Shown: positions 1-64,000 of the stretch, piece by piece | Numbering within the stretch: the stretch's first letter is position 1 | Layout of the letters: the number at the start of each line of letters is the position of its first letter | IMG/VR virus record: IMGVR_UViG_3300044710_000107 | Span: 1 to 64,000 of that record | Origin: a virus | Length of the DNA: 64,000 nucleotides | Strand: one strand, 5' to 3' | Notes under the pieces: model-generated | The model's input: the letters and a program-made list of their open reading frames with translations, nothing else | Databases searched by the model: none | What the model was told of the DNA's origin: nothing | Program-made: the position numbers and the translations under genes

Positions 1-23
1 ACGCCGACACAGGAGCCGCGCCC

Positions 24-2630
24 ATGGCCCTATTGCCGCAGCCCACCGGCAACGAAATCCCGCCCGACCGCCGCGGACCGCCGCCGCGTGTGAACGGCGA
101 CGCCGGGCCGTCCGAGGGCATCGACGTCGGCGAATACCTCCAGGTCGGCACCGATCCCGACGCCATCCAACTGATCCCAGACGAGAACGGCGGCGCGTTC
201 GTCGAGATGCCCGGCGAGAGAGTCGAGGAAGCCCCGAAGGACGACGCCTTCTACGCCAATCTCGCCGCGGTGATCCCGCCCGCAGTTCAAACCAAGATCG
301 TCACCGATCTGCTGCGCCGGATCGAGGAGGACAAGGAGGCCCGAAAGAAGCGGGACGAGCAATACGAAGAGGGCATCCGCCGCACCGGGCTCGGCAAGGA
401 TGCACCTGGGGGCGCCGACTTCGAGGGTGCCAGCCGGGCCGTCCATCCCATGATGGAGGAAGCCTGCATCGACTACGAGGCCCGCGTCATCAAGGAATTG
501 CTGCCGCTCACCGGGCCGGTGAAGCCCAACGTGCTCGGCGTGCCGACCGCGGAAAAGACCGCCAAGGCCGACCGCGTCGCCGCGCACATGAACTACCAGT
601 TCGCGCAGCAGATCAAGGAAGCCCGCGGCACGCTCGAGACCACCCTGATGCAGGTGCCCCTCGGCGGCACTCAGTGCATCCGGCTCTGGTTCGATCACCG
701 GCTGAAGCGCCAGCGTATGGAGTTCGCCAGCATCGACAAGGTGCACCTGCCGGCCAACGCGGCGGATTTCCAGTCGGCGCACCGCAAGACCTTCGAGGAC
801 AAGATCTCGGCGGTCGAGTTCCGCCACCGCGTCGAACAGGGCATGTATCTCGACCTCGACCTGGTGCCGCCGGCGCAGGACCCGGAGCCCACGAAGTCGG
901 AAAGCGCCAGCCGCAAGGTCGAGGGCGTCGAGGACAACACCACGCTCAACCTGGACGGCAACCGGACCATTTTCGAGACGATGACCTACCTCGAGGTGAC
1001 CGAGGAAATGGCTGCGGTGCTCGATGTCGAGAAGGCCGGCGACCTCTATCCCTACCTGATCACCATGGACGAGACGACGAAGTCCATGCTGGCCTGCTAC
1101 CGGTGCTGGGAGGACGGTGACCCTGCCCGCGAGGCGATCGACTGCCTCTATGATTTCCCGTTCATTCCCTGGCGCGGGCCGCTCGCGATCGGCTTCCCGC
1201 ACATCATCGGCGGACTTTCCGCCGCTGCCACCGGTGGCCTGCGGGCGTTGCTGGACAGCGCCCACACCCAGAACGCGATCGGCGGCTACATCCTGAAAGG
1301 CGCCGGCGCTGGCGGCCAGACCAGGCAGCCGACCATCGGCAACTTCACCGAACTCGACGGCTCGCTGGAAACCGACGATATCCGCAAGCGGGTGCTGCCC
1401 TTCAGCTTCTCGCCGCCGTCGCCAGTGCTGTTCCAGCTTCTCGGCTGGGTGACCGAAGCCGCGAAGGGCGTCGTGCGGACGAGTCTCGACGACACGCCGG
1501 CCGACAGCAACACGAACGTGCCGGTCGGCACCCAGATGTCGCGCGTCGAGCAGGGCCTCGTGGTGTTCTCCGCCATCCACGGCCGCGCTCATGCGGCATT
1601 CAGCCGGCTCATCAAGGGCATGTACCGGCTCAACCGGCTCTACCTGCCCGAGCAACTGAAGATCGACGCCGCCGGCAAGGAAATCATGGTCCGGCGCGCC
1701 GATTACCAGGGCCCGTGCGATGTCCAGCCGGTGTCGGACCCGACGATCTATTCCGACCAGCAGCGGTTCGGGCAGTTGAACTACATCCAAGCCCGCATGA
1801 CCGCGGTGCCGCAGCTCTATCGGGCGCGCGAGGTTGAGCTTGCCGGCCTGAAGCTGATCAAGTGGCCGGATCCCGAGGCGCTGCTGAACCCGCAGCCGCA
1901 GCCGCACGAGTTGAACGCGGTCAATGAGAACCTGGCGCTCACGCTCGGCCAGCCGGTCGCGGCCTTCCCGGAGCAGGATCACCTCGCCCACCTGCAGGTG
2001 CTGCTGGACTTCATGAAGTCGCCGGCGCTCGGCGCGAACCCGCTGATCGCGCCATCGTTCCTTCCGGGCGCGCTGAAGCATGCCGTCGAGCACATCGCCT
2101 ACCACTACGTGCAGACCACGGTGGCGATCGTCCGCCAGGCCGCCGGCAAGGAACCGGCCGAACTGTTCAGCCGCGATCCCGCGGTGAAGGCTGCGCTCGA
2201 CCGGCTTCTCGCCCAAGCCAGCCAGAAGATCGTGCCGAGCGTCGAGCAGGCGATGCAGGGCGCGCTGCCGGTGCTCCAAGGCGCGATGGCGATGATGAAG
2301 CAGATGATGCCGCCGCCGCCGGTGGATCCGGCCGCCGCCGCAGTGCAAGCCGCCGCCGCCGAGACCGCGCGCAAGGGCCAGCAGGATCAGGCCGGCAATC
2401 AGTTGGATGCCGCGAAGCTCCAGCAGACCGCGACGCAGCAGCAGCAGGCCAACGCCATCCAGGCCGAGCGGAACCAGATCATGGCCGACAACGCCGATGC
2501 CGCGAACCAGACGAAGATCGAGACAACCCAACTCGACAACTCGACGGCGTTGGAGATCAGCCAGGACCGCGCGATGTCAGGCGGTGGAGGCGGCGGATTC
2601 GTCAACGGCGAGTCGATGACCCGGCAATAA
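24..2630 (+). CDS. Phage portal protein (podovirus-type) with Gln/Ala-rich C-terminal extension
   Basis: 868 aa, AGGAG RBS upstream; 'EGASRAVHPMMEEACIDYEARVIKELLP', 'GFPHIIGGLSAAATGGLRALLDSA', 'PVGTQMSRVEQGLVVFSAIHGRAH', 'PVSDPTIYS' resemble the portal family of uncultured podoviruses. Confidence 0.85.
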   Translation: MALLPQPTGNEIPPDRRGPPPRVNGDAGPSEGIDVGEYLQVGTDPDAIQLIPDENGGAFVEMPGERVEEAPKDDAFYANLAAVIPPAVQTKIVTDLLRRIEEDKEARKKRDEQYEEGIRRTGLGKDAPGGADFEGASRAVHPMMEEACIDYEARVIKELLPLTGPVKPNVLGVPTAEKTAKADRVAAHMNYQFAQQIKEARGTLETTLMQVPLGGTQCIRLWFDHRLKRQRMEFASIDKVHLPANAADFQSAHRKTFEDKISAVEFRHRVEQGMYLDLDLVPPAQDPEPTKSESASRKVEGVEDNTTLNLDGNRTIFETMTYLEVTEEMAAVLDVEKAGDLYPYLITMDETTKSMLACYRCWEDGDPAREAIDCLYDFPFIPWRGPLAIGFPHIIGGLSAAATGGLRALLDSAHTQNAIGGYILKGAGAGGQTRQPTIGNFTELDGSLETDDIRKRVLPFSFSPPSPVLFQLLGWVTEAAKGVVRTSLDDTPADSNTNVPVGTQMSRVEQGLVVFSAIHGRAHAAFSRLIKGMYRLNRLYLPEQLKIDAAGKEIMVRRADYQGPCDVQPVSDPTIYSDQQRFGQLNYIQARMTAVPQLYRAREVELAGLKLIKWPDPEALLNPQPQPHELNAVNENLALTLGQPVAAFPEQDHLAHLQVLLDFMKSPALGANPLIAPSFLPGALKHAVEHIAYHYVQTTVAIVRQAAGKEPAELFSRDPAVKAALDRLLAQASQKIVPSVEQAMQGALPVLQGAMAMMKQMMPPPPVDPAAAAVQAAAAETARKGQQDQAGNQLDAAKLQQTATQQQQANAIQAERNQIMADNADAANQTKIETTQLDNSTALEISQDRAMSGGGGGGFVNGESMTRQ

Positions 2631-2641
2631 CCAGCGTCGCA

Positions 2642-2914
2642 TCAATATTCCAGCGCCACGGTGATGATGGTGTGCTCCTCGACGGCCGCCATGAGCTTGC
2701 ACCACATGTTGTCGTCGTCGCTGGCGTAAACGCTGGCGCCGATCGCCATGGACTTCAGCAGCGGCAACTCGTCGCGGCCGAGTTCCATGGGCGAGCGGCC
2801 GAATGCCGACTCAAGTATGGCCGCCGCCTGCGATCGCCAGCCGGGCGTGATGTCGATCGGATCGCCCTTGCTGCGCATGATCGAGCCCGGCCGCATGCTG
2901 ATGCTGACGCCCAT
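2642..2914 (-). CDS. Hypothetical protein
   Basis: MGVSISMRPG...; coupled to the upstream ORF; converges on the portal stop. Confidence 0.55.
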   Translation of the reverse strand: MGVSISMRPGSIMRSKGDPIDITPGWRSQAAAILESAFGRSPMELGRDELPLLKSMAIGASVYASDDDNMWCKLMAAVEEHTIITVALEY

Positions 2915-3129
2915 CACTCGACCCTCACGAGACTGCCGTCGGCGTTCCACATCCACGCCGATCGTCCAGCGCTGGTGGTAATCGTCGTGAACGTGCCGGG
3001 CGGCATCGGCGTGAAACGCGGCAGCAGGTCGGTCCGCGGCAGGAACGTGCGCGTGGCGCTGACGATGCCGTTGTCCCGCACCTTCCGCAGCCGCCGCCGG
3101 TCGCGGTGCCGATGAGGGGATTTCTTCAT
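2914..3129 (-). CDS. Hypothetical basic protein
   Basis: MKKSPHRH...; ATGA overlap with the upstream gene. Confidence 0.45.
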   Translation of the reverse strand: MKKSPHRHRDRRRLRKVRDNGIVSATRTFLPRTDLLPRFTPMPPGTFTTITTSAGRSAWMWNADGSLVRVE

Positions 3130-3635
3130 ATGTCGTACGGACCGAACTCCGCCACGACGAGGATGCCGAAAAATGGTATCGCCAGAAAACTGAGCAAGCC
3201 CCACCACAGGAAAGCGGCATTGTGCGGGAACACGCTCACACCCATCGGCACAATGACCTGCGTGTGCGACGCGCCCATCAACGTCTCGCGGAGCTTCATC
3301 AGCACGTTTGAGCGCTCCAGCATCGAGGCGTCCGGCTTCACGGTCGAAAGCTCGGAGAGCGCGGCAGAAAGGTTCGTGAACCAATAGCCCACATCCTCAT
3401 CGGGCGTCGTATAGACGATCGACGTGTAGCCGCTGGTATATCCGGCGTTGCGCGCCGCCTCCACGGCCACGCCGAGATTTTGGCGTGCGAGGTCGACCGT
3501 GTTCGCGCCTGCGGCCCGCTCCAGATAACCACCGATATTGCGATCGAATGCGATGAAGCAAACAGTCCTCGTCGTGGCAAAGGCGAGGAACGACATGACG
3601 GCGACGACCACCGCCGCGATGCTGACCGCTTTCAT
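3126..3635 (-). CDS. Hypothetical membrane protein (N- and C-terminal TM segments)
   Basis: MKAVSIAAVVVAVMSFLAF... and ...FLWWGLLSFLAIPFFGILVV. Confidence 0.7.
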   Translation of the reverse strand: MKAVSIAAVVVAVMSFLAFATTRTVCFIAFDRNIGGYLERAAGANTVDLARQNLGVAVEAARNAGYTSGYTSIVYTTPDEDVGYWFTNLSAALSELSTVKPDASMLERSNVLMKLRETLMGASHTQVIVPMGVSVFPHNAAFLWWGLLSFLAIPFFGILVVAEFGPYDI

Positions 3636-3640
3636 TGCCG

Positions 3641-3961
3641 CTACGCCGCCAGCAGCCGCTTGACGAACTCCCGCCCGGCCGCCGTCGGGATCGCCAGCAC
3701 CGAACGCGCGTCGGCCGGGTCGCGCTTTCGGCGCACCATGTCGAGTTCCTCGCTGCCCAGCCGGTCCAGCGCCCGCGTCACCGCCGGCTTCGACACCGGC
3801 CGGTCCGGGCTCACCGCCGTCAGTGCCGCGGCCATCCCGCGCACCGTCTGCGGCGCTTCCTTCGGCGCCTCGCACGCCAGCACCAGCACGCCGACCTGCC
3901 GCCAGGTCATTTCCGGGTGCTTCGCCACCATGTCCATCACCAGCCGCCGCGTTGCCGACAT
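3641..3961 (-). CDS. MarR-like winged-HTH protein
   Basis: 'TVRGMAAAL...VSKPAVTRALDRL...VRRKRDPADARSV'; GGAGG RBS before the ATG at 3961. Confidence 0.8.
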   Translation of the reverse strand: MSATRRLVMDMVAKHPEMTWRQVGVLVLACEAPKEAPQTVRGMAAALTAVSPDRPVSKPAVTRALDRLGSEELDMVRRKRDPADARSVLAIPTAAGREFVKRLLAA

Positions 3962-4056
3962 CTCAGCCTCCTTTGTAGGGAGGCCAGAATAGTTGCGGGC
4001 GCGGGAGGACGTCAAGCGCTTGGGCGCGGTCCCGGCATCAAAGCCGCCGTAGCCGG

Positions 4057-4410
4057 TCATTGCTTCGTCTGGTCCCAGCCGGGCTTGAGCTGGTCGAGCG
4101 CGTCATGGACAGCCTTCGTCGTCAGCGATGTCTCGGCTGCCTCGTACCGACGGAATCGCTCCATCGCCAGTTGCTGCCTGCGCGCACGGGCTGCCAATCC
4201 CTCGATCATCAGGCCGCGCTGGTTCGCCTCCAATTCGGTCATGCCGCCTGGAAGGCCGGTAAGCCTGCCGATTTGCGGCTGCAGCATCTTCGCCGCCTTC
4301 GCATCGCCGCACTCGATGATGTCGAAGTCCAGCATCTCCTCGTGCGTCATCCCGCAGGCCCGGCACTGGCCGGTATCGTCGTCAGGCGTATGGGAAGGGT
4401 GACGCGGCAT
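4057..4410 (-). CDS. Hypothetical protein (CxxC)
   Basis: MPRHPSHTPDDDTGQCRACG...; GC-ending codons. Confidence 0.55.
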   Translation of the reverse strand: MPRHPSHTPDDDTGQCRACGMTHEEMLDFDIIECGDAKAAKMLQPQIGRLTGLPGGMTELEANQRGLMIEGLAARARRQQLAMERFRRYEAAETSLTTKAVHDALDQLKPGWDQTKQ

Positions 4411-4660
4411 GTGCAGCACTCGCTATCATGTGGCGGCGGTGGTTCTCAGGCTCGAAGCTGCGGCGGATTGCGGCCGCCAGTTCCTCGATCGCGGCCAGCG
4501 TGATCGGACTGGCCGTGAACGTGCCAGCCGGGACAGAGGCAACCATCGGAGGAAAGGACGGTGCTGTGCACTGGACCGTGGCGTACGCGCCCGGCGTCCC
4601 CAGCATGGGCCGCACCGCAGTGGACGCCAGCAGGCCGGCCAGGAAGGCGCGGCGGTTCAT
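4382..4660 (-). CDS. Small protein with twin-arginine-like N-terminus
   Basis: MNRRAFLAGLLASTAV; ATGA coupling. Confidence 0.55.
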   Translation of the reverse strand: MNRRAFLAGLLASTAVRPMLGTPGAYATVQCTAPSFPPMVASVPAGTFTASPITLAAIEELAAAIRRSFEPENHRRHMIASAAHAASPFPYA

Positions 4661-5028
4661 CCCTTCGCCCTCTGCATCTGCCGCAGCCGCCGCGCCACCT
4701 CGCGCGCGCCGTTCGGCTTGAACTGGCGAGGGCCGCTGCCGTCGCGCGCACGCAGGATGCTCGGGCGCTGCGGCTGTGGCATCACCTCGGCAATTCGCGG
4801 CATGAACCTCATCGCGGACAGCGCCGCATGGAGTCCCAGGCTGGCGAGCGGCCCGATATGGCTGGCGACGGCATCGATGACGGCGACGCGCCGCCCGAAA
4901 TCGGTGTCATCGCCGGCAGGCTCGGCACAGTCGATGACCACGACATCAGGCTGGCTCCCCCTGATCTCGTCCGCCCGCGCGAGTGCCTCGTCGGCACCCG
5001 ACACCACCAGCGCCCGCTCGCCGCTCAC
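4657..5028 (-). CDS. Hypothetical protein
   Basis: GTG start overlapping the previous stop; ends FKPNGAREVARRLRQ. Confidence 0.55.
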   Translation of the reverse strand: MSGERALVVSGADEALARADEIRGSQPDVVVIDCAEPAGDDTDFGRRVAVIDAVASHIGPLASLGLHAALSAMRFMPRIAEVMPQPQRPSILRARDGSGPRQFKPNGAREVARRLRQMQRAKG

Positions 5029-5492
5029 GGGTCGTCCCCAGGCTTGCGGCCATCCGCCTCGGCGACCGCAGCGGGTTCCGGTATCTGCGGCTCGATGCCC
5101 GGCGCGAACGATGCGGCTTGAACGGGCTGGAGAGGGTCGTAGACCGGACCTCCGAAGCCGCGAACTTGTGCTGGCCCCCCAGACCTCGCGAGCGCAGCCG
5201 CAACGGCTCGGTGCATCCGCGCCTGCATCACCGGGTGCTCCCAGCACACCATCTTGTCGTGCACCGGCTTGAACCCGACCTGCGGCACGTTCACCAGCCC
5301 GCCAACCGTCTGCTTCACCGTCATGTTCATCTCAGGCGGCCAGCGCGTGCACACCAAAACGCCCTGCGACCCCACCATGTCCTTGCTGCCGCACGGGCAG
5401 TTCGCGCACGTCGGCCGCTCCTGCGAACCACCGCCGCCCGTCTTCAGCGGCCGGAACGCCTCCACCAGGCCAGTGTCGGGTACGTCGGTCAT
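5025..5492 (-). CDS. Hypothetical Cys-rich protein
   Basis: 'CANCPC...CTRWPP...CWEH' pattern; ATGA coupling. Confidence 0.65.
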   Translation of the reverse strand: MTDVPDTGLVEAFRPLKTGGGGSQERPTCANCPCGSKDMVGSQGVLVCTRWPPEMNMTVKQTVGGLVNVPQVGFKPVHDKMVCWEHPVMQARMHRAVAAALARSGGPAQVRGFGGPVYDPLQPVQAASFAPGIEPQIPEPAAVAEADGRKPGDDP

Positions 5493-5728
5493 GGCGCGGC
5501 TCCTTCCTCGACGGTTGGCACGTCTTCCCACTCGACCGAGCCAACCGGGTGCGCCGGGTCGTTCGACTGGATCACCAGCCGGCCCATCTGGAGAATAAGG
5601 ACCTCGCGGACGAGAACGACATCCACGGCCATGCCGTTGGCCCTCCCGTATTCCTTCCGCGGCACCCATCGCACCAGCGGCGGCGGACTGACGGTGTAAC
5701 CCGGGACGATCACCAGCGCTTCGGCCAT
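5489..5728 (-). CDS. Hypothetical protein
   Basis: MAEALVIVPG...VEWEDVPTVEE; coupled. Confidence 0.6.
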   Translation of the reverse strand: MAEALVIVPGYTVSPPPLVRWVPRKEYGRANGMAVDVVLVREVLILQMGRLVIQSNDPAHPVGSVEWEDVPTVEEGAAP

Positions 5729-6093
5729 CACTCTCTCCCCTCGGTTGGCGCCGCCTCGGCCAGCAGCACGACGATCATCGCCCGCCACGCGCCAGACGAG
5801 CGATGGGACATGCGGCCATCCCATTCGCGGTTGGACGCCTCAATCATCGCCTCGCTCGGCTCCCGCAGCGCGGCAATCGCGGCGCGGGCTTGGTGCAGGC
5901 GGTAGTACTTCTCGCTGTAGTCCTGCGCATGGTCGTCGAACGCAAAGCCGCCAATGACAACAATCTCGTCCTCACCAGCGGTCCCATAGCGGCAGACCTC
6001 GTGCTCGCAGCCGTGACGCCCGTTCTTGTTCCTGCGGACAAACGGCCGCGACACATGGGCGATCGCCCGCGCGACCTCCTCCAGCTTCGTCAT
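5728..6093 (-). CDS. Hypothetical protein
   Basis: 'LEEVARAI...ARAAIAALREPSEAMIEA', a common small alphaproteobacterial phage protein pattern. Confidence 0.7.
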   Translation of the reverse strand: MTKLEEVARAIAHVSRPFVRRNKNGRHGCEHEVCRYGTAGEDEIVVIGGFAFDDHAQDYSEKYYRLHQARAAIAALREPSEAMIEASNREWDGRMSHRSSGAWRAMIVVLLAEAAPTEGRE

Positions 6094-6548
6094 GGGCGCG
6101 GCCTCACCCAGCCGTTGCGGTCAAAGTCCTCGCTCCATCCCGCGATATCGGGCGGCTCCACCGTTCCGTCTTGAACGTCAGCCGTCGGCACGAAGCCATC
6201 GGCAAGCAGTTTCCGACGCCGGCGCGCGATCACCTCCCGCATCGTAGGCTCGACATCGGCCGGAAACTCCCGCACCAGCGGGTTGCGCGGCTCGACCGGC
6301 ACGACGACGTCACCCAGGTGCAACGGCGGCCGGCGCGCGGGTCGCTCAGGCGGCAGCAAGGTGACGACATCGCCGCGCGCCACCTCGGCAACGGCGTTGA
6401 CCGCATCCACCGCGGCCGCGAGAAACTCGGTCCGATCAACCGGCCGCACCAGGCAAGCCTTCCCGTCCGGATCCACCAAGCCGGCGCACGCGACCGCAAC
6501 CGCCTCGGCCAGGACCGCAGCCACGGAGTAGGGCAGGCGGAGGATCAT
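6090..6548 (-). CDS. Hypothetical protein
   Basis: 152-aa ORF with ATGA coupling on both sides. Confidence 0.55.
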   Translation of the reverse strand: MILRLPYSVAAVLAEAVAVACAGLVDPDGKACLVRPVDRTEFLAAAVDAVNAVAEVARGDVVTLLPPERPARRPPLHLGDVVVPVEPRNPLVREFPADVEPTMREVIARRRRKLLADGFVPTADVQDGTVEPPDIAGWSEDFDRNGWVRPRP

Positions 6549-6754
6549 CGCGGCGCGCTCCCGTTCTTGCCGACGAAACCGGGCCGAATGTTCTCGGGCT
6601 GCCGGTAGAGCGGCACACCGTGCGCATCAACGAGGCCAGTCGCGACCGGCGCCTTGTCGGTCTCGTGCACCACGATCGTCGGCAGCGTTTCCGGCGTATG
6701 CGTGTCCGATACCCAGGCGGCTGGCGGCTTGGCGAGGGCGATGTAGCGGGTCAC
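6545..6754 (-). CDS. Hypothetical protein
   Basis: 'PVATGLVDAHGVPLYRQPENIRPGF'; coupled. Confidence 0.6.
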   Translation of the reverse strand: MTRYIALAKPPAAWVSDTHTPETLPTIVVHETDKAPVATGLVDAHGVPLYRQPENIRPGFVGKNGSAPR

Positions 6755-6972
6755 AGCCGCAATGCCTCGTCATCCGGTGCGCCGGCCGCCAGCCAGCACA
6801 ACCGCTGCCACACGTTCCGCTTGCTCGGCTGCTCGACCACGGTGAGGGTGACGTTGTGCCCGGTCACGAAGAACACGAGGAAGCCCCACACGATCGCCGG
6901 CGAGATCAGAACCGCCATCGCCACGCGCCGCCAGCCGGTGAACGGGTAGAGCATCGTGGCATCATCCTCCAT
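6751..6972 (-). CDS. Small membrane protein
   Basis: One hydrophobic segment; coupled. Confidence 0.5.
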   Translation of the reverse strand: MEDDATMLYPFTGWRRVAMAVLISPAIVWGFLVFFVTGHNVTLTVVEQPSKRNVWQRLCWLAAGAPDDEALRL

Positions 6973-7015
6973 GGCCAGCCGCAGGATTGGCTGGCCCCTT
7001 GGTGTCAGGTTGCGA

Positions 7016-7288
7016 TCAGACCAGCGACTCGATCTCGGCCAGCAGCGAGTGCGTCGCGCTCTGCAGCTTGGCCAGCGTGTGCTGGTGCGACTGGAGCGTG
7101 ATGGCTATCGGTGCGCCGGCGTTGATGCCGCGGTCGTCGGCCACCGGTTGCGGACCCGGCGTGCGGAGTTGCCCGAGGATGACGGAAAGACGGTCGTTGA
7201 CCTGCCGCTGCTCGGCCACCGCGCTGGCGGCGTTCGCCAGAAGCTCGGGCTCGGCACGGTTGGCGGTTCCAGCTTGTGCGTAGCTCAT
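7016..7288 (-). CDS. Hypothetical coiled-coil protein
   Basis: AGGAG RBS; upstream TTGCGC-N18-TATCGT promoter-like sequence on the - strand. Confidence 0.6.
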   Translation of the reverse strand: MSYAQAGTANRAEPELLANAASAVAEQRQVNDRLSVILGQLRTPGPQPVADDRGINAGAPIAITLQSHQHTLAKLQSATHSLLAEIESLV

Positions 7289-7435
7289 CGTGGTGCGTCT
7301 CCTGTGGCTGGCCGCCATCCGGGCCGATCCCCGTGGCTACAGCCGCCACCGCCGGCAACGATACGCTCGTGTCATGGTGCAGCGCAAGCGGGTCGGCGCC
7401 GGCAGATTCAGCAGTCGTTAGCCGCCGGGCTAAAT

Positions 7436-7714
7436 TTAGCCTCGCCCAGCCAGCCACGACCGCCGGAGCGCTTCTTCCCGCGCCTTCGCCTCGAGCAGCC
7501 GCGCGCACTGCGCCGTGATCAGGTTGAACGTGTCATCGAGCCGCCGCCCAAGGTCCGCGGTGCTGGTCGCCTGGTCGGACACGATACCCGCAAGGCACCA
7601 CGCCAGCGCCGTTCCGAGGATGACCTGGTCCTGGCCGCTGCGGCCGCACGTCGCCATGAGATCGATCACGATGGCCTTGACGCGCTCACCTTCGTCGCCG
7701 ACCGCCTCGCCCAT
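7436..7714 (-). CDS. Hypothetical protein
   Basis: MGEAVGDEGERVKAIVIDL...; helical. Confidence 0.5.
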   Translation of the reverse strand: MGEAVGDEGERVKAIVIDLMATCGRSGQDQVILGTALAWCLAGIVSDQATSTADLGRRLDDTFNLITAQCARLLEAKAREEALRRSWLAGRG

Positions 7715-8074
7715 GGTGCTGCCCTTTCCCGGCCGACCGTTGCGGGCGCAGAATACGGCGATGTGGCGGCAATGAGCAAGCGGTCGATAAACCGGCAAAT
7801 TTGCCGCTCGGCCGGCTTCCCAACGCAATCGGGCCGCCCTTCTTGACAAGGACGGCCCGGCTGGCTTGCTCACGACACCCGCAGGCTGGCGCTACTCGAT
7901 AGGCTCAATGTTGCGGAACAGATAGGGCCTCGGGGTTGGGCCGGTCCGCCTGGAGCGTGGCGCCGGAACGCTGGCACCGCCCTCGCCGGCGGTCAAGCCG
8001 GTTGACGAAGTCGGCTGCCGATGCGACGGTCGATACAGTTCCGCCGGATGGCGTCTCCGGAGAGGTACGCTGCG

Positions 8075-8674
8075 ATGCCCGAGCTTTCCCCCGAATACAT
8101 CGCCTACATGCAGTCCCGCGCGTGGCTCGACCGCCGGGCTGCCGCGCTCCGCGATCCCAAGGCAGCATGCTGGTGCTGCGGCGTCATGGCCGGCATTCGA
8201 CCGCTCGACCTTCATCATTTGACGTACGAGCGGCTTGGCCGAGAATTGCCGCGCGACCTCGTGCTGGTATGCCGACCATGCCACGACACCATCCACGAGC
8301 GCCGGGACAAGCACGACTCGATCCTCGCGGCAACCCGCTACGTCCGCGAGATGCAGAAGGCCGCCAGGGAACGCGAGTGCAAGCCGTTCGCGCCCACGCC
8401 GCCAATTGAATCAAGGCCGGACGACCGCCCACAGGTTCAGCCAGTCCTTCCGCCGCCCGTGCGCTGGGTTGGCGGCACGCTGTCGAGGTTCGAGCTTGCC
8501 GTGATCGGGGAGCGCAACAAGCGCATCAAGAACGGGCCGCGCGGCGCCCCCTCGCAGCGCCTGCCGCCACCGACCGACCCCCGCAAATGGACACAGGGCA
8601 AATATAAGGGCCGGCCGAAGGGCGAGCGGAAAAAGCGCCGGGAACATCAAGCGGATCAACCGAAATCCGGTTAA
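8075..8674 (+). CDS. HNH endonuclease with basic C-terminal tail
   Basis: 'YMQSRAW...CWCCG...LDLHHLTYERLGRE...LVLVCRPCH'; GGAGAGG RBS. Confidence 0.85.
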   Translation: MPELSPEYIAYMQSRAWLDRRAAALRDPKAACWCCGVMAGIRPLDLHHLTYERLGRELPRDLVLVCRPCHDTIHERRDKHDSILAATRYVREMQKAARERECKPFAPTPPIESRPDDRPQVQPVLPPPVRWVGGTLSRFELAVIGERNKRIKNGPRGAPSQRLPPPTDPRKWTQGKYKGRPKGERKKRREHQADQPKSG

Positions 8675-8863
8675 CCAGACCAATTCCTAACGCAAACATG
8701 GTGATTCGATCAGTCCATTCCGGTTCGGTGGACACTTCCGCCGAAATTGAGACGCAACGATTTTCTCGCAAAATGCGAGAACGCTGTTGCTATCAGCAAA
8801 GCGGCCGATGGCTTGACAGGGCGCGACTCGAAGGCGTGCGCTCTCGCGCGCATACCCTTCCGG

Positions 8864-9256
8864 TCACACCGAGGCCGACCCGCCATCCCGCCGCAGCAGG
8901 TGCTGGGCCATGGCGAAGCTGACGACCATCCGCCCATAGCTGCCGCTGAACATGTAGCCCACCGCCGGCGCACCGTTGCCGACCCTCGGAACCGAGCCGC
9001 CGCGCGAGTACTCGTGCCGCACATTGGCGCCGAGGTTGCCCGATGCAGCGACATCGCGCCGATACAGGTGCGCCAGTTCGCGGCTCAGGCGCTGACTCTC
9101 CGCATTCTGCCGCTGGTCGAACGCCTCGATTTGCTCGCGGTGACCGGCGCCAGGTGCGCGCTCGACCGGGAGCGGCGCCGAGTCGTCGGCCACGGTCGGA
9201 ACCGGCCGGACGAGGTTGCGGAGGCGCCGCGGGATTGCCGCTCTACGTGCCAGCAT
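8864..9256 (-). CDS. Hypothetical protein downstream of TerS (start uncertain)
   Basis: Open frame directly after the TerS-like gene. Confidence 0.35.
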   Translation of the reverse strand: MLARRAAIPRRLRNLVRPVPTVADDSAPLPVERAPGAGHREQIEAFDQRQNAESQRLSRELAHLYRRDVAASGNLGANVRHEYSRGGSVPRVGNGAPAVGYMFSGSYGRMVVSFAMAQHLLRRDGGSASV

Positions 9257-9683
9257 CGCCGGACTCGGGCGGATCCGCAGGCACCGGGATCGCGTTCTCG
9301 ACCGTCAGCGGCTCGGGGACGGCGAGGGCCTGCAGCATGGCGATCACCTGGGCGCGCATCTCGGAACGGCGAGCGGCGGCCTCCGGGTCGGCGCCGGTGT
9401 TTGGGTCGACCTCCTTCACGCGGCCCCAGGCACGCTCCAGCACTTCCTTGGCGGCGACGAGCGCGACCTTCGGATTGCGGTGGTCGATGAGCTTGATGAG
9501 CTTCGCCATCGCGTGCTGACTGTTGTCGCGGGCGAGCTCGAGGACGGCCCGGTAATCTGTCCTCGCGGCGCTCAGATTGCCGCTCTGGCCCGGCTGCCAG
9601 GGCTTGAGCGCGCCTCGGCCATGCGACGGCCTGCGATACCCGTCCGGAAGCGCTGCATCGCTCGCTGGAGTAGCGTCTGCCAT
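9243..9683 (-). CDS. Terminase small subunit-like protein (DUF5681-type motif)
   Basis: 'LKPWQPGQSGN...ELAR...AMAKLIKLI...VALVAAKEVLERAWG' is a TerS-like pattern. Confidence 0.75.
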   Translation of the reverse strand: MADATPASDAALPDGYRRPSHGRGALKPWQPGQSGNLSAARTDYRAVLELARDNSQHAMAKLIKLIDHRNPKVALVAAKEVLERAWGRVKEVDPNTGADPEAAARRSEMRAQVIAMLQALAVPEPLTVENAIPVPADPPESGDAGT

Positions 9684-9818
9684 GCGGCTTGGTATCCGAT
9701 TGCGGTGGTGGAGCGCAACGGCGGCGGTTTTGCGGTGGTGCTGAAGCCGCGGTTGAAGGCGGCTGCCGCGGTTGCAAGTCGCTGGAATTACTGCGGATTC
9801 CCGAGGTGCTGCGGTGGT
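9477..9818 (+). repeat. Four co-oriented GCGGTGGT octamers (9477, 9702, 9732, 9811)
   Basis: Read directly; the copies at 9732 and 9811 share TGCGGTGGTGCTGAA. Confidence 0.85.
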
Positions 9819-9924
9819 GCTGAAATCGGGCCGCGGATAGTTGTTGCGCGCGGCCACTGATAGGGTGTAGGCTTCGGATTGTCGTTTTGGGCGATTGTGC
9901 CCGCTCTTGAGAGGAGATCGACAG

Positions 9925-10266
9925 ATGGCGAAAACCCGCTTTTTCATGGCGACTGACGGGAAGATCACGGTCTTCCGTGCGTCCCCGACGCGCGTGTATC
10001 TGTCCGGCGCGCTGACGAATATCGGCATCAACTTCAGCGCGAAGCCGGCGGCGCAGTCCGGTCTGTGGCCGGCGAAGGAGATCGGCGCGAAGGCGTACAA
10101 GCTGCTGGTGGCCGAGAAGATGGCCCGCTGCAAGCGCGAGAACGTCCGCGACGATGCGCCGTCGAATTCGTGGGTGCGGAACGCCGAGGTTGGGCCGACG
10201 GACGCGGAGATTGACGCCTACATCGCGCGCGTGGCGGCGCAGGACGCGGCCGAGGGAGTCGAGTGA
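9925..10266 (+). CDS. Hypothetical protein, first of a rightward early-type cluster
   Basis: GAGAGGAG RBS; MAKTRFFMATDG... Confidence 0.75.
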   Translation: MAKTRFFMATDGKITVFRASPTRVYLSGALTNIGINFSAKPAAQSGLWPAKEIGAKAYKLLVAEKMARCKRENVRDDAPSNSWVRNAEVGPTDAEIDAYIARVAAQDAAEGVE

Positions 10267-10490
10267 TGGCCGCCGCTGCGGTTGCGGTGAACGTCCGGCG
10301 GCTTGCGCTGGACCTTCACACCGACATCGTGAACCTCGAGGGCTACGCGGGCCAGCCGGCGCTTGTTGCGGCGCTGTTGGAGACTGCGGAGAACAAGGTT
10401 GCGATCATCATGGAGCACTTGGCGGCGGTGCGGTCGGGCGCGGGCCTGACTGGCGGCGGCGTGGTGCTGCACATGGTTCGGGAGGGCTGA
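10266..10490 (+). CDS. Hypothetical protein
   Basis: Coupled ORF with GGAG RBS. Confidence 0.6.
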   Translation: MAAAAVAVNVRRLALDLHTDIVNLEGYAGQPALVAALLETAENKVAIIMEHLAAVRSGAGLTGGGVVLHMVREG

Positions 10491-10493
10491 GCG

Positions 10494-10847
10494 ATGCGCA
10501 CCAACATGTTCGACAAGACCGCGCTCCGGATGAGCCAGGAGATTAACGCGGCCCGGTTCGGCGTGACCGCGCTCAAGACCGCGTACGGCGGGATTGTGTA
10601 CGCTCGCGCCGACGACATCGCGAGCGGCTGCCTCCTGATCGCGCTGACCGACAAAGCCGGCCGGTATCGGCACGACACCAATGGCAACCGCATTCGCGCT
10701 GCTCGCGGCTACGTGCTGGACGAGGAGCCGCAACGCCGCGTCGTGGCGTGGTTCGAGACCTTCCCCGATGGCAGCCGGCGCCGAGGCTACTGGTACGCCG
10801 ACGACATGGTCGGCGGGTTCCCGCGTCACGCCAGCGTGGAGGCGTGA
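10494..10847 (+). CDS. Hypothetical protein
   Basis: GGAGG RBS; 117 aa. Confidence 0.7.
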   Translation: MRTNMFDKTALRMSQEINAARFGVTALKTAYGGIVYARADDIASGCLLIALTDKAGRYRHDTNGNRIRAARGYVLDEEPQRRVVAWFETFPDGSRRRGYWYADDMVGGFPRHASVEA

Positions 10848-10848
10848 C

Positions 10849-11187
10849 ATGGCCCACGATCAGACGGTTGCGCGAACGATCCTCGAGCAACTTGGCGGTC
10901 GGCGGTTCATCGCGATGACTGGTGCGTCGTCGCTGACCAGCGGGCCGAGCGACCTGAGTTTCCGGTTGCCGACCCGGCTGGCGGGCGGGATCGGCGGAAT
11001 GCGGATCATCCTGACGGACATGGACGACTACCGGATTGAGACGGTGCGGCTGAAGGGCTCGATCGCGAAGGGCAACATCGAGTACGACCGGCGCGTGGAG
11101 GCCGAAGGCGTCTACTGCGACAACCTGCGGGAGGCTTTCACCCGCATCACGGGGCTGGCGACCAGCCTGGGGAGCAGGGACCGATGA
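10849..11187 (+). CDS. Conserved phage hypothetical protein
   Basis: 'VARTILEQLGGRRFIAMTGA...GVYCDNLREAFTRITGLATSL', a widespread phage early-protein pattern; GGAGG RBS. Confidence 0.8.
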   Translation: MAHDQTVARTILEQLGGRRFIAMTGASSLTSGPSDLSFRLPTRLAGGIGGMRIILTDMDDYRIETVRLKGSIAKGNIEYDRRVEAEGVYCDNLREAFTRITGLATSLGSRDR

Positions 11188-11444
11188 GCGCGAAGCTGAA
11201 CGCCCGCGAGCAATTGGTGGCCGCTGCCGAATGGCTCGGCTACCAGCACGAGGACCTGTCTTTCGGCCTGAAATCGCCGGAGGACGGTCTGAAGCTCTGG
11301 CGCTACTGGATGGCGCGGCCGGCCGAATTGCCCGAATTCTGCGATCAGGCCGATGACGAGGACCAGACGTTGTGCATGAAGCACGTCAAGAAGGCGCTGG
11401 GCTACGACCCGTGGCGGCGTGCGCTCGCGGAGGACGCCCCATGA
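11184..11444 (+). CDS. Hypothetical protein
   Basis: ATGA coupling. Confidence 0.7.
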   Translation: MSAKLNAREQLVAAAEWLGYQHEDLSFGLKSPEDGLKLWRYWMARPAELPEFCDQADDEDQTLCMKHVKKALGYDPWRRALAEDAP

Positions 11445-11731
11445 GCGGGCAACAGCCCGGAAATTCCGGGCAGGTCGAGTCGCGCCTGTTCATCGGCGTG
11501 TTCCCGGCCGGCATCAGCTACGCCGACCGGACGGTGGAGCGGCACGGCGACTACAAGCGGCTGGCGTTCCTGTCCTACGCCACGCTGCGGCTGGTGATCG
11601 AGACCGACTGCCCGAAGGGGCTGCGGCCGGCGATCGTGGCGCACGCGGCGACGCTGCAGGCGCGGAAGGGCGAGCAGTTCGAGGTTTCGACCTGCGGGCA
11701 GACGGTGTTGCTGGGGGAGCGGGTGCGATGA
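11441..11731 (+). CDS. Hypothetical protein
   Basis: 'RLFIGVFPAGISYADRTVERHGDYKRLAFL'; GGAGG RBS, coupled. Confidence 0.7.
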   Translation: MSGQQPGNSGQVESRLFIGVFPAGISYADRTVERHGDYKRLAFLSYATLRLVIETDCPKGLRPAIVAHAATLQARKGEQFEVSTCGQTVLLGERVR

Positions 11732-11916
11732 GGCGCTTTCGCATCCGCCGCTGCGGCGGCAACCGGTCCGCATGGCTCCTCGTCATGCTGGCCGCCGACG
11801 GGTCGGAGTACGACTGCTTCGGCTGCTACACGACCTCGTATTCGCTCGACCTGCTGCTGAAGCACGCCGGCAGCCTCGCGCCGAAGCCGGGCGAAACCGT
11901 GGAGTTGGTGCCGTGA
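11728..11916 (+). CDS. Hypothetical protein
   Basis: ATGA coupling, GGAG RBS. Confidence 0.55.
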   Translation: MRRFRIRRCGGNRSAWLLVMLAADGSEYDCFGCYTTSYSLDLLLKHAGSLAPKPGETVELVP

Positions 11917-12125
11917 CCGTCATCACCAAGAGCCTTGTCGGGTCGCAGCCCGGCTGGATCACGAACAGCCCGGAGGCCGCTCGCGCGCTGCGGGCGGCCG
12001 ATGCCGCCTACGACCGCGCCCTGGCCGCTGCTGCGGGCCTGCGGCTGGCGGAGAAGGTTGAGGCGATACGGGCGGCTCGGGCGGCTCGCGATGCCACCTA
12101 CCGCGCCGTCATGGAGCGCGAGTGA
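11913..12125 (+). CDS. Hypothetical Ala-rich helical protein
   Basis: GTGA coupling. Confidence 0.55.
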   Translation: MTVITKSLVGSQPGWITNSPEAARALRAADAAYDRALAAAAGLRLAEKVEAIRAARAARDATYRAVMERE

Positions 12126-12346
12126 TGGATCAGGCGATGAACCTCTACGCGGCGGACGGCCTGTGCCACAACGCGGAGGCCGGCACCTACGGGCACGAGT
12201 GCGGCAAGGCCGCCGTGTGGCTCGGCGAGACGCGCGGCGGGTTCCGGATGGGCTTCTGCGACGACTGCCGTCAGCACGGGCTGGAGGCGCGGGATGTGGT
12301 TGAGTGGGTGCCGCATCCGCGGCTGGCGGCGGCGGTGCGGCCATGA
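12125..12346 (+). CDS. Small Cys/His-rich (Zn-finger-like) protein
   Basis: 'CHN...HECGK...FCDDC'. Confidence 0.65.
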   Translation: MDQAMNLYAADGLCHNAEAGTYGHECGKAAVWLGETRGGFRMGFCDDCRQHGLEARDVVEWVPHPRLAAAVRP

Positions 12347-12579
12347 CCGCCCGCTCGGCCAGGCGGGAAATCCGCAGCCCCGTCGTAGGACTGCCGGCGA
12401 TGGCCGCGCTCGAGGCGCTGCCGCGTGACGCCAAGCTGGCACTGCGGGCGGTGCTCGGCGACATCGCGGCCGACGCCGCGGCGCGGGCGGAGAAGTGCTG
12501 GCGGCAGAGCAAGGGCCCGATGGCTGCCTATTGGAAGGCCGTGAGCGTTTACGCGAAGCACCGGGCTGCGCTGCGATGA
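12343..12579 (+). CDS. Hypothetical protein
   Basis: 'AEKCWRQSKGPMAAYWKAVSVYAKH'; coupled. Confidence 0.7.
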   Translation: MTARSARREIRSPVVGLPAMAALEALPRDAKLALRAVLGDIAADAAARAEKCWRQSKGPMAAYWKAVSVYAKHRAALR

Positions 12580-12839
12580 CCCCCGAGGAATTCCGCATCC
12601 GGCTGGCCGGGCTCGGCTACTCGCTGCACGGGTTCGCCCGCTACGTCGAGGCCGATGAGCGCTCGGTGCGACGATGGGCAGACGGCGAGCAGGACATCCC
12701 CCGCTGGGTGCCGGTGATGCTTGCGCTTCTTGAGGCCGCGCCCCTGCGGCCGCGGTCGACGCCGCCCGATCCCGCGACCCGCATGCCACGGTTCCCGCGG
12801 CGGACGATTGGCCCCAACCTGGAGGACGATCCCGCATGA
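12576..12839 (+). CDS. HTH DNA-binding protein
   Basis: 'MTPEEFR...LHGFARYVEADERSVRRWADGEQDIPRWV'. Confidence 0.8.
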   Translation: MTPEEFRIRLAGLGYSLHGFARYVEADERSVRRWADGEQDIPRWVPVMLALLEAAPLRPRSTPPDPATRMPRFPRRTIGPNLEDDPA

Positions 12840-13084
12840 GTATCGAGGCGGAAGTCGGGCGGCTCGGCTACCTGGCCGCGCAACCCGAGATCGACGCTGC
12901 CTACGAGGCGATCGCCTGCGCGATCGTCGGGCGCGATGCGTCAACGGCCATCATCGCCCTGGTGCGGGCGCTTGCGGCATCAATCACCATAATTCCCGAG
13001 GGCGCGGACGAGCGCTCGATCGAAACCGTGACGGCCATGCTCCGCAGCAACGTCACCGCTTTCCGGAGGATCGACCAATCATGA
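12836..13084 (+). CDS. Hypothetical protein
   Basis: GGAGG RBS, ATGA coupling. Confidence 0.6.
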   Translation: MSIEAEVGRLGYLAAQPEIDAAYEAIACAIVGRDASTAIIALVRALAASITIIPEGADERSIETVTAMLRSNVTAFRRIDQS

Positions 13085-13200
13085 CCGAGTTCCTGCGCCT
13101 GCTGCTGCCCGCGCTGGTGGGCATCGTGCCGATTGCGCTGATGGCGATCGCCGACGCGCGCCGGCTGCGAAAGGCCGGCCTGCTGCCGAGGCGGCGCTGA
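13081..13200 (+). CDS. Small membrane protein
   Basis: MTEFLRLLLPALVGIVPIALMAIA...; GGAGG RBS. Confidence 0.55.
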   Translation: MTEFLRLLLPALVGIVPIALMAIADARRLRKAGLLPRRR

Positions 13201-13409
13201 TGGAAGAGAACCACCCGCAGGACGACGGGCGGCGCTGGGGGTACATGACGCCGGAAGTTTCGTCGGGCGCCAGACGCTGGCCGTCGGTATGGGTCGAGCT
13301 TCCGAAGCTGCCGCTGCTGCGCGCTGGCTTGGGGCCGCCGCCGTTCACCGTGACGCTGCCAAGCGGCTCTCAGCGTGAGATCGTGCACGACCCGGCGGAA
13401 CCCCGCTGA
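13200..13409 (+). CDS. Hypothetical protein
   Basis: TGATG coupling. Confidence 0.5.
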   Translation: MEENHPQDDGRRWGYMTPEVSSGARRWPSVWVELPKLPLLRAGLGPPPFTVTLPSGSQREIVHDPAEPR

Positions 13410-13639
13410 TGGCTCGCGACAAGTTCGTCCGGGTCAACCGGACCGAGACCGCCGCGCTCGATGTCGTGCTGACGCGCATCTGCGCCGGCAACGACCACGC
13501 CCAAGCCGCTGTCCTGCAGGGCTTCCTCGGCCGCCTGCGCAGGGTGTGGCTGCAACCGCCGCGGCGGCAGCGGGTCAGTCAGTCTGGGATTTCCTCAGGA
13601 TCGGGCAGCAATTCGGCCTGCGCATCGCCGGCGCGCTGA
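13409..13639 (+). CDS. Hypothetical protein (3' end overlaps the primase-helicase)
   Basis: TGATG coupling. Confidence 0.45.
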   Translation: MARDKFVRVNRTETAALDVVLTRICAGNDHAQAAVLQGFLGRLRRVWLQPPRRQRVSQSGISSGSGSNSACASPAR

Positions 13640-15438
13640 CGGCGCTGCGCTTTCTCGTCCAGCTCATCGGCAAGAGCGGCGCTCGAATAGCGGCCGGTCC
13701 GATCGTCCGGCACGAGGCTGGCCATCGCGCCGCGGTTGGCCCAGCGCCGGAAACGGGACTTCCGGACGTGCAACTCAGAGAGCGTCCCCTTCTCTGGCGT
13801 GTGGAGCACCAAGCCAAGGTCGGCCTTGTTGTTCCACGCGGCGCCGCCGTTGATGTCGTACATCGATGGCGCCTCCAGCTTCGCCCCTGGCCGCGGCGCC
13901 TGTGGCTTTGCCGGATGCACCACCACCCACACATTGACGCCGTGCCGCAGCGCGAAGGCCTTGCAGCGCTGAAGGCCGCGGTTGATGTATTCCGCCTCGG
14001 TCAGATTGCCGCGGCTGTGCTCGATCTCGTTCCAGGGATCGATTTGTAGGTCGGTGACGCCGGTGCGCAGCACTTCGGCCTGCGCGCATTCCAATATCCA
14101 GTCGAGCGTCGGCGCCACATCCTCGGAATCGGTGACCAGCATCACCAGGCGGTCGCGCAACCATGCGGCGGCGGCCAGCACTTCCTCGCGCGTGAATCCC
14201 GGGTAACCGTCGCCTGGATGGTATGGCTTGCCAGCCCAGGTCTCGGCGAACATGGCCGCAAACTGGTTCCACGGCTGCATCTCCGGCGAGAAGATCAGCC
14301 ACTTCCGGCCGTGCTCCATCATCGTGTGAACAGCGACGTGCTTGAGCCAGCGGCTCTTGTGGGCACCGGGGTAGCCGGTGACGATGATGAGTTTGCCCTC
14401 GGTCGGCAGGCGCAGAACGCGGTCGCCAGCGATCGTGCCGGTCGTCATCGTCGGCGGCAGCGTGCGGTAGCGCGCGTCGAGCATCGTCTCGTCGTCGATG
14501 TGCCGGATGCCAGCGATCGGATACGGCGTGGCCGCCTCGATCGCGGCCTGCACAGCCCGCGCTCCCTTGGCGCGCAGCACGTCGCCTGCGTCCTTGCAGC
14601 CTTCAGGCCACTCGACCAACCAGCAACGGTGCCGCCCCAGCCGACGCGCCAATTCCTCGCGCAGGATAATGCCAGGCCCGTCGTTGTCGCCGGCGAGGAT
14701 GAATTTCTTGACCTTGTTCAGCGTCTCGGCGTGCGTGCGCAGCGCGAGAAACCGCCTGTCGTCCTCGCGCCGAGGGTCGTCCTCGTCCCGGAGTTCGGCC
14801 GGTGCGCCGTTCGCTAGGCTGACCGTTTGGGGATACCCCGCCTCGTGCAGGGCCATCACGTCGGCCTCACCCTCGACCCACACGATCACGTCGGGCTCGG
14901 TCACGGCGTCGATGTTGAACAGCGATGGCAGCGGATTTTTCTCCTGCACGAACTGCTTGTCGAACGACCGGTATTTGCGGTTCACCACCTTCCCGGCAAC
15001 CGTGTAAGGGAAGGCGAGCGCCGATTGTTCCCCACCGTTCGGAAACCACCTCGTCGTGGTGAAGATCCCGAAGGCGTTGACGGTGTCGGCGCTAATGCCG
15101 CGCTCCTCCCACCAGTAATACATCTCTGCCGGCCGGCGTTGCGCCGTCGGGTCGATCTCCGCTGGCGGCTCGATGACGTCGGCCTTCCGCGGCGGCGGTC
15201 GTGCGGCCCTCCTCGCGCCCGCCAGGCGCTCGCCGTCCTGCCATCCACAGTTCGCCCGGTGGCATATCCACGTCGCCCCCATGCCGTCGGCGTCGATCGT
15301 GATCGCCATGCACTGTTCGCGCGTTTTCCCGCCGCCACACCGCGGGCATTTGATCCGCTGCGTGTGCCCCGGAGCGTACGACTTCGGGAAGATTCCGTGC
15401 TCGGCCAGCAGCCCCGGGAGGTCGGTCTCGGCGGTCAT
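13579..15438 (-). CDS. Bifunctional primase-helicase (T7 gp4/Twinkle-like)
   Basis: N-terminal Zn finger (CPRC...CHRANC), TOPRIM 'VEGEAD...AGDND', SF4 helicase 'GYPGAHKS', 'IDPWN', 'VVHPAK', 'DINGGAAWNNKAD'. Confidence 0.92.
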   Translation of the reverse strand: MTAETDLPGLLAEHGIFPKSYAPGHTQRIKCPRCGGGKTREQCMAITIDADGMGATWICHRANCGWQDGERLAGARRAARPPPRKADVIEPPAEIDPTAQRRPAEMYYWWEERGISADTVNAFGIFTTTRWFPNGGEQSALAFPYTVAGKVVNRKYRSFDKQFVQEKNPLPSLFNIDAVTEPDVIVWVEGEADVMALHEAGYPQTVSLANGAPAELRDEDDPRREDDRRFLALRTHAETLNKVKKFILAGDNDGPGIILREELARRLGRHRCWLVEWPEGCKDAGDVLRAKGARAVQAAIEAATPYPIAGIRHIDDETMLDARYRTLPPTMTTGTIAGDRVLRLPTEGKLIIVTGYPGAHKSRWLKHVAVHTMMEHGRKWLIFSPEMQPWNQFAAMFAETWAGKPYHPGDGYPGFTREEVLAAAAWLRDRLVMLVTDSEDVAPTLDWILECAQAEVLRTGVTDLQIDPWNEIEHSRGNLTEAEYINRGLQRCKAFALRHGVNVWVVVHPAKPQAPRPGAKLEAPSMYDINGGAAWNNKADLGLVLHTPEKGTLSELHVRKSRFRRWANRGAMASLVPDDRTGRYSSAALADELDEKAQRRQRAGDAQAELLPDPEEIPD

Positions 15439-16376
15439 TGCCGCACCCCTGGCGTGCAATCGTCTGGAAAGTCTGCCCACCGTCCCATCTCGGCCTCCAT
15501 GTAGCCGCGGTACTCTGGCGTTCCTGGCCGCGGCTCGGGCAGTTTCAGGATGGCGGCCGGTTCGTTCGGCTTGAAATATCTGGGGTCGGCGTACTGCGTT
15601 GGGCTGCCGTTGAGCGGCAGCAGTGGCGCGGCCTGCTTCGGCTCGAAGATGCCGGTCCAGCCATTTTCGATGCTGGTGTTAAGCGCGGTTGCCGGGTCAT
15701 GACCTTTCTGCCGCCATTCGGAAAGATGCTTGAGGATCAGCCGGATCGCATCGTCGGTCAGCCGCTTGCGCAGGTTTTTCCGGTGGGCAACAAAGGACTG
15801 CCACGCATCGTTTGGCCACCAGTCAGGGAACGCCACCCCCCCGCTTGCGGGGGGTTGGGGGGTTCTTTCTTTTTGTCCCTGTCCCTGTCCCTGTCCCTGT
15901 CTAACGTGTTTCGTGCTCGTTTCATGGGGCGTTTCATGGGGCGTTTCACCGCCGTTATTCCGCCGTTCGCGCCAGCGTTTCAATCTATCAGAGTCGGCGT
16001 TTCGGTCGTCGGCTCTGCGGCGTTTCATCTTCCATGCGCGAAGTGCGTCCTCGCACAACGTTCGGTGATACCAGCGCCCATCGGAGCATAGGACGAACCC
16101 ACGCATGACGGTATGCCAGTGGCGGTTCACCAGCGATTCCTTGGTCATGCCAGCGAACGAGGCGATGACACGCTTGTCCGCCGGCAAGCTGCCAGCCGGA
16201 ACCTGTTTCCAAGCTCGGCACCAAAGGGCTACCGCCGACTTGAACTCCTCGCCCGTGGACAGCGCCCACAGTTCTGAAGCCAACAGCCTTTCGACGTTCA
16301 ACATAAAGCCGTCGAGGTCGCGAAGGTCGCAGTCTGGCGGCGTCAGCGGCTCGGGAAGCTGCGCCGCTTCGCCCAC
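15435..16376 (-). CDS. Phage replication initiator-like protein (DUF1376-type N-terminus)
   Basis: 'LPEPLTPPDCDLRDLDGFMLNVERLLASELW...LWCRAWKQVPAGSLP'; C-terminal 'WQSFVAHRK...SIENGWTGIF'; internal iterons. Confidence 0.85.
   Translation of the reverse strand: MGEAAQLPEPLTPPDCDLRDLDGFMLNVERLLASELWALSTGEEFKSAVALWCRAWKQVPAGSLPADKRVIASFAGMTKESLVNRHWHTVMRGFVLCSDGRWYHRTLCEDALRAWKMKRRRADDRNADSDRLKRWRERRNNGGETPHETPHETSTKHVRQGQGQGQGQKERTPQPPASGGVAFPDWWPNDAWQSFVAHRKNLRKRLTDDAIRLILKHLSEWRQKGHDPATALNTSIENGWTGIFEPKQAAPLLPLNGSPTQYADPRYFKPNEPAAILKLPEPRPGTPEYRGYMEAEMGRWADFPDDCTPGVRQ
15836..16030. promoter_or_regulatory. Putative replication origin (iterons inside the initiator gene)
   Basis: (TGTCCC)x4 at 15874-15897; CGTTTCATGGGG x2 plus a partial copy at 15918-15949; further CGTTTC copies to ~16026; T-rich run and C-tract/G-tract inverted repeat at 15836-15873. 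Confidence 0.65.
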
Positions 16377-16378
16377 CG

Positions 16379-16636
16379 TCAGCGCCCCCGGCGAGGCTGA
16401 TATCTTCCGGGCCGCGGTTCCGGCATGAACGCGACCTCCGTGATCTGCCGGTGCGCGCTGGCCGTCGACTCGGCCTCGTCGCGGATATCCCGTTCGTCGG
16501 GGCCGGTGCGCAGCCACGCATGCCACGAGCGCAGGAACGCGCGGCGCATGGACTGCATCTCGAGGTATTCGGCCGGGAACGTGTCGGCAACGGGCTTGCG
16601 TTCCGGGAAAATGGTGGCTAAATCCAAGGCTGGCAT
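16379..16636 (-). CDS. Hypothetical protein
   Basis: MPALDLATIFPERK...; between the tRNA-like locus and the initiator. Confidence 0.55.
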   Translation of the reverse strand: MPALDLATIFPERKPVADTFPAEYLEMQSMRRAFLRSWHAWLRTGPDERDIRDEAESTASAHRQITEVAFMPEPRPGRYQPRRGR

Positions 16637-16687
16637 CGCGACTTCCTTTCGCGGTTGCAGCGCGGGCGGCATCCCAATGATCCGTCC

Positions 16688-16760
16688 GGTGTATCCCCCG
16701 GGCTCGAACCCGGTCCTATCAGCCGGCCCTCGCAATCCCCCGCGAGGGTCGTGCTGTTTC
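16688..16760 (-). ncRNA. Structured RNA segment: long hairpin plus T-arm-like stem-loop
   Basis: CCCTCGCG-loop-TGCGAGGG hairpin then CCGGG-TTCGAG-CCCGG; no matching 5' acceptor strand. Confidence 0.3.
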
Positions 16761-16763
16761 AGG

Positions 16764-17273
16764 TGGTTGCGGGACTCGGATTTGAACGTCCGTCCTACCC
16801 AGAAACAGCATTCCTATGCTGCCACGTCGTCCCGCACGCTCGCGAGCAGAATATCTGGCCGGTCTTGTTCCGGCCTGCTCGCAGTCGCGCCACGTGTGGC
16901 TTCAACGAAAACCCCCTCCCGCACTCCGGGCAGACGACCAGGACCGGCGGCGGGGCTGCTTTCTGTCGATGATGCCGCGCGTGCTCGCTGGCCGTCTTGA
17001 GTTCGAGGTTGCCCGGCGTGTCGTTGCGCTTGTCCTCATCGACGTGGTGGGAGTGCTCGCCTGGGAGCAGTAGGCGCCCGAGTTTGTTTTCGAGGAGAAC
17101 AATGTGCAGCGGGTAAAGGCCCTTGGCATTTCGCCTGGGATGCGGTGGGGCGGTGCGGCAGTAGCGATAACCGCCGCCTTTGCATGTCGAAAGGATAGTG
17201 AACATCCGTCCATTGTACGCGCCCCGTTATGAGCCGTCAACGCACGCGAGCTACCGGGCTGCTCCACCCCGCA
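16764..17273 (-). tRNA. tRNA-fMet(CAU)-derived gene interrupted by an HNH ORF (non-canonical; may be a pseudo-tRNA)
   Basis: 5' part TGCGGGGTGGAGCAGCCCGGTAGCTCG...GGCTCATAAC (17273-17226) and 3' part GTTCAAATCCGAGTCCCGCAACCA (16787-16764); acceptor TGCGGGG/TCCCGCA pairs, D-arm intact, CCA encoded. Confidence 0.75.
16795..17205 (-). CDS. HNH homing-type endonuclease with C-terminal Zn finger, inside the tRNA-like gene
   Basis: 'YPLHIVLLENKLGRLL...HHVDEDKRNDTPGNLEL...EHARHH', 'CPECG...FCSRAC'. Confidence 0.9.
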   Translation of the reverse strand: MFTILSTCKGGGYRYCRTAPPHPRRNAKGLYPLHIVLLENKLGRLLLPGEHSHHVDEDKRNDTPGNLELKTASEHARHHRQKAAPPPVLVVCPECGRGFSLKPHVARLRAGRNKTGQIFCSRACGTTWQHRNAVSG

Positions 17274-17349
17274 TCACCTTCACAGCACCGTCATGCTGCG
17301 CCATCGCGCCGAGGCTAGTCAAGACGGTCGCGAGGCCGTTGCGCACCAG

Positions 17350-17775
17350 TCACCATCTGGCGGGGTCGGAATGGTGCGGCACGTACGTCCTGGCGCCGAT
17401 CGGCCTCGCCGGCGGCAGGCGGACCACCGGCACGCGCCAGCGACGGGGACGTGGTGCAGGCGGCTTCGGTGTGCCGACCGGCGCCGCCGGGGACTCTACC
17501 GACATGGACGCCACAGGCTCGGGCGGGAAGTCCGGTGCAACGACATGCCCGTCGCCCATCGGCGCCCCCAGCGCCTTCGCCAGGATCGCCGCGGCCCGGT
17601 CCCGCGCCTGCATCTCGTGGATGCCGGCAGGCCGGTGCTCGATGCGGACATCGGCCTTCCCCTCGTCGGTCATCTTCGTCAACATCACGCGCTCGAGCGC
17701 GTCGAGCGCCCAGGCCCAGGGCGCATCCTTGTTGCGGCGTTGCGCCACAACGGTCCAATCGCCGGTCAGTTTCAT
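17350..17775 (-). CDS. Hypothetical protein
   Basis: GAGGTGAGG RBS; 141 aa. Confidence 0.6.
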   Translation of the reverse strand: MKLTGDWTVVAQRRNKDAPWAWALDALERVMLTKMTDEGKADVRIEHRPAGIHEMQARDRAAAILAKALGAPMGDGHVVAPDFPPEPVASMSVESPAAPVGTPKPPAPRPRRWRVPVVRLPPARPIGARTYVPHHSDPARW

Positions 17776-17779
17776 GGCC

Positions 17780-18754
17780 TCACCTCTCCCTTGGTTGCGC
17801 CCGCTCGCCGGCGCCGCGCTTCAGTTCGAATGGCACCAGGCCGAGCTTCTGCCGTCGGGCGTTCACCTCGGGCAGATTGTCGCCGCGGAACTCGATCCCA
17901 CGCGCCGCCGCCCAATGCTCGATCTGCTGGAAGTCGGCCGGCAGCAGCGAGCCGTTCAGTGCTGCTGCGGCTGGTTTCCCGTGCGTATGGCTGCCCTTCG
18001 GCACCAGCGGCCGGCGCAGACCGAGCTCATTCGCCCAGGTGTAGAGCCACGTCCGCTCGACCTTACCGCCGTCGAGCGCGTTCACGGCGTCGTCGACCTC
18101 GGCCATTCCCTCGGCGGTCGGATACAGGCGCCGCATGACGGCCTCGCGCTCCTTGGTGCGCCAAGCGGCGGGCGGCGGCTCAGCGGCGGGTGGTTTTGCG
18201 CGTTGCCTCTCCCATTGTCGCTCAGCGCCGGCTTTGCCAGCGAAGGCCGCGAATCCCTCCGGGCGCCGCAATCCGAGCGCGTTGGCGCGGTTTGAGATCA
18301 GGTGCGCTGGCCCAGCGTCGCCTGGCAGCCCACGGAGCGCCGCCTCAACGTCACCAAGCAGGGTGAGGGTTGGCCAGCGGTCCCGCAGCACGTCGTCGCG
18401 CGCCGACGTCCATTCCCATCGCTCGGCGGCCACGGTGGACGACTTTTCTTGCTCGGCCGGATTTTCGTCCACCCGCGCGGGCGACGGCGCGGAAATCCGC
18501 GGTCCTGCGGCGGCGCCGACTGGCCCAATTTCCGCAGGGACCGCCAGCGGTTCCAGGGCAGTAACCAGTTGTCCAGCGCCATCGGACAACTGCACGGCCG
18601 CTTTCCGATGCTTGTTTGCCAGCAGGATCAGCCGCAGCATGGCCTTGCAATCGGAATCCGATAACTTGCCGACGCCGATTTCCTCCAAGAGCATCAGCAT
18701 CGTATCGATGTAGACCGTCCAGCCGCGCTCGGTGTCCTCGAAACGGTCGGTCAT
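17780..18754 (-). CDS. Hypothetical protein with repeated Myb/SANT-like segments
   Basis: 'WTSARDDVLRDRWP...ANALGLRRP' and 'WRTKEREAVMRRLYP...ANELGLRRP'. Confidence 0.65.
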   Translation of the reverse strand: MTDRFEDTERGWTVYIDTMLMLLEEIGVGKLSDSDCKAMLRLILLANKHRKAAVQLSDGAGQLVTALEPLAVPAEIGPVGAAAGPRISAPSPARVDENPAEQEKSSTVAAERWEWTSARDDVLRDRWPTLTLLGDVEAALRGLPGDAGPAHLISNRANALGLRRPEGFAAFAGKAGAERQWERQRAKPPAAEPPPAAWRTKEREAVMRRLYPTAEGMAEVDDAVNALDGGKVERTWLYTWANELGLRRPLVPKGSHTHGKPAAAALNGSLLPADFQQIEHWAAARGIEFRGDNLPEVNARRQKLGLVPFELKRGAGERAQPRER

Positions 18755-19815
18755 CCGGTAGCGCCTCCGCTCAGCTTCCGCCCGAGATCGTCGCACAGCG
18801 CGTCGAATGCCTCGCGGTGGCGCCGCGGCACCACGCCGGTCTTGCCCCAGCGGGCGATCGCCTGGGCGCCGAAGCCCATGCCGCGCGCCACTGCCGCGAC
18901 GCCGCCCGCGAAGGCGATCTGTTTCTCGACGGCGTTGCGGGGGCCTGGCCGTGGACCGGTCGGCGCCCGCATGCCGTGGCCGATGAAGACGATCCGCTTG
19001 CCGTCGGCCGCGCGCGACCAGCAAAGTCCGCAGGTCGAGCAGCACTGCGTCAGCGACGCGCCGTCGGGCCCGTGCATCGAGACCGGGCAGACCAAACCCT
19101 CCGGGACGTTCGACCCCTCGGGCTGCCGCCAGATCGTCGTGGCCTGCAGCGGCCCCGGCGAGATCTCGGGAGCGACGCTGCACCGGACGCGCCACCGATC
19201 CGGCCACGTCGCGTTGGCGCCGAGCACCAGGTCGCCGATCGGCGTCCCGGGCTGGTGGGCGGTGTAGCCCCAGACCCGGAGTTTCCGATACGCCGCCATC
19301 CAGAGGAACCATGCCCGGACATACGGGACGGAGAAGAAATCCCCCAGGATGTGGAGTCTGATCGCGATGCCGGCCGGGTTCCTTGCCAACAGCGTCCGCA
19401 GTTCGAGGCTCAGCAGGTGGATCAGATGGCCATCGTCACGGTGCCGGCGGGCAAACGGAAGCGCATTGCCATAGCACTCGGACCAAACGGCGCAGGACTG
19501 CGGGCAGGTCGTGCGCTCCTCCAAGGTGAGGCAGAAAACCGGTAGGCCTGTCCACGGGCCTTTTTGAATACGCGCCCCGATCTTCGCCTGATTGAACCCA
19601 GAGGTGAGCAACCGCGGCGACTTCGCGGCATCCACTACCGATGACGGGAACAGCGTCCGATTTTCCACGATCGCTGGATGGCTGGCCGGCAGGGCCGCCT
19701 GGGCGCGATCGCCATGCGGGGGATGGTTGGCCGTCGTGCCGAACCGCGAAATGGTGCCCCCGGATGCCCGCGTCGCGTTTCCGAAGCGATAGTCGCGGCC
19801 GTGCGGCGTGCTCAC
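18751..19815 (-). CDS. GP88-like Cys-rich (radical-SAM-related) protein with C-terminal Cro-like HTH
   Basis: 'TLEERTTCPQSCAVWSECYGN', 'IRLHILGDF', 'VWGYT', 'CSTCGLCW'; tail 'AGGVAAVARGMGFGAQAIARW'. Confidence 0.75.
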   Translation of the reverse strand: MSTPHGRDYRFGNATRASGGTISRFGTTANHPPHGDRAQAALPASHPAIVENRTLFPSSVVDAAKSPRLLTSGFNQAKIGARIQKGPWTGLPVFCLTLEERTTCPQSCAVWSECYGNALPFARRHRDDGHLIHLLSLELRTLLARNPAGIAIRLHILGDFFSVPYVRAWFLWMAAYRKLRVWGYTAHQPGTPIGDLVLGANATWPDRWRVRCSVAPEISPGPLQATTIWRQPEGSNVPEGLVCPVSMHGPDGASLTQCCSTCGLCWSRAADGKRIVFIGHGMRAPTGPRPGPRNAVEKQIAFAGGVAAVARGMGFGAQAIARWGKTGVVPRRHREAFDALCDDLGRKLSGGATG

Positions 19816-19879
19816 GGCAACCAGTCCAGCCGCGTCTCACCCCGCTTGGTCGGGCGCGCGTGACGGCCGCCGACGGTGG

Positions 19880-20377
19880 TCATGGGAGTTCAAGCGCCGC
19901 TAACGCGCCCGTCAAATTCAAATCAGAGAACGTCCGCCGCTGGAGCTTTTCGCCGCGCTTGAAGCGCGCTGTGCCGGAGGGAAATAAATGTACGACGTGA
20001 GGAGCCACGCCGGTCACTGCGAGATATCCAATTTCTCGACTATCAAGGGCGACCAAAGCGAGCATGTCGATTATGGTTGCATCATACCTCTTGATCTTCG
20101 ACGCCCGTCCGACGCGGTCGGGACGGTGGTTGCGCGAAGTAAGGAACTGGTATCGGACGGGGCTGGTAGACTTCCCCCGGCCCGAACGCCCGGTTTTTAA
20201 GCCGGAACCCTTCACTTGGATGCGGATGAGCCTGCCAGAGCAATCCATCACAACGTCATAATGCAGCCCCTCGGCGGCGACGAAGGCCCGGAACCCAGAC
20301 AAGAGCAAATCTGCGCAGACCAAATGGACCGCAGCAGCCCCGGGTCCGTTCGTATCTTTGGTTTTCACGGCAGCCAT
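19880..20377 (-). CDS. PD-(D/E)XK endonuclease (group I intron-associated/I-Ssp6803I-like family)
   Basis: 'GAAAVHLVCADLL...YDVVMD...RIQVKG...Y...IDMLALV'; more AT-rich than neighbours. Confidence 0.75.
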   Translation of the reverse strand: MAAVKTKDTNGPGAAAVHLVCADLLLSGFRAFVAAEGLHYDVVMDCSGRLIRIQVKGSGLKTGRSGRGKSTSPVRYQFLTSRNHRPDRVGRASKIKRYDATIIDMLALVALDSREIGYLAVTGVAPHVVHLFPSGTARFKRGEKLQRRTFSDLNLTGALAALELP

Positions 20378-20967
20378 TTTATAAGAGCGCTCCCCGAATG
20401 ATGCCAGTCCCACACATACCAGGCGAAGTTGTGCCTCGGGCTGGCGCTGTGCTGCGCGAGGGCATCGAGCCATCGCGGGCGCTTCGTCAGCACCAGCTTC
20501 GCGGCAAACGACTCGCGCTCGAACAGGTCGCGCCTGCCTGCGGCGCAGTCGTATTCGTTCCGCAGCAGCATCGCAACCATGCCGGACGCCCGCGCCGTCA
20601 GGTCGAGCGCCTTGCGGATGAACGCCTCGGCGCGGTCGTAGGGCGGGTTGGTGACGATCGAGAAGGTCGCATCACCGGGCGAGCCGCAGGTGAGGAAATC
20701 CGTCTCGGCGGCGTTCTTGCAGCCGAGCGACGCGCCAGCGATGTCGCTGACCATCACCTCGTATCCCGCAGCGGTAAGCGCGTCGGCCATATCGCCGCGG
20801 CCGCAGGCGCATTCCCAGATCAGACCACGGAACTTGACCCGAGCCAGCAGCGCGCGCGTGACCCAGGGCTCGGTCCAGTAACGATCGCCTTCGACGCGCT
20901 GAAAGCCGCTCTCGCCGTGCATGGCGCTGCCCTTCGCCACGCGCGTGGCCGCCGCGCCGTCGCTCAT
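20365..20967 (-). CDS. DNA amino-methyltransferase (NPPY)
   Basis: 'DRYWTEPW', SAM motif 'WECACGRG', catalytic 'IVTNPPY', 'FAWYVW'. Confidence 0.88.
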   Translation of the reverse strand: MSDGAAATRVAKGSAMHGESGFQRVEGDRYWTEPWVTRALLARVKFRGLIWECACGRGDMADALTAAGYEVMVSDIAGASLGCKNAAETDFLTCGSPGDATFSIVTNPPYDRAEAFIRKALDLTARASGMVAMLLRNEYDCAAGRRDLFERESFAAKLVLTKRPRWLDALAQHSASPRHNFAWYVWDWHHSGSALIKWLP

Positions 20968-21260
20968 ACCGAAATCCTCCGCTGCCTGAACTCGCGGCTG
21001 TGATTGACGATCTCGTGGATGTCCCAAAGCGCCAGCACCGCCGGAACCTTCTGTTCGCGCGTCGGCCAGGACGCATCGACGAAATGCCGCTCACGGCTGC
21101 CGAACCCCAGCATGACGCCGACGTCCCCTTCGCCGGCGATGCCATCGAGATGCGCCCGCGGCCGGTAGCCCTCCCGTTCCCAGGCGCGCCGCAGCCGCAG
21201 CCGCGCGACCTGGTCGCGCTCCTTCGCCTCCTCCCGCTGCTGCTTGCGGTCGTCGGTCAT
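20964..21260 (-). CDS. Hypothetical protein
   Basis: ATGA coupling both sides. Confidence 0.55.
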   Translation of the reverse strand: MTDDRKQQREEAKERDQVARLRLRRAWEREGYRPRAHLDGIAGEGDVGVMLGFGSRERHFVDASWPTREQKVPAVLALWDIHEIVNHSREFRQRRISV

Positions 21261-21760
21261 GCCGCCGCCTGGCGCTGCTGCTGGCGGCGAAGCTGGCGAT
21301 ACATCCACCATCGACCGCGGCACCAGAAGACGCGGCCGCCCCCGACCTCAAAAACGTCCGGCGAGATGCCGCGGGTGAACCGGTCATGCCAGCCGATGCG
21401 GGTGTCGATCTGGTCCCATTGGAGGTAGCCGCTGCCATGCTGCGGCGCCCGGACATTGCCGCCCTGATCCTTCCACCAGCCGCCCCAGGGCCAGACGATA
21501 TAGGGCGAATGGTAGAAGATCACGGTCTGGCTGTAGCAGCAGAAGGGCGCGGCCTTCGGGGGCGCCGGCGCCTTGGTGTGCAGCGGTTCCCAGATGTCGA
21601 TCAGCCACTCTCGGCCATCATGGTGCCGCGAGAGAACGTCCCCGATGTCCGGCGCGCTGCGGTCGAGGACCGACCAGCCGAAATAATGCCAGGTCAGCAA
21701 CCCGGGCGCGCCGTCCGGCATCGGGGCATGGTTGCCGCGCGTGCGGCGAACGTCCGTCAC
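21257..21760 (-). CDS. Hypothetical Trp-rich protein
   Basis: GTGA coupling. Confidence 0.55.
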   Translation of the reverse strand: MTDVRRTRGNHAPMPDGAPGLLTWHYFGWSVLDRSAPDIGDVLSRHHDGREWLIDIWEPLHTKAPAPPKAAPFCCYSQTVIFYHSPYIVWPWGGWWKDQGGNVRAPQHGSGYLQWDQIDTRIGWHDRFTRGISPDVFEVGGGRVFWCRGRWWMYRQLRRQQQRQAAA

Positions 21761-22332
21761 GGCGCACGCCGCCGGAACACCGTAATGCCGCGGAAACGAT
21801 GGTTGGTCGATTTCCACATCCCGATTGTGGCCTCGATGTCAAAGGCGTCCTTGCGATACATCGGGAGCACCTGATCGAGCCAGACAACGTGCGTGTCCGG
21901 CTGCACCCGCTGGAGCGCCCGCAAGACGAGGTTCCGCTTGACCATCGTGGTCTGATACCGCTCGGCGTCCTCCACCGAGTAGGGCGGGTCGGCCAGGATC
22001 AGGTCATAGGTCGCCAGAGGCACGCGCTCGAGCGTCTGGGCGTCATCGACGAAGGTCGGCGACAGGTCCGCGTTGATGTCCACCGTGTCCCCCGGCATCG
22101 CCGTCAGGTCGACCTTGCCGGAGAACAGGTGCAGGGCGTGGCGCTTGTCGGGGAACAGGGCGTGCACCCGGCGTAGATACGTGGCCGGATAGCCACCGTA
22201 GAGACCTGACCTCACGCGATAGTCGTTGCCCATGATCCAGGTCCCGACCACGCGGCCGTCGCCAGCGATGAACAGGCTGCCGGGAAACCCGGTAACGCGG
22301 TTGTAGTGGTCGATCCGGTCCTGCCACGTCAT
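21757..22332 (-). CDS. DNA amino-methyltransferase-like protein (DPPY)
   Basis: 'YGGYPATYL', 'LHLFSG', 'TVDIN', 'YDLILADPPY'. Confidence 0.82.
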   Translation of the reverse strand: MTWQDRIDHYNRVTGFPGSLFIAGDGRVVGTWIMGNDYRVRSGLYGGYPATYLRRVHALFPDKRHALHLFSGKVDLTAMPGDTVDINADLSPTFVDDAQTLERVPLATYDLILADPPYSVEDAERYQTTMVKRNLVLRALQRVQPDTHVVWLDQVLPMYRKDAFDIEATIGMWKSTNHRFRGITVFRRRAP

Positions 22333-22360
22333 CGGCTCTGATCGCTCCACCGTCCCGCCC

Positions 22361-22909
22361 TCAATACGGCAGCGCCGCGCGACTGGACCGCGCCGCGAGT
22401 TGCCGGCGCACGTGCGCGCACAGCACGATCGCATCGGCAACGTCGTCGCTCTCGGGCTCGAAGCCGTGTTCCTCGCACCACCGCAGCGCCGCGATCTTGG
22501 CGGCCGCCGTCCCGCTACCCTTGATGATCTTCCCGGCTGCATCGCGCTGGCCGAACGACCCGCGCCCAAGGATGGCCTTCCGCGCCGACGCCTCGTGCTC
22601 AGGCATCGGCTGGATGCCGTAGTCGTGGCAGACGAGGTGCGCCACCGCAGCGACGCCCAGCAGCGCCTCAGCGGCCGTTTGCGCGTCCCGGTGCATCGGG
22701 CGGCACCACGCCATCACCGCCGGATGGAACCTCTCCACGAGGTCGCACAAGCTGTTTCGGACCGCGGCGTAGAGGCGTGGCAGCGACGACATGCCGGGCA
22801 GCAGGATTAGGTCGTATTCTGGCCGTTCCTCAGGCCTGTCGACGCCGGCGAGGGACGCGCACCAGCCAAGGCGCCTGGTCGAACAGTCCACGCTCAAGAT
22901 CGCAGTCAC
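22361..22909 (-). CDS. RuvC-like Holliday junction resolvase
   Basis: 'ILSVDCSTRRLGW', 'SARKAILGRG', 'AK', 'DDVADA'. Confidence 0.75.
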   Translation of the reverse strand: MTAILSVDCSTRRLGWCASLAGVDRPEERPEYDLILLPGMSSLPRLYAAVRNSLCDLVERFHPAVMAWCRPMHRDAQTAAEALLGVAAVAHLVCHDYGIQPMPEHEASARKAILGRGSFGQRDAAGKIIKGSGTAAAKIAALRWCEEHGFEPESDDVADAIVLCAHVRRQLAARSSRAALPY

Positions 22910-23193
22910 AGCGGCAACAAAAGCTGCCGGCCAGCGAACTCTCGCTCCTGCGCCTGCGCGCGCTCGGCCGCCTGCTCGTCGAGATATTTCTTGCGGACCG
23001 CGTAGTTCTCGCGGTGGATGGCCGCCATGACCGGGCACTCGAAGTCGCACATTTCGGACCCTGCCGCGCCGCATTGGCCATCTGGCCCCATGTGGCAGTC
23101 GAAATCGTCTTCATCGTCGCGGCCCTCCGTCCCGTAGTCGATCTCGTCGGGGTCGTAATCCACAGCTTGCCATATTCCGATTTCGTTGCTCAC
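22906..23193 (-). CDS. Small acidic Cys-containing protein
   Basis: 'CHMGPDGQCGAAGSEMCDFECP'; ends QLLLPL. Confidence 0.65.
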   Translation of the reverse strand: MSNEIGIWQAVDYDPDEIDYGTEGRDDEDDFDCHMGPDGQCGAAGSEMCDFECPVMAAIHRENYAVRKKYLDEQAAERAQAQEREFAGRQLLLPL

Positions 23194-23399
23194 GGGGATG
23201 CCCGATAATATGTCCGCGCGCCGTCCGGCCCGTCGAACCGCACCAAGCCGGCATCGACGAGCTCGAGCAGCGCGTGCTGCACCGCGATGTGCGAGTAGTG
23301 GGTGATCAGCATGGCGATGCGCCACGGCGGCAATCCGGGCGGCTTGATAGGAACCCAATCCACAACCGCGATAGCAGCCTTCGACAACGGTTGGGTCAT
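23190..23399 (-). CDS. Small wHTH-like protein
   Basis: 'AVQHALLELVDAGLV'; coupled. Confidence 0.55.
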   Translation of the reverse strand: MTQPLSKAAIAVVDWVPIKPPGLPPWRIAMLITHYSHIAVQHALLELVDAGLVRFDGPDGARTYYRASP

Positions 23400-23602
23400 T
23401 GCGCGGCCGCAGCCGGCGCCGATGCCTGCCGTTCTCTCAACTGCGCGGCGAACTCGGCGATGGCGTCGTCAATCACCATGCTGTCGGTCACGTAATGGCC
23501 GCCGCCCTCGGAGCACCAGATGTCGTTGACCTTCTCGATGTCATCCTGCAGCTCGCGGAGCCGGTCGATCAGCACCCGAAGCTCCCAGGTCGAGAGCACC
23601 AT
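23396..23602 (-). CDS. Hypothetical protein
   Basis: MVLSTWELRVLIDRL...; coupled. Confidence 0.5.
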   Translation of the reverse strand: MVLSTWELRVLIDRLRELQDDIEKVNDIWCSEGGGHYVTDSMVIDDAIAEFAAQLRERQASAPAAAAQ

Positions 23603-23778
23603 CACCGCCGCCCGAGCAACGCCGCCACGCCGATCCCGCTGACCAGCGCGACGCCAGCCGACAGCGCCGCGAACGGCGGGTCGTGCGACAGCCAGAACAG
23701 GCCGCATGCGATCAGGCCGCCGTAGCAGCCGCACCACGCCAAGGGGAGCAACTCGGACGGCTGCGGCGGTTCGCGCAT
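23602..23778 (-). CDS. Small two-TM membrane protein
   Basis: MREPPQPSELLPLAWCGCYGGLIACGLFWL...VALVSGIGVAALLGRR (read manually; below the ORF-track cutoff). Confidence 0.45.
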   Translation of the reverse strand: MREPPQPSELLPLAWCGCYGGLIACGLFWLSHDPPFAALSAGVALVSGIGVAALLGRR

Positions 23779-23781
23779 CGG

Positions 23782-24096
23782 TCAGGCCGCCTCACACGCC
23801 GACGGGAAAAGCGCCCAAGGAATTTCCTTCTCCGCCCGCGAGAGGAAGACCGACCAGCCGAGTTCCGTCAGCCTGTTCGAGTGCATGGACCGCTTGCCGA
23901 TCTTCTTGGGCGTCGGCGCCACCAGGCCGTCGCGCACCAGCGGGCCGAGCACGTGCCCGCTGTAGTGGAAGGCGCATATCTTCGACGGGTATTTCGTCCG
24001 TGCCCGGTGCAGCGCGATCGCGAGCATCTCCGCGAACTGGTCGCGCGTCAGGGCGCGAGCGAGGCGACCAATCTCCACGCCTCGGTCGCCTGCCAT
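23782..24096 (-). CDS. Hypothetical protein
   Basis: 'LVRDGLV...RLTELGW' winged-helix-like. Confidence 0.55.
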   Translation of the reverse strand: MAGDRGVEIGRLARALTRDQFAEMLAIALHRARTKYPSKICAFHYSGHVLGPLVRDGLVAPTPKKIGKRSMHSNRLTELGWSVFLSRAEKEIPWALFPSACEAA

Positions 24097-24099
24097 CAG

Positions 24100-24744
24100 C
24101 TAGTCCGCCGCAGCAGCCTCAGCGGCACCCTTCTTCGCGCGCTTGGGCTTCGCCGGCGGCAGTTCGGGATTGGCGGCATCGGTCGCAGCGCCGTTGCCCT
24201 TGGCCGCACGCGGGCGGCGCTCGGTGCTGGCGACGGTTGCGGCCTTCCCATCGGCCATCACCTTGAGGTCGCGGTCGCAGTCGAGCCAGCCCTCGTCCCA
24301 CTTTGCATATTCGCTGCTGCCAGCGACCTGCGGATTGTCCTGGCGCGCGCCGCCGGCCTTCCTGGTATTCCAGCCGTCCGAATGCACGACCGCGTCGCGA
24401 TGCCCTTGCCGAATCTCTGGCGTGCCCTCGTCCCACAGCTCGGCCTGCTGCGCCGCCGGGTCGACGCCGGGCTCAAATAATTTTATTCCTTCCCATCCTG
24501 CGTACTTGATCAGTGCTTCCAGCCGCAGGATGCGCTCGTCCTCGTCGAGCTTGCCGAGTTTCCGCAGCATGGAAACCGCGTCCAAGTTCGCGCCGGCGTC
24601 CTTCAGCCGCTTCAGTTTCGCCCGGATGCGGCCGACGGCTTTGTTCTTCTCGATCTCGTCGGCGATGATCTCGCGCACGATCGAGCGGTATTCGTCAGCG
24701 CGGAGACCGTTGGTTCCAGCGTCGGCGGCGAGGTGTTCGGCCAT
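24100..24744 (-). CDS. GapR/DUF2312-like DNA-binding protein with C-terminal NPx..GS..W..GW motif
   Basis: 'YRSIVREII...AKLKRLKDAGANLDAVSMLRKLGKLDEDER...ALIKY'; 'DNPQVAGSSEYAKWDEGW'; GGAGG RBS. Confidence 0.65.
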   Translation of the reverse strand: MAEHLAADAGTNGLRADEYRSIVREIIADEIEKNKAVGRIRAKLKRLKDAGANLDAVSMLRKLGKLDEDERILRLEALIKYAGWEGIKLFEPGVDPAAQQAELWDEGTPEIRQGHRDAVVHSDGWNTRKAGGARQDNPQVAGSSEYAKWDEGWLDCDRDLKVMADGKAATVASTERRPRAAKGNGAATDAANPELPPAKPKRAKKGAAEAAAAD

Positions 24745-24796
24745 GTGGTCCTCCAAATAGCCTCCAATTAGCGTCTGACTGGAGGACGGGTTGCGG

Positions 24797-25015
24797 TTAG
24801 GCTGCGGTCGCTTCGCCGTTCTTGCCGGCCTCGATCGCGGTGAGCAGTTCGGGCAGCGGGATGTTCGTCAGTCGGTGCATTTCCTGCACCTTATCGGCTG
24901 GAACAGTCTGCTTTCCCTGCGCCCATCTGGTGACGGTGCTGCGGGCGACGCCAAGACGGTCGGCAAGCCAGAAGCGCCGGACGCCGCGGTCGTCGAGAAG
25001 GTCGCCGAGGTTCAT
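24797..25015 (-). CDS. Cro-like HTH regulator
   Basis: 72 aa, 'WLADRLGVARSTVTRWAQG'; first gene of the leftward operon. Confidence 0.85.
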   Translation of the reverse strand: MNLGDLLDDRGVRRFWLADRLGVARSTVTRWAQGKQTVPADKVQEMHRLTNIPLPELLTAIEAGKNGEATAA

Positions 25016-25099
25016 GGCGCGGAACGATGGCGCAAGCGGAGTTGCACGTCAAGCAATTCCTGTTGACGCAATTCCTGTTCCGTGCCTATCCTCCCGTCC
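25016..25099. promoter_or_regulatory. Divergent promoters with tandem operator-like repeat
   Basis: Rightward TTGACG(25063)-N18-TATCCT; leftward TTGACG(25052)-N17-CATCGT; GCAATTCCTGTT x2 at 25053 and 25068. Confidence 0.7.
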
Positions 25100-25423
25100 A
25101 TGACCCGCGAGGAAGCAGCCAAAGGCGTGGACGGCATTCGACCAGGATACTTTGTGACCCGGCTGGTGCGCGGCGGCCCTTTGGTCCCATTCCGGATCGT
25201 TGAGGCTGGCGGCATGTGGGTCCTGATCCTGGCCGGCGAACCGACCAGCGCCGAGGCGATCGACAACCCATTCAAGCTGCCTCGGCTGCACTGGCCTGCG
25301 CACGAGATCGCGGAGGCCCAATACGACGCCATGCTCAGCGCCGCCGCGGCCGCGAAGCCCGGCGAGCCGCTGGCCGATCCGACCGTCGCTGTTTCGTGGC
25401 GCAATTCGCCGCCACTCTACTGA
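25100..25423 (+). CDS. Hypothetical protein
   Basis: 'PGYFVTRLVRGGPLVPFRI...PGEPLADP'; ATG just after the -10 element. Confidence 0.7.
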   Translation: MTREEAAKGVDGIRPGYFVTRLVRGGPLVPFRIVEAGGMWVLILAGEPTSAEAIDNPFKLPRLHWPAHEIAEAQYDAMLSAAAAAKPGEPLADPTVAVSWRNSPPLY

Positions 25424-25434
25424 AAGGACCGAAC

Positions 25435-25698
25435 ATGACCGAACGCAGGATGATCGTCTCGATCGGATACGGCTCTTATGCCGTCAGCTACGAGGATGCG
25501 GCGTGGCTGTTCCGGATTTCCGACCGGGCAATACGCGTGGAGAAGAAGGCCGGCGTCAACGTGCCGACCAAGGACCAGGACCCGATGGTCATCATCGCGA
25601 TCCTCGACGACGTGGACCTGACGATTTCGGCCTCTGAGCCGGCCGACAAGGCGCAGCCGATCGATGTCGCGCGGGTTCCGGACGACGTGCCCTTCTGA
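25435..25698 (+). CDS. Hypothetical protein
   Basis: AAGGA RBS; ends DDVPF (SSB-like acidic tail). Confidence 0.65.
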   Translation: MTERRMIVSIGYGSYAVSYEDAAWLFRISDRAIRVEKKAGVNVPTKDQDPMVIIAILDDVDLTISASEPADKAQPIDVARVPDDVPF

Positions 25699-26099
25699 TG
25701 ATGTCCTCCGAACGCCGCATTGCGCGCCGCGGCGGGAAGCCGGCGAAAGCCGAGCCGAAGCCCAAGGTCGTGCGGAACCGCTACGCCGGCGTCTGCGCAT
25801 GCGGCGCCAAGGTGCCGCCCGGCGCTGGCATCGCGCACCTCGTCGGCACCACATGGGAAGTCGAGTGCGGGAAATGCTCGGGCGCCACCGAGGTCAAACC
25901 GATCACCGCCGCCGACCGCGAGCGCCTCAAGGCGCGGCTGGTGGAGACATACAAGGCGTCGAATAACTCGCCGCACTTCGCTCCGCTTGACGGCCGTTGC
26001 TTCCATTGCCGGGGCGATCTGATCGCGTTCCTCGGCGAGGAATACGGCAAGCGTCCGATCACAGGATGCCCAATGTGCAGCTACAGTTATTGCGAATAG
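25698..26099 (+). CDS. Zn-finger protein
   Basis: Multiple CxxC/CxC motifs. Confidence 0.65.
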   Translation: MMSSERRIARRGGKPAKAEPKPKVVRNRYAGVCACGAKVPPGAGIAHLVGTTWEVECGKCSGATEVKPITAADRERLKARLVETYKASNNSPHFAPLDGRCFHCRGDLIAFLGEEYGKRPITGCPMCSYSYCE

Positions 26100-26108
26100 G
26101 AGCCGACC

Positions 26109-27119
26109 ATGTCCGCCCACGCCGAACCGATCGCGCCGACCGACGCGCACCTCGCCATCGCCTACGACGTGGTCTCGGAGAACATCCTCGGCGGCGACCT
26201 GCGGGAACAGATCGCCCGCGCCATCGCAGAGGCAGAGGCGCGCGGCCGCAGGCTCGGCCAGGGTGGAAATCAGCCGCCTGCCGAGTTGCTGCCCGAACGG
26301 CTGATCGACCCGGATGTGCTGCCGGACCTGCTGGCCAGGAATTACGAGGCGTTGATTGAGCGCGGCGATGAGCTGTCGGCTGCGATCAAGCGCTGGAAGG
26401 CACTCCATCTGGTGCCGAAGCCGGACGACTGGCCGGAGGGCAAGGCGTGGCCGGAGCGCTACGCCATCCCGTCCGACGAGGACAACGGCAAGACGAGCAA
26501 CTTCGTTCGCCTGCTGACCAGCTACGCCGGCGGCAAGAGCGCGGCATCGGGCGAAGTGAACGAGGCCCGCGAGAAGGTGAAGGCGCCGATCATCGCAGCC
26601 GGCAAGGTGGTCGACGGCTGGTTCGGCACCCTGCGCGACGGCATCCGCGCCGACATGGCGATCATGGACCGGGCGCAGATCGAATACCTGCAGGACAAGG
26701 CCCGCAAAGAACAGCAGAAGCGTGACGCAGAGGCCGCCGCAGCGCTCGAGGAAGCCAACCGCCTGGCCGAAGCTGCGCGCTTGGCGAATGGCGCCGACGA
26801 TATCACCGAGAAGGCCGTGATCGCCGAAGAAAAGGCCGAGGCCGCGGTGAAGGCCGCCGAGGCGCCGGCCACCGACATGACGCGCACGCGCACCGCCGAG
26901 GGCACGACCACCAGCCTCGGCGGCAAATGGATCTGGCGCCTGGCGGACATCAAGGCGCTCGCGAAGGCGGTGATAGCCGGCGACGTGCCGAGCATGTTCC
27001 TCACCACGAACGACAGCGTCATCGGCGCTGCGGTGCGGCCGGCGAACGGACTTCGCACCTGCCCTGGGCTCGTCATCGAAAACGAAGCGAAACTGAATCG
27101 CAGCGGGAGGACGGCATGA
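26109..27119 (+). CDS. Hypothetical coiled-coil protein of the recombination module
   Basis: AGGAG RBS; 'AREKVKAPIIAAGKVVDGWF', long helix, 'GLRTCPGLVI'. Confidence 0.75.
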   Translation: MSAHAEPIAPTDAHLAIAYDVVSENILGGDLREQIARAIAEAEARGRRLGQGGNQPPAELLPERLIDPDVLPDLLARNYEALIERGDELSAAIKRWKALHLVPKPDDWPEGKAWPERYAIPSDEDNGKTSNFVRLLTSYAGGKSAASGEVNEAREKVKAPIIAAGKVVDGWFGTLRDGIRADMAIMDRAQIEYLQDKARKEQQKRDAEAAAALEEANRLAEAARLANGADDITEKAVIAEEKAEAAVKAAEAPATDMTRTRTAEGTTTSLGGKWIWRLADIKALAKAVIAGDVPSMFLTTNDSVIGAAVRPANGLRTCPGLVIENEAKLNRSGRTA

Positions 27120-27445
27120 AGATCATCGGCAAAACTGAGAATGGCTACATCGTCGAGGCGACCGATGATGAACTCGCCCATGCGGCTGGTTACCACGCAG
27201 GCTACGCGGCGCCCGGCTGGGATGCCAACCTCGGTGGCCGCTGGGGCCGTGGAGCGTTCCCAATCGGAACGAAGCTCAAGGTGACGGACGCGCACCGGTA
27301 CATGCAGGAGCTTCGGAACGGCGAGGACAAGGCCCGCGATTCCGCCGCGCAACTGAAAGCGCTGGCGACGATGATCAGCGCCGCGCTGCCGACGACGGTG
27401 ATACCGCCGAAGACCGGCGAGGCCGCCGCAGAACCAGCCGCCTGA
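27116..27445 (+). CDS. Hypothetical protein
   Basis: MKIIGKTENGYIVEAT...; GGAGG RBS. Confidence 0.7.
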   Translation: MKIIGKTENGYIVEATDDELAHAAGYHAGYAAPGWDANLGGRWGRGAFPIGTKLKVTDAHRYMQELRNGEDKARDSAAQLKALATMISAALPTTVIPPKTGEAAAEPAA

Positions 27446-27675
27446 TGCGACAGCATCCGGTCACGCCAGCGCGGAAAGCATTCGCCGAGGACCTCGGCGC
27501 TGCGATCGCTCGCGTGATCGACGACCACCCGAAGATCAGCCTAGACGAGATCGTTGCAGTGCAGGCGCAACTTCTGGGCGCCGGCATCAAAGCCGCCTAC
27601 CCGCAGGACGAGTGGTCGGCAATGACAGAGGTTGTGACAGCCAACATGGCTCAGCAGATGAAAGGCATCCAATGA
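27445..27675 (+). CDS. Hypothetical protein
   Basis: TGATG coupling. Confidence 0.55.
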   Translation: MRQHPVTPARKAFAEDLGAAIARVIDDHPKISLDEIVAVQAQLLGAGIKAAYPQDEWSAMTEVVTANMAQQMKGIQ

Positions 27676-28292
27676 CCAAGTACGCAGTTCTCGACACGGA
27701 AACATCCGGCTTGTTCGATTTCAAACTGCCGGCCGATGCGCCGACACAACCGCGCCTGTGCGCGATCACGCTGATACTGACGGACGACGACATCGAGCCG
27801 ATCGAGACTTACAGCGCGTTGATCAAGCCCGATGGCTGGACGGTCAGCGAAGAGATCACCGCGGTGAACGGCCTCACCACCGAGCGGTGCGAGGCCGATG
27901 GTGTGCCGATCCTTGAGGCGCTCGCCCGCTACACCGACGCCGTGAAAGCCGGCTACGTCGTCGTGGCCTTCAATGCGCAGTTCGACACCAAGGTCATGCG
28001 CGGGGAGTTCCGCCGTGCCGGCCTGCCCGACCTGTTCGAGGAGACGCCGAACATCTGCGCCATGCGCGCTAGCAAGGGCCTTGGCGTCGAGAAGGCCGGC
28101 GAGAAGAAGGGCGGCTTTCCGAAGTTGTCCGACGTCTACCGCCATTTCTTTTTCAAGGAGTTGGACGCGGCGCACACGTCGTTGTCCGACGCGACGGCGT
28201 GCCTCGAAATCTTCCGCAAGCTGGTGCAGATCGGCGCGGCGCCAGCACCCGAGGTGCACTACGCGAAGAACCGGCCAGGCGCTCCCGAATGA
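27672..28292 (+). CDS. DEDDh 3'-5' exonuclease (DnaQ-like)
   Basis: ExoI 'LDTETSG', ExoII 'AFNAQFD', ExoIII 'AHTSLSD'. Confidence 0.9.
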   Translation: MTKYAVLDTETSGLFDFKLPADAPTQPRLCAITLILTDDDIEPIETYSALIKPDGWTVSEEITAVNGLTTERCEADGVPILEALARYTDAVKAGYVVVAFNAQFDTKVMRGEFRRAGLPDLFEETPNICAMRASKGLGVEKAGEKKGGFPKLSDVYRHFFFKELDAAHTSLSDATACLEIFRKLVQIGAAPAPEVHYAKNRPGAPE

Positions 28293-28567
28293 GTGACGAC
28301 GAAGCCCCGCGGCCATGGCGCTGGCGGAACTGCCGCGCCATCCGCCTGTCAATTTCGTTCTCGCCGCTTCCTTGGACGTGGGGCCTTGGCGTCTGGAATA
28401 CCTGCAACGGCGGCGAGCATTGCGGCGGTTGCTACGGGAAGCATTGGGGCGTTGTGATCGGCCCGCTCTGCTTCTCCGCCGAGGCCGACCACGGCAACAT
28501 CTCGACCGGCGACTGGCGAGCACGCTTCGGATTGTCCGAAGAAGAAGCATGGGAAAGATCGAAATGA
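28289..28567 (+). CDS. Hypothetical protein
   Basis: ATGA coupling both sides. Confidence 0.5.
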   Translation: MSDDEAPRPWRWRNCRAIRLSISFSPLPWTWGLGVWNTCNGGEHCGGCYGKHWGVVIGPLCFSAEADHGNISTGDWRARFGLSEEEAWERSK

Positions 28568-30348
28568 GCGACCGCACGACGAGCACCGCTAGCCGCGAAA
28601 ACCGCGCGCGCGAGGAACTGATGACCGTGCTTGCGCAGGCAGAATCGCGCCGCGCACAATTCCTTGAGTTGCTGCCTTCGCAAATATCGTGGGACTCATT
28701 CAAAGACACCTTCAAGATCGCCGTCCAGATCAACCCGAGGCTGCTGGAAGCAAACCGCGAGAGCTTCTGGATCGCGTTGCAGCGGGCCGCGATGGATGGC
28801 CTGATGCCGGACGGCCGCGAGGGCGCGCTGGTTATCTTTGGTGACGACAGCGAAGATGAAGAAGGCAACCGCGTCGCCTCGACCGCCAACAAGCCGAAGC
28901 GGGTGCAGTGGATGCCGATGGTGTGGGGATTGGTGAAACTCGTGCGCAACACGGGCAACATCGCGAACATCCGCACGAAGCTCGTCTACAAGGGCGAGCG
29001 CGTCGAAATCATCGACGAGGACGGGGCCGAGAGCTACAAGCACATCCGCACGATCGGCGGTCCCGATCAGATCAACGACGATCCGGCGAACATCGTCGGC
29101 GCCTACGCAGTAGTGAATTACAAAGATGGCTTCTGGGAAATGGAGCCGATGAGCCGCGCTCAGATCGATCAGGTGCGCGCGGTCAGCCGGGCGAAGAAAG
29201 GGCCGTGGCTGCCATGGTATGACGAGATGGCGAAGAAAACAGTGCTGCGTCGGCTTATCAAGCGCCTCGACAAATCGCCGGTGCGCCTGCTCGAAGCCGC
29301 CCTCGATCGCGACGACACACTCACAATTGAGGGGGCGGCCGAGACGCCCGCGCAACGCGCCATCGCCGCGCCCGCGAAACCTACGCCCGTAGCCGACCGG
29401 CCGGCGCCCGATCCAGATCGACGCGAGCCGGAACAGCGGCAGCCCGATCCGCCAACCGAGGATCAGCGCGGACAGCAGGAGCGACAGCAGGCCGCTACCG
29501 ATCCCGGCAAAGATCAGCCGCCGCCCGCGCAGCAGGAGCCGCCGCGTCAGCAGCCGGCGGCCGGTACTGCGGTCGCCTTCTTCCCGGTCGACGACGTCGG
29601 CGAGCCGTTTGAACTGCCCGGCGGCGCCGAGGCGTTCGACAAGCCGAGCGACTTCGCCGGCTGGGTCGCGACCATGATGAAGGTGACGGCGCGGCCGGAG
29701 GCTCTATGGGAGAACAATGCGGACGCGCTGGGTGAGTTGAAGGCCGGCTGGCCCGACCTGTGGCGCCTGGCCGATGACGCCTATGCCGACGCTCAGAAGC
29801 GCGTGCAGGAACCGCCCGCAGCGACCGGGACGGCCGAAGACGCCGGCCAGCAGCCCGACGCCGCCAGCGGCCCGGAAAACGGCCCTGGCGAGGGCGACGG
29901 CATTCCGCCGGTCAAGGTGCCGTTGACGACTGGCGGGAAGCCCAGCGCCATCGGTTACGCCAAGGCCTGCCGCGCCGAACTCGACCACCTGACGACGCAG
30001 CAGGACGTCGCGGCATGGGTGAACCGCAACTTCCAGACCTACCAGGGCCGGGCGATCGAGGCCGCAATCGAGAAGCACATCCGCGAGACACGCGCGCGGA
30101 TCGGCGGCGGAAGCGGTGCCGGCCCCGACGCGCAGCAGCAGCCTGCAGCGGACCGTGACGCCGCGACCGCCGACGGCTACCTCGAGGAAATCAAGGCGAT
30201 GACGTCGCTGGACGCCGGCAAGACGTTCGGCGCCCGCGGCGACGTGGTCACCAAGATGGCCCGATGGGAGCGCGAGCGGCCCGAGTTGCACAAGGCGGTG
30301 ACCGATGCCGCCGCGGCGAAGATGGCCGAGTTAAAGGGAGCGCGGTGA
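28564..30348 (+). CDS. recT: RecT-family ssDNA annealing protein with long C-terminal extension
   Basis: 'AAMDGLMPDGREGALV', 'QWMPMVWGLVKLVRNTG', 'GPWLPWYDEMAKKTVLRRLIKRL'. Confidence 0.88.
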   Translation: MSDRTTSTASRENRAREELMTVLAQAESRRAQFLELLPSQISWDSFKDTFKIAVQINPRLLEANRESFWIALQRAAMDGLMPDGREGALVIFGDDSEDEEGNRVASTANKPKRVQWMPMVWGLVKLVRNTGNIANIRTKLVYKGERVEIIDEDGAESYKHIRTIGGPDQINDDPANIVGAYAVVNYKDGFWEMEPMSRAQIDQVRAVSRAKKGPWLPWYDEMAKKTVLRRLIKRLDKSPVRLLEAALDRDDTLTIEGAAETPAQRAIAAPAKPTPVADRPAPDPDRREPEQRQPDPPTEDQRGQQERQQAATDPGKDQPPPAQQEPPRQQPAAGTAVAFFPVDDVGEPFELPGGAEAFDKPSDFAGWVATMMKVTARPEALWENNADALGELKAGWPDLWRLADDAYADAQKRVQEPPAATGTAEDAGQQPDAASGPENGPGEGDGIPPVKVPLTTGGKPSAIGYAKACRAELDHLTTQQDVAAWVNRNFQTYQGRAIEAAIEKHIRETRARIGGGSGAGPDAQQQPAADRDAATADGYLEEIKAMTSLDAGKTFGARGDVVTKMARWERERPELHKAVTDAAAAKMAELKGAR

Positions 30349-30965
30349 TGGGCAAGCCAATTCTCTGCGTGGATTTTGATGGCGTCGTGCATTCGTACAC
30401 CAGCGGCTGGAAGGGCGCGACCGTCATCCCGGACCCGCCTGTCGCCGGCTCGCTGCAATGGCTCTGGAAGGCGACCGAGTTCTGGGACGTCCAGATTTAC
30501 TCATCGCGGTCGAAGGATTCCGCCGCGGTCGCAGCAATGAAGGCTTGGATGATCAACCACGCCGCCCTCGTCTTCGATGGCGAAGACCACCCGATGCGGA
30601 ACGGCGGCGGTGGCTACCCCATTGGGTTCGTCCACGAGAAGCCGAGCGCCTTTCTTACGATCGACGATCGCGCCATCTGCTTCGAAGGCGACTGGTCCGA
30701 ACTCGACGCGGCCGATCTGCTGAATTTCAAGCCATGGAACAAGCGACCGCTCGGCGCGACCGGCAAGTTTCCGAATGGACAGCTTGGGCACGACGACCAA
30801 GGCGAACTCTCTATGGGCGTCGCATGGGACGAGCGCGCAGGCTTGGTGCGGCTTGCATTCGGCAAACCGGTGGCGTGGCTGGCGTTCCCGCGTGAGCAGG
30901 CGGTCGAGATGGCGAAGCTGTTACTGCGGCACGCGGGCGCAACGAAGGTCGAGGTCGAATTCTGA
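30348..30965 (+). CDS. HAD-family phosphatase-like protein fused to a second small domain
   Basis: 'LCVDFDGV', 'SSR', 'KP...IDDRA'. Confidence 0.8.
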   Translation: MGKPILCVDFDGVVHSYTSGWKGATVIPDPPVAGSLQWLWKATEFWDVQIYSSRSKDSAAVAAMKAWMINHAALVFDGEDHPMRNGGGGYPIGFVHEKPSAFLTIDDRAICFEGDWSELDAADLLNFKPWNKRPLGATGKFPNGQLGHDDQGELSMGVAWDERAGLVRLAFGKPVAWLAFPREQAVEMAKLLLRHAGATKVEVEF

Positions 30966-31165
30966 TGACCGAGCAAGCCACGTTCATCAACCGGCTGCGG
31001 ATCTGCCACTCGATCGACCTGCACGAACTCGAAGCCGCCGGCCTACGCCTCGACGGCAAGCGGTGGCACGAGTTCCGCAGCAACCCGTACGTCTTCCTCA
31101 TGCGGTGCGATGACCCGACCGCCGACGCGATCTGGAGGGTGATCCAGGCCAGGGAGACAGGTTGA
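30965..31165 (+). CDS. Hypothetical protein
   Basis: TGATG coupling. Confidence 0.6.
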   Translation: MTEQATFINRLRICHSIDLHELEAAGLRLDGKRWHEFRSNPYVFLMRCDDPTADAIWRVIQARETG

Positions 31166-31497
31166 TGGCGAAACAGGTCAGTTACGTCTGCGATCGCTGT
31201 GGGCATTCGCAGGCCGACGACAAGCCGGGAACGTTTGACGGGAAGCGGAACATGAATACGGTCTCGTTGCTTGTTCATGTCGGCCACCGGGACATCTATC
31301 CTTACTCCACCAGCGTGGGCCTCGACGACGGAACGATGCGGGCGTCGAAACTGTGGTGTGACGAATGCCTGCTGGCGACCGGGTTGACGAAGATCGTGAA
31401 GCTGCCCGATCGCAACCCTCGCCTCGCTCCAGCATCGCCTGGGCTTGAAGACATCATCCGCGATTGGATCGCCGACGCAGTGAAGGCCGCCCTCTGA
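31165..31497 (+). CDS. Zn-ribbon-like hypothetical protein
   Basis: 'CDRCG...WCDEC'. Confidence 0.65.
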   Translation: MAKQVSYVCDRCGHSQADDKPGTFDGKRNMNTVSLLVHVGHRDIYPYSTSVGLDDGTMRASKLWCDECLLATGLTKIVKLPDRNPRLAPASPGLEDIIRDWIADAVKAAL

Positions 31498-31712
31498 TGG
31501 CCGACAACGAATCCAAATTGTCCGACGCTATCGATCGCGCGACGGAAAAAGCGGCCCGTCTCCGCGCCAGCCATGATCGCCTTCTGGCGGAACTCGAAAA
31601 CATCGTGCCCAGGTTCCATCGGTGCTGCATCGCGACCGGCAGCGCAGAGTGGGCCGCCGACGGGGCTGTCGAAAACGCGCGCGCTGCCATCGCTGCAGCA
31701 AAGGAAGTGTGA
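31497..31712 (+). CDS. Hypothetical protein
   Basis: 'LLAELE...ARAAIAAAK'; coupled. Confidence 0.6.
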   Translation: MADNESKLSDAIDRATEKAARLRASHDRLLAELENIVPRFHRCCIATGSAEWAADGAVENARAAIAAAKEV

Positions 31713-31906
31713 TGGCGAAGCGCGACGGGCCGATCACCAGGCAGAAAGAGCGGATCGCCTTCCTCCGGACGCGGCTGGCCGAGATCGACCGCGAGCGAGC
31801 GCGGATCGTGATCCAACTCGACGAGGCAGAGAACGCCCTGGCGATGCTGACTGGCAAGCCTGCGGAGACGCCGCGGCTACCATTGGAGGAGCGGGCCGAT
31901 GCCTGA
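31712..31906 (+). CDS. Small coiled-coil protein
   Basis: Coupled ORF. Confidence 0.55.
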   Translation: MAKRDGPITRQKERIAFLRTRLAEIDRERARIVIQLDEAENALAMLTGKPAETPRLPLEERADA

Positions 31907-33611
31907 CGCGCTGCCTCCCGAGCTGCTGGACCAGCGGCTCGCCATCGTGGGCAAGACCGGCTCGGGCAAGAGCTTCACGGCCTGCGGTGCGGTGGAGTGT
32001 CTACTGGACCGCGGTGACCGCGTGGCCATCGTGGACCCCACTGGTGCTTGGTGGGGACTGCGGTCGAGCGCCGATGGGGCGCAACCGGGTTTCCCGGTCG
32101 TCGTGTTTGGCGGCGAGCACGCCGATGTTGACCTGCTGGAGACCATGGGCGCACCTCTCGCGCGCCTGATCGCCAGCGGCAAGGTGGACGCCTGCGTGAT
32201 CGACGTGTCGGGCCTCGGCACCCATGCGGCGCTACGGCGGTTCGCCACAGCGTTGCTCGAAACCCTCTATGCAGAGAACCGAGAACCGCTGCACCTGATC
32301 GTCGACGAAGCCGACATTTTCGCGCCGCAGAGGCCCCAGCGTGACGGCCTGCGCCTGCTGGGCAGCATGGAGGAAATCGTCCGCCGCGGCCGCAAGCGCG
32401 GGTTCGTCCCCTGGCTGATCACGCAGCGGCCGGCCGTCGTCCACAAGGATGTGCTGAGCCAGGCGGACGTCATGGTCGCGATGAAGCTGACCCTCGCGCA
32501 CGACCGGGACGCGATCGGCCGCTGGATCGAGGGGCAGGCCGACCGTGAGCAGGGCAAGCGGATCCTGGGGGATCTCCCGACACTGCCGCTCGGGACCGGC
32601 TACGTCTGGGCCCCCGGCGACGGCATCCTGGAGCGCATGGCGTTTCCGCGGATCAGGTCGTTCGACAGCTTCGCCACTCCAAAGCGGGGCGACCGCGCGG
32701 CGGCTCCCCGCACCCTCGCGGAGGTCGACCTGACCGCCATCACGGCGGCGCTGGAGGCTGATGACGATGAACATTCCGCAAAACGCGGAAAGTCCAAAAG
32801 CGCACCTATCGTTGCCGATCCGGCTGCGATCGATGCGGCCCGCGCCGAGGGATATCGAGACGGCATGATCGAGGGCGCGCGGGTCCAACGCGCTACCGAC
32901 GCGGAGAAAATGCACGCCATGGAGAAAGCGATGCAGGCTGCGCTCGGCTATCTCGCCCCCTACGTCCGCACCGAGGCTGACGGCACGCGGATCATCGATG
33001 TCCGAGAACCGTCGGTTCTCACCATCGAAGCTGATCTCGGCGCCGCGCCGATCGGCCGCCCGGTTCCAGATCGCGCCAGCGGAAATGGTGCCGCGCCGCC
33101 GCGTCAGCGCCGCCCCGTCCAGGTAGCGCCATCCGGAGCCGGCGATCTGAACTCGGCCGCCCGGAAACTCCTGACCGCATCGGTCCAGCACGCACCGGCG
33201 AAATTCACCTGGGGACAGCTCGCCACGATCGCGGGCCTAAAGCCATCCGGCGGCCACTTCAACACCGGCCGCAAGCAACTTCTCGATGCCGCGCTGGTCG
33301 ACGATCCAGGCGACCTGGTGCGCCCGACAGCGGCCGGCGTAGCGGTGATCGGGGAAACGCCGCCGGCGCCGTCCAGCGCGGCCGAGCGGCTTGCCATGTG
33401 GTGCAGCCGCCTACCGTCACCGGCACCCGACATGCTGCGCGCCCTGGTGCGGCACGGCCCCAGGTTCATCGATCCGGCCGACCTCGCCGCCGAACTCGGT
33501 AAGGAGCCGCGTGGCGGCCATTGGAATACCGGGGTGAGCATCCTGAAAGCCAACCTGCTGGTTGAGCTGCAGGGCCGCTCAATGCGGGCGGCGTCTCTCT
33601 TGCGGCCATGA
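31899..33611 (+). CDS. HerA/FtsK-like (DUF87) ATPase with C-terminal tandem wHTH-like repeats
   Basis: Walker A 'GKTGSGKS', Walker B 'LIVDEAD', 'RGRKRG', 'ITQRP'; repeats 'PSGGHFNT'/'PRGGHWNT'. Confidence 0.88.
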   Translation: MPDALPPELLDQRLAIVGKTGSGKSFTACGAVECLLDRGDRVAIVDPTGAWWGLRSSADGAQPGFPVVVFGGEHADVDLLETMGAPLARLIASGKVDACVIDVSGLGTHAALRRFATALLETLYAENREPLHLIVDEADIFAPQRPQRDGLRLLGSMEEIVRRGRKRGFVPWLITQRPAVVHKDVLSQADVMVAMKLTLAHDRDAIGRWIEGQADREQGKRILGDLPTLPLGTGYVWAPGDGILERMAFPRIRSFDSFATPKRGDRAAAPRTLAEVDLTAITAALEADDDEHSAKRGKSKSAPIVADPAAIDAARAEGYRDGMIEGARVQRATDAEKMHAMEKAMQAALGYLAPYVRTEADGTRIIDVREPSVLTIEADLGAAPIGRPVPDRASGNGAAPPRQRRPVQVAPSGAGDLNSAARKLLTASVQHAPAKFTWGQLATIAGLKPSGGHFNTGRKQLLDAALVDDPGDLVRPTAAGVAVIGETPPAPSSAAERLAMWCSRLPSPAPDMLRALVRHGPRFIDPADLAAELGKEPRGGHWNTGVSILKANLLVELQGRSMRAASLLRP

Positions 33612-34006
33612 GCCGTCGGGCGAAAAATCCTCGCGTCGTCCTCTGCGCCTATTGCCACAACCCGGCCGAGTTGCTGCCCGACAGCACGCCGCTCTACGGC
33701 AAGGATTACGGTCCGGTCTGGCGCTGCGAACTCTGCAAGGCCTGGGTCGGGGTCCACAAGGGCACGACGCGCCCGCTGGGCAGGCTGGCGAACGCGGAGC
33801 TTCGGGTGTTGAAGCAGCGCGCCCACGCGGCCTTCGACCCGATCTGGAAATCCGGCCTGATGAACCGCGGCGACGCCTATGCGTGGCTGTCGGACCAGCT
33901 CGGGATTGAGTTGAAGGACACGCATGTGGGCATGATGGACGAGCAGCAATGCCTCCTGGTCGAGACTGTGGCCTTGTGGTGGCGCGATGGCAGAAGAGCC
34001 GCATGA
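33608..34006 (+). CDS. DUF3268-type zinc-finger protein
   Basis: 'CAYC...CELCKAWVGVHKGT.RPLGRLANAELR...AHAAFDPIW'. Confidence 0.85.
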   Translation: MSRRAKNPRVVLCAYCHNPAELLPDSTPLYGKDYGPVWRCELCKAWVGVHKGTTRPLGRLANAELRVLKQRAHAAFDPIWKSGLMNRGDAYAWLSDQLGIELKDTHVGMMDEQQCLLVETVALWWRDGRRAA

Positions 34007-34212
34007 TGGCCGCGAACCAGCGTTGGTCGAAGGATGAACTCGCCGTCCTGGATGCGAACTACGCCAGGGGTGACAGCATCCGGATATCGGCCCGCATTCT
34101 GGGCAGGACCGAACATCGGGTCCGCCAGCAAGAGCTACAGCGCGGCCTGTGGCGGCGGCAGGACGATCCCCGGCACAAGCGGATGCAACGCGAAAAGGAA
34201 ACAACGCCATGA
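34003..34212 (+). CDS. Small Myb/HTH-like protein
   Basis: 'WSKDELAVL...ILGRT'. Confidence 0.55.
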   Translation: MMAANQRWSKDELAVLDANYARGDSIRISARILGRTEHRVRQQELQRGLWRRQDDPRHKRMQREKETTP

Positions 34213-34253
34213 CGCCCACAGCCCGCGCTCGACGGCTGGCCGATGGCGGCGCG

Positions 34254-34877
34254 TCATGGGCCGATCGCCCCGGCCTGCACGTCCACTACAATTCCGGCGA
34301 TCCCATGAGACGTGAACGGGTCGAGCGTCCATCGGCCAAAGTGCTTGATGCCGAAGTTGCTCATCACCAGCCATGAAACCGCCGGCACGAGCGGCACAGG
34401 GTCATCGCCGTGCCAGTATTCGACTCCAGTCATGCCGCTTGCCTCGATCATATCCCGAAGCTGCGGCCCTGCGCTCCAGGGTTTTTCCCAGCAGACGCAC
34501 CGGCTCGCCCCTAATAGCACAGCCAACATTGGCGCGATCGCCGCCCCGCGGCTGTGCCCCTGCACAATGAGCGGTGTCGGCGGGTCGGTGCCGAGCAGCG
34601 GGTCCAGTCCAGCGTATAGCGTTTCTGCGCCAGCCAGAAACCCATCCTCGCAGACGCCGAGCTTAGGGTGCGTGCGCGCGACCTTTGGCGCTATCTGGAA
34701 ATCGCTCCACCAACCGGCTTGGTTTGCGGTGCCTCGGACCGTCACGACGATGCAGCCGGGATAGCGCCGGATCACCGCGCGATCTGGTCCGGCGTCAACG
34801 ACCTGGCCGACCGGCACGACGGCATAGCTGTCGGCCTGCAGCAGCACCAGGCCGGCATCAGATGGAACGATGCTCAT
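34254..34877 (-). CDS. Class 3 lipase-like alpha/beta hydrolase at the end of the lysis cassette
   Basis: 'VRGT', 'GHSRG' nucleophile elbow, 'DPVPLVP', C-terminal His. Confidence 0.85.
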   Translation of the reverse strand: MSIVPSDAGLVLLQADSYAVVPVGQVVDAGPDRAVIRRYPGCIVVTVRGTANQAGWWSDFQIAPKVARTHPKLGVCEDGFLAGAETLYAGLDPLLGTDPPTPLIVQGHSRGAAIAPMLAVLLGASRCVCWEKPWSAGPQLRDMIEASGMTGVEYWHGDDPVPLVPAVSWLVMSNFGIKHFGRWTLDPFTSHGIAGIVVDVQAGAIGP

Positions 34878-34972
34878 TGCGCCTACGCTCCCAAGTCGGC
34901 ACTATGGGCGGGACCGGCGCCCGCGGAAACGAGCGACGGTCCCTTGCCACTCACGCGATGGGAGCCGCGATC

Positions 34973-35494
34973 ATGGCCGACGAACAGCATATCGAAGAAT
35001 GGCGCCCGGTTGAAGGCTGGCCTTACGAGGTCAGCAGCCTTGGACGTGTGCGCAGGACAGGCGCATCGAAGGGAACGACTGTCGGAAGAATTCTCAGGGT
35101 GCAGACTGACAAAAAGGGATACCTCTACGTTTCGCTGCACCGGAACACCGTTAAGAGAAACAAATTTATAGCACGGCTTGTCTGTCGAGCGTTTCACGGC
35201 GCTGCCCCGACCCCGCTTCACGAAGTGGCGCATTGGGATGGCAACGAGATCAACAATACTCCCGCCAACTTACGTTGGGCAACGCACCAGGAAAATCGCG
35301 GCGATGATGCCGATCGTCTTGGGGAACGCCTTCGAGGCGAACGCACTCCTTGGTCGAAGCTGTCGCAGCAGTCCGTCGATGAGATACGCGATCTAGCAGC
35401 CAAGGGCGTTCTCCATCGTGAGATCGCCGCCCGGTACGGCATATCGCGCACTCATGTCTCAACGATCAAATGCAGACGGTCGTGGAGACTATAG
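34973..35494 (+). CDS. NUMOD4-HNH homing endonuclease with C-terminal HTH
   Basis: 'EEWRPVEGWPYEVSSLGRVR', 'VAHWDGNEINN..ANLRWAT..EN'. Confidence 0.92.
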   Translation: MADEQHIEEWRPVEGWPYEVSSLGRVRRTGASKGTTVGRILRVQTDKKGYLYVSLHRNTVKRNKFIARLVCRAFHGAAPTPLHEVAHWDGNEINNTPANLRWATHQENRGDDADRLGERLRGERTPWSKLSQQSVDEIRDLAAKGVLHREIAARYGISRTHVSTIKCRRSWRL

Positions 35495-35944
35495 GCCGGC
35501 TGGTGACGCCGCGATGGCAAGCGCTGCGGCAATTGCGGCAGGCATGCCAGCCGTCGACGCGCCCGCCTGCAAGGTCTGGCGCAATTTGGCGATGCAGCCA
35601 GTTTCAAGCGTCGTCACGACGGCATTGAACTGAGGGCTATTCGGCGCATACAGCGACGCGATCTCGGCCGACGTGAAGATGCCGACTGTTGCGCCTGCGG
35701 GTGTCGCGGCGATCACCTTGCGAATGTTGGCGCCGACTGTCATTGCGGCCTGCGCGCACGCGGCACCAGCGGTATCGGGCGGTGTCGCCGCATTCGCCAC
35801 AGCGATGGCGCTGGTCAGATCGGCCTGCGCCGTATTGGCGATCGTCGTCAGGTTGGCAAGCGTCTGCTGGCCGCCTGACGCAGGGGGCTGGACGCAGCCA
35901 GCGAGCGCGAGCAGCGCGCCGCCGGCCAGGAGAAATCGCTTCAT
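35489..35944 (-). CDS. Lipoprotein in the lysis cassette (spanin-like position)
   Basis: Lipobox 'MKRFLLAGGALLALAGC'. Confidence 0.75.
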   Translation of the reverse strand: MKRFLLAGGALLALAGCVQPPASGGQQTLANLTTIANTAQADLTSAIAVANAATPPDTAGAACAQAAMTVGANIRKVIAATPAGATVGIFTSAEIASLYAPNSPQFNAVVTTLETGCIAKLRQTLQAGASTAGMPAAIAAALAIAASPAGL

Positions 35945-35951
35945 GGTAGCC

Positions 35952-46400: not shown

Positions 46401-49400
46401 GCGGCTATTGGTCCTGCTTCGCCTTCCGGCGCAGGTCCGACGCCGTGTCCATAAGCGCCTGCCGATACGCCTGGACGTGTTCCGCCTCGCTCAAGTTCAC
46501 GGGCTGCTGCGAGGAACGAGTGGGCGATCTTGCCGACATCGCCTTGTTTCCCGGCGGCGAGTTGCCGGGCGGCGACGTTGAGGGCGTCGGAGTAGGGACC
46601 AACCGTGGTCGCGTTCCGCCCGATGGTGTCGAGGAGCCGCTCACTCGCCGTTTTCCCTTCAACGTTGGCTTTGCCGGCCAGGATATTCCCGGCCGCCGTC
46701 AAAGTCTCTTCGCCCTTCACTGTAGCACGAAATGCCGCCGCCGCGCTGCGGAGAATCTTCATCGCGGCGTCCAGCACCTTGGCGCGCTCCGGGACCAGCG
46801 ACCGGGCGAAGGCTTCCTCGCCGAACAGCGTCGTCTGCGCGCCTTGCAGGAACCCGCCGTTGCGGATGTCCGCGATCATGATCCGGGCCTGATTCGCGTT
46901 CGCCGGTTGGCCGCGGGCGAGCGCATCGAGCGCCGCCATCTGCTCGGCAGGCTCGGCGATCACCGCGCCTACCATGCCGGCATACTCCGGCGGCACGATC
47001 CCATTCTCGACGGCGCCAAACGCCTCGGGCGAAAGCTGCGCCAGACCGCGTGCCTGCTGCACGATCATCTGGTGCGGCGGCAGTTCCGGCAGCCGCATGC
47101 TGTCAGGGAAGGCATTCTTAGTCCGCAGCACCCGGGCGGCATCGAGCGGCGTTCCGCTGCCCTCGGCGATATTCTGGTAGGCGCCTAGCGCCCGCATGTA
47201 CTCCGGCGTGTAGCCATCGGCCTCGCGGTAGACCCGCGCCGGCAGTTGCACGCCCTGCTGGCCGGCCGCCTCCGCGCGCTGTGCGAGATCGAGCCGCTGA
47301 TGGCCGTTCACCACCACGTTGCGGCCATCGTTGGTCTGCCAGACCGTGATCGGGTTGGCGAGCGCCGGTTCCCAAGTCGAGTGCCCGGACAGCGCTCCGG
47401 TGACGCCGCGCTCGTCACTGGCCTTGAACTGCATCACCGCCGGGTCGATCGTCAGCTCAGCCGGCGTGAACATCGGATAGCCCTGGTCGCGCGGCTCTGA
47501 CGGTTGAAGCGGCGGAACGCCAGGAACCGACGATGGTAGCGCAGCGACGCCAGCCCGGCGCGCGGCCATCTCGTCCATCGTGATCGGCCGGCCGATGGCG
47601 GCGATTTCCTCGGTCTGTTTCGCTGCAGCGGCCTTCGCGCCGATGCCGTCCTCCCGCATGATCTGCTCGACCGTGCGGATACGGGTCGGCGGGGCCGGTG
47701 CTGGCGGCTGCGCACCCTCTGCCGCTGTTTCCTCGGTCCGCTCGCCAGCCACGGCTTCGGGCGGCCGCACCGCCACAGCGCCACCAGGCGGCGTCTCGGC
47801 CTTCACCGTCGCCTCGGCGGCCGGGACGGCCTGCGGCGATGCCAGCGTCTCGGCCACCACGGCGCCGGCGGCATCGGTACCCTGGACCACCACCGGATTG
47901 CCGGACGCGACCGCCTCGCCCTTCGTCTCGGGGTAGCCGAGCAGCCGCGCCATCAGCGGGTCGGTCACCGTGGGGGCGGAACGGAACTGATCGGCCTTGG
48001 CGGCATCAGTAGCGAGGAAAATGCCCTCGGGGCGAGAGGCGATATGTAAACCGTCGATCACCGGCAGCCTCGGCAGCGGCGTGCCGGCAGCGAGGAACAC
48101 CGCGTCCTTCGGGTTCTTCGGGTCCGCCAGCGCGGCGATCTGCGCGTGGATATCGGCCGCCGGCTCGGGAACTGTAGGGGGCACCGGCGTCTCGGCCGGC
48201 GCCGCTGCGGTCGGCGCCGGTGCACCAGCCGCCACGGCTGCGGCGAGATCTTCGGCCGACCCTGGTGTCGGAGGCGCGGCAGCGGGGCGCTGGCGCCGTT
48301 GCGGCCGCGGTGGAGGAGCCGCGCTTGGCGCGGCACCTCCAGCGGCAGGTGCCCCAGGCCCCGGCAAGCCAGGGGGAGCGCCTGGTTGCGGTTCCTCGGC
48401 CGGCGCTGCGCCAGGCGGCGAGCGCGGCGTTCGCGGCGGTATCGTCGGCATCGGCTGAAATGCCGTCCTGAGCGTGCGGGCGAATGCCGCGCCGACTGGG
48501 ATCGCCATGCCGGCGACGAAGCCCTCGGCGCCAGCCTCGCCAATACCCTGCGTGAGCGGCCGCTCAGGCTCGTAGGTGTTTTTCGCCACGTAGTTGTCGA
48601 GGAACGTGCCGAGGCTGTTGAAGCCGGCGAACTCGACGCCGTGGCGACCCATGTTCACGAGGGTGCGCAGCGCACCATCCCGCAGCGGCGCAGGCAGCGC
48701 ATCGAGCGCACGGAAGACGGGCGTCACCATCAGCGTGCCCTGCATCGCCGCATTTTCAAGCGCCGCGCGGTCGGCTTGCTCGGGCGTGGCGCCATGCGCC
48801 TGCGCGTCGCGGAACGTGCTGTCGTAGCTCTGGGCGAAGATCGTCGATGCGACGATTCCAGCACCGACTTCAGGCTGACCCGCTGCCGTCGCAAGTCCGG
48901 CACCGAGGACGATCGGGGCCATGCCGGTGACCATCTGGGTCGCCCGCGTGCCGAAGCTCTCTCTCTCGGGGGCGATCGGGAAGGTGCGCTCGCCATATTC
49001 GGTCAGCGCGGCACCAGCGCGCGTGAGCGCGGTTTCAGGGAGCGGAAGCGGGGGTGCCGGCAACCCGCGCTGCATGTCGCCCAGCCCGATCGGCCGCACT
49101 GCGGATGCGCCTGCGACATTCGCCTGGTGCTCGCCGGTCAGAACGGGTGCCGGCTCGCCGCCAGCTTCGCTCGGGGGCGCCATATTGAAGCCGGGCAGCC
49201 GCACCGCTGGCGCGCCACGGGGGCCGTAGGGGACTTCGGCGATTGGCTGCCCGGGTGGGGATGGCTTCGCTTCTTCTCCCGGCCCCGCCCACACAGGCTG
49301 CGGCGGAGATAGCGGCACATTCACATCAACTCGCGGCGGCACGGCGGTGTTGAGGAATTCCTGAAGCTGCGCTCGCGCGTCTGCTCGCTGACTCGCGTCC

Positions 49401-49795
49401 ATCGAGGCGTAACCGATCGGGTCGTCCATCATCGACACGCGCTCGCCGTGGTCGATACGGTCCATGACGGCAAGCTGATCGCGCGTATCGGCGATACCCC
49501 TCATCAGCATCGCACGGCCAGCGCCAGAAAGCATTAGTCCGGTCGTGAGGATCGGCCCCTTCGCCGCAGCGGCCGTGTACGCTTCAGCGCGCGTCTGCGG
49601 TTTCGTCGCCGCTCCGAACGGGTCCTCGTCCTCGATTGTCTGGCCTGGCGCGACCGGCGCGGGAGCGGCTGGTGGCGCTGGCGGTGCTGCGGCCTGTGGT
49701 GCTGGCGCCGAGCCGAACGGATCGGGGTCATCGATGGTATCGAGGTCGTAGGTTTGCGCCGGTGCCAGCCCGAGCGATGCCGGGACGCGGGCCAT
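40466..49795 (-). CDS. Giant polyvalent internal virion (ejected) protein: ParB-like, JAB/RadC-like, ADP-ribosyltransferase-like and zincin domains
   Basis: 3109 aa from MARVPAS; 'VVNGHQR' (ParB-like), 'E...HNHPNNSSLSSND' (JAB), 'FKSWF...VVYHGT...FFTDD..IASSYA...GYDGI...QVKSATGNVGTFD' (ART-PolyVal), 'HEVLH...EEAIAD' (metallopeptidase). Confidence 0.88.
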   Translation of the reverse strand: MARVPASLGLAPAQTYDLDTIDDPDPFGSAPAPQAAAPPAPPAAPAPVAPGQTIEDEDPFGAATKPQTRAEAYTAAAAKGPILTTGLMLSGAGRAMLMRGIADTRDQLAVMDRIDHGERVSMMDDPIGYASMDASQRADARAQLQEFLNTAVPPRVDVNVPLSPPQPVWAGPGEEAKPSPPGQPIAEVPYGPRGAPAVRLPGFNMAPPSEAGGEPAPVLTGEHQANVAGASAVRPIGLGDMQRGLPAPPLPLPETALTRAGAALTEYGERTFPIAPERESFGTRATQMVTGMAPIVLGAGLATAAGQPEVGAGIVASTIFAQSYDSTFRDAQAHGATPEQADRAALENAAMQGTLMVTPVFRALDALPAPLRDGALRTLVNMGRHGVEFAGFNSLGTFLDNYVAKNTYEPERPLTQGIGEAGAEGFVAGMAIPVGAAFARTLRTAFQPMPTIPPRTPRSPPGAAPAEEPQPGAPPGLPGPGAPAAGGAAPSAAPPPRPQRRQRPAAAPPTPGSAEDLAAAVAAGAPAPTAAAPAETPVPPTVPEPAADIHAQIAALADPKNPKDAVFLAAGTPLPRLPVIDGLHIASRPEGIFLATDAAKADQFRSAPTVTDPLMARLLGYPETKGEAVASGNPVVVQGTDAAGAVVAETLASPQAVPAAEATVKAETPPGGAVAVRPPEAVAGERTEETAAEGAQPPAPAPPTRIRTVEQIMREDGIGAKAAAAKQTEEIAAIGRPITMDEMAARRAGVAALPSSVPGVPPLQPSEPRDQGYPMFTPAELTIDPAVMQFKASDERGVTGALSGHSTWEPALANPITVWQTNDGRNVVVNGHQRLDLAQRAEAAGQQGVQLPARVYREADGYTPEYMRALGAYQNIAEGSGTPLDAARVLRTKNAFPDSMRLPELPPHQMIVQQARGLAQLSPEAFGAVENGIVPPEYAGMVGAVIAEPAEQMAALDALARGQPANANQARIMIADIRNGGFLQGAQTTLFGEEAFARSLVPERAKVLDAAMKILRSAAAAFRATVKGEETLTAAGNILAGKANVEGKTASERLLDTIGRNATTVGPYSDALNVAARQLAAGKQGDVGKIAHSFLAAARELERGGTRPGVSAGAYGHGVGPAPEGEAGPIAAAVQGGMLEAVGRLAQPPIKDERQGRLFLETPATMPKATGRLAEQGVVIGSEAEDFARFAEQNPGVSPAVLAGRYVLERGRETGHEYLTAYDPHLDAVVMAHTTGSARSVDFPPGFGDIATDPSRALVFQHNHPNNSSLSSNDVYQLSLSGVSGIVAQGHDGSLYAASLGPAVDRRAHTQSTIANAIMLGGIRAKGTVSDGLLLAIRRGEATNKELEPVLWDTINRALHGAGFIDYVAVASRPPHVAAIADRVAQAAVRGGYNVGDHRHPDAASADEGIARILARSADDSRTRRSAGQERGGGGPGLSEGAPPHAPGGTQEVGVRGLAERKPPLPPASGAPLFGEAPRAPAQRPAPEPALRTDERQAVMPGMEPSAVQAQAARDQVGRGALLPTGEQKPANEGLFAPKPPEQKPLFGRRGVAPAAQVETPEFKSWFRNSAVVDETGRPLVVYHGTQRPDRVGGRFRSARATSGPMAFFTDDPAIASSYAASKSDTSLTNEDASYETWFRIKPKGARAAVPLDRAWWSMSPEQKAKISSLAPRVTYDDDRNIVMAPEGRLTGIGNYDYELKRAHGNAFKALIEGWLNGGVLYNDEEKFHDVLRAAGVDVPVEMHDPHATMPAVFPTFLSIQRPLDTSAIPQPLVAALDKASRRQRFDPRNGGGDIWDKNRRDPREWVRELLDDIETGKSSHAWTSIPDWVTKTLRAHGYDGIKDTGGKLGGQTHTVWIPFDDVQVKSATGNVGTFDPNNPRIAFQRGQMPGHPDYPHPHAIQAVIDAARAMTGGHIQIEAYDAAHHAFTVKFPDGHTEQVFGYAIGRLIRAAIEPGRFAQNMSHEVLHALKRLGVFTGKEWSTLEAAAERGNWIEKHGVRARYPELGHVGQLEEAIADETGVHLTGPAPPKGSLMARVIAKLRAFLARLRNMLARRGFQTAEDVFGRVQSGEVGAREPGSGMEPVGPQTVGESLEAARAWGLRDPTEIAAGRRPLSDRELAARVGRMREFAKTHPLAWVEQHGPEFHVVTPDFSQRSRAQQIAGRAIVRTFPVRDIAATDATKDAAATFARDYAAGLQRQITGEISEGLAFGRRPTDVPGPDDRPEAQPPIRTAEDMTTRLARIPHVGAALSTAAEKFGDLNDTVTMMITPMAARGASDEARAIAKQYANLTRWIAWDYNRIIDWGRNTFKPDRLKAMWDAADADSVAIQETGKPLEEGGVASLRPDEQAAVKAWQADAENALAQARKVGMTEAEGLPSYAPRMVVDMVEGVMHPFGQGGEGARAAVVRNMLTLPLATMRLRQAIAGRALIGQIKAAGARTGQATVREGGMPQDFRTFGTNLRTTTPQLIHRKHLTTEETEQAANRKRAMMDGQEFNWFTIKGNPAFWTVRPRFGTDAEGHFGPVKDADGNMIFERVPIYVRSDFEGPLKAILHESAAGVVGRAGEALYQGMMSLKGRMMTSIMYGVAHLGVIAGRAFPAAPNLVRVMRLGNAMKQDPATMRRLILGGMAPIGRTMGFRDLPGIIEDPQMAPGRSWTSKILAAVPGLFDPRAGAAVLRAVDRLGDFTHGTLLWDQVQNIQVGLALDFEQYLTDAGMPQTAATRIAANFANIYAGALPREAMSQAARAWANILLFSRSYRLGNLAAVKSAFLGLPRDVRSQLLREHGEAVAKLANSLARRKGISVLLMDMALYYIGNSLIQSGLNAMLGLGQEQEQLPAGASVWQRLGAEGQGYARRLVEEAQRLIEHPQQALNPFGVVESLSALYDHEPQKRNRILIGFDKDGTGIYMRNPTGKTAEDISDYFVRPLDTAKRMMSPFARPMWELATNDQGFGHKLYDPMADAPTEVAQAVGGLARSVTSSTFPWAARLAGAYEGREGLGRALGETAAAGLGTSVSKGYPGGPALGEMAAARESHEFSVQRAMPGIRDMIRRGDNEAAAAKMTELGIEPGMQRYIFGQTVQPTVSKRQLRDLMLYGTPEQQRRVFGPAAP
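45421..45615 (-). CDS. Nested alternative-frame ORF (64 aa) inside the polyvalent gene
   Basis: GGAGG-TTACA-ATG; 53/64 codons end in G/C versus 27/65 in the host frame; MWGIIDTPTPLAQTKELRESLRDLL... Confidence 0.7.
   Translation of the reverse strand: MWGIIDTPTPLAQTKELRESLRDLLTIPEQDDPQVKNAVAEVRGYLRARHRMPLAERRKLGFED
46405..46539 (-). CDS. Second nested alternative-frame ORF (44 aa; start uncertain)
   Basis: MSARSPTRSSQQPVNLSEAEHVQAYRQALMDTASDLRRKAKQDQ; G/C-ending codons while the host frame is A/T-ending. Confidence 0.5.
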   Translation of the reverse strand: MSARSPTRSSQQPVNLSEAEHVQAYRQALMDTASDLRRKAKQDQ

Positions 49796-51186
49796 TATTG
49801 TGATGCCTGACCGCCGCCGACGACCTTCCACTTGCCGGGACCGTCACCGGGAATGAGGTAGGCCCCGTACTTGTCGGACCATTGCGCGTTCGGGAACGCG
49901 GGCGGCGGCGGCGGCCGCTGCGGTTTCGGCACCGCTGGCGTGGTTGGCGTTGCCACTGCCGGCGCTCCAGGCCGTGCCGGCGCTGGCGCGGGCGCTGCGG
50001 CACCGGTCGGCCGTCCAGCGGCACTTGGCAATCCCTCGCTGGCCTGCGCCATCGCCTGATCCCATGTCGTCCCGGGCTTCGCAGCCATGATCTGCGCCGC
50101 GAGCTTGCCGACCGCCAAGGCCTGGGCGAACGGAACGCCGGCCTGCTTCATCTGCTGCACGCTCTCGTGGAACTGCTGCGTCTCTTGCAATGCGTTGACT
50201 TTGGCATCGACCAGCGGCTGGTTCTGAACCATGTGGGCCGCGGCGACACCACCGCGCTCCGCAACGCCCTGGCCGGCAGCGGTGGCGGCCTGCGTCGCCT
50301 GGAACGCTTCGATCTTCTGCCACGGCTTGCCGGTATCTGGGTTGATCGGCAGCGTGCCGTCCGACGCTGGCGTCAACAGGCTGTTCATCGCCGTGGCCTG
50401 AAGATCACCGGGCGTCACGTGGGCGGCGGCGCCGGCGGCCGCACGCGCGGTGAGGTAAGCAGCCCTGGCCATGTCCATGCCGGATTGCGCCTGCATGAGC
50501 GGTATCCGCGCCTGCCCAACGTCCTGGTATGTCGCCGCGCGCGACGTGGCCGCCGCCGCCATCTGCTGCCGGTAATCATTCTGCCACTGCGCCTGCAACA
50601 GCCGCTCAGCCATCTGTTCGTCGGTTGCACGCTCCTGCGCGCCGGTCTTTGCATAGGCCGTGAAGGCGTTGCCGAGCGATTCCGAAAACCCGCCGGTGCG
50701 CGTCGGCGACAGCATCGCGCCGGCGGCTGCCATCATCGGCATCGTGCCCGACGAGGACCGCAGGATCATCATCGCGCGGTTCATGTCGAACATCTTGCGC
50801 TGCGCATCCGGATCCTGCTGGTCGGGTGAGCCGCCGCCTCCGGATGGTGGAGCGTTGCGACCGAGCGCGCCTTCTGGCGGCGGCGCCTCGGTGTCGGGTG
50901 GGTTCGCGCGGGCCAACGCTCCCTGTGGCGCTGGTGGCCGCGCGCGTCCAACTGCGGCGGCGCCGGCCGGTGGCAGCGCCGGCGGCGGCATGCTGCGGTA
51001 ATTGTCCTGCGGAGGCGCTCCGCCCTGGTCGGCATCGGGCAATGGCGCCGGCGCTCGCAGCAGCGCGGCCGCAGGATAGAGGATGTCCATGTCGGGATCG
51101 TCGACACCACCGCCGCCGGCGTAGCGCCGCGCACGTCCGCCGCCAGCCCATCCGCGCGCCAGTGACCGATGCAGCGCGCCGCTCAT
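49795..51186 (-). CDS. Internal virion protein (Ala/Pro/Gln-rich)
   Basis: 'GAMLSPTRTGGFSESLGNA'; position before the giant gene. Confidence 0.75.
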   Translation of the reverse strand: MSGALHRSLARGWAGGGRARRYAGGGGVDDPDMDILYPAAALLRAPAPLPDADQGGAPPQDNYRSMPPPALPPAGAAAVGRARPPAPQGALARANPPDTEAPPPEGALGRNAPPSGGGGSPDQQDPDAQRKMFDMNRAMMILRSSSGTMPMMAAAGAMLSPTRTGGFSESLGNAFTAYAKTGAQERATDEQMAERLLQAQWQNDYRQQMAAAATSRAATYQDVGQARIPLMQAQSGMDMARAAYLTARAAAGAAAHVTPGDLQATAMNSLLTPASDGTLPINPDTGKPWQKIEAFQATQAATAAGQGVAERGGVAAAHMVQNQPLVDAKVNALQETQQFHESVQQMKQAGVPFAQALAVGKLAAQIMAAKPGTTWDQAMAQASEGLPSAAGRPTGAAAPAPAPARPGAPAVATPTTPAVPKPQRPPPPPAFPNAQWSDKYGAYLIPGDGPGKWKVVGGGQASQ

Positions 51187-52197
51187 CTACGCTGCCATCG
51201 CAAGCCGCGTGCCGAGCGCACCGCCGGTCGCGCGCCGCCGCGCGCGGATGCGACCGCCCTTGGCGTGCAGCCCAAGCGTCTGATTGTACAGGTTGCTCGT
51301 GTTGTAGGCGTTCGACGCCGCCGTGGCGCCCAGCGTGGTGCCGACGAACGACGACAGCGGTGACGCCGTGTAGGACTGGCCCGGATTGTAGTTCATCCCG
51401 ACCTGCATCGTGTTCGACGGTACGTTCTGGCCGCGAATGATGTTCGATGCGTACGACAGGTTCTGGTAAGGCCACTGCTGTTGTGCATAAAAATTATTCA
51501 TCGCCGCATTGATGTTCGACTGCGACAGCGTGTCCTGAGCCTGGCCGGCGGCGGCAAGCTGACCGACATCGGCGGCACCGAGTTGCTGCGTCAGCGCACC
51601 CAACTGGCCGAACTGGGCTCCGGCGGTCTGCTTCGCGGTCTGTTCCTGCAACGCCGCACCGAGCGCTCCCTGGTAGCCCTGCCCGAGCGCGCCGGCCTGC
51701 GCCTGGTAGAGCGCCGTATCATTGGCCTGGATCGCGTTGTTGGTCGCCTGCATCTCCTGCGGCGACCGCGACTGCCCGGCGCTGACGAACCGGTCCTGCA
51801 CCTGCGGCAGGATGTTCTGGGTGAGCTGCGTGTTCGCCGCGCTCTGTAACCCGCCGAGCACCGTGCTCTCGAACGGGTTCATGTAACTGTTGATCTGGCC
51901 GGCGGTCACCGGAGTTCCGGCCTGCCCCGTCAGATTCATCGCTTGGCCGAGCGCGCCCTGGTAGTTGCCCTGGTTCGCGACGACATCCTGCCAGCTCTGC
52001 GTGGTCGCGGCAGAAGGCGCGGCGACCTGCGGGCCGGGGAACGGCGTGTAGGGAGTGCCGGCAAGATTTGTTGCGGCGTTGGCGAGGTTCGCCTGATATT
52101 GTTGCAACCATAGCGGGAAACTGGTGCTTGTGTCAGCACCAGTTGGTTGTGGCGGGACCGGCTGTCCGGAAAATAAAAAAGACGATGTGCCTGACAT
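51187..52197 (-). CDS. Internal virion/DNA pilot-like protein
   Basis: Gln/Asn/Ala-rich; 'YTPFPGPQVA', 'YMNPF', 'QQQWPYQNL'. Confidence 0.8.
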   Translation of the reverse strand: MSGTSSFLFSGQPVPPQPTGADTSTSFPLWLQQYQANLANAATNLAGTPYTPFPGPQVAAPSAATTQSWQDVVANQGNYQGALGQAMNLTGQAGTPVTAGQINSYMNPFESTVLGGLQSAANTQLTQNILPQVQDRFVSAGQSRSPQEMQATNNAIQANDTALYQAQAGALGQGYQGALGAALQEQTAKQTAGAQFGQLGALTQQLGAADVGQLAAAGQAQDTLSQSNINAAMNNFYAQQQWPYQNLSYASNIIRGQNVPSNTMQVGMNYNPGQSYTASPLSSFVGTTLGATAASNAYNTSNLYNQTLGLHAKGGRIRARRRATGGALGTRLAMAA

Positions 52198-52228
52198 TTC
52201 TACAACGTCTCTTGGATTGGGTCAAGCG

Positions 52229-53164
52229 TCATTTGATGCACCTATCCGACTTGGGGCTTCTCGGCTTGTACGGACCGCGTTTTTTGCCTTCGTGACTCCG
52301 TTCTGCGCGCCATACCGGGTCGGCCCAGAGAGCTTTTCGTGCGTCAGACGTCTTCGCCGCGACGCCTTCGTACGCCCCTTCAGCGTGTCGCTGTCTGATG
52401 ATCTCTGCGCGCGCTGCGCGCCGCTCGGGAGTCCACCAAGCCGCCTTTGTCCCTCGTCCGGCCGCGCTTATCTTCGCTCGCGTCTCGGCAGAAACCTGGT
52501 GCCCAATCTGGCTGGCGCGGCCCTTTTCGACTGCTTCGCGCGGTCGCGGCTTACCTTTCTGTTCCGCCGCCAGCCGCCGCAGATGCTCGATGTGGAATTC
52601 CGGGATCACGCGATTCTGGAATGAGGCGATTGTTCGGGCGCGCCACTCGGAGTCGGCCCAAAGGGCCTTCGCCCCCTCCCGAACGTGCGCCCGTCCCTCC
52701 TCGGTCACACGCCGGCCGACCGAGCCTTCGCCGCCGGTCGAAAGATTGTAGCCGCGCGGGTGCAGGCAATCGAACTCGACGATGAATGCCCGTTCTAGAG
52801 TGTTCGCGGCATCGCGTCCGAAAGCGACCGCGATCTCCTCTACGATGAAGTTTTCCGGGCCGTGCTTCCTGATCGCCTTGATGATCGCCCGCTTCGACTT
52901 GGGCCGGCTGGCCTCATCGATGGCTTCTTTCCACCGCTCTGCGGCTGTCCGCGCGGTGATCCCGACGTACTCTTTCCCGTTCACCAGACAGGTGATCTTG
53001 TAAACGGTGACGCGCTCGGTTATTTCGGTGGCAGCCCTCATCGAATTCACCCTTCGATCTGCGGTCAGAAGCGCCGTCTCGTTCGCAGCGAGCGGCGTTT
53101 CGTCTTTGTGCCACAGGATTGAAGGTGGCAACAGCGAAATTTGCTGGTGGAGGGCGAGGTTCAT
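52229..53164 (-). CDS. GIY-YIG homing endonuclease with NUMOD3-like repeats
   Basis: 'VYKITCLVNGKEYVGIT...RW...LE..FI...GYNL'; 'SAETRAKISAA'. Confidence 0.9.
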   Translation of the reverse strand: MNLALHQQISLLPPSILWHKDETPLAANETALLTADRRVNSMRAATEITERVTVYKITCLVNGKEYVGITARTAAERWKEAIDEASRPKSKRAIIKAIRKHGPENFIVEEIAVAFGRDAANTLERAFIVEFDCLHPRGYNLSTGGEGSVGRRVTEEGRAHVREGAKALWADSEWRARTIASFQNRVIPEFHIEHLRRLAAEQKGKPRPREAVEKGRASQIGHQVSAETRAKISAAGRGTKAAWWTPERRAARAEIIRQRHAEGAYEGVAAKTSDARKALWADPVWRAERSHEGKKRGPYKPRSPKSDRCIK

Positions 53165-54228
53165 GCGGCCCTCTTCAATTTCTGCCGCACGAATTTCTTC
53201 TCGCCGAGGGCGTGCGCCAGGGCGCTTCGGTCATGGTCGAGGATCGCGGCGCCGCGTTCGTTCGATCCGCCCCCCAAACGAGAAACGTCAGCGTGAGTCA
53301 AGACGTACTCGCCCGAGCTCAATTTTGCGGGCACCGAATCGCTGGTCCCGGTCCCTGGTCCGCGCACGAAGCGCTGACCGCCCTCGGTGCTGAACACATG
53401 CCCCAGCGCCCCGCCGTGCTTCCACCCGTAATTTTGCAGCGTATTGCCCTGGAAGAAAGTCTGCTCCGGCCGCTGCCCGTAGGTGTACCAATCTGTTCCG
53501 GAGGCCGGCGTGACTGGCGTGCGGCCTGGCACGTTCGTGTTGAGCGGCATGTTGTAGTAAGGCCCCTGATTCGCCGCGGTGCTGCTCGGTCCTGGCGTCT
53601 GCCACGTCCCGATCGTGGGCTTGTTGAAAAGGCTGCCAGCCGCCGATAGCGCTCCAAGGGCGAGCGCAGTGTTGCTGATGCCGCCGGGTGCGCCGCCGAA
53701 CAGGCCGCCACCACCGCCCGCGATCCTCGCAGCCTGCCCGGTCGTGCTCGTCGGGAGCGCGCCGCCGCTGGTTCCTGCCGCATTGAGCGCCGTCCCGCTC
53801 GGCGTCGGGCCTTGGTAGAGCGGATTGCCCGAGGCGTCCGTGGTGATGACGTTGCCGTTGGCGTCTAGCATCGTCTGCGTGGCGCCAGTGCCGCCGCCGC
53901 CAAACAAGCTCCCGAGCGCCCCCGAGGCATCATTGTAGAGCCCGGTTCCGGTCGGCGTGCCGCTCGCGTCGGTCATGTAGCCGAGCGCACCACCGCCGAT
54001 ACCGCCGATCAGCGCACCTTCGCCGATGTTGCCGTGGGTCAGCGCAGCAGTACCGGCGCCGACAGCCGCGCCGGTGATCGCCGGAGCCGCGATGGACGCG
54101 AGCGTCGAGCCGGCGTCCATGCCGAGCGCGGAGATGATCGGCGAGACGAAATGGCGTCGCGCGCCTGGCTGCAGGCCATTCCCGAAGGCGTCACGCGGCC
54201 GCTGGCGGAAGTGGTCGTAACGCTTCAT
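53161..54228 (-). CDS. Gly-rich internal virion protein
   Basis: C-terminal 'VRGPGTGTSDSVPAKLSSGEYVL...LGGGS'. Confidence 0.8.
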   Translation of the reverse strand: MKRYDHFRQRPRDAFGNGLQPGARRHFVSPIISALGMDAGSTLASIAAPAITGAAVGAGTAALTHGNIGEGALIGGIGGGALGYMTDASGTPTGTGLYNDASGALGSLFGGGGTGATQTMLDANGNVITTDASGNPLYQGPTPSGTALNAAGTSGGALPTSTTGQAARIAGGGGGLFGGAPGGISNTALALGALSAAGSLFNKPTIGTWQTPGPSSTAANQGPYYNMPLNTNVPGRTPVTPASGTDWYTYGQRPEQTFFQGNTLQNYGWKHGGALGHVFSTEGGQRFVRGPGTGTSDSVPAKLSSGEYVLTHADVSRLGGGSNERGAAILDHDRSALAHALGEKKFVRQKLKRAA

Positions 54229-55028
54229 GCCCTGGCCCTCATGCGTCGCGCGAGCGCGCCCTGGCGCTGGTGTTGGATCCGGCCGCCGCGGCGGAATGGC
54301 GAGCCACCCGGCCCGGGGCCGCCTGCGGTGATGTCGCCGACAGCCTGCGGTCCTGCCGCGGCGTTGATCCCTGGTGATCCGCCGATATTGGATAGGTCGA
54401 TGCCGCCGTTCGCCGCCGCGCCGGCTCCGAGGCCAGCGCCCAACCCGCCGCCGAGGCCTGGTCCGGGACCGCCAGCCGTTATGTCGCCCATTGTGTTCGG
54501 ATCGGCGACGCTGATGCCGCCGACGTTGCTCATCGCTCCGGAAAGCGACTGACCTGCGCCTAGGCCAGCGCCGATGCCGGCGATCGGTTCCGCGCTCGGC
54601 TGCATCGTCGGGCTCGGCCCAGGCGGCGCTGACGGGTTGAGGTAGTCGTAGAGCGCGCCGACGCCGTATTTGCCGCCGACGCTGCCGATGATGCCACCTA
54701 CCGGCCCAGCAAGCATGGTCCCGAGCGCGCCAAGCCCTATGCTTCCAGCCGTCGTTAGAATATCGCGGCCCGTGATGCCGAAGCCGGCGAGACCGCCGCT
54801 TGACGGTCCGGCGACCTGCGCTCCCTGTGATGCGCCTGCCGTTGCTGCGCCGCCGACGTTCGACAGCGCAGCGCCGCCCATGCCGCCGGGCGAGAACTCC
54901 GGCGCGCCGGTTGGGCCGACGTTGAAGCCTGGAGCCTGCGGGCCGGCGTCAACATAACCGCCGGCGTCAAAGCGCCGCACAGGAGCATGCCGCCGCTGCA
55001 ACGCGCCGATGCGGCCCATGTGCATCAT
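54225..55028 (-). CDS. Gly-rich virion protein with internal repeats
   Basis: 'GDITAGGPGPG' x2; glycine-zipper segment. Confidence 0.7.
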   Translation of the reverse strand: MMHMGRIGALQRRHAPVRRFDAGGYVDAGPQAPGFNVGPTGAPEFSPGGMGGAALSNVGGAATAGASQGAQVAGPSSGGLAGFGITGRDILTTAGSIGLGALGTMLAGPVGGIIGSVGGKYGVGALYDYLNPSAPPGPSPTMQPSAEPIAGIGAGLGAGQSLSGAMSNVGGISVADPNTMGDITAGGPGPGLGGGLGAGLGAGAAANGGIDLSNIGGSPGINAAAGPQAVGDITAGGPGPGGSPFRRGGRIQHQRQGALARRMRARA

Positions 55029-55516
55029 TCCGCTGCCTCGGCGAGACGCTGCGGCTTGGCGATCACCTTGGAGTAGACGATCTCGTGCGGCCGGAAGCCC
55101 CAGCGGGCGAGGTAATTGGAGTTCCGACGCCGCGCCTTGGCATGGAACATGACGATGTGCACCCGGAGCTCGCCGGCGAACCGGATGGCCTCATCGATCA
55201 GCAGGCGTCCAACGCCGAGCCTGCGGTATTCCGGTCGCACGTAGATAACGTCGTCGGTCGCGACCATCGCGGCCATGTCACGCGGGTGCCTCGACACCAG
55301 CAGGAACATGTACCCAGCGATCGCGCCGCCGGTGCGCGCCAGGAGGATGTGCAGCACGCCGGCCCGCTCGAGGCTGCGGTAGCGGTCGTGGTCCGGATTG
55401 AGCCGCAGGATATCCCGGTTCGATCCGACCTCCTCCCAGTGCGTGCGGATCAGCGGCCATGCTTCCTCGATGAACCGGTCGTAGGCCGTTCCCCAGGCGA
55501 GATCGACGGCGCTCAC
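55025..55516 (-). CDS. GNAT acetyltransferase in the morphogenesis module
   Basis: 'IYVRPEYRRLGVGRLL', 'RWGF'. Confidence 0.88.
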   Translation of the reverse strand: MSAVDLAWGTAYDRFIEEAWPLIRTHWEEVGSNRDILRLNPDHDRYRSLERAGVLHILLARTGGAIAGYMFLLVSRHPRDMAAMVATDDVIYVRPEYRRLGVGRLLIDEAIRFAGELRVHIVMFHAKARRRNSNYLARWGFRPHEIVYSKVIAKPQRLAEAAE

Positions 55517-55761
55517 CGGCGCTTCCTCTTCGCCAACGCGGCATGCAGCGCGCCCTGTCGCGGCTGCCGATTGCGCGCGGCCTGGTGCAACAGCATCGCG
55601 GCCATGAGGGCGCCCATGATGGGCGACGGCGCTACGATGACGAGGTGATGCGGATGCGACGGCGCGGCCTTGGCGCGGCCACCGCGCGCCATCGGCTGTC
55701 CACGGCCGACCCCGCCAAGCATGATCGGCGATGGGATGCTACCGAAGTCGCTGCTGCGCAT
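55513..55761 (-). CDS. Small basic protein
   Basis: 'MARGGRA...GALHAAL'; GTGA coupling with GNAT. Confidence 0.55.
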   Translation of the reverse strand: MRSSDFGSIPSPIMLGGVGRGQPMARGGRAKAAPSHPHHLVIVAPSPIMGALMAAMLLHQAARNRQPRQGALHAALAKRKRR

Positions 55762-55869
55762 TGACTGCCCCGGCCCTGTGCGGCGAGACGTGTGAAGCGT
55801 CCCGCCGGCCGTCAGAGGACCAGCGCAGGCGGTCAGGCTATCACGGTGCCGTGCCGGAAGGGAAGGGGG

Positions 55870-56661
55870 CTATTCCGGCGCCTTCAGTGCTGGCGGCGGC
55901 CGCGCCGCCTGCATCAGCGGCTCAGGGCGCTTCCAAGTATTTGGGTCGGCCAGAATTTGCTCCCAAACCACCGGATGCTTTTTCTCGAAGTCTGGCCAAC
56001 GGTCGCCGCGCACGAAAACGCCAGCTCTCGGCCGCAGCCATCCCGTTCCGCCACCAGCGATCCACCGTCGTATGTCGACGCGCTGCCGCGTGAAATCGCT
56101 CCGGGTGACGAAGCCGGTGGTGTGCAGCAGCGCCGCGATGCGAAGGGCGCCAATTTTCCAATGCGTCAACTGCGCCGGAGCCGACGCCCCGGCGCGAACG
56201 TCGGGCACGTAGTCGGGCAGGTTGTATCGCCGCACCGGAACCAATTCATGCCAATCATCGCCCGGAGCAAAAAGCCGCCGGTCCTCATTTGGCAACGGAG
56301 GCCAGAACGTTGGCCATGCTGCGTATTTCGGTGCCGCGCCGCGAAACATGACTACGGTTATCGAGCAATGCGGCGCCAGCGCGGCGAGTTCACCAGCTTC
56401 AAATTCCGGCACAAGCGCGGCTCGGTAATCCGGCCCTTCGCGATCGGTGACCCATCGATCCTCGGCGGCTTGGATGAGAACCTTGGCGTTGAGCTTCAGT
56501 TTCGCCTGAACGCCGACTTGGCATCCATCCGCGTTCCGCACCAGCAAGATATCCCAACCCCAGGTCTCCGGATACGCGGTCCACTCCTTTGGGACCGCGG
56601 CGATGAACGCGGCGCAGAGTTCCGTCTCCGTCTTAAACGGCGCCTCTTTCTTCTTCCTCAT
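55870..56661 (-). CDS. Hypothetical protein, possible PD-(D/E)XK-fold
   Basis: 'ETELCAAF...YPET..WDILLV...VGVQAK'. Confidence 0.7.
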   Translation of the reverse strand: MRKKKEAPFKTETELCAAFIAAVPKEWTAYPETWGWDILLVRNADGCQVGVQAKLKLNAKVLIQAAEDRWVTDREGPDYRAALVPEFEAGELAALAPHCSITVVMFRGAAPKYAAWPTFWPPLPNEDRRLFAPGDDWHELVPVRRYNLPDYVPDVRAGASAPAQLTHWKIGALRIAALLHTTGFVTRSDFTRQRVDIRRWIAGGGTGWLRPRAGVFVRGDRWPDFEKKHPVVWEQILADPNTWKRPEPLMQAARPPPALKAPE

Positions 56662-57854
56662 TCCGCAGCATTGCGCACCGCCAACGACCCGTCAAGCCGC
56701 TGCGGATACCGCCGCGTCAGCCAGTCGAGGTCGGTGCGGTCCGGGTGCGGCTCGTACCAGCCGGCCCCGGCATACACGTCCATCACGTCGCGGAAGTAGC
56801 GGTCGTACATCAGCGACACCCGCTCCATCGAATAGTTCGCCTCGGCCCACTGGCGGCAGGCCTCGGGTCTGATGCGGTCGATGTTCCGCGCTGCCCAGAG
56901 CATGTCGGCAAATGTCCGACAGCGGAAGCCGGTCAGCCCATGCAAGTTCGTTTCGGGGAAAACTCCCCAATCCGAGGTGATGATCGGCGTCCCCGACAGC
57001 ATTGCCTCGATCTGCACGCCGCCGAACGGCTCGTTGAACTGGCTCAGGACAAAAACGCCCTTGGCATCGGCCATCAGCCGGCGCCGCATCTCGACATCAG
57101 CATAGCCCACGAATTCGACGTTGCCTGGAACCGGCGGCTGCCCATTCCCGCCATAGCCGGCGTCGGAAAGGCTGCCCTGGCCCGCCACGATGAGCCGAAA
57201 TCCGAGCTTCTCGGCCAATTGCATTACGATATGTAGACCCTTTCCCGTCCCGAGCCTCCCGACGAACAGGAAGTAGTCCTTCTTCACCAGCTGGTAATCG
57301 AATTGGCTCACGTCGAAAAAGTTCGGAATGCACACGTCATAATTGCTGCTGTGCCCGGCCTCGCCTACGGCGGTCAGACCTTGATAGGCTGAAAGGAGGG
57401 CGTAACTTTCAAAGACCTTCCAGCGGGCGAAATATCCTCCTGCGTAGCCGCAGCCCGGCTCAACCGAAATCAGGTCGGGATGCGCGTCGCACACCGGCTT
57501 GTTGCCCGCCCCCCAGGTCGCAAGGATGAAGTCCAGCGGCTCCTTGCGTTTCCAGATTTCCCCGATCGCGTTGCGGAAATAGGTCCGGTAGCAACTGTCC
57601 TCGACATTGAACTTGAACGTCTCACGGCGAAAATCGAAGCCTGGATAGGCGGCGTCCAGATCGCGCTGCGTCGTCACGGCGACCAACTCGTCCGCATCGA
57701 CCGCGGAACGCTCGTGACCATAGAAAAAGACGGTGTGGCCGAGCGACTTCAGCATGGTCGTCAGCTTGCGGGCCTTCTGCGTGTAGGCGCAGGCCATGTA
57801 GTCGTCATTTGCGATCGTGTGCGGCGGGGTCAGCATGTGAAAGCGAAATGCCAT
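56658..57854 (-). CDS. Glycosyltransferase (GT-B, family 4-like)
   Basis: 'FLFVGRL...KG', 'EPFGGVQIEAMLSGTPII' (EX7E). Confidence 0.92.
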   Translation of the reverse strand: MAFRFHMLTPPHTIANDDYMACAYTQKARKLTTMLKSLGHTVFFYGHERSAVDADELVAVTTQRDLDAAYPGFDFRRETFKFNVEDSCYRTYFRNAIGEIWKRKEPLDFILATWGAGNKPVCDAHPDLISVEPGCGYAGGYFARWKVFESYALLSAYQGLTAVGEAGHSSNYDVCIPNFFDVSQFDYQLVKKDYFLFVGRLGTGKGLHIVMQLAEKLGFRLIVAGQGSLSDAGYGGNGQPPVPGNVEFVGYADVEMRRRLMADAKGVFVLSQFNEPFGGVQIEAMLSGTPIITSDWGVFPETNLHGLTGFRCRTFADMLWAARNIDRIRPEACRQWAEANYSMERVSLMYDRYFRDVMDVYAGAGWYEPHPDRTDLDWLTRRYPQRLDGSLAVRNAAE

Positions 57855-57867
57855 CTCGACTATCCAA

Positions 57868-58758
57868 TCAGATCGATATGATTATCGCAACGCCATTGCC
57901 ACCAGGGCCGCCGGCACCGCCGGTCGCACCGGCACCGCCTCCTCCACCGCCGCAGCAAAGACCGCCGCGGCCGCCGGTTCCGGCAATTCCGACGTTATTG
58001 GAGCCGCCCCCGGTGCCGCCTGTAAACTCAAAGCGTCCAGGAAACTGAATTCCGTTCATGCCGGAGTTGTTGCTCGTGCCGCCGGAGCCGCCAGGGATCG
58101 TCGGAAAGTACGCCGCCGCTAGCGTGGTCATCGCACCGCCATTGAAGTTCGTTGTCGTGCAGCCAGCCCCGCCGGAGCCGCCGCCGAACACGAAAAAGTC
58201 GCCCACAGTCGCCGTGATCGCCGTACCATTCGCGCCAGTCTGCGCCCCGCCAGCCTGGCCCGCCTGCCCGGCGTAGGAGAAGAATGATCCAAGATGCCCA
58301 ATGTTGCCGACGAGGCCTGCCCCCGTCGCCGAGGTTGCTGCGCCGCCCGAGGAGCCAGAGCCGTTATTGCCAGCGCCACCGCCGCTGGCGCCGATGATGT
58401 AGAGGCCGTTCGTGTTATTCGGGACCACCGAGATGACGCTGGATTGACCGGCACCGGAATTGCCGCCCCCGATCCCGACAAGCACGTAGAGCTCTTCGGG
58501 CAGAATAAAAGCCGGGCCAGACCAGATTGATCCAGAGCCGGCCGCGCCGCCGCCGCCCCCGCCGCCGGCATTGCCGGCCGCACGGGTGAAGCCGCTGCCG
58601 CCGTTGCCGCCGCCGCCCCCTAGGATCATGTGGACGAGCGTGCAGCCCTTCGGCTTTCTCCACCGCTGCCAGAAGTTCGCGGAACCGCCGGCGTTCGCAT
58701 TGAAAAACTGGACATCGCCGATGCCCTGATCCGGCCACGCGAACTGATCGAACAGCAT
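57868..58758 (-). CDS. Glycine-rich tail-fibre-associated protein
   Basis: 'WRKPKG...GGGGNGG...GGPGGNGVAIIIS'. Confidence 0.8.
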   Translation of the reverse strand: MLFDQFAWPDQGIGDVQFFNANAGGSANFWQRWRKPKGCTLVHMILGGGGGNGGSGFTRAAGNAGGGGGGGAAGSGSIWSGPAFILPEELYVLVGIGGGNSGAGQSSVISVVPNNTNGLYIIGASGGGAGNNGSGSSGGAATSATGAGLVGNIGHLGSFFSYAGQAGQAGGAQTGANGTAITATVGDFFVFGGGSGGAGCTTTNFNGGAMTTLAAAYFPTIPGGSGGTSNNSGMNGIQFPGRFEFTGGTGGGSNNVGIAGTGGRGGLCCGGGGGGAGATGGAGGPGGNGVAIIISI

Positions 58759-59225
58759 CAGTAGTCGCCGCCGGTCACGGTCACCGCCCAGCCGGTTCCG
58801 GCGCTGCCGGTCGACGTCTCGAACGAAACGCAGATGCCGTACTTCGCTGGCAATGTCTCGTTGATCGGGATGATCGGATTTGAGCCTTGCAGCGTCAGGC
58901 TAGTCGTCGTCTGCGGAAGCGAGACTTCGGCGAGCGCGGCCATCGTCGTTGCCGTGTTCGTCGTGCCTCCCGAGAAGCTGGTGCAATCCGCGAGGCAGGC
59001 CCAGAGGCGTGCCTTGGTCGCGGCTGGGCTGCCTACGGGAACGAAGCGCACGGCCCTGACATAGCTTCCCGCGTTCGACCCGGCGAGGAAGCACAGGTAC
59101 ATGTTTGCGCCGGTGCCGTCCTCGGCGGTGTTAGCGCTCGGCCCGACGATCGTGCCGGAACTGTGCGCCTGCGCGCTGTCGATGCGGGGTGCTCCCGTGT
59201 AGATCGGCTGGACATTGGCGGTCAT
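58758..59225 (-). CDS. Tail-associated protein
   Basis: 'MTANVQPIY...VTGGDY'; coupled to the Gly-rich gene. Confidence 0.7.
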   Translation of the reverse strand: MTANVQPIYTGAPRIDSAQAHSSGTIVGPSANTAEDGTGANMYLCFLAGSNAGSYVRAVRFVPVGSPAATKARLWACLADCTSFSGGTTNTATTMAALAEVSLPQTTTSLTLQGSNPIIPINETLPAKYGICVSFETSTGSAGTGWAVTVTGGDY

Positions 59226-59234
59226 CGGTCGATC

Positions 59235-61131
<1,897 letters not shown>

Positions 61132-61135
<4 letters not shown>

Positions 61136-62700
61136 GAGAAGAGCCTCGCCGGGCCGACATCGGAATGTTGCAGGTTCCGGCCGCAGATGTAATTTCCGCC
61201 CAGCACGTTCGACTCGACGTGCAGCCGCATCAACCGAGAGGCCATCGTTGGTGTGAAGCTCGCGAATTGCTCCTGCGGAACGCCCGGAACCTGTGGGATG
61301 ACGATGGCCGGTCCGGAAATCTCCGGCGAACGCGCGTTTGCGGCCCCAACCAACCACGCCGACAGGTCGCCGACTTGCTCGAGGTCTGGCTCGAACTGGT
61401 GAAACGAAACACCCTCGTTCGCCGGGGGCGTCTGTTTCGGGCCGCCGAACCAGCCCGTCTCGAAGAAGCTGCGCACCGGGGTCGACGCGGTGCCGACCAC
61501 CTCATCAAGGCCGGTCTCGTGCTGCCACAGCGAATAGCCGTGCGCGCCCGGAACTGAACCGGCCATCACCGGGAACTTTACGCCTTGGGCGAAATAACCG
61601 GCGCTGCGGCCGCCGTTCGGCAGCGGCGTGTCGTACCAACAGTTTTCGCGCACGTTGAAGATGATGGCGTAGTTCGGGACCGTGCTGCCGAACATGCAGG
61701 CGCACCACCAGATCTCCCCGTAGCGCGGCACCTTGAAAGCGAAGGTCTGCGACTCGTACCCCGGCGTCAGGTTATCGAAAAACCAGTCCTGGTTCTGGCT
61801 ATTCGGCACCTCGACGGCGGTGCCGTTGAACACCAGGAAGCGGTCAACCGCCGCCCAGAAATAGAGCGTGTCGTACTCGATCACCGAGGCGGTGGAGAGG
61901 ATCGAGGCCGATGGCGAGATCGTGTTGAAGGCCCAAGCCGGCGCGCCGCCGATGAAGGTCGCGGTGATCACTTCGGAGAGCGACCAGAACACGGCGGCCG
62001 GGCTTTGTGCACCACCGCCGCGCAGCGGCATGCCGGCGATGATCTTCTGCGCCGAAATCCTGGCGTTGCCGGCGCCGGTCGATCCTTGCGAGACGCCGAG
62101 GTAGAGCGGAAGGTTCGGCGCGCTCCACTGCACGAAGCCGTCGATGTCAAAGCCGAACACGAACGGCGGCACAGCCACGACGCCACCAGCGAGGGTCGGC
62201 TGCACCCAGGTGCCGCTCGGCGGATTCGGGTTGCTGAAGGGCGCCAGGGGCGTGGCAAGATCGATCTGGCCGATGTAGGGCGTGTTCTTCTGCTGGCTGG
62301 CCAGAAACTCCTGATTGGGCACCGCCAAGGCGATGAGCTGCACGACATTGCTGGTGGTGTCGAAGATGGCATCGATCGTCCAGCCGATATTGACGCCGGC
62401 CGGGAACGCAACCGGCGTCCGGTCCAGGATGCTGATCAGGTTTCCCTGGGTGTCCGTGATGAGCTGCTGGATGCCGTTTTGCGTGCCGACGTGGATGATG
62501 ACCTCGTCGCCGCGGTAAAACATATGGACGCGGCGCGGGATGCCATTGAGCGAGCCGGTGATCTGCCGGTAGCCCGGCATCTTACGCGGCCGCCCGAGGC
62601 GCCACCTTGTCCAAAGTGCATCCAGGTAGCGGTTGGCGTCGAGCTTCGTGCCGTCGCGCTGGGTGCCTGGTTGGAAGTCGAGGAGGGACGGCTGCCCCAT
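61132..62700 (-). CDS. Tail tubular/nozzle (packaged-DNA stabilisation) protein
   Basis: 'PGTQRDGT...WTRWRLGRPRKMPGY', 'KVPRYGEIWW', 'LWQHETG'; beta-rich. Confidence 0.78.
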
Positions 62701-62703
62701 GCG

Positions 62704-64000
62704 TCAGTGCCCGAGCGCCAGATAATTGAAGGTCAGCGACTCCGACGCATCGCCGTAGACCGGGACGCCAGCGGCCGCCAGCGCACCAAGGGCTAGTGGA
62801 TGCACCGAGATCGTCCCCGACGCGCCGGTGATCGTAAGCTGCACGTTCAGGCAGGCGGTAGCGAATGGGCTGGCGAAAGAAATCGTGCCGACGCCGCTAA
62901 CCGTCGCGCCAGTCCCCCATTGCTCTACGAGGCCGCCGGGAAGATCTTGGCTGCCGACGACAGTGAGAGTGTTCGCGAACTGCGAGAAATTGACGGCCTC
63001 GTTGCCGGTCGTGCCAGGCAAGGAGACCAGCAGGGATCCGGTTATCGTCGAGTTGCCGGTGACGTCGAGGCCGCCGGCGACCGCAAGTCCGCCGTTGATC
63101 GCGCCGCCACCTGAAACGCCCAGGCCGCCGGCATCGATCATCACGCCGCCCGCAGTCACCACGAAGCCGCCGGCCGTTATCGTCGCGCCGCCAGCGGTCA
63201 CGGTCAGGCCGCCGCTCTCGATGGTGAGCGCCCCCGTCAGCGTACCGCCGCCGATCGGCAGGCTGAGGAACAGCAGCCACCATGCGCCATTCGCATCAGT
63301 GAAGACGAACGCGGACGATCCTTCCGGGATGGTGAAGTCGGCGGCCGCGGAACCGCCCTGGATGGCATCGCTGGCCTGTGGCGACAGGATGACGTCGCCA
63401 CCTTCGGCGAACACGAGGAACGAGAACCGGTTCGTCAGGCTGGTGGTGAGCGGCAGCGTGAGCGTCAGGCCAGCAGTGCACACGAATGCCGTGTTGGTCG
63501 ATGACGGCGCGAGCGTTTGGTCGGTGCTGATCGTCGATTCGGCGATATTGACGCCGGACAATCCGAGGAGCGCCACCACAGCCGTGGTCGTCGGCGCGGT
63601 GAAGATCGATATGCCGACGCTGGTGCCGCCGAGATTGGTCAGCGCGCCGTTCGCGTTGTTGGCACCCGTGCCGCCGGCGAAGATCGGCAGCACGCCAAGC
63701 TGCGCGCCGACGGTAATGAAGCCATCGCCGGTGCAGAAGATAAAGCCGCTGAGAAGCGGGAGCACCTGAAGCGATGACGCGCCATTGATCTCGTCGGACC
63801 CAGAGCACGTGAAAGTCACCGGTCCGGTCCCATCGTTGCGGAATGCGCAGACCCAGCCATCTCCGAGCGTCGCCGAGGCGCCAAGCTGGAGCGTGCCGGT
63901 GGCGCCAGTCCAGTCCAGCACGGTCGAGCGCGCCGAGGCGCCGACGGTACCGGTGCTGCTGACCTCCGTGACAGGCCAGTTGATCTGCAACTGGCTGCCG
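62704..64000 (-). CDS. Tail fibre protein (5' end beyond the window)
   Basis: Frame open to the window edge; 'GGTGA....A..NLG', C-terminal 'LPGGLVEQWG...F..AC'. Confidence 0.8.
   Translation of the reverse strand, partial: GSQLQINWPVTEVSSTGTVGASARSTVLDWTGATGTLQLGASATLGDGWVCAFRNDGTGPVTFTCSGSDEINGASSLQVLPLLSGFIFCTGDGFITVGAQLGVLPIFAGGTGANNANGALTNLGGTSVGISIFTAPTTTAVVALLGLSGVNIAESTISTDQTLAPSSTNTAFVCTAGLTLTLPLTTSLTNRFSFLVFAEGGDVILSPQASDAIQGGSAAADFTIPEGSSAFVFTDANGAWWLLFLSLPIGGGTLTGALTIESGGLTVTAGGATITAGGFVVTAGGVMIDAGGLGVSGGGAINGGLAVAGGLDVTGNSTITGSLLVSLPGTTGNEAVNFSQFANTLTVVGSQDLPGGLVEQWGTGATVSGVGTISFASPFATACLNVQLTITGASGTISVHPLALGALAAAGVPVYGDASESLTFNYLALGH

Follow-up and report, generated by a model that had tools for sequence, protein, structure and literature searches.

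An HNH gene lies between pieces of an initiator tRNA gene

The window, a stretch of 64,000 nucleotides of viral DNA, carries on its - strand an HNH open reading frame (ORF) that is flanked by the 5' arm, the anticodon loop and the 3' end of a tRNA-fMet gene, just as the first-pass annotation had read them (Table 1). The ORF product matched Pfam HNH_3 (PF13392) over residues 32-77 with 31.3 bits against a cut-off of 24.8 (E 1.6e-7), as well as eight HNH families of PHROG (best E 2.8e-15). Homologues of the ORF were gathered (n = 84), and in a 20-sequence alignment that included the window protein, all 40 invariant columns were retained by it. Residues H53, H54, N66, H75 and H79 and cysteines C92, C95, C120 and C124 were invariant in 20/20 sequences, and we take these to be the His/Asn core and the metal-binding residues of HNH_3. 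The closest annotated phage protein was merely 37% identical, and a profile search of PDB sequences with the HNH protein gave no match at E<=1. A role as a packaging HNH was considered and set aside: a match to GpA_ATPase was weak (E 0.018, under the cut-off) and fell on the Cys-rich tail, and the family is found in the context of tRNA genes, not of terminase.

The ORF was also present in an RNA library of another study (run X2), where a contig of 427 nt covered positions 16798-17224 with 0 differences. Across 16000-18000, the contigs of this run lay at 16000-16122 and 16798-17224 alone; at a depth of ~3 they permit no conclusion on absence, RNA ends or strand, and the library may contain DNA. 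The ORF is alive, being intact and conserved as judged from the Pfam match, the invariant columns and the RNA-library contig, and its product is predicted to act as an endonuclease.

Table 1 Features of the HNH locus in the window, in - strand order from the 5' end.
Feature	Position	Strand	Identified by
5' arm of initiator-type tRNA-Met: acceptor 5' strand, positions 8-9, D arm, G26	17247..17273	-	Read in sequence; nhmmer; E. coli matches
Predicted sigma-70-like promoter, TTGACG-17 nt-TACAAT, ending 6 nt 5' of the HNH ATG	17212..17240	-	Pattern scan
GGCTCATAAC, anticodon-loop remnant (CAU) with one base either side; now promoter spacer	17226..17235	-	Colinear with full tRNA-Met genes
Direct repeat copy 1, GGACGGATGTTCA; contains the ATG; aligns with variable loop, T-stem 5' strand and T-loop start	17199..17211	-	Repeat search; alignment
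Predicted HNH_3 homing-endonuclease gene, 136 aa, ATG start, TAG stop, C-terminal four-Cys zinc-ribbon-like part	16795..17205	-	ORF; Pfam; PHROG; homologues
12-bp inverted repeat, arms 16810-16799 and 16763-16752, enclosing exactly 35 nt from stop codon to CCA	16752..16810	-	I7, 92% complementary
Direct repeat copy 2, GGACGGACGTTCA; overlaps last base of TAG and extends into T loop	16783..16795	-	Repeat search
3' tRNA piece: T loop TTCAAAT, T-stem 3' strand CCGAG, acceptor 3' strand TCCCGCA, A73, encoded CCA	16764..16786	-	Read in sequence; nhmmer
GC-rich hairpin, 10-bp stem and 8-nt loop; terminator-like on + strand alone	16724..16751		Inverted-repeat search (I12)
Third copy of TACAnnGGACGGAT, downstream of T-arm-like hairpin	16680..16693	-	D2, 86% over 14 nt

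The tRNA at the locus is dead

The 5' arm was 93-97% identical over 29 nt to annotated tRNA-Met genes of E. coli, in 5426/5426 genomes. When a profile built from 22 phage tRNA-Met genes was searched against the locus with nhmmer, the 5' part matched profile positions 2-40 (E 4.5e-4) and the 3' part positions 44-77 (E 3.5e-4). The 3' end reads GTTCAAATCC...CCCGCAACCA, with its last base at 16764, and its best single match was the tRNA-Met of locus L067 (20/22 nt). In DNA run X1, depth climbed from ~21 to 176 across 17206-17272, so this stretch is matched by many other soil contigs. GC-rich DNA yields many short matches, and the Rfam tRNA model found nothing here at E<=10; yet the probability that the flanks are not tRNA-derived and only resemble a tRNA by chance is close to negligible, given a 29-nt match of such identity to annotated tRNA-Met genes, two colinear profile matches at ~E 4e-4, and the recurrence of the same arrangement in relatives.

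By reading, the acceptor strands retain 7/7 pairs, one of them G-T, and position 1 is a T paired with A72. The anticodon stem (GACGG/CGGGG) and the T stem (GGACG/CCGAG) allow no pairing, and an alignment with full tRNA-Met genes (A2) placed two extra segments at the borders of the anticodon loop. ARAGORN reported 0 tRNA genes in the window, also when introns of up to 1500 nt were allowed, and Rfam RF00005 had 0 matches in the complete 88,245-bp phage genome. Deletions were then made in silico at 72 x 70 junction pairs, and none of the 5040 restored a tRNA-Met. The scan returned just 125 weak 'Val(gac)' and 2 'Ser' predictions, all with broken T arms; the 125 'Val(gac)' predictions used TTGACGG as the loop and left the T stems unpaired, and were discarded as scan artefacts. 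Removal of the insertion thus gave no cloverleaf with four paired stems in the window, and the tRNA-fMet at this locus is dead.

A predicted promoter occupies the former anticodon arm

The sigma-70-like promoter was the only promoter-like site within 16300-17800, with 10/12 positions matched where 0.3 such sites were expected by chance. Its two hexamers fall within the extra segments that border the anticodon loop, and the same layout was read upstream of relatives L002, L010, L047/L059, L073 and L075. If used, this promoter would give a leaderless or near-leaderless HNH mRNA, judging from the spacing to the ATG. The X2 contig starts 19 nt 5' of the ATG, within the predicted promoter, which is a misfit with a transcription start exactly at the ATG, though contigs cannot show RNA ends.

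The promoter spacer includes CTCATAAC, which was considered as the enzyme's own operator site; autorepression by I-TevI is the model for such an arrangement. A strict pattern scan found 3 viral matches besides the window, 2 of which precede HNH_3 genes: L090, which is the contig of L010, and L092, which encodes NUMOD4 and HNH_3. A scrambled-pattern control gave 1 match, ahead of a dCMP-deaminase-like gene, and among the 24 matches to a relaxed pattern, HNH genes lay downstream in the same two (L090, L092) alone. These scans are too weak for an operator to be claimed.

No ribozyme accompanies the gene

Outside the ORF there are 41 nt from the D arm to the ATG and 8 nt from the stop to the T loop. 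The ORF therefore fills the insertion and leaves no room for a ribozyme core, in agreement with the first-pass annotation. Rfam at E<=10 detected no group I or group II match within 16000-18000 and no tRNA, and at E<=5 no group I or group II match in seven split relatives; a group I core folding across the ends of the ORF was thus looked for in the window and these relatives and none was detected. Third-codon entropy at 9 conserved four-fold columns of 52 homologues averaged 1.81 of 2 bits. These columns sample residues 10-36 alone, in the conserved N-terminal third of the ORF, and the value therefore indicates no nucleotide-level constraint in that segment. With the scans negative and synonymous sites free, a hidden ribozyme was rejected.

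The position of the insertion likewise departs from that of a group I intron, which has a P3-P9 core, interrupts the anticodon loop and follows a 5' exon ending in U. The window lacks the core, has an intact anticodon loop on the 5' side, and shows the duplication across the variable/T region. The ORF lies outside any self-splicing intron or intein and is free-standing.

Relatives of the gene are found in or beside tRNA-Met genes

Eighty-three loci were fetched, of which 63 were distinct; with the window they make 64. An intact tRNA lay <=150 nt away in 28/63 loci, and a tRNA-Met(CAT) in 20/63. With the window counted, a tRNA-Met gene or fragment adjoined the ORF ends in 35/64 loci, so that the flanks of homologues do hold tRNA-Met genes or halves; no tRNA piece was found on either side in 20/64 under the set criteria, although 5 of these have one by eye (L010, L016, L017, L041, L053). 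The 5'-arm motif occurred <=130 nt upstream of the ORF in 17/60 loci, compared to 0/60 inside the ORF and 2/60 further upstream. In the complete 62-kb phage G002, the sole tRNA is the tRNA-Met adjacent to the HNH gene. The fragments in relatives are of many lengths and many are truncated, and the gene is commonly surrounded by partial tRNA-Met duplications (L032, L061, L083, L002). The loci belong to bacterial-type phages, with encoded CCA and matches to alphaproteobacterial MAGs.

The gene is patchily distributed, in unrelated contexts next to the conserved tRNA gene. The four neighbouring proteins of the window had 0 matches within the 83 loci, the 141-aa neighbour had no viral relatives, and the phage collection gave no DNA match. 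No empty allele was found via the phage collection and the relatives of the flanking genes, because these relatives are too distant: those of the DUF1376 neighbour were at 48-59% identity only. A quick tree of 52 rows omitted 12 sequences that were short or had internal stops (L005, L016, L063, L064, L068, L076, L077, L079, L080, L081, L082, L084). The different configurations were interspersed on this tree, which is poorly resolved (4/48 inner branches starred) and gives no order of events.

In three relatives (L025, L050, L058), a tRNA that is otherwise perfect carries the ORF as a clean anticodon-loop insertion of 387-409 nt, at sites 34/35 or 32/33. When the insertion is taken out, these three, unlike the window, give a cloverleaf with four paired stems. 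The stop codon of the ORF falls inside a tRNA at 14 loci, and a TAA stop coincides with U36-A37-A38 of the anticodon loop at 6 loci by ARAGORN coordinates and at 3 more by reading.

The perfect cloverleaves and the tidy design of the TAA stop would suit an intervening sequence that consists of the ORF only and is taken out of the RNA to leave a working tRNA or an mRNA-tRNA hybrid. This is very unlikely. In the family, no ribozyme was detected and many relatives carry truncated, useless fragments; in L025 and L050, which are cut at 34/35, the last base of the 5' exon is C or G and not the U that is the rule for group I introns. For the window, no deletion restores tRNA-Met, both stems are broken, and the halves are unpaired in the predicted fold. 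The proposal of the first-pass annotation that the halves pair around the ORF and are processed to a possibly aminoacylated mRNA-tRNA hybrid is not borne out: the T stem cannot form, the fold pairs otherwise, and X2 (depth ~3) contained no contig joining the tRNA halves across the ORF within 16000-18000. A narrower form concerns the clean members only, as true ribozyme-less intervening sequences whose HNH message is excised from the anticodon loop and whose halves are rejoined by proteins, for example by a phage or host RNA repair/ligase pathway, with the window as a dead relic whose anticodon arm turned promoter. We regard this as improbable. Perfect tRNA halves in three relatives are predicted by recent insertion and equally by a spliced gene, and the matching acceptor and anticodon stems between halves cannot decide between insertion and splicing, because common descent gives them.

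A role of the HNH protein beyond selfish spread was also weighed, in which it would cut host initiator-tRNA genes in the course of infection or, in the manner of SegB of T4/T6, promote recombination or amplification at an anti-defence tRNA locus, with the fragments as scars. The identity of the 5' arm to bacterial tRNA-Met genes means that host genes would share any target there, the partial duplications of tRNA-Met fit amplification, and SegB is reported to amplify anti-defence tRNA loci (PMC13096335). However, the window phage is without an intact tRNA to amplify, and a selfish element would produce the pattern equally well. Such a role is unlikely.

Repeats and folding of the flanks

The 13-nt direct repeats named in the first-pass annotation, at 17211-17199 and 16795-16783, were recovered; they are identical at 12/13 positions, and the sole mismatch creates the ATG. 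GGACGGAT occurs a third time 524 nt downstream, and the third repeat copy lies 44 nt 5' of an ATG at ~16636, which is likely the start of the next gene. Three of the 4 GGACGGAY sites of the window lie within these 532 nt, all on the same strand. The same annotation had proposed an intron-less homing element that entered the tRNA with duplication of its target. The element itself is supported, as no ribozyme was detected and homologues are flanked by tRNA-Met genes or halves; duplication of a T-arm target is not secured, as the clean relatives are inserted in the anticodon loop and the repeat has a third copy. We know of no HNH enzymes that make 13-nt duplications, and a simple homing event does not account for the repeat or for the triple GGACGGAY.

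The 12-bp inverted repeat is formed in the minimum-energy fold, with the 3' tRNA piece in the loop of this separate hairpin, and the 5' acceptor strand pairs with codons of the ORF instead of its 3' counterpart. These features bear on whether the tRNA-like flanks work as RNA, by mimicking a tRNA or by guiding the processing or stability of the HNH message, and not as a decoding tRNA; examples would be recognition by RNase P/Z, or protection of the 3' end by the hairpin that encloses the T loop, acceptor strand and CCA. Several observations are in keeping with this: the acceptor strands are fully complementary and CCA is encoded, the inverted repeat closes precisely around the 35-nt 3' piece, decay has been uneven, with the 27-nt 5' arm nearly unchanged while stems were lost, and the ORF runs into a tRNA in 14 relatives, so that message and tRNA would be processed from one transcript. 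Nevertheless, a function of the flanks at the RNA level is unlikely. The T stem that RNase P/Z-type recognition requires cannot form, the z-score of the fold is just -1.82, and the fragments of relatives vary in length as debris would; transcription from the predicted promoter would begin downstream of the 5' arm and leave it out of the message.

A probable homing endonuclease gene with tRNA-Met genes as its landing site

We conclude, with a probability of about 0.72, that the ORF is a free-standing HNH_3 homing endonuclease gene of a kind that inserts itself into the tRNA-Met genes of phages, and that the window holds an old insertion with its own sigma-70-like promoter. The conserved tRNA sequence would most likely serve both as the cutting target and as a homology arm, and the gene may be copied into a co-infecting phage by intron-less homing. 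Because no ribozyme accompanies the gene, insertion would inactivate the tRNA, and the halves would afterwards decay because phage tRNAs are dispensable. The window copy appears to be a relic of such an event, in which the anticodon and T loops are recognisable along with the acceptor and D arms, the anticodon and T stems are unpaired, and the former anticodon arm now holds the putative promoter, 6 nt before the ATG.

Free-standing homing endonucleases are already known from phage tRNA clusters, among them the HNH endonucleases F-TflI/II/IV of the T5 tRNA region, and intron-borne ones from bacterial tRNA-fMet genes. T4 SegB recognises a tRNA T-psi-C motif and homes in the T4 tRNA cluster (PMC2330249). 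SegB resembles the gene described here in being a free-standing endonuclease gene among phage tRNA genes, with a conserved tRNA motif as its site, tRNA genes as both target and homology, and intron-less spread. SegB, however, is a GIY-YIG enzyme encoded between intact tRNA genes, whereas here an HNH_3 gene lies inside tRNA-Met or replaces part of it, and its target is putative.

For I-SspI (I-Ssp6803I), the target is the tRNA-fMet anticodon stem-loop (PMC2175346). This homing endonuclease is likewise associated with the initiator-tRNA anticodon region, in which L025, L050 and L058 have their insertions. It is encoded in the group I intron of cyanobacterial tRNA-fMet (Bonocora and Shub 2001, as cited in PMC3984707). 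The two differ in that I-SspI is a PD-(D/E)XK enzyme in a self-splicing intron and the tRNA survives, whereas in the window an HNH_3 gene has no ribozyme and the tRNA is dead.

Archaeal bulge-helix-bulge introns in rRNA and tRNA genes carry LAGLIDADG ORFs and need the archaeal splicing endonuclease and ligase. They share with the present loci an intervening sequence that is almost wholly endonuclease ORF, without a ribozyme, but depend on archaeal enzymes, whereas the loci here are those of bacterial-type phages. We know of no bacterial route back for a tRNA that is cut in the anticodon loop. Among protein-coding genes, mobE reportedly splits nrdA in Aeromonas phage Aeh1 (PMC3045599), and 'fractured genes' have been reported (PMC2677866). 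In these cases as well, an intron-less homing endonuclease gene lands in a conserved gene and leaves two halves; in contrast to the tRNA pieces, the halves are those of protein genes and reportedly reassemble as proteins or by split inteins.

A literature search found no published description of the element. According to a 2014 review, all phage introns seen by then were in protein-coding genes, despite the many tRNA genes of phages (PMC3984707). The present loci make up a sizeable uncultured HNH family directly in or against phage tRNA-Met genes, without a ribozyme, to which the window adds a decayed end state with a predicted promoter in the old anticodon arm. Such a family would explain tRNA fragments and 'missing' tRNAs in phage annotation and would make a conserved RNA gene a portable landing pad. 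If the clean split tRNAs are rejoined by proteins, they would represent a type of tRNA splicing that is new to the bacterial world.

An HNH gene lies between tRNA-fMet pieces

The virus record that holds the window is complete (88,245 bp, direct terminal repeats, G+C ~66%). Direct reading placed tRNA pieces and an HNH ORF between two co-oriented genes on the - strand. The ORF is the first-start ORF of its frame, and its protein matched Pfam HNH_3 above the curated cut-off as well as eight PHROG HNH families. The first-pass annotation had described tRNA-fMet pieces around this ORF, and both the coordinates and the comparisons bore this out. The 5' arm was 93-97% identical over 29 nt to annotated E. 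coli tRNA-Met genes (5426/5426 genomes), and a profile built from 22 phage tRNA-Met genes gave two matches at E ~4e-4, its positions 2-40 to the 5' part and its positions 44-77 to the 3' part. The 13-nt direct repeats were also as described (12/13 identical), and their sole mismatch creates the ATG of the ORF.

Features of the window locus and of split tRNAs in relatives
Feature	Position	Strand	Remark
tRNA 5' arm, 27 nt	17273-17247	-	Direct reading
11 extra bases including TTGACG	After 5' arm	-	Direct reading
GGCTCATAAC	17235-17226	-	Direct reading
GGGG, then ~10 extra bases including TACAAT	3' of GGCTCATAAC	-	Direct reading
GGACGG, then ORF ATG	ATG 17205	-	Direct reading
136-codon ORF, stop TAG	TAG 16797-16795	-	Direct reading
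GACGGACG, then TTCAAAT CCGAG TCCCGCA A CCA	End 16764	-	Direct reading
Three GGACGGAY sites	16680-17211	-	Before ATG; after stop; 44 nt before next gene's likely ATG
GC-rich hairpin	16724-16751	-	Within stretch 16697-16751
L025, tRNA-Met, 407-nt insertion	34/35		ARAGORN intron option
L050, reads Ile-GAU, 409-nt insertion	34/35		ARAGORN intron option
L058, tRNA-Met, 387-nt insertion	32/33		ARAGORN intron option
L069, doubtful fourth split tRNA			ARAGORN intron option

The insertion can be parsed in two ways. Either the junction lies in the T loop and tRNA positions ~44-57 were duplicated, as first annotated, or, as is typical of the family, a promoter-plus-gene cassette replaced the anticodon arm and later copying produced the repeat. 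Of the four GGACGGAY sites in the window, three fall within 532 nt on one strand, and copies 1 and 3 have TACAnnGGACGGAT in common; this clustering suggests local duplications.

The neighbouring sequence held two further features. A T-arm-like hairpin, GGGTTCGAGCCCG, lies 3' of the GC-rich hairpin, matches the T arm of a tRNA-Gly at 13/13 positions (E 0.018) and is followed by ...GGGATACACC; together these may be what is left of a second tRNA. Within the 141-aa upstream gene, one contig of a metagenome DNA run, possibly the source sample of the window, skips 252 nt (window 17431-17684) at a depth of 8.8 versus ~21, with only 24 letters on the shorter side of the joint, and may represent a deletion variant or another organism.

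The tRNA of the window is non-functional

ARAGORN called no tRNA in the window, including when anticodon-loop introns of up to 1500 nt were allowed. The Rfam tRNA model found none in the whole 88,245-bp genome and was positive in 14/14 control genomes, and Rfam at E<=10 returned neither tRNA nor intron within 16000-18000. In a deletion scan that paired each of 72 left junctions with each of 70 right junctions and removed the sequence between them, tRNA-Met was recovered in 0 of the 5040 variants. The 127 calls that did arise (125 'Val(gac)' and 2 'Ser') were rejected, their T stems being unpaired. By direct reading, neither the bases flanking the anticodon loop (GACGG/CGGGG) nor those flanking the T loop (GGACG/CCGAG) are complementary; the acceptor stem (7 pairs, one of them G-T) and the D arm are the only surviving elements. 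The tRNA is dead.

It had also been proposed that the tRNA halves pair around the ORF. Folding of the 526-nt RNA (z-score -1.82) did not predict this: the 5' acceptor strand paired with ORF codons, and the 3' piece lay within the loop of another hairpin, one with a 12-bp stem. The 5' acceptor strand (17264-17275) is 83% complementary to 17139-17150, codons of the conserved PPHP motif of the HNH ORF with which it pairs in the predicted fold; this complementarity may be due to chance.

The locus does not contain a group I intron

The ORF leaves only 41 nt on its 5' side (D arm to ATG) and 8 nt on its 3' side (stop to T loop), and Rfam detected no group I or II intron at the window locus or in seven split relatives, in agreement with the earlier claim that a ribozyme core has no room there. 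A core overlapping the ORF would be expected to constrain synonymous sites; across 52 homologues, third-position entropy averaged 1.81 of 2 bits at nine four-fold codons that are conserved and located in residues 10-36. The absence of the defining core places the locus outside the family of tRNA group I introns.

The HNH family is associated with tRNA-Met

The HNH protein has 84 homologues in a large protein collection, mostly at 50-68% identity and all unnamed or labelled 'HNH' or 'hypothetical'. The closest annotated phage protein is only 37% identical, and a profile sequence search found no solved structure. The window protein keeps all 40 invariant columns of a 20-sequence alignment, including the His/Asn core and four Cys. 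Eighty-three loci were fetched, of which 64 were distinct by HNH DNA; omission of L022, a 34% partial match, left 63.

An intact tRNA lay within 150 nt of the ORF in 28/63 loci, and in 20/63 it was tRNA-Met(CAT): upstream on the same strand in 8 (gaps 4-139 nt), downstream on the same strand in 11 (starts between -66 and +38 nt relative to the ORF end) and on the opposite strand in 1. Many of the adjoining tRNAs look initiator-like (CGCGGGG... and GGGCTCATAACCC). With its intron option, ARAGORN called the entire HNH ORF an 'intron' in perfect cloverleaves. The split tRNA at L050:1932-2415 (flank positions 332-815), once its insertion is removed at 34/35, reads as Ile(GAU), not Met; a GCG direct repeat at both junctions makes the true junction and anticodon ambiguous.

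Partial tRNA pieces were numerous, as judged by profile matches and the 5'-arm motif, which occurred within 130 nt upstream in 17/60 testable loci (controls: 0/60 inside the ORF, 2/60 further upstream). When three detectors were combined over 64 loci, window included, a tRNA-Met gene or fragment adjoined the ORF in 35. Both a 5' and a 3' fragment were present in 4/64 (window, L025, L050, L058), with L069 carrying both plus another tRNA; a full upstream tRNA-Met with a 3' fragment in 4/64 (L061, L062, L083, L055); and a 5' fragment with a full downstream tRNA-Met in 2/64 (L032, L065). The order in L061 is 5' fragment, full tRNA, HNH, 3' fragment. The detectors found no piece on either side in 20/64, five of which contained pieces by eye (L010, L016, L017, L041, L053). 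Configurations were interspersed on a quick, poorly resolved tree.

At 14 loci, a tRNA contains the stop codon of the ORF. This stop is the anticodon-loop TAA in six (L025, L028, L032, L044, L050, L058; by reading also L057, L024, L010) and a TAG, mostly in the 5' part, in L005, L051, L055, L065, L066, L067, L069 and L073; that of L065 is in the T-arm/acceptor region. These ORFs have no stop codon of their own, and the reading frame enters the adjoining tRNA, so that excision of the tRNA from the transcript would remove the message's stop.

The complete virus record containing L002 (G002; 62,304 bp, direct terminal repeats) has one tRNA genome-wide, the tRNA-Met beside HNH. This tRNA (L002:2859-2965) lies 35 nt upstream of HNH and is preceded by a stranded 22-nt tRNA-fMet 5' fragment and repeated TTGACAGTTGATGC motifs, and the arrangement looks like a cassette bringing a spare tRNA-Met. 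The window's four neighbouring proteins had no match in any fetched family locus, which, together with the tRNA-Met association, indicates that the HNH gene travels with tRNA-Met sequence and not with the phage backbone.

The HNH gene probably has its own promoter

In alignment, the 5' part of the window locus is colinear with full tRNA-Met genes from position 1 into the T loop, except for two extra segments, one on each side of the anticodon loop, which hold TTGACG and TACAAT. This pair is the only promoter-like site in 1.5 kb (10/12 positions, 0.3 expected), and 6 nt separate the predicted promoter from the ATG. Comparable layouts, with an ATG 5-7 nt after a -35/-10 pair, were read in L002, L010, L047/L059, L073 and L075. 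Judged by its sequence, the gene is probably transcribed from a promoter of its own into a leaderless or near-leaderless message. A contig from an RNA library of a different study and sample covers 16798-17224 with zero differences. It is consistent with expression, though it starts 19 nt upstream of the ATG, and such contigs cannot show RNA ends and may reflect DNA carry-over.

The same layout (TTGACT, CTCATAAC in the spacer, TATAAT, 6 nt, ATG) was seen at an unrelated NUMOD4+HNH_3 gene in an AT-rich viral contig (L092:5360-5961), where no tRNA is nearby and enrichment over chance is weak. In another viral contig (L108:445-474), a small HTH-like ORF is preceded by 17 nt, TTGACGGCTCATAACGG, that also occur in the window's promoter region; this match is probably due to chance, since 13 of those nt were already set by the search pattern.

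A probable selfish gene in a phage tRNA

The best-supported reading is that the locus is a selfish free-standing homing endonuclease gene. Of the earlier interpretation, an intron-less homing gene in a tRNA is supported, as relatives adjoin tRNA-Met, and halves pairing around the ORF is not, given the fold. The HNH gene would find both its target and its homology in the tRNA-Met/fMet gene, which is highly conserved; lacking a ribozyme, its insertion would disrupt the tRNA, and it would persist in the phage because phage tRNAs are dispensable. Some lineages, such as L061, have an intact tRNA-Met on one side, whether retained or brought in. The window would then represent a late stage, in which the tRNA is dead and the gene, still intact, carries a promoter. 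That the protein is an endonuclease, what it cuts and that it homes are all inferred from its family and its surroundings, with precedent in the accounts of SegB, described as recognising a tRNA T-psi-C motif (PMC2330249), and of I-SspI, whose described target is the tRNA-fMet anticodon stem-loop (PMC2175346).

The proposed intron-less mode resembles SegB-type homing, and the gene-splitting resembles that described for mobE (PMC3045599); the window locus differs in its class of enzyme and in its position within an RNA gene. A full-text literature search, with subscription journals and supplements outside its reach, turned up no account of an endonuclease ORF placed directly within a phage tRNA gene, and a passage of a 2014 review places every phage intron then known in protein genes (PMC3984707). 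As a relic, the copy in the window holds modest interest; the question of weight for the family is whether its clean split tRNAs are ever rejoined.
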